Source: an uncultured Acidobacteriota bacterium (GTDB taxonomy: Bacteria > Acidobacteriota > Thermoanaerobaculia > Multivoradales > SZUA-115). Taken from it: DNA of 64,000 bases. The DNA lies in NCBI GenBank assembly GCA_963805975.1, contig CAWDVR010000001.1, forward strand, positions 1,097,577 to 1,161,576, in the 5' to 3' direction. Position 1 is the first letter of the stretch. Each line of letters starts with the position of its first letter. This document shows, in pieces, positions 1-64,000 of this stretch. The notes under the pieces were generated by a model. That model was given only the letters and a program-made list of their open reading frames with translations, had not been told where the DNA came from and did not search any database. Made by a program: the position numbers and the translations under genes.

Positions 1-33401
<33,401 letters not shown>

Positions 33402-33464
33402 CGTTCCATTCCGTGCACCGCGAGCCCCAGGCTTCCCGCGCGCTCCCATCCCCTGGCTTCGAGC

Positions 33465-34529
33465 CTACTTCGAGGCCCTGCGGGCCCGCTTGGGCGGGGC
33501 TTTCACTTCGGGCTCGAACCAGCCCACCGAGTCAAGCCAGGCCAGGGTGCCAGTCAACCAGGGTGGATTACCGGTTCCGCCGCCGGTGGCGATCGTCCGC
33601 AGCCGCTCCTTGATCACCTTGCCTGTGCCTTCCGGCGGCATCGTGCTGTCCTCGAGGTCGAAATCGAGCAACTCGCCGCCAAGCTTCATCGGCGGGTTCA
33701 GCCGCATGAAGTTCTCGCCGAGGATCGACTTGCATTGGAAGTCGACCGCCATCATTCCGGACTCGAAGAAGGCTTCCACCAGGGCGAACGGCCGGCGCAG
33801 ATCGAGCAACCACTGTTTCCATCCCCAGGGTGCGTTCTCCACGTTGAGACCTGAGCCCGTGAGGCCTGTGCCGACGGAGAGCAGCCGGATCTCGGTCGGT
33901 CTCATCGGCTCTCCCTTGCCTCCAAGCGGGGTGCTCAATGCCTGGGCGAGCGCGCACATGCTCGGGTTGTTGGCGTAGAGCCCGCCGTCGACGAAGCCCT
34001 GGTAGATCGGGAAGAAAATCGGTCCGGCGCTCGTCCGCAAGGCGACGTCGAGGGCCGACTGGCCGAGGTCGGGCTCCCCCTTGCCGCCGAAGTTGTTGAA
34101 CACTTTCGGCTTCCAGGTCGGCACGCCACCCTTCGCCTCGCCCATCAGATCGAAGGTCGGGATCACTACGTACTGCCCTTGCGCAGCCAGGCTGCCGAGG
34201 GTGTTCGTGCCCAGCAGGGGAGTGAGGCTGTCCTTCAGGTAAGCATTGCTGCTGATCGAGAACCAGCCGCTGATCGTCGCGAAGAGCGAGCGCAGGGGCC
34301 TTCCGGCGCTCGGGCTCTGCGACCACAACGAGATCGACTGCTGCAGGCCGGACGCCCGGTCGGCTGCCGTCATCATAAGCAACGCGTTGATCCCGCCGGC
34401 GGAGGTGCCGGCAAAGGCGTCCACTTGGGCTAGGAACTCGGGCCTCTTGCGCTGGATCTGCTCGATCGCGTAGAGGGAAAAGAGTGAAAGGATTCCTCCG
34501 CCGTCCATTGCCAGGATGTTGAAGGCCAT
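33465..34529 (-). CDS. Patatin-like phospholipase / lipid acyl hydrolase
   Basis: A 354-aa ORF. It has the oxyanion-hole block MDGGGILS near the N-terminus, the nucleophile elbow GTSAGG (GxSxG), and the catalytic Asp block FVDGGLYANNP. A Shine-Dalgarno-like AAGGGAGAA precedes the ATG. Its stop is 63 nt upstream of the NRPS start. Confidence 0.85.
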   Translation of the reverse strand: MAFNILAMDGGGILSLFSLYAIEQIQRKRPEFLAQVDAFAGTSAGGINALLMMTAADRASGLQQSISLWSQSPSAGRPLRSLFATISGWFSISSNAYLKDSLTPLLGTNTLGSLAAQGQYVVIPTFDLMGEAKGGVPTWKPKVFNNFGGKGEPDLGQSALDVALRTSAGPIFFPIYQGFVDGGLYANNPSMCALAQALSTPLGGKGEPMRPTEIRLLSVGTGLTGSGLNVENAPWGWKQWLLDLRRPFALVEAFFESGMMAVDFQCKSILGENFMRLNPPMKLGGELLDFDLEDSTMPPEGTGKVIKERLRTIATGGGTGNPPWLTGTLAWLDSVGWFEPEVKAPPKRARRASK

Positions 34530-34644
34530 GGTCTGGTTCTCCCTTTCTGCCGGTGAAAAACCTTCGCCGTGAACACAATTTCCCTGACCGAGCCTGCGAA
34601 GGGGCTCGTAAGCTCGAGCTCACACGGTCCCTTGCACAAGCTTC

Positions 34645-34887
34645 CTACTCGACCTTGACCTTCTTTGAAGCCGGCTGCGGCTTCGCCTCCGCCGCCAGGT
34701 TGTCGATCGCGGCCTGGACGACCGAGGTATAGCCCTGGAGGATCGTGAGCCCCGCCTGCAGATAGGCGGCACGCAAGGTCTTGCTGGCGCTCGTTAAATC
34801 CGCGGTCTGCGGGGCGAGCTTGGAGAGCTCGGCGATCTGCTGCATCACGGTGCCAAGAATGTCGCTCGGACCACCCACCTGGCTCAT
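34645..34887 (-). CDS. Hypothetical 80-aa protein, predicted all-helical, Lys-rich C-terminal tail
   Basis: A strong RBS (GAGGAGGAG) lies 5-6 nt upstream of the ATG, which starts 12 nt after the stop of the ArsA-like gene. I see no TM segment, no Cys and no recognisable family motif. Confidence 0.6.
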   Translation of the reverse strand: MSQVGGPSDILGTVMQQIAELSKLAPQTADLTSASKTLRAAYLQAGLTILQGYTSVVQAAIDNLAAEAKPQPASKKVKVE

Positions 34888-34899
34888 GGTGCTCCTCCT

Positions 34900-36075
34900 C
34901 TACTTGAAGTCGATGCTCAGCTCGTTGCCTTCCATCCGGGCCTGCGTCGTCTTGAATTGGGCCAGGGAGCGCGGCAGGGCAACGTGGCGCTTGAAGCTGG
35001 AGATACGGACAATCAGCTCGTGCTCGTTACGCGTTAGGACAATCTCGTCCTTTTCGACGAAAGGCAGGACCATTTTCAGCCGGTAGATGCCATCCGCCTT
35101 TTCGAAACTGAACGGCGGAGCGTCGACCTGCCGTGCCGCCGGATCCTGGTCGCCGAACAGGACTCGTCCGACCTCGGCCAAGCGATCGATGCCCACCACC
35201 TCGTCGCCGAACAGAGGCACCCTGGAGACCGGGATCGGGTCGAAGTACTTCTCGATCTGAGCGGCGTAGTTCGCGTGGGTGCCCACCCAGCCCGCGAGGT
35301 ATCCCTCGGCCGAGCTGATCAAGCGATTGATGATCACGCCGTCCGTATTCATACCGTACATGCAGAAGTACGTGTAGGCTCTCTGTGTCTCACGGACAAC
35401 CATCTTCTCGGCGTTGGTCACCAGGCGCACCGAGGTGACCTCCGGGTCCTTCAGCAGCTCGTCGATCCCTTCGAGCCGCCCGAAGGCGTTCTTCAGCGAG
35501 TCGAAGTAGCTGTCCTGTGGCAAGGGATAGTCGATGAGCTTGCTGGCGATCGGACGCGCCACCTTCAGAATCGCGCGATCCGTCTTGAATCGCTTGCGAA
35601 CATACCAGTCAATCGATGTCATCAGATTGACGAAGCGCAACGATTCGCTAGTCGGTGGACAATCGACGACGATCAAGTCGTAAGTATCTTCGCGGTAATG
35701 CTGATTGATCGCCATCAACGCGATCAGATCCTCCATACCGGGCATGATGGCCACTTCCTCGGCTACGATGCCACTCATCCCCATGGAGGAGAAAAAAGCC
35801 CCGATGTAGTGATAGAGGTCTCCCCATTGCCGCTCGATCTGCTCTTGAACGTCGACCTCCTGAAGGTCGAGGTTTTCCGCCATGCGCAACGGAAGGCCCC
35901 CATGCTGATCGAACAGGCTGCAATCGAGGTTGAAGGAATCCGAGAGACTGTGAGCGAGATCGAAAGAAAGGACGAGGGTTCGATGGCCCCTTCGGGCCGC
36001 AGCAACGGCTGTCGCCGCAGCGATCGTGGTCTTGCCGACACCCCCCTTGCCGGAGACGAGGATCACGCGCTTCAC
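34900..36075 (-). CDS. ArsA/Get3-family P-loop ATPase with C-terminal HSP20/alpha-crystallin-like domain
   Basis: A 391-aa ORF with a GTG start; an in-frame TAA lies 8 codons upstream. It has the deviant Walker A SGKGGVGKTT, DLAHSLSD (ArsA DPAHSL-type block) and VVDCPPTSESLRF (DTAPTGH-type switch region). The last 75 or so residues (YRLKMVLPFVEKDEIVLTRNEHELIVRISSFKRHVALPRSL...MEGNELSIDF) have the beta-sandwich pattern of ArsA-associated HSP20-like domains. Confidence 0.8.
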   Translation of the reverse strand: MKRVILVSGKGGVGKTTIAAATAVAAARRGHRTLVLSFDLAHSLSDSFNLDCSLFDQHGGLPLRMAENLDLQEVDVQEQIERQWGDLYHYIGAFFSSMGMSGIVAEEVAIMPGMEDLIALMAINQHYREDTYDLIVVDCPPTSESLRFVNLMTSIDWYVRKRFKTDRAILKVARPIASKLIDYPLPQDSYFDSLKNAFGRLEGIDELLKDPEVTSVRLVTNAEKMVVRETQRAYTYFCMYGMNTDGVIINRLISSAEGYLAGWVGTHANYAAQIEKYFDPIPVSRVPLFGDEVVGIDRLAEVGRVLFGDQDPAARQVDAPPFSFEKADGIYRLKMVLPFVEKDEIVLTRNEHELIVRISSFKRHVALPRSLAQFKTTQARMEGNELSIDFK

Positions 36076-36160
36076 GACAACTCGCTCTGCATAGCTTTAC
36101 CTCGTGCGCAAAGATCTCTAGAGGGCCAGCAAGATACGCCTCAGCCGAAGCTTCCACGGA

Positions 36161-36188
36161 TTGCAACTTGCTCGACTGCGAGTATAGA
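36161..36188 (+). promoter_or_regulatory. Candidate sigma70-type promoter (TTGCAA - 16 nt - TATAGA) for the NTF2-like / radical SAM genes
   Basis: Found by pattern inspection only, in the 396-nt low-GC divergent intergenic region. It would give a leader of about 275 nt. Confidence 0.25.
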
Positions 36189-36471
36189 GGGATGTCGTCA
36201 GCGTGCGCAAGAGTAAATCTACCTCTCAAGCCTTGTGCAGACACTGCTTACGACTTCTGGACATCGCTCTCGGAGACGTGTACAATTCTTGCCTGCGTAT
36301 TTCGGCAAGACGTAGTAATGCACAGAGGCGTCGATGCCATACAACCGTCGGCCCTGACGGCGCTACTCTACGCCGCTCGCATAGCCTTCTCGCGGCATCG
36401 CCAAGTGCGCAGGGATGCATAAGAGGTGGGATCGATCCAATCTGTGCCAAATTAGCAACGGAGGCGAGGCC

Positions 36472-36879
36472 ATGTCGCTGGAAGACCAACTCAAGGCGAA
36501 AGAAGAGGAATACTGGAAGTTGTGGGCGGATCTCGATCAGGCAGCGTTTCTCGACCTCTTCAGTGATCGCGTCCTCGCCTGGCCCAGCGGGTTGCCTTAT
36601 CCGATGGGTAAAGATTGGTTCAAGCTTTGGACCAAGACGACCTTCGAGAACATCGAGCCCGGCACATTCAACTTCAAGCTCGGGCAGATGTACGTGCAGA
36701 TGATCGATGACACGAGCGGGATCATTTACTACGCATGGTCCTATGATGCCACCCTCAAAATGCCACCTGGCCCTCGTCATGCTTCCGGAACGCTCTCTCA
36801 CACCTGGGTTCTGGAAGAAGACTGGGCGATCATTGGCGGGACCAGTCAGGCCAATCCGACTGTAACGAGCGCCCTGTGA
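36472..36879 (+). CDS. NTF2-like (SnoaL/DUF4440-like) small protein
   Basis: 135 aa from the ATG at 36472, preceded by GGAGG 8 nt upstream; the track's longer start is 36415. The N-terminal helix followed by the C-terminal pattern GTLSHTWVLEEDWAIIGG resembles the ...T.V..K..G.WKI... strand pair of DUF4440/SnoaL folds. This is an assignment from memory of the fold pattern, not a search. Confidence 0.45.
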   Translation: MSLEDQLKAKEEEYWKLWADLDQAAFLDLFSDRVLAWPSGLPYPMGKDWFKLWTKTTFENIEPGTFNFKLGQMYVQMIDDTSGIIYYAWSYDATLKMPPGPRHASGTLSHTWVLEEDWAIIGGTSQANPTVTSAL

Positions 36880-36947
36880 GTTTGGAGGCGAAATCTCATC
36901 AGTGCTATTTCTTGCGCTGACCGCCGAATTTGACGGAGGAGATCGAC

Positions 36948-38864
36948 ATGTACAGGATCACTCTGATCAACATGCCCTTCTCGAACCTGAGTCTGCCGAG
37001 CCTGGCTCTGACTCAGCTCAAGGCGGTCTTAGAGCGCGATCTCGATGACCAAATACGGGTGCGTATTCTTTATCTGAATCACGATTTCTCGCACTATCTC
37101 GGGCTCGATCTCTATTTCCGTATCACGCATGCCGTCGAGTCGAACAACTCCGGGCTCGGTGACTGGTTGTTTCGTCAGGTCGCCTTTCCTCTCGCGAGCG
37201 ACAACATCCAGCAATACTTCCAGCGTTACTATCCCCAGCAAGAAGGTGGTCTCGACGTTCTCAAGGGAAAGATCCTAGCCAAGCGGGTGCGTCTCGGACA
37301 GTTTCTCGATCGGCTGATCGGCAACTATCAGCTGGATCAGGAGGATCTAGTCGGTTTTACTTCAATGTTCGCCCAGAACGTCGCAAGCTTGGCTATGGCG
37401 CGGAAGATCAAGGACCGGAATCCACGATGCGTCACCGTTATGGGTGGCGCCAATTGCGAAGCACCGATGGGAGCCGAGCTCGCGGCTCACGTCGAAGCGA
37501 TGGACTTCATCTTCTCCGGACCCGCGCTGGTGAGTTTTCCGCAATTCGTCCGTTATCAGATCCGTGGCGAAGTCGAGGCTTGTCGAACTCTGCAGGGTGT
37601 TTTTTGTGGCGCGAACCTCGGCTCCAAACACCTCGAGGGATCTGGGGCTATCGGGGCCGAGCTGCCGATGAACATCCCGGTGCCGCTCGACTATGACGAG
37701 TTTCTGGCGCTGTTTGAGAAGAACTTTCCTGGTGGCGACCTTCGACCCTGTCTCACCTTCGAGACCTCGCGAGGTTGCTGGTGGGGAGAGCGTTCGCATT
37801 GTACGTTCTGTGGTCTCAACGGTGGCACGATGGCTTTCCGCCGGATGCCCGCCGACGACGCAGTGGAGCTGCTGAATGGGCTCTTCTTACGTTACGGAGA
37901 TCGCTGTCCTCGCTACGAAGCAGTGGACAACATCATGCCGATCGATTACATCAAGGACGTTTTTCCTCGCCTGAAGCCACCCCCGGAAGCCACGATCTTT
38001 TACGAGATCAAAGCCAACATGAAAGAGGAAGAGCTGGAGATCCTGAAGCGGGGTGGAGTCAACGAGGTCCAGCCCGGCATCGAGTCTCTTTCGACTTCCA
38101 CCTTGAAGCTTATGCGGAAGGGCACCACGAGCTTCCAGAACATTCGTTTCCTGAAAGGTTGCCTATCCGCCAACGTACGGCCGATCTGGAATCTTTTGAT
38201 CGGTTTTCCCGGGGAGGAAGCTGGTGTATACGAGAAGTATCTAGCGGACCTTCCGCTACTCTTTCATCTGATGCCGCCGACCGGTGCCTTTCCCGTTCGT
38301 TTCGATCGCTATAGCCCATACTTCACCCACTCGGATAGCTTCCGGCTAAAGCTCTCACCCTATGATTTCTACGAGATGGTTTACCCCTTCGGAACCGACT
38401 CGCTCTACAACCTTGCCTATTACTTCGAAGACCGGAACTACAACGCGAGATATATTGATAACCTGATCCTGTGGAAAGAGAAGCTCAACACGGTTGTCGA
38501 TCAATGGCGTGCGCTGTGGAAGTCCGACAGCGTGCTTCCGAAGCCCGAGCTGTATCTCAAGCTGGCCGCTGACTCGTGCCCTGCCGTGGTCTTCGATTCA
38601 CGAAACGGCCAGAGTGGAACGGAGCACGAGATCAGCGATCTAGGCCTCCGAGTCCTCGATCTGCTTCACGTCCGAGGGATGAGGCTGACGGATCTCGAGA
38701 GGTCCGTCGATGCGACTCCGGATGACCTTGCGGGGGAGATCGACGGACTGCGTCGATCGGGGATCCTTTTCGAGGAGGATGGTCGCTGGATGAGCCTGGT
38801 TATCGACCGTGCGTCGCAGCTCGGACGGATGGAGAGCTATCAGTCGCTGCCGACTCTGGTTTGA
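36948..38864 (+). CDS. B12-binding-domain radical SAM enzyme, RiPP-maturase-like (C-methyltransferase family candidate)
   Basis: 638 aa from the ATG at 36948, with GGAGGA 7 nt upstream; the track's TTG start is 36930. The N-terminal region is B12-binding-like (DLVGFTSMFAQNVASLAMARKIKDRNPRCVTVMGGANCEAPMG). The cluster motif SRGCWWGERSHCTFCGLNG is Cx7Cx2C, at 37776-37811. The C-terminal part looks like a winged helix (LRVLDLLHVRGMRLTDLERSV..LAGEIDGLRRSGILFEEDGRW). GC content is much lower than in the flanks. Confidence 0.8.
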   Translation: MYRITLINMPFSNLSLPSLALTQLKAVLERDLDDQIRVRILYLNHDFSHYLGLDLYFRITHAVESNNSGLGDWLFRQVAFPLASDNIQQYFQRYYPQQEGGLDVLKGKILAKRVRLGQFLDRLIGNYQLDQEDLVGFTSMFAQNVASLAMARKIKDRNPRCVTVMGGANCEAPMGAELAAHVEAMDFIFSGPALVSFPQFVRYQIRGEVEACRTLQGVFCGANLGSKHLEGSGAIGAELPMNIPVPLDYDEFLALFEKNFPGGDLRPCLTFETSRGCWWGERSHCTFCGLNGGTMAFRRMPADDAVELLNGLFLRYGDRCPRYEAVDNIMPIDYIKDVFPRLKPPPEATIFYEIKANMKEEELEILKRGGVNEVQPGIESLSTSTLKLMRKGTTSFQNIRFLKGCLSANVRPIWNLLIGFPGEEAGVYEKYLADLPLLFHLMPPTGAFPVRFDRYSPYFTHSDSFRLKLSPYDFYEMVYPFGTDSLYNLAYYFEDRNYNARYIDNLILWKEKLNTVVDQWRALWKSDSVLPKPELYLKLAADSCPAVVFDSRNGQSGTEHEISDLGLRVLDLLHVRGMRLTDLERSVDATPDDLAGEIDGLRRSGILFEEDGRWMSLVIDRASQLGRMESYQSLPTLV

Positions 38865-38917
38865 GGCTCCGTTCGTCATCGCCGTGCTGCGCTCGGTTCC
38901 CCAGGCCCTCGAACCGC

Positions 38918-39290
38918 TTCACGGCCCAACTCGCAGCACTCGAGCGAAGCAAAGAGCGCTTGATCGAGGTGTACGTCTTCCAGCAGGTCATCGACGAAGG
39001 GACCTTCCGCTCCCACCTCGTAAGCTGAATGAGGACATAGCTTTAGCCAAGGCTCATGCTGCAGAGATCGAGACCGAGCCGACTGATCTCGAATCGCTCT
39101 GGGAGTTTGGTGAGCATGTAGCGACTCACGCCGGCAGCCTCTGGCAGGAGGCTCCGCTCGAACAGAAAACTGAGCCTCCAAAGGTTGATTTCCTGACAGG
39201 ACATTACGTACGGCACGGAGGGATTTCAAACAGCGCCAACCAGCCTAATTTTCAACGACTTACGTGGGCCGAAGGACGTAAAAACGGCGA
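38918..39290 (+). pseudogene. Frameshifted recombinase/integrase-like remnant abutting the tRNA 3' end
   Basis: Frame 1 reads FTAQLAALERSKERLIEVYVFQQVIDEGTFRSHLVS and stops at 39026-39028. The -1 frame continues LNEDIALAKAHAAEIETEPTDLESLWEFGEHVATHAGSLWQEAPLEQK. A further shift gives KLSLQRLIS, resembling the ...LW.EA.L.QKQRLQ.L.FP.G... tails I recall from tRNA-adjacent integrase annotations. There is no start codon and no catalytic domain. Confidence 0.3.
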
Positions 39291-39366
39291 TGGTATCCCC
39301 AACGGGATTCGAACCCGTGTTATCGCCTTGAAAGGGCGGTGTCCTAGGCCTCTAGACGATGGGGAC
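39291..39366 (-). tRNA. tRNA-Glu (anticodon UUC), CCA encoded
   Basis: The reverse complement is GTCCCCATCGTCTAGAGGCCTAGGACACCGCCCTTTCAAGGCGATAACACGGGTTCGAATCCCGTTGGGGATACCA. It folds as a 76-nt cloverleaf with a 7-bp acceptor stem (G1-U72 wobble), a GTCT/GGAC D stem, and anticodon stem CCGCC/GGCGA with one mismatch. The anticodon loop is CTTTCAA, the T arm is ACGGG-TTCGAAT-CCCGT, and the molecule ends ACCA. It closely resembles E. coli tRNA-Glu as I recall it. Confidence 0.9.
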
Positions 39367-39449
39367 GAACCGTACGCTCGCGAGCGCGATCGCGGCGAAA
39401 GAGTAGCATACGATCGAGGGGCGCGGCGGCTGCCCCGAGAGGGGATGGG

Positions 39450-40841
39450 ATGGAGGAGAGGGTCAGCGCGGCGGTCGCACCATCCGCGGAGCGTGCGGGC
39501 TTGGCGCGCCGGCTGGGCCTGTTCGACGCCACCATGATCGTCATGGGCGGCATCGTCGGTTCCGGCATCTTCATGAACCCCTACGTGGTGGCGCGCCAGG
39601 TGGGCACGCCGTTCCTGATCCTCTCCGCGTGGGCCCTCGGCGGGCTGATCGCGCTCACCGGCGCCTTCATCTACGCCGAGCTCGCGGCCCGGCGGCCCAG
39701 CGTCGGCGGCCAGTACGCCTACATCCGCGAAGCGTTCCACCCGCTGCCGGCGTTCATCTACGCCTGGAGCCTGCTTTTAGTGATCCAGACCGGCGGCATG
39801 GCTGCCGTGGCGCTCACTTTCGCGCGCTATTTTCTCGAGCTGGTGCCGCTGTCGCTCTCCGACTGGGCCGTGGCGGCGCTGGCGCTCGGCGCCTTGACGC
39901 TGGTCAACTGCCTCGGGGTCAAGGCGGGAAGCGCGGCGCAGAACGTGCTCATGGTGGCGAAGATCGTTGCCATCCTGGTGCTGATCGGCGCCGGCCTCTT
40001 CGCGGCTCCGGCGAGCCCGGTCGGCCGCGGAACCGCGAGCCCGCTCCTCGACCGGCCGCTCTCCTTCGACCTCCTGACGGCGATGGGTGCGGCCATGGTG
40101 CCGGTGCTCTTTGCCTACGGAGGCTGGCAGACCTCCTGCTTCGTTGCCGGTGAGATCCGCGAGCCGCGAAAGAACCTGCCTCGCGGCCTGCTCCTGGGCG
40201 TCACCGGCGTGGTGGTGCTCTATCTCCTGGTCAATTTCGTCTGCCTTCGGGTGCTGGGCACGGCCGGCCTGGCGGCGACCACGACCCCGGCCTCGGACGT
40301 GATGCACGTGGCCCTGGGTGCAACCGGCGGCCGGCTCATCGCCGCCGGCATCGCGATCTCGACGCTCGGGTTCCTGAGCCAGAGCATGCTCACCGGGCCG
40401 CGTGTCTACTACGCCATGGCGGCCGACGGCCTGTTCTTCGAGCAGGTGGCCTGGCTCCACCCGCGCACCCAGGTGCCGGTGGTGGCGATCCTGCTGCAGG
40501 GCACGCTGGCACTCCTGATCGCGCTCTCCGGCCAGTACGAGAGGATCCTCAACTACGTGGTATCGGTGGACTGGATCTTTTTCGGCCTGACCGCGCTCTG
40601 TGTCTTCCGGCTGCGCCGACAGGACAGGGAGAGCGGCACGCCGCGGGAAGTCCTGCAACGTATTCCCGGCCACCCGCTGACCACCGGGCTCTTCGTGCTG
40701 GCGAGCGTGCTGGTGGTGGCCAACACGCTCTATCAGTACCCGGTCGACAGCGCCGTCGGCTTGGCCATCCTCGCCGCGGGAGTGCCGGTCTATGGCTTCT
40801 GGCGGTGGAAAGGAGCGAGATGGGCTCGTCGGACTCTTTGA
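39450..40841 (+). CDS. APC-superfamily amino acid permease
   Basis: A 463-aa ORF with about 12 hydrophobic segments. The N-terminal signature is LGLFDATMIVMGGIVGSGIFMNPYVVA. Confidence 0.85.
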   Translation: MEERVSAAVAPSAERAGLARRLGLFDATMIVMGGIVGSGIFMNPYVVARQVGTPFLILSAWALGGLIALTGAFIYAELAARRPSVGGQYAYIREAFHPLPAFIYAWSLLLVIQTGGMAAVALTFARYFLELVPLSLSDWAVAALALGALTLVNCLGVKAGSAAQNVLMVAKIVAILVLIGAGLFAAPASPVGRGTASPLLDRPLSFDLLTAMGAAMVPVLFAYGGWQTSCFVAGEIREPRKNLPRGLLLGVTGVVVLYLLVNFVCLRVLGTAGLAATTTPASDVMHVALGATGGRLIAAGIAISTLGFLSQSMLTGPRVYYAMAADGLFFEQVAWLHPRTQVPVVAILLQGTLALLIALSGQYERILNYVVSVDWIFFGLTALCVFRLRRQDRESGTPREVLQRIPGHPLTTGLFVLASVLVVANTLYQYPVDSAVGLAILAAGVPVYGFWRWKGARWARRTL

Positions 40842-41956
40842 AGGGGGATCTCCTGAGGGGGGAGCCCCCCTTCCGCTCGCAGTACATGGCGTGGGCCAAG
40901 ACCCAGTCGCAGGCGCGCTTCGGCCTGGCGGCCAGCAACATGGCCCCGTTCCCGCTCGCCGAGCTGGACGCGACGATCGACAACCTCGAGATCAACGGCC
41001 CCACCACCTACGGCTACCCGCCCCTGCAGGCCGCGCTGGCCGCCAAGTGCGAGGTGGCCGAGGACTCCGTGCTCACCGCCATCGGCACTACCCAGGCCAA
41101 TCACTTGGTGATGGCGGCGCTGCTCTCGCCCGGCGACCATCTGCTGATCGAGCACCCGGTCTACGAGCCGATGGTGGCCCTCGCCCGGCAGGTGGGGGCC
41201 GAGGTCGACTTCTTCACCCGGCGCGCCGAGACAGGCTTCGGCGTCGACCCGGAGGAGGTGGAGAGGAAGGTCACACCGAGGACGCGCCTGATCGCGATCA
41301 CCGACCTCCACAACCCGAGCAGCGCGCGGCTGGACGAGCCCACGCTGGCGGCTCTCGCGGGCGTCGCGCGCCGGGCCGGTGCGCGCCTGCTGGTGGACGA
41401 GGTCTATCTCGAGATGGCATGGGTGGAGGGCGATCGCTCGCGCCCCGGCGTGGCCTCGGCCTTCCACCTCGGCCCCGAGGTCGTGGCCACCAGCAGCTTG
41501 ACCAAGGCCTATGGGCTGTCGGGGCTGCGCTGCGGCTGGGTGTTGGCCGAACCTTCCCTGGTCTGCCGGATGTGGGAGCTCGCCGACCTCTTCGTGGGCA
41601 CCCCGGCCCACCCCGCCGAGCTGTTGAGCGTCCTCGCCCTCGCAAGGCTGGGGAAGATCGCGGACCGGGCACAGGAGATCCTCGTTGCCAACCGCGCGCT
41701 GGTAGGGACTTTTCTCGACGGTCGCGACGACCTCGAGATCGCCCGGCCGCGCTTCGGCAGCGTGCTCTTCCCGCGCTGGGCGGGCGGCGATGTCGAGCCG
41801 CTCTGCCGCCTGCTGCGCGAGAAGCACGAGACCGCGGTCGTGCCCGGCCGCTTCTTCGGCGCACCGGAGCACTTCCGCTTCGGCATCGGCGGCTCGACCG
41901 AGGTTCTGCGAGCCGGGCTCGAGAGGCTGGGAGCGGCGCTCGACGAATTGAGGTGA
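40820..41956 (+). CDS. PLP-dependent aminotransferase, class I/II
   Basis: The block SSLTKAYGLSGLRCGW carries the PLP-lysine. The NPSSARL and YLEMAW blocks are also present. The ATG at 40820 is preceded by AAGGAG; the track's GTG start is 40805. It overlaps the permease stop, which suggests an operon. Confidence 0.8.
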   Translation: MGSSDSLKGDLLRGEPPFRSQYMAWAKTQSQARFGLAASNMAPFPLAELDATIDNLEINGPTTYGYPPLQAALAAKCEVAEDSVLTAIGTTQANHLVMAALLSPGDHLLIEHPVYEPMVALARQVGAEVDFFTRRAETGFGVDPEEVERKVTPRTRLIAITDLHNPSSARLDEPTLAALAGVARRAGARLLVDEVYLEMAWVEGDRSRPGVASAFHLGPEVVATSSLTKAYGLSGLRCGWVLAEPSLVCRMWELADLFVGTPAHPAELLSVLALARLGKIADRAQEILVANRALVGTFLDGRDDLEIARPRFGSVLFPRWAGGDVEPLCRLLREKHETAVVPGRFFGAPEHFRFGIGGSTEVLRAGLERLGAALDELR

Positions 41957-41965
41957 GACCGGTGC

Positions 41966-42664
41966 TCAGGCCGCCGCCGGCCGTTTGCCGAGCGCCTCGG
42001 CCGCGTACAGCACCAGCGAGCAACCGACCGGGAAGACCACCTCGTTGATGGCACGCGGCAGCACCGCCGCGAAGGTGGCGGGCGCCGGTGCGGCCCGGGT
42101 GATCACGGTGACGATCACGATGCCGAAGGTGAGGCCGGCGGCAGCGCCCATGCCGAGATAGGCGCCGAGCCCGCGGCCCTGGCGGCTCATCTTTCCGAGC
42201 ACGAAGCCCAGCACCGCGTACTCGACGGCTTTGAGAGCGGCGATCAACAGGGGAGATGCGCCGCCGGTGGCGCCCGCGAGCCCCAGTGCCTGGCCGACCG
42301 CCTTGTGGGTGGACTTGGCGGTGGTGAAGGCGACCGGTGCCGAGATCAGGCCGAGCACGCCCATCACGGCCGGCCGGCTCTTGGCCGCGGCAGTGCCGAA
42401 AGCGATGCCGACGCAGACCAGGAACGACCAGGAGACTTTTTGCACCAGGTCCGCCACGATCGCCGCGGCCTTGAACGAGCCCGCGGTGGCGAGAAGCCCG
42501 AGCAGCAGCAGGATCTCGATCGCGATGCCGAGCAGGATCGACATCCACGCCACCGTCATCAGCTTGCGCCACATGTCCGGCGGCTGCTCTTGCGTGGCGA
42601 TGGCGGGGGAGCCTGCCGTCGCCAGACGTTCGCTCGCGAGATCCAGATCTGTCGTCATCGCCAT
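41966..42664 (-). CDS. Hypothetical integral membrane protein
   Basis: A 232-aa ORF with 5-6 Gly/Ala-rich hydrophobic segments. I recognise no family motif. Confidence 0.6.
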   Translation of the reverse strand: MAMTTDLDLASERLATAGSPAIATQEQPPDMWRKLMTVAWMSILLGIAIEILLLLGLLATAGSFKAAAIVADLVQKVSWSFLVCVGIAFGTAAAKSRPAVMGVLGLISAPVAFTTAKSTHKAVGQALGLAGATGGASPLLIAALKAVEYAVLGFVLGKMSRQGRGLGAYLGMGAAAGLTFGIVIVTVITRAAPAPATFAAVLPRAINEVVFPVGCSLVLYAAEALGKRPAAA

Positions 42665-42772
42665 CCCTCCGTCAGGCCTTCAAGGTTGCGCCGGACCCTA
42701 ACGGCCGCCTGGCCGCGGTTCCACCGGCTTGGGTCAGGGAGCAGACCTGTCGAAAGGAAGGAAGGCCCCGGC

Positions 42773-43147
42773 TCAAGGCTCGTCCTCGGAGACCTCCTCC
42801 AGCCAGATGGTGTCGAGGTCGATGTTGACGGCCAGGTGCGCCATCCCGGCGCCGGGCGTGGCGCCGTGCCAGTGCTTCTCGCCGGCCGGGACGTAGACCG
42901 TCTCGCCGGGGCCGGCCTCCATCAGTGGCCCACCCCAATGCCGGTAGCGGCAGCGACCCTCCACCACGAACAGCAACTGCACGCCGCTGTGGGTGTGCCA
43001 GTGGGTGCGGGCGCCTGGCGCGAACTCCACCCGGTAGAGCTTCACGCCCCCCAGGTCTTCCGGCGCTGGCTCGAGGGTCACCTCGCCGGTGAAGTACGAG
43101 GGATCACCCGGCTTGCCTGCCAGGCGACCGAGATCGAGCGTGTGCAT
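42773..43147 (-). CDS. Cupin-domain protein
   Basis: A 124-aa ORF with the two cupin motifs: G.RTHWHTHSGVQ and GETVYVPAGEKHWHG. Confidence 0.8.
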   Translation of the reverse strand: MHTLDLGRLAGKPGDPSYFTGEVTLEPAPEDLGGVKLYRVEFAPGARTHWHTHSGVQLLFVVEGRCRYRHWGGPLMEAGPGETVYVPAGEKHWHGATPGAGMAHLAVNIDLDTIWLEEVSEDEP

Positions 43148-43341
43148 TTCACGTTCCTCCGAGGTCTCGCGGTTGGCGCGAGGAATGGCCTGCCATGGGG
43201 CGACGAGAGCGTACCATTGCGGTGATCCGTCCTACGCAAACCGTAGGAGATCGTTGTATACTGCGCGGACCACAAACGCAGAGGGGCTGATCTGCGGTCC
43301 AAAATCGAGTCTACTGTCCGCAGCTACACTCTCCGCATCGC

Positions 43342-45993
43342 ATGAGGTGCCCTTTGATGAGACGAACTTGCACGCTCGTTGTCTGGTGCGCTCTCGTCGC
43401 TCTCGCCACCGCCCTACCGGCGGCGGCCCAGAGCTACGAGGTCAAGCTGCTCACCGGCAAGCTCAACCCCCCGGCCGGCCTCTCCACCGGAGAGCGGCAG
43501 CGGATCGCCGACCAGGGCGCTGCCCTGGCGGCAGCCGGCGAAGACCGTATGCACGTGCTGGTGCAGTTCAAGGCGATTCCGGACGCGGCCCAGCAGGAGG
43601 CCTTGCGCCGTGACGGCATCGACCTCGGGGCGTACCTGCCCGACAACGCCTGGGTCGCCTCGGTGCCGGCGCGCCAGGCTGCGGACGTCCTGGCGCGGTC
43701 CGAGGTGCGTTGGGCCACGGCCTGGGGCACCTCGCAGAAGCTTCATCCGCGGGTCGTGGCGGGCGATTTCGGCTCCTGGACGCGCGACCCCTCCCGGCCG
43801 GAGTGGGTGATGCTCTTCGTGCTCCTTCACCATGATGTGGACATCGCCCGCGGCGCCGAGATCGCGGCCGCCCGCGGTGGTGTTGCCATGGACCCGGTGC
43901 TCGGCCTGCACGGCATGACGGTGTGGATGCCGCAGAGCCGCATCGCCGAGCTGGCCCGCGAGGAGCAGGTGATGTGGGTCGAGGAAGGCCCCAAGCCGCT
44001 CTCCGAGACCAACGACGGCGTGCGGGCGCTGATGAACGCCAATCCGATCAAGACCGCGCCCTATAACCTCGACGGCACGGGCGTGCGCGTCTTCGTGTTC
44101 GACGGCGGCCAGGTGCGCGCCACGCACAACTTCTTCAACCCCGGCACGGTGATCATCACCACTGCCGACACCATCTCCGACCACTCGACCCACGTCGCGG
44201 GCACCGCGGTGGGCGACGGTGATGGCGGGCGCGGCGAAGGCTTGGCCGACAACGCGGACCTCCTTTCGACCGGCTACGATCAGACCGGCGGCACGATGCT
44301 CTTCTGGGACAACGCGGGCGACATCGAGAGTGAGTACACGCTGGCCCGCAACACCCACAACCTCGACCTGGCCAACAACTCGATCGGCAGCAACACGGCC
44401 GCCAACGGCTTCCCTTGCGCCACCGAGGGTGACTACGGCGTGACCTCGAGCCTGCTCGACCAGATCGTGCGCGACGACAACCCGTCGGTGAACGGCGCCG
44501 TGACCCTCGCCTGGGCGAACGGCAACGAACGCAGCGGCGGCTCGCCACGCGGCCGTTGCGGCTCGAACTTCCTGACCACCGCCGAGCCTTCCTGCGCCAA
44601 GAACCCGATCCACGTCGGCGCCCTCAACTCGGACGGCGGCTCGATGACCACCTTCAGCTCCTGGGGCCCTTGCGACGACGGCCGGATGAAGCCGATCGTG
44701 TCGGCAGCCGGCTGCGAGACCGGTCGGGTGAGCGGCGAGACCGGTGTCTTCTCCTCGTTCGGTACCAGTGACTCTGCCACCAACGGCACCTTCTGCGGTA
44801 CCTCGATGGCGACGCCGGCAGTGTCCGGGCTGATCGCTCTGCTCACTCAGGACTGGCGTGCCCTCGGCTTCGGCGGCGCCAACGACCGGCCGCTCCCGGC
44901 GCTGGTCAAGGCGATGCTGATCCAGACCACGAGCGACATGGGCAACGACGGGCCGGACTACCGCTTCGGCTATGGCAACGTCAACGGCCAGGCGCTGATC
45001 GACCTGCTGCGCGACGGCGATCCGATCGGCACCGGTGGTCCCTCGACCGACCGCTGGGGCACCGACTCGATCACCAACGGCGGGACCGACAACTACAGCT
45101 TCACGGTGCCCGCCGGCACCGGCGTGCTCAAGGCCAGCCTGGCCTGGGACGACGCCTCGGCGGCCGCCTTCAGCGCCGACCCGCTGGTGAACGACCTCGA
45201 CCTGGTGCTGGTCGAGCCCGATGGCGTCACGCTCCACCGCGCCTTCGTGCTCAACCCGGCGAGCCCGGACGCCGCGGCCACCACCGGCACCAACACCCTC
45301 GACAACCAGGAGCAGGTGATCGTCGAAGGCCCGGCGGCCGGCGTGTGGACGGTGCGGGTCTCCGGCACGGTCGTGCCCACCGCCCCGCAGACCTACGGCC
45401 TGGCCTACAGCGCCATCCCGGAGGTGAGCATCTCGGGCGGTTGCTCGAACGCGGTGACCAACGGTGGCTTCGAGACCGACACCACCGGCTGGACGCTCTC
45501 CGGTGGAGCGACCCGTACGGCTGCTCCGGCCGCCGGCCACGGCAGCTTCTCACTCCGGTTCGGCAGCACCAACAGCGCCGTGGCGGAGGCCTTTACCGAG
45601 GTCGCCATCCCGGCCGATGCGACGCGCGCGCAGTGGAACTACTTCTTCCACCAGACCACGGACGAGGGTAGCTCCGGCTTCGGCTGGGACTTCTTCATCG
45701 CCGAGGTCCGCAGCACCGCTGGTGCCGTGCTCGCCGTCCACGATCTGCGCAGCGACGGCTTCCTGGAGAACGTCTGGTCCGGCGCTCGCAATATCGACCT
45801 GCTGCCCTTCGCCGGCCAGACGGTGCGAGTGACCTTCCGGGCGACCACGGACAGCACGCTCCCCACCACCTTCTGGGCGGACGACGTGGAGCTGGACATC
45901 TGCCTCGGGGTGTCGCCGGACATCTTCGCGGACGGCTTCGAGACCGGTGACGTCAGCCAGTGGACGCAGTGCGTGGGCACCTGCCCTCCGTGA
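43342..45993 (+). CDS. Secreted subtilisin-family (S8) serine protease with large C-terminal extension
   Basis: The signal peptide is MRRTCTLVVWCALVALATALPAAAQ. The catalytic blocks are VFVFDGG (Asp), HSTHVAGTAVG (His) and GTSMATPAVSGLIALL (Ser). Confidence 0.85.
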   Translation: MRCPLMRRTCTLVVWCALVALATALPAAAQSYEVKLLTGKLNPPAGLSTGERQRIADQGAALAAAGEDRMHVLVQFKAIPDAAQQEALRRDGIDLGAYLPDNAWVASVPARQAADVLARSEVRWATAWGTSQKLHPRVVAGDFGSWTRDPSRPEWVMLFVLLHHDVDIARGAEIAAARGGVAMDPVLGLHGMTVWMPQSRIAELAREEQVMWVEEGPKPLSETNDGVRALMNANPIKTAPYNLDGTGVRVFVFDGGQVRATHNFFNPGTVIITTADTISDHSTHVAGTAVGDGDGGRGEGLADNADLLSTGYDQTGGTMLFWDNAGDIESEYTLARNTHNLDLANNSIGSNTAANGFPCATEGDYGVTSSLLDQIVRDDNPSVNGAVTLAWANGNERSGGSPRGRCGSNFLTTAEPSCAKNPIHVGALNSDGGSMTTFSSWGPCDDGRMKPIVSAAGCETGRVSGETGVFSSFGTSDSATNGTFCGTSMATPAVSGLIALLTQDWRALGFGGANDRPLPALVKAMLIQTTSDMGNDGPDYRFGYGNVNGQALIDLLRDGDPIGTGGPSTDRWGTDSITNGGTDNYSFTVPAGTGVLKASLAWDDASAAAFSADPLVNDLDLVLVEPDGVTLHRAFVLNPASPDAAATTGTNTLDNQEQVIVEGPAAGVWTVRVSGTVVPTAPQTYGLAYSAIPEVSISGGCSNAVTNGGFETDTTGWTLSGGATRTAAPAAGHGSFSLRFGSTNSAVAEAFTEVAIPADATRAQWNYFFHQTTDEGSSGFGWDFFIAEVRSTAGAVLAVHDLRSDGFLENVWSGARNIDLLPFAGQTVRVTFRATTDSTLPTTFWADDVELDICLGVSPDIFADGFETGDVSQWTQCVGTCPP

Positions 45994-46025
45994 CAGCCTT
46001 TACTCTCTGATCTGCTTCGAACGAT

Positions 46026-46057
46026 GGGGCCGTGCGCGAGCACGGCCCCTTTTCTTT
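46026..46057 (+). terminator. Rho-independent terminator downstream of the S8 protease gene
   Basis: The stem is GGGGCCGTG (46026-46034) paired with CACGGCCCC (46041-46049), with loop CGCGAG, followed by TTTTCTTT. It lies 33 nt after the stop codon. Confidence 0.75.
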
Positions 46058-46400
46058 GTGTGCGGCCCAGCTCGCCGCGAGCAGCTCGACGTGATCCACT
46101 TCCAGCACCAGCCCACTCCGTGGTCCAGCCGGGGTGGCCTCGCGGTGGCCGGCTCCGTGCTCGTCGACACGAACGGCGATGGCCGCACGGACACCCGGCT
46201 GGCAGGCACCACCAACGTCTTCCCTGGCTGGGTGTCCCAACTGATGGCACCACGGTAGCTGCCCTGCCGAGCTGCCACTGTGATCCCAGCCAGACCTTCC
46301 TTCCCCAAGGTGTTGGCGGAGGTGGGACGCAGAGCACCTGCGTCCACTGGCACTGCCCGGCTGGTGTGAACCCCGACTAGTCGGAGCGGTTGCTGCGAGT

Positions 46401-46436
46401 CTCCTGGGTCCGATCGCCGCCGATCGGACCCAGGAG
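46401..46436 (-). terminator. Perfect 16-bp inverted repeat (hairpin), possible terminator of the 46479-47228 gene
   Basis: CTCCTGGGTCCGATCG - CCGC - CGATCGGACCCAGGAG, located 43 nt downstream of the minus-strand stop. There is no U-tract on either strand. Confidence 0.35.
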
Positions 46437-46478
46437 GTGGACTGAGCTGTCCGAGAGAATCGAGCGCGGAGGACCGGT

Positions 46479-47228
46479 CTACTTGCCGACGTACTGGATT
46501 GTCGCCTGAGTCTTGCCGTCCACTTCGGCGACCGAGAGCGTGACCTGGCGCGCGGGGTCATCGTGGCTGGCAACCAGGATCTTGCCCTGGCCGGTGATAT
46601 TGGTGACCTGAATCTGGAAGCCGGCGCTTTCGAGGGTGCTCCGGTAGTGCTCGTAGACCGTGTCGACACTGTCGCTGGTGGTCAACGAGAAGGAGCCTCC
46701 GGAGCCCTGGTCGGCGGTTGCAACGTAGGTGGCCGTGACCTCGGAGCCGGGATAGACCGGGATCCAGCTCGGTAGGTCCTCCTCCGAGCCGGCGCCGGCC
46801 TGGAACACGGTCTTGCCCGTTTCGTCGGTCATGGTCAAGGCGCCGTCGGCGCCCCCTTGAGCATCGAACCTCACCTCACCCTCGTCGGTCTTGAAGGTGA
46901 TCTTGCCGTCCTTGACGTCGTCGGCGTCGATGGTCAAGGTCTCGCCGGTCTTGACGTTGCGAAGCGTGATCTCGCGGCTGGTCTCGTCGGCGGAGACGAA
47001 CTCGACCTCCGGATTGAGCGCCGCGTAGGTCTTGCCGGCCATCGCGACCGGGTTCTTCTCGAAGTCGTTGGCAAACTGCTTGGCCTTGCTCACCCCGTAG
47101 CCCACGACGACGGTGAGCACGATGCCGACCACCAAGACCAATCCACCGCAACCGATCAAGATCCAGGCGAGCGGCGACAGGCCTTTCTTTTTCTGCTCCG
47201 GGGCTCCCGGCGGGGAAGCTACGGTCAT
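46479..47228 (-). CDS. Hypothetical membrane-anchored protein
   Basis: A 249-aa ORF with a single N-terminal TM segment (LAWILIGCGGLVLVVGIVLTVVVGY), followed by a beta-rich Thr/Asp/Gly ectodomain. Confidence 0.65.
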   Translation of the reverse strand: MTVASPPGAPEQKKKGLSPLAWILIGCGGLVLVVGIVLTVVVGYGVSKAKQFANDFEKNPVAMAGKTYAALNPEVEFVSADETSREITLRNVKTGETLTIDADDVKDGKITFKTDEGEVRFDAQGGADGALTMTDETGKTVFQAGAGSEEDLPSWIPVYPGSEVTATYVATADQGSGGSFSLTTSDSVDTVYEHYRSTLESAGFQIQVTNITGQGKILVASHDDPARQVTLSVAEVDGKTQATIQYVGK

Positions 47229-47389
47229 CGTTTTTCTCCTTGGGAGAGGTCTGTTCTAGAAGCGGTCAAGATAGCACGGAGGTCCGGGCCCGAAGCCGAG
47301 GGAGGGGTCTCTCGCGAGCAGCGCAGGTCGCCCGAAGGGAGCTCGAGCAGCGCAGCGAGAGATCTCTCCCTCGACTCGGTGTTGCCTGC

Positions 47390-48709
47390 CTACTGGTGCC
47401 GCCGGGGCGGCTCGACGATGCCGGCCTGGGCCCGCAGCCAGGCAGAGAAGCCCGCCTCGAGCTCTTTCTCCGAGGTGCCGAGAGCCGCGAGCAGGGTGCG
47501 GCCATCACTGGCTCCGCCCGCGGCCACGGCTTGCAGGAAGGTGCGGAACGCGGGTGCAGAACGCCTGCCGGATCCCTGAGGTCCAGGTCCATCGAACCCC
47601 GATCCATCGAGCAAATAGCGGACGAGGAAGCCGCTCGCCGGGTAGAGAAGGGACCGGCTCTCCGGGTCCGCGAACTCGCTCCAGCCGAGGTCGAGGATCT
47701 CGAGCACGGGCGGCCGATCCGGTTCGGACCACCGGGCGATGAGATCCAGCAGGAGCGCTCTGGGCCCGAGGGTGGTGATCTGGAACGAGTCTCCCGCGAG
47801 CTTGCCCAAGGAGCCACCGACAGAATTCGTGGATCGGGTGCGGCCGGCGAGAGAGCCCAGGCGCAGGCGGCCCGAGGAGTCCACCTGCGAGTAGGCGAGG
47901 TCTTCCGCCAGGCCCTCGTCGAGCCAGGGAGCGAGGTCCACCGCCAGCCCCAGCGCCCGCCGGTTGAGCAGGTGAACGAGCTCGTGGACGAGCAGGGCTT
48001 CCGCCTCGTCCCGTTCGGCGACGGCCAGGGCCGCGATGCCGTTGCCGGCGTGGCCGGACGGTTCGAGCTGCGCGAGACCGGGCTCCGCATCGGTAAAGGC
48101 GCGGTAGCTCTCGGCCCTGGCGAACAGCAGAACCGTCTCCTCGCCCGGTTCGGGGGAAGACAGGCCATAGCGCTCGGCATAGGACGCCGGGAGGGAGCGG
48201 GCGATGGCCGCGAGCGAGTTGAGGAGCTTACCAGGCTCGACGTCGGTCAACAGTCGGTACGGGCCCAGAGTCTCGAGCCGGGCTCCGGCTCCGAGAAAGG
48301 CATTGGCGCGGGTCAGCGCTTCGCGATCGACCCAGGCGTTGGCGGAGGACCAGGCCCGGCTTTCCCCGGCGGCGGGCTTCGCCGTTCGGAGCTCCTGACT
48401 GCGCGACAGCATCCAGCCGCGCAGATCGCCGTACGCCACCCGTACCCAGGGCGGCTGCCGCTCGACGATCGGGAGCTCGAGCGGCTCGTCGATGAACTGG
48501 ATCTCGGGGGCCCGCAGGTCGGGCCGCTCGCGCAGCCGTGTGCCGGCTTCCACGGTGATCGTCTCTGCAGGGCTGCCCGAGAGATCGAAACCGGCGCGGG
48601 TGCCGAGCACGGCCTCTTCCGCGCGCGCCGCGAGCCTCGGCGGTGCGCTGGCGAGAAGCGAGACCAGCGTGGATACCAGGGCGAGGCCGGCGGCTCTCGA
48701 ACCACGCAT
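47390..48709 (-). CDS. Secreted protein with HExxH-like block (DUF1570 / MA-clan peptidase-like)
   Basis: I place the start at the ATG at complement(48707..48709), giving MRGSRAAGLALVSTLVSLLASAPP (signal-like); the track's longer 494-aa start would overlap the upstream gene. It contains LLVHELVHLLN and PWLDEGLAEDLAY blocks. Confidence 0.55.
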   Translation of the reverse strand: MRGSRAAGLALVSTLVSLLASAPPRLAARAEEAVLGTRAGFDLSGSPAETITVEAGTRLRERPDLRAPEIQFIDEPLELPIVERQPPWVRVAYGDLRGWMLSRSQELRTAKPAAGESRAWSSANAWVDREALTRANAFLGAGARLETLGPYRLLTDVEPGKLLNSLAAIARSLPASYAERYGLSSPEPGEETVLLFARAESYRAFTDAEPGLAQLEPSGHAGNGIAALAVAERDEAEALLVHELVHLLNRRALGLAVDLAPWLDEGLAEDLAYSQVDSSGRLRLGSLAGRTRSTNSVGGSLGKLAGDSFQITTLGPRALLLDLIARWSEPDRPPVLEILDLGWSEFADPESRSLLYPASGFLVRYLLDGSGFDGPGPQGSGRRSAPAFRTFLQAVAAGGASDGRTLLAALGTSEKELEAGFSAWLRAQAGIVEPPRRHQ

Positions 48710-48711
48710 CC

Positions 48712-50064
48712 CTAGCGCGCCAGCTCGATGGGCGCCCCCGGGGAGACGGCGATCTCTTGCGGCAGGTACGAGCCTCGCAGCCAGACCACGACCTGGCGGT
48801 CGAGCATCTTGAACAGATCCTGAACCGCGGTGTCGAGCTTGCCGGCGCTCGAGATATCGGTGACCTCGCCCCAAGGCCCGCGGGAGGCGCCACGGCGCGG
48901 ATCGAGAGCCCAGACGCGGAAAGGCACCTGGAGAGTCTCCAGGTAGCGCCGCGACTCGGACGCCGGCACCTGGCTCTCGTCCGCCGGGTCCCGGCCGAGA
49001 ACCAGCACCACGGCTCGGCGCCGGCCGGTGCCCGCCGCCGACATGCCGGCCACGGCCACGGCATCGGCTAGGCGCTGCGGCGTCTTGAAGGCGCGCTGGG
49101 GGCGAGCCCGCGCCAGCAGCCAGAAGACCCCCGCGTCGCGCGAGCTGAAGTCGGGCGAGGAAGGGAAGAGCGCGTAGCTGAGGCTGGTGCCCTTCTGAGC
49201 CTCGGCAAACGGGGTGAGGAATCGCAGGCGTTGGTCGGGGCGCAGGGGCATGGCGCTGCGGGCCACCTGGGCGCTCTCGGAGAGAGCGGCATTCCCGCCG
49301 GAGACGCTGCTCAGGTTGCCGAGGATGCCGCGCATGGTGTGCGCCAGATCGCGCTGCAAGCCGTCGAAGGCCTCGAGAGAACCCTCGTCGCGGACCACCA
49401 CGATCTCTGCCCGGCCGCGCTCGATGGCCGCGATCTCCACGGGTTTGCCATTCTCGATCAGCCAGCCCTGCATGGCCTCGACCGTGGGCAGGGCGGTGCC
49501 GCGCGTGAGGAGCATAGGAAGGGCGGTGAGCTCGGCGGTCACCTCCTCGGCATAGGTGCCGCCGAACACGCGCTCGACGACCGTGCTCACCGCTTCGGAG
49601 AACTCGAGCTCGACGCGGAGATAGTGCAGGCGGTCGGGATCGAGGGGCGGCAGCTCGATCGAGTGGGGATCGCCCACCGCGAGCGGCCGGCCGTCCACGA
49701 AGGCGCGGACAGAGCGGGGCGCGGACCCCACCAGGCTCTCCCAGGCGAGCCGCGCCCGCGCCGGCGTCCCGGAGCGCTCTCCTTCGAGGACGACACCGAC
49801 CTCGGCCTCGGCCCGCGGGATATTGAGGAACTGGCGGACCTCGGCCAGCGGGTTGCCATCCTGGCCGAAGGCGATGGCCACCAGCTTGCGTGGCCGGAGC
49901 TCGGAGCCGAAGTCGTACGGGAGGCTCCAGGCGGGAGGCCGGAGCAGGCCGATGCGCTCTCCGTCGAGCCGCAGCTCCACGTGAGCGACCGCCGGGTCGA
50001 CGGCTACCTCGATGGTCTGGTAGCCGAGCACCAGCCCGATGAAGAGAGATACGAAGCTGACCAA
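48712..50064 (-). CDS. Hypothetical protein with N-terminal membrane anchor (weak VWA-like organisation)
   Basis: A 450-aa ORF. Its stop lies 2 nt upstream of the next gene's start. The stretches EIVVVRDEGS and RRAVVLVLGRD resemble VWA beta-strands, but no MIDAS DxSxS motif is seen. Confidence 0.5.
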   Translation of the reverse strand: MVSFVSLFIGLVLGYQTIEVAVDPAVAHVELRLDGERIGLLRPPAWSLPYDFGSELRPRKLVAIAFGQDGNPLAEVRQFLNIPRAEAEVGVVLEGERSGTPARARLAWESLVGSAPRSVRAFVDGRPLAVGDPHSIELPPLDPDRLHYLRVELEFSEAVSTVVERVFGGTYAEEVTAELTALPMLLTRGTALPTVEAMQGWLIENGKPVEIAAIERGRAEIVVVRDEGSLEAFDGLQRDLAHTMRGILGNLSSVSGGNAALSESAQVARSAMPLRPDQRLRFLTPFAEAQKGTSLSYALFPSSPDFSSRDAGVFWLLARARPQRAFKTPQRLADAVAVAGMSAAGTGRRRAVVLVLGRDPADESQVPASESRRYLETLQVPFRVWALDPRRGASRGPWGEVTDISSAGKLDTAVQDLFKMLDRQVVVWLRGSYLPQEIAVSPGAPIELAR

Positions 50065-50130
50065 TCGCGCCTCCCGAGAGCTAGGTTACCAGGTCTCGGG
50101 AGACGCAACGCAGCAAGTTTCCTGCCGGGC

Positions 50131-51456
50131 TCAGTCGGTGGTGGCGAGGCCTTGGCTGAGCCCGCGATCCCGGCCCGCAGCGACGAAGCGCTGCACGGAG
50201 ATCCCCTGCTCTTCTCCCAGGTAGCCCTCCCAGGCACCGGCGAAGTGGCCCTCGCCATTGCCGGTCACGGAGCACTGGAACTGCGCGCCCACCTGACGGT
50301 TGCTGAGCTTCACCTCGGCACCGGTGGCGGCGCCGTCGGCATCGAGCTCGCGAGCGAAGAAACCGATGGGGAAGATCGAGTCGCTGTGATCGAGCCAGAC
50401 CGCGAGGTAGCCGCCGTCGGGCGTCGAAGCGAGCGCCGGCGCGATCTGCGCGTTGCCGCCCTGCTCGCCGGTCGAGATCTGCGTCTCGCCGCCCGCCAGG
50501 CCGCCCTCGCGGTCGACGAGCTGAGCGTAGATCCGAGAATCCCACACCGTCTCGAAGCGGCCCTGGAAGGCGACCAGGAAGCGGTTGTCGGTGCCCGCGG
50601 CCACGGCCGGGCGCCGCTGCGCGCCGGCCGCCGTGGTGTTGACCCGGAACGAGGGCGCCAGCGGCTGGCCGTTGGCATCGAGCAGCCGGGCGACCACGGT
50701 CTTGTCGCCGTCGGTGCAACAGTCCTCCCAGGCCACCAGGTAGCGGCCCTCGGAGTTGGCGGCGAGCGCCGCGCGGACGGCGGTAGCTCCCGCGAGGTCG
50801 TTCAGGCGGACGGCGGCGCCCAGGGGGTTGGCGGCCACGTCGAAGCGGCGGGCGAAGATGCCGGAGCGCGACGAGAGCGCGTCCTCGCCGTGCTTCGCCT
50901 GCCAGGCGACGAGCACCTGGCGCCGGCTGCGGGTCAGGGCCGGCCGGTCGTGCAGCGCCCCGCTGTCGGTCGAGACGGCGAACCGCGCGCCCACGGGCTG
51001 GGCGTTCTCGTCGAAGCGCTGGCCCACGATCTGGCGCTGCTGCACTTCCCGCCACTCCTGGAAGGCATCGAGGTGGAGGATCGCTTTCTCCTCGGCCCAC
51101 ACCAGCATGAAGCCGCCACCCGGCAGCGCCACGGCCGCCGGCTGCGAGTGGTAGGTCACGGGGCCGACGGCGGGGAGCGTGGGCAGGCGCTGATTGCCGA
51201 TCAGGGTGCGCTCGGGGCCCTGGGCGACGCCGGCGGTGGAGAAGCGGCGCGCCCGCAGGCCGAGCTGATCGTTTTCCCAAATGGCGGTGATACTGCCGTC
51301 ATTGTGGAAGACGGAGAGCGGTTGCCGTTGTTTGAAGGATTCGTCGGAGTTGCCGCGCAGCTCGGTGCCGAGCGGCTGGATCTCGGCTAATGCGGCGGGG
51401 GCGAGGGCGAGGGCAAAGCAAACGGAGCTCAGGATCCGGCGGCTGCAAGGTCTCAT
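50131..51456 (-). CDS. Secreted repeat protein (beta-propeller-like internal repeats)
   Basis: The signal peptide is MRPCSRRILSSVCFALALAPAALAE. A unit of about 45-55 aa recurs, with the pattern G.F.V.W......I..R.FD..G.P.G..F.V. Confidence 0.6.
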   Translation of the reverse strand: MRPCSRRILSSVCFALALAPAALAEIQPLGTELRGNSDESFKQRQPLSVFHNDGSITAIWENDQLGLRARRFSTAGVAQGPERTLIGNQRLPTLPAVGPVTYHSQPAAVALPGGGFMLVWAEEKAILHLDAFQEWREVQQRQIVGQRFDENAQPVGARFAVSTDSGALHDRPALTRSRRQVLVAWQAKHGEDALSSRSGIFARRFDVAANPLGAAVRLNDLAGATAVRAALAANSEGRYLVAWEDCCTDGDKTVVARLLDANGQPLAPSFRVNTTAAGAQRRPAVAAGTDNRFLVAFQGRFETVWDSRIYAQLVDREGGLAGGETQISTGEQGGNAQIAPALASTPDGGYLAVWLDHSDSIFPIGFFARELDADGAATGAEVKLSNRQVGAQFQCSVTGNGEGHFAGAWEGYLGEEQGISVQRFVAAGRDRGLSQGLATTD

Positions 51457-51529
51457 GACAGTCTCCTCCTAGGACGTCCGGGAAGTGTATGGCGCTCTGA
51501 CATGAAAGGCAAGGTTGGCAGCGGATGTC

Positions 51530-51558
51530 TTGAGCATCTCGGGCACGAGCGCTAAAAT
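51530..51558 (+). promoter_or_regulatory. Candidate promoter upstream of htpG (TTGAGC - 17 nt - TAAAAT)
   Basis: Found by pattern inspection only, about 118 nt upstream of the htpG ATG. Separately, a GAGGAG RBS lies 7 nt before the ATG. Confidence 0.25.
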
Positions 51559-51675
51559 TCGCCCACCCGTGGCGCCCGGCAGGGCGAGCCGCGGGTTCCC
51601 AAACCGAAGAGACGCCTCGCCGAGGCCTGCCTGCCCGGTGACCGAGGCGTTTGCGACACAGCGAGGAGCCGATCT

Positions 51676-53619
51676 ATGTCCACCGTCGAGACCCATCCCT
51701 TCCAGGCCGAGACGCGCAAGCTCCTCGACCTGATGATCCATTCGCTCTACACCAACAAGGAGATCTTCCTGCGGGAGCTGATCTCGAACGCTTCGGACGC
51801 GCTCGACCGCCGGCGCTTCGAGGCCCTGACCCGGCCCGAGCTCCTGGCCGACACCGATCGCCTCGAGGTCCGCATCGAGGCCGACGCGGAGGCGCGCACC
51901 CTCACCCTCCACGACAACGGCATCGGCATGAGCCGCCAGGAGGTGATCGACAACATCGGCACCATCGCCAAGTCGGGCACCCGGGAGCTGATGGACCGCC
52001 TGCGGCAGGCGGACAGCAAGGAAGGCACTGCCGAGCTGATCGGCCAGTTCGGGGTCGGCTTCTACTCCTGCTTCATGGTGGCCGATCACGTCACCCTTCT
52101 CACCCGGCGGGCCGGCGAGGAGGGCGCCACGCTCTGGCGCTCCGCCGGAGACGGCACCTTCACCATCACCGAGGCCGAGAAGGCCACGGCGGGCACCTCG
52201 ATCACGCTCCGCCTCAAGGAGGTCAACAAGGAAGACGGCGTCGACGACTTCACGGACGAGTGGGTGATCTCGCGCGTCGTCAAGCGGTACTCGGACTTCG
52301 TCGCCTATCCCATCGTGGTCAAGGTGCGGCGCGAGAAGCCGCTCGAAGGTGCCACCGGGGAATCCGGCGAGAGCCCGACCGAGACCGTGCTCGAGGACAA
52401 GACGCTCAACTCCATGAAGCCGCTCTGGACCCGGCCGCAGTCCGAGGTCAGCCAGACCGAGCTCAACCAGTTCTACAAGCACATCTCGCACGACTGGACC
52501 GACCCGCTGCGCTCCCTCTGGCTCAAGGCGGAGGGGCGTTTCGAGTACCAGGCGCTGCTCTTCGTGCCGGCCAAGGCACCCTACGACCTCTTCTACCTCG
52601 CCTCCCGCCCGGGCTTGCAGCTCTACGTCAAGAAGGTGCTGATCATGGAGAGCTGCGAGGATCTGATGCCGCGTTACCTGCGTTTCATGCGCGGCGTGGT
52701 GGACGCGCCGGACCTGCCGCTCAACGTGTCGCGCGAGATGCTGCAGCAAGACCGCCACATCCTCCAGATGCGCCGCTGGCTGACCCGCAAGATCCTCGAG
52801 AGCCTGCGGGACATGCAGCAGAACGAGCCCGAAAAGTACCTGGAGCTGTGGGGCGAGTTCGGCCGGGCGATCAAGGAGGGCGTCGCCGAGGACTTCGACA
52901 ACCGCGACCGTCTGCTCGAGCTGCTGCAGTTCCAGTCCTCGAACGACCCGCAGAAGCTCACCACCTTCAAGGACTACGTGGGCCGGATGAAGGAGGAGCA
53001 GAAGGAGATCTTCTACCTGACCGGCGAGTCGCGGGTGCAGGTCGAGAGCTCGCCCCACCTCGAGGCCTTCCACCAGAAGGGCTACGAGGTGCTCTATCTC
53101 GTGGATCCGGTGGACGAGCTGCTCATGCAGTCGCTGCCCGAGGTCGAGGGCAAGCGCTTGAAGTCAGTGGGCAAGGGCACCGTCGAGCTGGGCACGGCCG
53201 AGGAGCGCGAGAAGGCGTCCGAGGATCTGAAGGCCAAGGAAGCGAAGCTCGGCTCGCTGCTCGAGGCCATGCAGAAGAAGCTCGACCCGCACGTCAAGCA
53301 GGTGCGCCTCTCCAACCGGCTGACCTCCTCGCCGGTCTGCCTGGTGGGAGCCGAGCACGACTACAGCCCGCAGCTCGAGCGCCTGCTGCAGAAGGGCAAG
53401 GGCGGTGGCCCGGCCCAGCGGCGGATCATGGAGGTCAACCCTGATCATCCGGTGCTTGCCAAGCTGGGCGAACGCTTCGAGCGCGACCCGGAGGACGGGC
53501 TGGTGGGCGACTATGCCGAGCTGCTGCTGGGCTACGGCCTCCTCGCCGAGGGAGCCGAGCTGCCCGACCCGGCCCGCTTCAACCGGCTGGTGGCGGAGCT
53601 GATGGCGCGGTCGGCGTAG
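51676..53619 (+). CDS. htpG: Molecular chaperone HtpG (Hsp90 family)
   Basis: A 647-aa ORF. The N-terminus FQAETRKLLDLMIHSLYTNKEIFLRELISNASDALDR and the block GQFGVGFYS are diagnostic of Hsp90/HtpG. Confidence 0.95.
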   Translation: MSTVETHPFQAETRKLLDLMIHSLYTNKEIFLRELISNASDALDRRRFEALTRPELLADTDRLEVRIEADAEARTLTLHDNGIGMSRQEVIDNIGTIAKSGTRELMDRLRQADSKEGTAELIGQFGVGFYSCFMVADHVTLLTRRAGEEGATLWRSAGDGTFTITEAEKATAGTSITLRLKEVNKEDGVDDFTDEWVISRVVKRYSDFVAYPIVVKVRREKPLEGATGESGESPTETVLEDKTLNSMKPLWTRPQSEVSQTELNQFYKHISHDWTDPLRSLWLKAEGRFEYQALLFVPAKAPYDLFYLASRPGLQLYVKKVLIMESCEDLMPRYLRFMRGVVDAPDLPLNVSREMLQQDRHILQMRRWLTRKILESLRDMQQNEPEKYLELWGEFGRAIKEGVAEDFDNRDRLLELLQFQSSNDPQKLTTFKDYVGRMKEEQKEIFYLTGESRVQVESSPHLEAFHQKGYEVLYLVDPVDELLMQSLPEVEGKRLKSVGKGTVELGTAEEREKASEDLKAKEAKLGSLLEAMQKKLDPHVKQVRLSNRLTSSPVCLVGAEHDYSPQLERLLQKGKGGGPAQRRIMEVNPDHPVLAKLGERFERDPEDGLVGDYAELLLGYGLLAEGAELPDPARFNRLVAELMARSA

Positions 53620-53674
53620 GAGCCCCTCACCCTAGCCCTCTCCCCGCAAGCGGGGCGAGGGGACCGGAATCGTA

Positions 53675-53695
53675 GGGGCGACCGGCGGTCGCCCC
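53675..53695. terminator. Hairpin between convergent htpG and the GT-C gene (bidirectional terminator candidate)
   Basis: GGGGCGACC - GGC - GGTCGCCCC. A second, smaller hairpin (CCCCGC-AA-GCGGGG) sits at 53642-53655. Confidence 0.4.
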
Positions 53696-55456
53696 TCACA
53701 CGGGCGCCAGGCGGAAGCGGTAGGGCTCCGCCTGGCCCGGTCTGGCAGGCAGGATGATCTTCAGGACATAGAGATTGAAGTTCTCCTCGGTCCACCACAT
53801 CGGATGGCGGGCCGAAGGTTTCTCGAGCACGACCTCGAAAGAGGCGAAACCGGTCGGGGCCAGCGTGGTCTCGCCCAGGGTGCCGCCCCGGACCTCGATC
53901 GCGCTCGGGCCGCCGGCGGCAAAGGTGAGATCGATCTTGCCGAGCGGGCGCTCGCGGCCGATCACGAGCTCGGCGGTGGTGCCTGGCGGAGCCAGGAGCC
54001 AGCTCCCTTTCTCTTCCGCGCGAACCCCCGGGGTGAGGATCTTGATCCAGATGCCGCTCTGGATCACGTCCTCCTGCCCGGCCGGCTTGAGCTGCTCCTG
54101 GGTGGTCTCGTGGGGCAGCAGCCGCCGGGCGAGCGGGGTGACGTAGCGAAAGCCCCCTTCGGGTGCCAGCGGATAGGCGCGAGGCGCGGTCCACAGCGTC
54201 CACAGGAAGGGCGCGGCGCAGGCGGTGGCAGCCAGCGGCAGCACCACGCTCGTGGGCCGCGCCGCCAGGAACCAGAGGGCGGGGTACACAGGCAGGAAGT
54301 AGCGGTTGGCGATGGCCGCGCCGCCGCCGTAGAAGTTCATCGGCCGTACGAAGAAAAAGCCGGCCATGGCGAGCGCCACGGCCAACAGCAGGGCCCAGCG
54401 GCCGTTCTCCGGCCGGTAGGCGGCGAGGCCCAGGAGCAGCGGCAGAAAATAGGGCAGCACGCCGACATTCCTGCCGAGTAGGAAATAGAGAGAGTTCCAG
54501 GCCGTGAGGCGGGGCTCGAAGTCGTAGGGCAGGAGCTTCTCCCGCGCCACCCAGGAGCCGTTGCCGCGCTTGGTCACCTGGGCGCTCCAATCGTCACCCG
54601 CCAGGTCGACCCGTGGAAAACCCGTATAGGAGTAGAAGCCCAACCGCTCGCCGCCGTAGCTGGTGAAGGTGCCGTGGACTGCGGCGGAGAGCAGCACGGC
54701 CAAGAGCGCCACCGCCACGCCGCCTCCCAGGCAGGCGAGGATGCCGGCGCCGCGGCGGCGCGCCGGCACAGCCAGGAGCGCCGGCAGGAAGAGGGCGAGG
54801 TAGAAAGGCCGCGAGGCGCCGACCACGGCGAGACAGGCACCCACCGCGATCCAGCGCAGGGCGTAGCTCCGGAGCGCCTCGGTGGTCTCGTCCTCGAAGA
54901 TCTGGCGCAGCCTCTCGGGGCGGGTCTGGCGGCCGGCGTAGGCAAGGGCCAGGCCGATCGCAGTGAGCGACATCAGGAACAGATCGGCGTGAGCCCAGGT
55001 GACGTAGGCAAAGGTCACCGAGCCGAAGAGAAAAGCCGCCACCCAGAGCGGTGCCGCGTCGCCGATCGCCTGGCGCAGAGTGCGCGCCGCGAGCATCGCG
55101 GCGACGGCGAGCAGCAGGGCGTTGGCCACCGAGGCGCCGCGCGTGGGCGAGGCGCGCACGAAGGGCGCGATGGCCAGCGAGTAGAAGATCGGCTTGCCGT
55201 AGGTCAGGGATTGGCCGTGGTCGCTGCTCTGCAGGATGAGGCCCTCGGGCTTCATCCCCCAGTGGGCGACGAAGCGGTCGTAGTCGGCCCTCTCGTAGGT
55301 GAGGTCGAGGTCGAAGGCCAGGCTCTCGGCCTGCATCAGATAGGTGGCCTCGTCGCCGACCAGCGTCGGCCACTGCCGGCGGTCGTAGGTCGCGGCCCCG
55401 ACCAGCGCCGCGGTCAACAGCAGGCCGAGGACCGCCCAGCTCGAAACGAGTTTCAT
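53696..55456 (-). CDS. GT-C fold membrane glycosyltransferase (ArnT/PMT-like)
   Basis: A 586-aa ORF with more than 10 TM segments. An extracytoplasmic-loop DE motif (LVGDEATYLMQAES) follows TM1. A soluble domain occupies the C-terminus. Confidence 0.65.
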   Translation of the reverse strand: MKLVSSWAVLGLLLTAALVGAATYDRRQWPTLVGDEATYLMQAESLAFDLDLTYERADYDRFVAHWGMKPEGLILQSSDHGQSLTYGKPIFYSLAIAPFVRASPTRGASVANALLLAVAAMLAARTLRQAIGDAAPLWVAAFLFGSVTFAYVTWAHADLFLMSLTAIGLALAYAGRQTRPERLRQIFEDETTEALRSYALRWIAVGACLAVVGASRPFYLALFLPALLAVPARRRGAGILACLGGGVAVALLAVLLSAAVHGTFTSYGGERLGFYSYTGFPRVDLAGDDWSAQVTKRGNGSWVAREKLLPYDFEPRLTAWNSLYFLLGRNVGVLPYFLPLLLGLAAYRPENGRWALLLAVALAMAGFFFVRPMNFYGGGAAIANRYFLPVYPALWFLAARPTSVVLPLAATACAAPFLWTLWTAPRAYPLAPEGGFRYVTPLARRLLPHETTQEQLKPAGQEDVIQSGIWIKILTPGVRAEEKGSWLLAPPGTTAELVIGRERPLGKIDLTFAAGGPSAIEVRGGTLGETTLAPTGFASFEVVLEKPSARHPMWWTEENFNLYVLKIILPARPGQAEPYRFRLAPV

Positions 55457-55525
55457 TTCCGGGATTGTAGCCCGCCTCCGCGGACGTCATGGCCCGTGCG
55501 TACGATCCTTGCTACAAAGGCCTCC

Positions 55526-56467
55526 ATGCGCTCGCTCCTGCTCTTCCTCGCCTTGCTGTTCACGCTGCAATCCGCCCTCGTCGCCGCACCGGGGCTCTCC
55601 GGCTTCGTGGTCTGGGAGTCGAACCGCACCGGCGAGTGGCGGATCTGGACCCAGCGCCTGGATGGCACAGGCCTGCGTCAGCTCACGCCAGACGAGCCAG
55701 GACGGCAGCACTGCTGTGCCCACATCTCGCCGGACGGCCAGCGGCTCGTGTACCTCGCGCGGGTGGGGGGGCGCGACGCCTACCTGGCCGAGGAGGTGGC
55801 CGGAGAGCTGCGCCTCCTGGAACACACCGGCGGCCAGCAGCGGGTGGTGGCTCCGCGGGCGCGGACCTATGGCTGGGGCAACCGCAGCGCGGTATGGAGA
55901 AGCGACAGCGAGCTGATCCACGTGGGAGGCGACGGCCGTACGTTCCTGCTCCCGCTCGCCGGTGGGGCCTCACGACCGCTGACCGACGAGCCGCGCCACG
56001 AGCTGGGGTGGCTGATCGACGCCACCCTTTCGCATGCCACGAACGCGGCACCGAGCTTCGCGCCCTACGACCGCGCGGCGCGCGCGGTGCGCCCCGTGCC
56101 CGAGATGCGGGGCTGCGAGCCCTACTTCACGGCCGACGGCGAGTGGGGCTACTGGGTGCATCGCGGCGGCGGGCCGCTGCGCCGCATGCGCCTTTCGGAC
56201 CGCGAGCCCGTCAACTGGATCGAGCGCGAGGACCCGCGCCTGCCGGCCGACCAGCGGTACATCTACTTTCCGATGCTGTCGCGCGACCGGCGGGCCCTGG
56301 CCTACGGCGCCTCGCGCTCGCGGCGCGACCACGACCACTTCCGCTCGGACTACGACATCTTCTGGCTGCCGGTCGATCCCCAGACCTTCGAGCTGCGGGG
56401 TCCGCCGGTGCGGGTGACGAAGCACCCGGCGTCGGACCGCTACCCGGACATCTATCTGCATCCTTGA
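55526..56467 (+). CDS. Secreted TolB-like / PD40 beta-propeller repeat protein
   Basis: The start is the internal ATG of track ORF 54674..56467, giving MRSLLLFLALLFTLQSALVAAPG (signal peptide). It contains GEWRIWTQRLDGTGLRQLT and SPDGQRLVY repeats. Confidence 0.6.
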   Translation: MRSLLLFLALLFTLQSALVAAPGLSGFVVWESNRTGEWRIWTQRLDGTGLRQLTPDEPGRQHCCAHISPDGQRLVYLARVGGRDAYLAEEVAGELRLLEHTGGQQRVVAPRARTYGWGNRSAVWRSDSELIHVGGDGRTFLLPLAGGASRPLTDEPRHELGWLIDATLSHATNAAPSFAPYDRAARAVRPVPEMRGCEPYFTADGEWGYWVHRGGGPLRRMRLSDREPVNWIEREDPRLPADQRYIYFPMLSRDRRALAYGASRSRRDHDHFRSDYDIFWLPVDPQTFELRGPPVRVTKHPASDRYPDIYLHP

Positions 56468-56544
56468 GTCTCGATCCCTGGGCGCGCGGGCCGCTCGGGT
56501 ATGATCCGCGCGCTCCGCCGGCAACGCGGCAGAGGTTCCCTCGC

Positions 56545-57285
56545 GTGGAGATCAGCCCCCGATTCAAGGCCGTCGCGAAGCGGCTGCTCGAGCTCAGCGC
56601 GGCGGCGACCGGAGTCACCGTGCGCGTGGCGACGCGCGAGAAGGTGGCCGCGTTGACTTTCGACGACGGCCCGGACCCCGGATGGACGCCGCGCCTGCTC
56701 GAGGTGCTGGAACGTCACGGCGCGCGCGGTACCTTCTTCATGGTCGGCAAGTCGGCCGCCCGCTGGCCCGAGCTGGTGGCACGCGTGGCCGCCGCCGGCC
56801 ACGCGGTCGGCAACCACACCTGGGACCACCCCTCGCTGCCCACCCTCCAGGCCCGCTATCGCCGCCAGCAGATCCAGTGGTGCGGGGAAGCCCTGGCTCC
56901 GCACGGCGTAAAGCTCTTCCGGCCTCCCTATGGGCACTTGACACCGGCCACCCAGCTCGACGCCTGCCGGCTCGGGTACCGGGTGGTGACCTGGAGCGCC
57001 GTGGCCGAGGATTGGCTGGACGACCCGCCGGAGACGCTGGTGGCGCGCGTCGAGCGGCGCTTGGAGCCGGGTGCGATCGTCCTCTTCCACGACCGTCTCT
57101 ACACCACGGTCGATCCCCGCTACTCGGACCGCGGGCCGACCCTGGCCGCGGTCGACATGCTGCTCGAGCGCTGGGCCGGCCGGCTGCGGTTCGTCACCGT
57201 GCCCGAGCTCCTGGCACTCGGCCGTCCGCGCAACCGGCACGACTACCACCGCCCCGACCTCGCATGGCTGCGGCGGTTGCAGTGA
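56545..57285 (+). CDS. Polysaccharide deacetylase (NodB homology domain)
   Basis: The NodB motifs are ALTFDDGPDP, FFMVG, GHAVGNHTWDHP and LFRPPYG. The GTG start at 56545 is my guess; the reading frame is that of track ORF 55489..57285. Confidence 0.8.
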   Translation: MEISPRFKAVAKRLLELSAAATGVTVRVATREKVAALTFDDGPDPGWTPRLLEVLERHGARGTFFMVGKSAARWPELVARVAAAGHAVGNHTWDHPSLPTLQARYRRQQIQWCGEALAPHGVKLFRPPYGHLTPATQLDACRLGYRVVTWSAVAEDWLDDPPETLVARVERRLEPGAIVLFHDRLYTTVDPRYSDRGPTLAAVDMLLERWAGRLRFVTVPELLALGRPRNRHDYHRPDLAWLRRLQ

Positions 57286-58175
57286 CCGGCGAGAGCGCGG
57301 CGCCGCGAGAGGTCGCGCTCTCGGTCGTCATCCCCTGCCGCAACGTCGCCGCCACTCTCGGCCTGCAGCTCGCCGCCGTAGCCGCCCAGGAGTGGGCGGG
57401 GGAGTGGGAGGTGATCGTCGCGGACAACGCTTCGAGCGATGGCTCGCGCGAGGTCGCCGAGAGCTTCCGGGAGCGACTCCCGGCACTCACCGTGGTGGAT
57501 GCAACGGGCCACCAGGGCCCCGGCGGCTCTAGGAACGCGGGCGCCGCCGTGGCGCGCGGCGGGATGCTCGTGTTCTGTGACGCGGATGATGAGGTGGCCC
57601 CCGGCTGGCTCGCGGCCATGGCGCGGGCCCTCTGCGAGCACTCGCTGGTGGCGGCGCGCTACGACGCGCGTAAGCTCAACCCGGCGTGGATCGTCGAGGC
57701 GCGCGGCGAGCACCAGCACCAGGGCCTCAACCCCTACACCTACCCGCCGTTTCTGCCGCACGCCGGCGGTGGTGGCCTGGGAGTGCGCCGGCGTCTCCAC
57801 GAGGCCATCGACGGCTTCGACGAGTCACTGCCGGCGCTCGAGGACACGGACTACTGCTGGCGCCTAGAGCTCGCCGGCCACGAGCTCGCCTTCGTGCCGG
57901 ACGCGGTGGTGCACATCCGCTACCGGCAGGACCTTGCCGGGATGTTCGCGCAAACCGCGCGTTTCGGGGAGTACAACGTGCTGCTCTACGAGCGCTACCG
58001 GGCGCAGGGCATGCCCCGCCTCGCACCCTGGGCCGGTCTCGCCCGCTGGATCAAGCTCCTGCTCTCGACGCCCCAGATTCTCACACGCCGCGGCCGTGCA
58101 CGCTGGACCGCGCAGCTCGCCTGGCGGTGGGGGAGGGTCGTCGGGTGTGTGAAGTACAGAGTGTGGGCGCCGTAG
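57264..58175 (+). CDS. Family 2 glycosyltransferase
   Basis: LSVVIPCRNVAATL, EVIVADNASSDGS and FCDADDE (DxD) are present. The ATG at 57264 lies in the frame of track ORF 56682..58175 and overlaps the deacetylase 3' end by 22 nt. Confidence 0.8.
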   Translation: MAAAVAVTGESAAPREVALSVVIPCRNVAATLGLQLAAVAAQEWAGEWEVIVADNASSDGSREVAESFRERLPALTVVDATGHQGPGGSRNAGAAVARGGMLVFCDADDEVAPGWLAAMARALCEHSLVAARYDARKLNPAWIVEARGEHQHQGLNPYTYPPFLPHAGGGGLGVRRRLHEAIDGFDESLPALEDTDYCWRLELAGHELAFVPDAVVHIRYRQDLAGMFAQTARFGEYNVLLYERYRAQGMPRLAPWAGLARWIKLLLSTPQILTRRGRARWTAQLAWRWGRVVGCVKYRVWAP

Positions 58176-58198
58176 GAGGCGCACAGCCAAGATCCGTC

Positions 58199-58606
58199 TC
58201 ACCCAAACGGGTCGACGATCTCGAGCCCGGCCTGCTCGAAATCGCGCCGGTTCCGGGTTGCGATCGGAAGGCCGTGAACGAGCGCTGTCGCCGCGATCAG
58301 GCTGTCCTTGATCGGCATGGCTCGGCCGCTGGTGCGCAGCTCGGCGAGTAGTCGGGCCCAGCGCAACCCCGTGGCCGCCTCCCAGGGCAGGCAGTGGATG
58401 CGCTCGACTCCGTCCTGGAACCAACGCTCCAACCGCGCGCGGCGTTTCCCGACGGGCAGGAGAAGTATCCCGAAACGGATCTCACCGAGGATGATGGGAT
58501 CGACGACGATGTCCCGTTCGTGACGCGCCAGCCAATCCAGAACCCCGGAGTGGGGTTTGGGGTTGGTCGCTTCACTGAGAACGTTGGCGTCCACCAGGAC
58601 GGTCAT
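58199..58606 (-). CDS. vapC: PIN-domain toxin VapC
   Basis: 135 aa from the internal ATG, MTVLVDANVLSE.... Conserved acidic residues occur in VDANV, E.. and IKDSLIAATAL. The start overlaps the vapB stop (ATGA). Confidence 0.85.
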   Translation of the reverse strand: MTVLVDANVLSEATNPKPHSGVLDWLARHERDIVVDPIILGEIRFGILLLPVGKRRARLERWFQDGVERIHCLPWEAATGLRWARLLAELRTSGRAMPIKDSLIAATALVHGLPIATRNRRDFEQAGLEIVDPFG

Positions 58607-58833
58607 AGCGTGTCGGTGGACTCGGACTCGATGGGGACGAAGAAACCCTTCTCGGGACAGGCCAGGAGCCAATCGAGAAGACCTTGGTTCCTCGGCGGAG
58701 AAAGGCGTACGAGCCGATACTCCCCGCGGTCGATGCGCTCGATCTCGAACTCCTCACCGGGCTCGATGCCATCTTGCCGGCGAATTTCAGCGGGGAGGAC
58801 GATCTGGCCTTTGGTGGAAACAGCGGTACGCAT
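58603..58833 (-). CDS. vapB: AbrB/SpoVT-type antitoxin VapB
   Basis: 76 aa, starting MRTAVSTKGQIVLPAEIRRQDGIEPGEEFEIE, which is a swapped-hairpin (AbrB/MazE-like) motif. It lies immediately upstream of and overlaps vapC. Confidence 0.8.
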   Translation of the reverse strand: MRTAVSTKGQIVLPAEIRRQDGIEPGEEFEIERIDRGEYRLVRLSPPRNQGLLDWLLACPEKGFFVPIESESTDTL

Positions 58834-58837
58834 GAAG

Positions 58838-58856
58838 AGTAAGATACTGTCTTACT
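58838..58856. promoter_or_regulatory. Inverted repeat AGTAAGA-TACTG-TCTTACT just upstream of vapB (candidate operator)
   Basis: A 7-bp perfect inverted repeat located 5-23 nt upstream of the vapB start codon. AbrB-type antitoxins typically autoregulate through such palindromes. Confidence 0.3.
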
Positions 58857-58983
58857 GCGACCGCGTCAAGAGACGGAATGGAGTGAGTCTCTCCCGCTAT
58901 CATGGGGCTTTGCTGAGAGTTCTTCGCGCCGCCAATCTGCTATCCTGCCGGCCGTTCGCCCGGCTTTTCCCGCCACCGTCACC

Positions 58984-60030
58984 ATGCGTGTCCTCCTCAC
59001 CGGTCATCAGGGATATCTCGGCACCGTCATGGCGTCTTGGTTGCGCGAGGCCGGCCACGAGGTGGTAGGCCTCGACTCGGGCTTCTTCGAGGGTTGTTTC
59101 CTTCCCGGCGAGCCCATGTCAGTCGAGGTCGAGACGCTGAAGAGAGACCTGCGCGACGTGACGGCCGCCGACTTCGCGGGCTTCGACGCGGTGCTGCATC
59201 TGGCCGGCCTCTCGAACGACCCGCTCGGCAACCTCGATGCGGACCTGACCTACGACATCAACGACTCCGGCTCGGTGCGCCTCGCGCGGCTCGCCAAAGA
59301 AGCCGGCGTCGAGCGCTTCCTCTTCTCCTCCTCGTGCAGCACCTACGGCGCGGCGGGCGACGACTTCCTCGACGAGACCGCGGCTTTCAACCCGGTGACC
59401 CCGTACGGCCACTCCAAGGTACGCATGGAGCAGGCCCTGGGCGAGCTGGCGGACGACGACTTCAGCCCCGCCTACCTGCGCAACGCCACCGCCTACGGCG
59501 TGTCTCCGCGTCTGCGGCTGGACCTCGTGCTCAACAACCTCGTCGCCTACGCCGTGACCACCGGCCGGATCCACATGCTTTCGGACGGCACCCCCTGGCG
59601 GCCCATCGTCCACGTCGAGGACATCAGCCGCGCCTTCCTCGCCGCGCTCGAGGCGCCCCGCGAGAGCATTCACGACCAGGCTTTCAACGTCGGCCGCACG
59701 GGCGAGAACTACCGCATCCGCGAGCTGGCCGAGATCGTGGCCGAGGCGGTGCCCGGTTGCGCCATCACCTATGCCGAGGGCGCTGGCCCGGACAAACGCT
59801 GCTACCGCGTGGACTGCGAGAAGATCCGCCGCGTGCTGCCCGGCTTCGAGCCGCGGTGGGACGCACGGCGCGGCGCTCGCCAGCTTCGTGACGCCTATCG
59901 GCTGGCCGGCCTCACCGCCGAGGAGCTCGCGGGGAGCCGGTTCATCCGCCTCGGTCGGATCGAGGAGCTGCTCAAGAGCGGCGCCGTGTCGAGCGACCTG
60001 CGGTGGAACGAGCAGCCCACCGCACCCTGA
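58984..60030 (+). CDS. NAD-dependent epimerase/dehydratase (extended SDR)
   Basis: A 348-aa ORF with [16 protein letters not shown] (Rossmann GxxGxxG variant) and a catalytic YGHSK (YxxxK). Confidence 0.8.
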
Positions 60031-60043
60031 GCCGCGCCGGCCC

Positions 60044-61093
60044 GTGAGCGAGCCCCAACTCTCCCTGGCGGTGGTCGGCTGCGGTGCCGTCGCCGCCAAC
60101 CACTACCTGCCGTCGATCGCGGCTTCCAGGCGCTTCGCGGCCACGATGCTGATCGACGCCGATCTGGGTCGGGCGCGTTCTCTCGCCGATCGCTGGCACG
60201 TTCTGCATGCCGGCATCGACTACCGCGAGGTTCCCGGCCGCGCCGAGGCCGCGGTCCTGGCCTTGCCCAACCACCTCCACGCCCCGGTGGCGTGCGAGCT
60301 GTTGCGCCAGGGAGTCCATGTCCTGGTCGAGAAGCCGATGGCCACCTCGGCCGCCGAGTGCGATGCCATGCTGGCGGCGGCGGAAGAAGGGAGGGCTGCG
60401 CTCTCCGTGGGGCTCCAGTTCCGATTTTTCGACTCGAGCCGCTGGGTTGCGGACGTGTTGGCAGCCGGCCGCGAGGGCGGCGGCCCTCTCGGCCGCGTCC
60501 TCGGCTTCGACCTGCGGCTCGGCGTCATCTCTCGGTGGCCCTTTGCCAGCGACTTCCTCCTGCGCAAGGAGACCGCCGGCGGTGGGGTGCTCACAGACTA
60601 CGGGGTCCATGTCTTGGACCTCCTGCTCTACTGGCTGGGAAACTGGGAGACGCTGCGCTATCGGCACGATGCCGAGGGTGGGATCGAGTCCGATTGCGAG
60701 CTGGAGATCGCGATGGAGGGCGGGCTCGCCGGCTTCGTCGAGATCAGCCGTTCCCGCAACCTGCGCAACACCTGCCTGCTGACAGGGGAGCGGGGAAGCC
60801 TCGAGGTCGGGATCTGGCACCCGGACCCGCCGATCTCGCTCCGTCACGGCCCTCGCGAGCTGGCTCTCGACGGACACGCTCGCACGGCCGGCGCCACGGG
60901 CCTCGATTTCAACGGCGCCTTCCTGCGCTCCCTGGACGACTTCGCCACGGCGATCCAAAGCGGCCGTGAGCCCTGGGTCTCCGGCCGCGAAGGCCGCCGC
61001 TCCGTGGCCCTGATCGAGGCCTGCTATGCACAGGCGACGAGGCTCGAGCTGCCCTGGAGCGCCTCGCCTCCCTCCGCCAGGCAGAGCCCATGA
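60044..61093 (+). CDS. Gfo/Idh/MocA-family oxidoreductase
   Basis: LAVVGCGAVAANHYLPSI, the VLVEKPMA (EKP) motif and a GLQFRFF block are present. The GTG start at 60044 is in the frame of track ORF 59771..61093. Confidence 0.75.
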   Translation: MSEPQLSLAVVGCGAVAANHYLPSIAASRRFAATMLIDADLGRARSLADRWHVLHAGIDYREVPGRAEAAVLALPNHLHAPVACELLRQGVHVLVEKPMATSAAECDAMLAAAEEGRAALSVGLQFRFFDSSRWVADVLAAGREGGGPLGRVLGFDLRLGVISRWPFASDFLLRKETAGGGVLTDYGVHVLDLLLYWLGNWETLRYRHDAEGGIESDCELEIAMEGGLAGFVEISRSRNLRNTCLLTGERGSLEVGIWHPDPPISLRHGPRELALDGHARTAGATGLDFNGAFLRSLDDFATAIQSGREPWVSGREGRRSVALIEACYAQATRLELPWSASPPSARQSP

Positions 61094-61109
61094 AGCCTGA
61101 CGAGGCCCC

Positions 61110-62315
61110 ATGAAACTTGCCGAGGCGAACGAGCAGCTCGCCGGGCGCCGGGTACTGGTGACCGGCGGCAGCGGCTTCATCGGCGGCCGGCTGGTCGAGC
61201 GGCTGGTGGTCGAAGCCGGTGCCGAGGTCCGGGTCCTGGTGCGCAACTTCGCTTCCGCCGCCCGCCTCGCTCGTTTCCCGCTCGATTTCGCGCGTGGCGA
61301 CGTGCTCGACGAGGCGGCGCTCGAGGCGGCGGCCCGTGGCTGCGCGGTGGTCTTCCATTGCGCCTACGGCACCTCGGGCAGCCAGGGGCATCGCGCGCGC
61401 GTCAATCGCGAGGGCACCCGCCGGGTGCTCGAGGCCGCGGCGAAGGCCGGGGTGGCGCGGGTCGTCCACCTCTCGACGCTGATGGTCTATGGCCGTACGG
61501 CCGACGGCGACCTCGACGAGACCGCGCCGCGCCGCCGCTTCGGCAACGCCTACTCGGACAGCAAGCTCGAGGCCGAGCGGCTGGTGCTCGACGCCGCGCG
61601 CGCCGGCCGCGTGCCTGCCACCGTGCTCCAGCCGACAGCGGTCTACGGCCCGTTCGGCGGCGTGTGGACCGAGCAGGTGCTCGGCAGCCTGAAGACGGGC
61701 CGCGCGATCCTGATCGACGGCGGGCGGGGCCTCGCCAACCACGTCTACGTCGACGACCTGGTGAGCGCCATGCTGCTGGCGGCGGTGGAAGAGAAGGCGG
61801 TGGGGGAGGCGTTTCTGGTTTCCGCCGAGGAACCGGCGACCTGGCGCGAGATGTACGCCGCCTTCGAAGCGATGCTCGGCGCCAGCCGCACGGTCTCGAT
61901 GACCGCCGCGGAGGCGCGGGCTCACTGGCAGCTCAGCCAACGCGCCCGCCCACGCCTTCTCCCGGCCCTCCTCGCCGGCCTGCGCGGCGATCGCGCGCTG
62001 CGCGAGAGCCTGCTCGCGACCCGGGAGGTGCTGGTCCTGCGCGAGCTCGCGAGCACCGTGCTGTCCGAGCGCTGGCAGGAGCGGATCAAGCGCCAGGTCG
62101 GCATGGGCTCCGCCGCACAGGTCCCGGCCTCTCCCGAGATCGAGCCGGAGCTGCCGATCCATCCCCTGAGCCCGTCGATGATCGACTTCTTCTCGGCCCG
62201 GACCCGCGTGCGGATCGCCAAGGCGAAGCGCCTGCTCGGATATCAGCCAGACTTCGACCTCGGGTCCGGAATGAGACTCACGGAGCAGTGGGCCCGCTGG
62301 GCCAACCTGCTCTGA
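61110..62315 (+). CDS. NAD-dependent epimerase/dehydratase family protein (SDR)
   Basis: A 401-aa ORF with RVLVTGGSGFIGGRLVERL and YSDSK (YxxxK). Confidence 0.8.
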   Translation: MKLAEANEQLAGRRVLVTGGSGFIGGRLVERLVVEAGAEVRVLVRNFASAARLARFPLDFARGDVLDEAALEAAARGCAVVFHCAYGTSGSQGHRARVNREGTRRVLEAAAKAGVARVVHLSTLMVYGRTADGDLDETAPRRRFGNAYSDSKLEAERLVLDAARAGRVPATVLQPTAVYGPFGGVWTEQVLGSLKTGRAILIDGGRGLANHVYVDDLVSAMLLAAVEEKAVGEAFLVSAEEPATWREMYAAFEAMLGASRTVSMTAAEARAHWQLSQRARPRLLPALLAGLRGDRALRESLLATREVLVLRELASTVLSERWQERIKRQVGMGSAAQVPASPEIEPELPIHPLSPSMIDFFSARTRVRIAKAKRLLGYQPDFDLGSGMRLTEQWARWANLL

Positions 62316-62320
62316 CCGCG

Positions 62321-63016
62321 CTACTCCGGCCGGCGGAAAGCCGCGATGGCCCATGCCCCCTTGCGGCCGGTGACCCGCACCCGGTCCACCAGCTCCAGAT
62401 CCCCTTCGAGCGCACGCAGGATGGCGGCGGTGCGCGCCGAGTGGAACATCGACACCAGCAGCAGGCCACCGGGCCGCACGAAGCCCAGGTAGCGCCGGGC
62501 CTGGCCACGCGGGTCGTCGAGGTAGTAGAGGCTCTCGTTCAGGACCACGGCGTCGAAGGTACCGGCTGGCACGAAGGTCGCGGCGTCGGCTACCTCGAAC
62601 CGGTCCGCCGCGGAGGCGCGCCGGCGCGCCGTCTCGACGGCCACGGTCGAGAGGTCGATGCCCTCGTAGGCAGAGTAGCGTCCGGGACCGAGGAGGTCGC
62701 GCAGGATGCCCTCGCCGCAACCCACGTCGAGGATCGAGCGCGCCGCTGCCAGATGCTCGAGGAAACCGATGATCACGCTGTAGCGCGCGATCTCGTCCGC
62801 GCTGCGGAGCGTGGCCCACCGGCCCTCACGGTACTGCTCGTCCCAGGCCTCGCGGGCGACCGGCACGTCGCCGCGCGTGCCCACGTCTTCGAGCGTTCGC
62901 ACCCAGCGCTCGAGGCCCGGCGTGCGGGGGAGGCGTCGGCCATAGAGCGCCGAGTAGTAGGCCCACACCACGGGCCGTGAGACTTTCCTGAGCACCTTGC
63001 GCAGCAGGCCGGGCAT
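62321..63016 (-). CDS. Class I SAM-dependent methyltransferase
   Basis: Motif I is ILDVGCGEGIL and post-I is YEGIDLS. I chose the start at MPGLLRK (complement 63014..63016); the track's longer start is 63121. Confidence 0.7.
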   Translation of the reverse strand: MPGLLRKVLRKVSRPVVWAYYSALYGRRLPRTPGLERWVRTLEDVGTRGDVPVAREAWDEQYREGRWATLRSADEIARYSVIIGFLEHLAAARSILDVGCGEGILRDLLGPGRYSAYEGIDLSTVAVETARRRASAADRFEVADAATFVPAGTFDAVVLNESLYYLDDPRGQARRYLGFVRPGGLLLVSMFHSARTAAILRALEGDLELVDRVRVTGRKGAWAIAAFRRPE

Positions 63017-63132
63017 GGGAGATTTCCGCGGAGCGGAGAGTTGCGGCAGGTTAGCACAGGGCACCGGCACGGGCCGGGCTTGGTAAGCTCCCGCGCACCG
63101 TCTCGACCGGCCGGCTGCCACCCTTCTCCAGC

Positions 63133-64000
63133 ATGAGCGAACCCACCCTCCTGCCTTCGACGCCCGAACGGTTCCTGCGCTCGACGGTGGCGAGCTACTG
63201 GAGCCTGGGCGTGCGTCTGTTGATCACCCTGGCATCGCGGATGGCGCTCGCCCGCTTCCTGCTGCCGGACGACTACGGCGCCTACGACTTGGCGCTGCGC
63301 GTCGTCACCGTGGCGTCCGCCCTGCGTGACCTGGGGCTGCCCTACCAGCTCATGCGCGACGAGCGCCGGCCCTACGGCACGGTGCTCGCGTTCGGCCTGG
63401 TGTCGAGCGTCCTGCTCACCCTGGCGCTCGTGCTCGGAGCGCCGCTCGCCGCTCCGTTCGCGCCCGAGCTGCCGGCGGTGCTCCAGGTGTTCGCCCTCTG
63501 GGTGCTGCTGGACGGTCTGGTGAGCGTGCCGCGGACGTTCTTCGAGCGCGAGCTCACGATCGGCCGGCTGGTGCTGCCCGAGGTGGCACGCGGAGCGTTG
63601 ATGGCAGTGATCTCAGTGGCGCTCGCCGCCGCCGGCTGGGGAGTGTGGAGCCTGGTGATCGGCGACCTGGCCGCGGCGGCGCTCTTCGCGGCGCTGGTCT
63701 GGTGGCGGGCGTGGGGCAGGATGCCGCTCGCCGTGGACTGGGGGATGGTGCCCGACCTGCTACGCCGGAGCGCGCTCCTGTGCGTGATCTGGATCGTCTT
63801 CTACCTGGTGAGCTACCTGGACTCGTTCATCGTGCGGGCGTACGACGATGCCGAGGCGGTGGGCTACTACGGGCGCGCCTACTTCCTCGCCTTTCTCACC
63901 CGCCAGATCGTCTTTCCCCGGGCGCTGCTACCGGTACTGGTCGAGTACCAGCAAGACGCCGTGCGCTTCGCAGAGGCCTTCCGCGTGGGATCGATCTTCC
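63133..64000 (+). CDS. Polysaccharide biosynthesis protein / flippase (Wzx-like, MOP superfamily), 3' truncated by the window edge
   Basis: Hand translation from the ATG at 63133 (MSEPTLLPSTPERFLRSTVASYWSLGVRLLITLASRMALARFLLPDDYGAYDLALRVV...) stays open to position 64000 and contains multiple TM segments. It is absent from the ORF track because it is edge-truncated. Confidence 0.7.
   Translation, partial: MSEPTLLPSTPERFLRSTVASYWSLGVRLLITLASRMALARFLLPDDYGAYDLALRVVTVASALRDLGLPYQLMRDERRPYGTVLAFGLVSSVLLTLALVLGAPLAAPFAPELPAVLQVFALWVLLDGLVSVPRTFFERELTIGRLVLPEVARGALMAVISVALAAAGWGVWSLVIGDLAAAALFAALVWWRAWGRMPLAVDWGMVPDLLRRSALLCVIWIVFYLVSYLDSFIVRAYDDAEAVGYYGRAYFLAFLTRQIVFPRALLPVLVEYQQDAVRFAEAFRVGSIF

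Follow-up and report, generated by a model that had tools for sequence, protein, structure and literature searches.

The results presented here indicate that the 638-aa radical SAM (rSAM) protein encoded in the 64,000-nt stretch of DNA that we analyzed (the window) is a PoyC/DscE-type cobalamin (Cbl)-dependent C-methyltransferase. With a probability of about 0.65, in our estimate, it tailors the peptide made by the neighbouring nonribosomal peptide synthetase (NRPS) and not a ribosomal precursor. The protein belongs to the TIGR03975 family, has the fold of the Cbl-dependent rSAM enzymes, and falls in a clade that is linked to NRPS genes throughout and lacks RiPP genes. Because this branch lies beside NRPSs and is free of precursors, methylation of the lipopeptide of the adjacent synthetase is the most likely role. 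The features of the window are shown in Table 1.

Table 1. Location of the genes, domains and sites of the window considered in this study
Feature	Position	Strand	Evidence and remarks
PoyC-type (TIGR03975) cobalamin-type rSAM C-methyltransferase gene (predicted)	36948..38864	+	638 aa; ATG 36948, stop 38864; ORF and RBS, HMM, model
SRGCWWGERSHCTFCGLNG block, Cx7Cx2C [4Fe-4S] motif	37767..37823	+	Residues 274-292, read directly
N-terminal Rossmann-type (B12-binding-like) domain	36948..37697	+	About residues 1-250; alternating strand/helix in the model
C-terminal winged-helix-like domain	38550..38807	+	About residues 535-620; three strands, three helices, hairpin
NTF2-like (DUF4440-type) protein gene	36472..36879	+	135 aa; ATG 36472, stop 36879; ORF and RBS; upstream of the rSAM gene, predicted operon
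Promoter-like site TGGACA-17 nt-TACAAT	36258..36286	+	Upstream of the NTF2-rSAM pair; consensus scan
ArsA/Get3-type ATPase gene, C-terminal HSP20-like domain	34900..36075	-	Divergent from the NTF2-rSAM pair; context
Orphan 80-aa ORF	34645..34887	-	12 nt downstream of the ArsA-like gene; context
Patatin-like phospholipase gene	33465..34529	-	Pfam Patatin 3.8e-19; context only
NRPS gene	3..33449	-	>11,154 codons, at least 10 modules, runs off the window
tRNA-Glu (UUC)	39291..39366	-	ARAGORN; 426 nt downstream of the rSAM stop

Family, motif and fold of the rSAM protein

The reading frames and ribosome binding sites (GGAGGAG upstream of the rSAM ATG and GGAGG 7 nt upstream of the NTF2-like ATG) bear out the coordinates that the first-pass annotation had given for a 135-aa NTF2-like gene and a 638-aa rSAM gene separated by a 68-nt gap. 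The same annotation had named TIGR03975 as the family, and the HMM check agreed: the profile matched with 516.5 bits (cutoff 281.85) and was covered over HMM positions 1-606 of 606. Pfam Radical_SAM was found on residues 278-430. The HMM search did not assign the protein to another class B rSAM family, and its weak NCBIfam matches to HpnJ and HpnR began at residues 137-142.

The cysteines C277, C285 and C288 form the Cx7Cx2C motif of the SRGCWWGERSHCTFCGLNG block. The motif was unchanged in 40 homologues and in 77 related loci; for the 77 loci this constancy is partly by construction because CWWGERSH was among the search patterns. It is present as had been described; it is not the oddity of this protein that it was taken for, since it is the published hallmark of the C-methyltransferases PoyC and MpcB (MpcB: bioRxiv 10.1101/2024.01.23.576971).

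The AlphaFold2 model of the protein had a pLDDT of 87.1, and its best PDB matches in Foldseek were all Cbl-dependent rSAM enzymes (OxsB, TsrM, TokK, MgmA, and CysS), with alignments of 515-676 columns at 11-15% identity and a TM of about 0.4-0.5. The alignments to OxsB, TsrM, TokK, and CysS included the N-terminal domain, so the fold matches support a domain of the B12 type in this position. At the fold level, the model is consistent with the class B layout, in which an N-terminal Rossmann cobalamin domain is followed by the radical SAM barrel. CysS, TokK/ThnK, TsrM, and OxsB have this domain order too, but they belong to other families (11-15% identical), have the canonical CX3CX2C motif, and use substrates that are small or pantetheinylated. 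We found no solved structure for the TIGR03975 family.

Modelled alone, the C-terminal domain reached a pLDDT of 84.5. Its Foldseek matches were weak (E 0.1-0.5) and nearly all of them were winged helix-turn-helix domains, from ArsR, MarR, and IclR regulators and from the N-domains of O-methyltransferases. The order of its elements (three strands, three helices) is RRE-like, with matches at those E values only to generic winged helices and no PqqD-like match in the Foldseek top 50. The domain occurs in both clades described below but is divergent between them (25% consensus identity). The three-part architecture proposed earlier therefore agrees with the model and with the Cbl-rSAM fold matches, the C-terminal winged-helix matches being weak.

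NRPS linkage of the clade and search for RiPP genes

We compared 80 genomic loci with related rSAM genes, 63 from an NRPS-linked clade and 17 from its sister clade. A neighbour-joining distance tree of 77 relatives and the window protein, midpoint-rooted and without support values, divides deeply into these two clades and places the window protein inside the NRPS-linked one. It is 41-59% identical to members of its own clade and 33-39% to those of the sister clade.

NRPS ORFs were present within the fetched flanks (up to 10 kb) in 57 of the 63 loci of its own clade versus two of the 17 sister loci, where they were 5-7 kb off (Fisher p = 9e-10). The NRPS lay within 1 kb in 31 loci of the own clade and was directly adjacent on the same strand in 20; in the six loci that lacked one, the flanks are short. 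Among relatives on long contigs, the closest (59% identity) is overlapped by NRPS genes on either side. The clade extends over Acidobacteriota, actinomycetes, a myxobacterium, Proteobacteria, and a planctomycete. Its other neighbours, read by sequence without HMMs, resemble NRPS accessory genes: a cyclic-peptide ABC exporter, TauD/SyrP-like proteins, a P450, a Trp halogenase with flavin reductase, and an MFS protein. The evidence as a whole favours one of the readings offered by the first-pass annotation, namely that the enzyme tailors the product of the neighbouring NRPS.

Nif11 precursors and a PoyD-like epimerase were encoded in eight of the 17 sister loci, and neither was found in any of the 63 loci of the own clade. 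An annotated Sinorhizobium plasmid locus, used as a control, had four Nif11 precursors, an epimerase, and a methyltransferase. In the 64 kb of the window there was no homologue of the Nif11 precursors of the sister clade or of Sinorhizobium, nor of the epimerase, and the small ORFs in and around 34.4-39.5 kb had no NCBIfam match, the NHLP and Nif11 models included. An 84-aa ORF upstream of the NTF2-like gene was considered as a precursor and rejected: it is broken by indels in a syntenic copy and overlaps the promoter-like site. These results uphold the earlier statement that no precursor lies nearby. The accompanying view that such enzymes are normally encoded beside a leader-containing precursor holds for one branch of the family, but not for that of the window. 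Of the two findings named beforehand as contrary to a RiPP-type family without a precursor, another class B family and a precursor gene close by, we obtained neither.

The NTF2-rSAM pair and the neighbouring synthetase

The NTF2-like protein matched Pfam DUF4440 (PF14534) over HMM positions 1-103 of 107 (E = 5.6e-4), with 20.8 bits, which is below the gathering score of 25.2. Its remote relatives P0122 and P0124-P0126 (28-38% identity) had DUF4440 in 4/4 cases looked up. Relatives are few, only 39 at E<=1e-3 in 1.84 billion representatives. A single close homologue (93% aa identity) was found, on a syntenic metagenomic contig of 903 bp (L082), and the nearest other relative (38%) sits between PKS and NRPS genes. 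Compared with the syntenic copy, dN/dS was 0.056 for the NTF2-like gene and 0.11 for the first 82 codons of the rSAM gene; both genes are under purifying selection. They are predicted to be co-transcribed, and the pair is kept together in this one related genome. The promoter-like site has 10/12 consensus matches, which is a pattern match and not proof; L082 has the same two hexamers at the same spacing, while the DNA around them has substitutions and frame-breaking indels.

None of the 80 related rSAM loci had an NTF2 partner. The partner is thus a lineage-specific trait and not a feature of the clade. The suggestion of an undescribed pairing holds for the NTF2-like gene only, which is confined to its lineage. 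The NTF2-like protein could have an accessory or substrate-handling role.

The enzyme had been described as an orphan, a view that missed the closeness of an NRPS of more than 11,154 codons, which starts 3.5 kb from the rSAM gene on the opposite strand. The stop-free frame (3..33464, 11,154 codons) is one ORF with a GC3 of 0.90, in which translation would start at about 33449 or 33401. The NRPS opens with a C domain (lipopeptide-type). Pattern scans found 9 A3 motifs, 9 T motifs, and 11 His motifs of the condensation family, 10 of them HHxxxDG and the eleventh a degenerate one of the starter C domain. The His motif is missing from at least one additional domain of this family, at approximately residues 4944-5384. 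Four sampled pieces of the NRPS matched Pfam Condensation, AMP-binding, and PP-binding.

The A-domain codes, with positions taken from a GrsA fragment and its numbering and residues from published code tables, presumably specify Thr, Thr, Val, Leu, Val, a Leu-like residue, Thr, and Val, with one code without a match; by this reading, three of the nine domains seen are of the Val type and two of the Leu type. The codes of the related loci, which we take to be about 20% Val/Ile-like, are diverse, so no common target residue emerges. The locus as a whole predicts a lengthy lipopeptide, with 10 residues or more and an abundance of Thr, Val, and Leu, that is probably radical C-methylated.

A 396-bp divergent intergenic region and three genes separate the NRPS from the NTF2-rSAM pair, and none of the three genes has a counterpart in a related locus. 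The stop codon of the patatin gene lies 15-63 nt upstream of the NRPS start; its protein matched the PADLOC phospholipase effector with 116 bits and a CBASS lipase model below the cutoff. The ArsA-like protein matched Pfam ArsA_ATPase (1.7e-82), ArsA_HSP20 (1.7e-18), and TIGR00345 (211.9 bits). The 80-aa ORF had no family match in profile searches, and a word search among 5.8 billion sequences returned only itself.

The GC3 of the NTF2-rSAM pair was 0.70 and 0.68, versus 0.87 for the NRPS, and this lower value suggests that the pair was acquired separately. According to the GC profile, the tRNA-Glu gene is the right-hand edge of the low-GC stretch. Its 3' end has no second copy elsewhere in the window.

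Several observations count against the tailoring of the NRPS product, among them the diversity of the A-domain codes in the related loci. The pair differs in GC3 from the NRPS and sits at a tRNA gene, so it may have arrived separately and need not serve the NRPS. Also, the rSAM gene is not contiguous with the NRPS, unlike those of the 20 clade members with adjacent genes; the two are divergent and have three genes between them.

Known systems, mechanism and alternative readings

The closest known parallel is DscE, a Cbl-dependent rSAM C-methyltransferase of 693 aa from the discodermin NRPS cluster of 'Candidatus Entotheonella monilis' (PMC12858407, Nat Chem Biol 2025). It acts on the released nonribosomal peptide, converting Val to tert-Leu, and in vitro it methylates free discodermin D at Val5; its best database match bears a TIGR03975-derived name, and its authors termed the pairing of an NRPS with an rSAM methyltransferase unusual (PMC12858407). 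Like DscE, the window enzyme is a stand-alone protein (about 640-690 aa for the two) in an NRPS setting without a precursor peptide, and Val is predicted for the window NRPS as it is found in the DscE substrate. The window enzyme differs in being divergent from its NRPS and compositionally distinct, and an NTF2-like partner has not been reported for DscE.

Arg1, an rSAM methyltransferase of about 680 aa encoded with the NRPS genes of the argyrin cluster of Cystobacter sp. SBCb004, C-methylates NRPS-made argyrins, turning finished argyrins A/B into C/D; vitamin B12, its presumed cofactor, was supplemented to improve the conversion (PMC8719831). Compared by description only, Arg1 differs in its target, a ring carbon of tryptophan, and in lying in the operon of its own NRPS. 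On the RiPP side, PoyC/PoyB (polytheonamide), of the proteusin-type TIGR03975 branch, share with the window enzyme the NCBIfam family, the Cx7Cx2C motif, and the three-domain layout, and similar chemistry would be expected on unactivated side-chain carbons such as Val C-beta. Genes of that branch, however, occur together with those for Nif11/NHLP precursors and a PoyD-like epimerase, and the window has neither; the window protein falls in another deep clade, 33-39% identical to the PoyC/PoyB-type branch. MpcB (clavusporins, Streptomyces clavuligerus), a B12-rSAM C-methyltransferase with Cx7Cx2C, methylates a hydrophobic peptide several times, at unactivated carbons (bioRxiv 10.1101/2024.01.23.576971). 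It was also compared by description only, and its substrate, MpcA, is ribosomal, unlike the one proposed here. The links to DscE, Arg1, PoyC, and MpcB are drawn from family names, length, motif, and the literature, the tree having been built without these proteins.

If the enzyme follows the known chemistry of class B rSAM methylases, the cluster held by Cx7Cx2C would reductively cleave one SAM to give a 5'-deoxyadenosyl radical, which would abstract a hydrogen from an unactivated sp3 side-chain carbon. The substrate radical would take the methyl group of methylcobalamin, bound in the N-terminal domain, and a second SAM would remethylate cob(I)alamin. The substrate, the methylation site, and its timing before or after peptide release are what we infer. 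Because of the analogy with DscE, a released or late-stage lipopeptide is most likely the substrate, and the predicted Val and Leu residues of several modules would most likely be the targets, being the obvious ones (e.g., Val to tert-Leu).

A bolder version of the tailoring hypothesis, which we regard as doubtful, sees the NTF2-rSAM genes as a portable two-gene cassette, horizontally acquired beside a resident lipopeptide NRPS, with the NTF2-like protein as obligate partner and the cross-phylum clade as NRPS-dedicated. The NTF2-like protein might then, for example, present or shield a hydrophobic leaderless peptide, in place of the leader-based recognition used by the RiPP branch, and the clade, labelled as RiPP enzymes throughout, would carry out cryptic radical C-methylation of nonribosomal peptides.

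The enzyme might instead serve the NRPS pathway before assembly, methylating a free amino acid, a carrier-bound monomer, or SAM, with A domains loading the premethylated unit. The linkage of the clade to NRPSs fits this equally well, and Cbl-rSAM enzymes of NRPS clusters are known to act on small or tethered substrates: CysS, which also serves an NRPS pathway, acts on pantetheinylated aminobenzoate, and BnvC methylates SAM at C4'' ahead of azetidine formation. In two of the 63 clade loci (L004 and L026), the rSAM gene has an aminotransferase gene overlapping it or directly behind it. However, the characterised family members PoyC, MpcB, and DscE all act on peptides, the C-terminal winged-helix-like domain, common to the RiPP clade, suggests a peptide-sized ligand, and the window protein shares only 11-13% identity with CysS and TokK. 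The Val-type A-domain codes of the window, moreover, presumably are ordinary and not tert-Leu-adapted, although this is a weak point. We consider a pre-assembly role unlikely.

That the pair is foreign cargo lying beside the NRPS by chance, as a cluster remnant with an unrelated substrate or no current role, would agree with its GC3 (0.68-0.70 versus 0.86-0.90 for the NRPS, the patatin gene and the 80-aa ORF, both at 0.86, and the downstream permease), its position directly beside tRNA-Glu, the divergent orientation with unrelated genes in between, and the lack of the NTF2 partner in the related loci. Yet neither gene is disrupted, strong purifying selection acts on both in two genomes, and the promoter-like site is conserved; no integrase, attachment-site repeat, or transposase was found, and a landing 3.5 kb from an NRPS start is improbable given the NRPS linkage of 57/63 relatives, an argument weakened by the many NRPS genes that large high-GC genomes carry. 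Chance neighbourhood thus seems quite unlikely to us. We find it very unlikely that the enzyme acts as a genuine RiPP maturase, with its precursor encoded at another place in the genome or by a small ORF that has escaped recognition (the 80-aa one, for instance), although the TIGR03975 match is full-length and NCBI names the family a RiPP maturation enzyme, the C-terminal winged-helix-like domain is kept and could bind a leader, the 64 kb examined are part of a contig of about 1.5 Mb, and the 80-aa ORF has no assigned function. The own clade is nearly always found with an NRPS and in none of the 63 loci with the Nif11 precursor or the epimerase, and the searches of the small ORFs and of the window for such genes were negative. 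The 80-aa ORF lies on the opposite strand and belongs to a different operon, its composition resembles the host and not the rSAM gene, no related locus has a counterpart, and the 84-aa ORF is the one already rejected.

The window enzyme is a further member of a recently recognised NRPS-linked type of rSAM enzyme, for which the database name "RiPP maturation" is misleading. The NCBI family name tags the whole NRPS-linked branch as RiPP machinery, and so, by one report, does the "TIGR03975" RiPP rule of antiSMASH; one metagenomic study has already thrown out such RiPP calls as false positives. That a coherent, multi-phylum clade of these enzymes sits in NRPS clusters explains why such calls had to be dropped. 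If its members work like DscE, many nonribosomal peptides would bear methyl groups to which the A-domain specificities give no clue, as in tert-Leu and similar residues, and this hidden methylation would matter for the peptides of uncultivated Acidobacteriota, actinomycetes, and myxobacteria.

The radical SAM enzyme and its fold

The two genes reported in the first-pass annotation were found as open reading frames with ribosome-binding-type sequences at both starts (Table), and 68 nt separate the stop codon of the NTF2-like gene from the ATG of the radical SAM (rSAM) gene. The family assignment made there was also correct: in an NCBIfam profile search, the rSAM protein matched TIGR03975, whose database name refers to RiPP maturation, from end to end with 516.5 bits against a cutoff of 281.85. 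It also matched Pfam Radical_SAM. The Cx7Cx2C motif is present as C277, C285, and C288 in the block SRGCWWGERSHCTFCGLNG. This motif has been described as distinctive of PoyC (review PMC11285071) and of the clavusporin methyltransferase MpcB (bioRxiv 10.1101/2024.01.23.576971); it is a family trait.

From 40 homologues, AlphaFold2 gave a confident model (pLDDT 87.1, pTM 0.88). Its best matches among solved structures were all cobalamin-dependent rSAM enzymes (OxsB, TsrM, TokK, MgmA, and CysS), with 11–15% identity and TM of about 0.4–0.5; a sequence search detected no solved-structure relatives. The C-terminal part (approximately residues 535–620) was modeled as three strands, three helices, and a hairpin. 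When this part was modeled by itself (pLDDT 84.5), its matches were only weak and almost all were winged helix-turn-helix domains; no PqqD-type recognition element was among them. The earlier label "winged-helix-like" is thus right, and an RRE is putative. The domain occurs in both clades of relatives, with a consensus identity of 25% versus 51% in the catalytic core.

Genomic contexts of the relatives

The enzyme has thousands of relatives, its family counting at least 7,900 members; the closest are 57–60% identical and come mostly from Acidobacteriota or Thermoanaerobaculia metagenomes. The closest one on a long contig is flanked by NRPS genes, and its start and stop codons overlap those of the neighbors at either end. 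We took 80 loci from one-genome-per-species contigs, used an NRPS module of the window as a probe against them, called genes heuristically, and clustered the neighbors. Because CWWGERSH was one of the six search patterns, the invariance of the motif among these loci is in part built in. A neighbor-joining distance tree, rooted at the midpoint and without support values, separated two deep clades, with the window protein nested among acidobacterial sequences in clade 1. Clade 1 comprises 63 loci (41–59% identity to the window protein) and clade 2 comprises 17 (39% at most).

The contexts of these relatives are the decisive evidence. NRPS ORFs were present within the fetched flanks (up to 10 kb) in 57 of the 63 clade 1 loci, at a distance of 1 kb or less in 31 and directly adjoining on the same strand in 20; the six loci without NRPS all had short flanks. 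By contrast, only 2 of the 17 clade 2 loci had any NRPS, 5–7 kb away (Fisher p = 9e-10). Nif11-type precursors with a second radical SAM gene occurred in 8/17 clade 2 loci versus 0/63 in clade 1. The classic arrangement is seen in an annotated Sinorhizobium plasmid, where the methyltransferase is accompanied by a "RiPP maturation amino acid epimerase" and by four Nif11-like precursors whose cores are rich in Val and Thr. With an NRPS gene adjacent to it and an NRPS-linked clade around it, the enzyme is not the "orphan" it had been called. Nor is it a RiPP enzyme lacking its precursor, as its clade is embedded among NRPS genes and has no Nif11 loci.

Clade 1 spans Acidobacteriota, several actinomycete genera, Polyangium, Proteobacteria, and one planctomycete. 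As read from their sequences, the recurrent neighbors (among them a cyclic-peptide ABC exporter, FtsX-type permeases, TauD/SyrP-like and P450 enzymes, and MFS pumps) look like ordinary NRPS accessories. The A-domain codes were too diverse to reveal a target residue common to the clade.

Several loci had arrangements of their own. In seven loci from Nonomuraea and Acrocarpospora (L033, L035, L039, L041, L042, L046, and L057), a putative flavin-dependent tryptophan halogenase and a flavin reductase, so annotated from sequence reading, immediately precede the rSAM gene downstream of a 2,593-aa NRPS. The pair suggests that the substrate of this subclade is a peptide containing tryptophan, as it is for Arg1 in argyrin biosynthesis. 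The myxobacterium Polyangium jinanense (L038) and a Lamprocystis MAG (L050), which is a purple sulfur bacterium, have in common the order NRPS (~1,950 aa), rSAM, NRPS (~1,170), and NRPS (~2,130), and their rSAM proteins are sisters in the tree; together these suggest horizontal transfer of the whole cluster. Two paralogous TIGR03975-type genes adjoin or lie close to each other in L013, L022, L073, and L075, like the PoyB/PoyC pair, and the first two of these loci are from the NRPS-linked clade. In L004, a class I/II aminotransferase gene (6643–7839) overlaps with the rSAM gene, and in L026 (11974–13140) it follows 26 nt behind; its product is 32% identical to the window aminotransferase just past the tRNA gene.

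The NRPS locus and the NTF2-like partner

The features of the window are listed in the Table. The NTF2–rSAM pair is divergent from the ArsA–80-aa–patatin–NRPS string across a 396-bp intergenic region. The 14 long plus-strand ORFs at 129–32603 had no Pfam match and were rejected as genes, because this region is one giant minus-strand frame.

Table. Features of the window, with GC content at third codon positions (GC3)
Feature	Position	Strand	GC3	Remarks
NRPS gene	3–33464	−	0.87–0.90	Runs off the window; stop-free 11,154-codon frame, from frame and GC3 analysis
Patatin-like phospholipase gene	33465–34529	−	0.86	Stop 15–63 nt before NRPS start
80-aa ORF	34645–34887	−	0.86	Host-like GC3; upstream of patatin-like gene, 12 nt after ArsA-like gene
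ArsA/Get3-type ATPase gene	34900–36075	−	0.79	C-terminal HSP20-like domain; upstream of patatin-like gene
84-aa ORF	36168–36422			Rejected as precursor
Promoter-like site	36258–36286			TGGACA-17 nt-TACAAT
25-nt block	36398–36422	+		~50 nt upstream of NTF2 start
NTF2-like gene	36472–36879	+	0.70	ATG, GGAGG 7 nt upstream; 135 codons
rSAM gene	36948–38864	+	0.68	ATG preceded by GGAGGAG; 638 codons
tRNA-Glu gene				426 nt downstream of rSAM stop
Permease gene			0.90	Past the tRNA gene
Aminotransferase gene	40805–41956			Just past the tRNA gene
266-aa ORF	62321–63121	−		23 kb right of the tRNA gene

By pattern, the NRPS contains 11 condensation-family His motifs (10 HHxxxDG and a degenerate starter-C motif), nine adenylation motifs, and nine carrier motifs, with at least one further condensation-family domain lacking the His motif; Pfam Condensation, AMP-binding, and PP-binding were matched on each piece sampled. 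It opens with a C domain and also includes an additional C-T unit and an E-like domain. Behind the third A domain (residues ~3186–3860, window ~21900–24000, minus strand), the order is T, condensation-family domain, T, C, which is either a C-T unit without its own A domain or an E domain with another carrier after it; the position may be loaded in trans or skipped. We take the nine A-domain codes to specify, approximately, Thr, Thr, Val, Leu, Val, a Leu-like residue, Thr, Val, and one unassigned residue. Code positions and residue assignments are based on a GrsA fragment, which reproduces the known Phe code, and on code tables.

The patatin-like gene has the same codon composition as the NRPS gene. 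Its product is similar to phospholipase effectors of the CBASS type (NCBIfam 103 bits, below the cutoff; PADLOC 116 bits), and no cyclase or other defense gene was found near it. A defense island was rejected, as the rSAM and NTF2-like proteins had no PADLOC match and the patatin gene alone is effector-like. The patatin-like protein might supply or process the lipid that the starter C domain uses. Toward the right edge of the window, the 266-aa ORF resembles the C-terminal region of NRPSs from related loci and probably encodes a thioesterase-like domain; this end may hold a second biosynthetic locus. Relatives of the flanking aminotransferase were only 53–60% identical (Eisenbacteria, Acidobacteriota), and therefore the host has no close representative.

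The NTF2-like protein scored just below the Pfam threshold for DUF4440, an NTF2-like family, and the four remote relatives with Pfam annotation that we looked up were all DUF4440 proteins. A word-based search of 5.8 billion proteins returned one homologue, 93% identical, on a 903-bp metagenomic contig (L082) that is syntenic with 36251–37194 at 81% nucleotide identity and has the same NTF2–rSAM order. Against this contig, the NTF2-like gene has a dN/dS of 0.056 and the rSAM gene, over its first 82 codons, one of 0.11; both are therefore functional genes. HMMER, run exhaustively against 1.84 billion representatives, gave just 39 relatives at E ≤ 1e-3. The nearest (38% identity) lies between PKS and NRPS genes, and three others had uninformative contexts. 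The NTF2-like (by tblastn), ArsA, patatin, and 80-aa proteins were absent from all 81 related loci. The proposed pairing is real but limited to the window lineage, and it is no property of the enzyme clade.

Precursor search and proposed function of the enzyme

As first noted, no precursor was found nearby. Ten small ORFs in and around 34.4–39.5 kb had no NCBIfam match at E ≤ 1, in a library that includes NHLP and Nif11, and the six-frame translation of the whole window contained no homologues of precursor-like ORFs from RiPP-type relatives, of Nif11 precursors, or of a PoyD-like epimerase. The 84-aa ORF was rejected because it has no family match, its frame is broken by single-base indels in L082, and it overlaps the promoter-like site, whose hexamers and spacing are perfectly conserved in L082 while adjacent DNA varies. 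The 80-aa ORF, with no family and no homologues among 5.8 billion proteins, is an unlikely precursor. A riboswitch in the ~180-nt leader was also rejected: Rfam was empty at E ≤ 10, and the fold was no more stable than shuffled sequence. The 25-nt block ATCGCCAAGTGCGCAGGGATGCATA is identical in L082 between diverged flanks and had no Rfam match; it may be a candidate operator or regulatory site.

NRPS-linked rSAM methyltransferases have been described. The discodermin NRPS cluster encodes DscE, a 693-aa cobalamin-type rSAM methyltransferase that turns free discodermin D into B by methylating Val5 to tert-Leu and also acts weakly on B, yielding A; the top BLAST match of DscE carries a TIGR03975-derived name, and its authors called the NRPS–rSAM combination unusual (PMC12858407). 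Arg1 of the argyrin cluster is an NRPS-linked rSAM methyltransferase acting on finished peptides (PMC8719831). In a sponge-microbiome study, antiSMASH RiPP calls based on TIGR03975 were dropped as probable false positives (PMC9426513).

We favor, with a probability of about 0.65, a C-methyltransferase that tailors the peptide of the adjacent NRPS and that we liken to DscE and PoyC from their descriptions. Such a class B rSAM enzyme would C-methylate unactivated carbons of that peptide. The analysis shows the family, the fold, the placement in clade 1, the NRPS linkage across that clade, and the lack of RiPP genes; the substrate, site, and timing of methylation we infer, and Val or Leu sites are plausible. 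Methylation of a building block before assembly, as by CysS or BnvC, is a distinctly less probable route. The aminotransferase beside the rSAM gene in L004 and L026 would fit it, an adjacency that is probably coincidental, as it occurs in only two of the 63 loci.

The GC3 contrast makes the NTF2–rSAM pair look like a later arrival beside the tRNA gene, and foreign cargo unrelated to the NRPS is somewhat less probable still. No integrase, attachment-site repeat, or transposase was found around the pair, nor any repeat of the tRNA 3′ end or other notable repeat. A decayed recombinase in 38865–39290 was rejected, as the read-through translation had no match in Pfam, NCBIfam, or plasmid records. 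With neither recombinase nor repeats found, the island idea draws on composition and the tRNA gene alone. Least probable is a RiPP enzyme whose precursor is encoded at a distance: the family name would agree with it, and the NRPS contexts of clade 1 argue for tailoring of the NRPS peptide.

The enzyme, with its lineage-specific NTF2-like partner, joins the recently recognized class of PoyC-like methyltransferases that tailor NRPS products. More generally, NRPS clusters are the actual setting of a broad clade, spread over several phyla, of enzymes named "RiPP maturation radical SAM C-methyltransferases."
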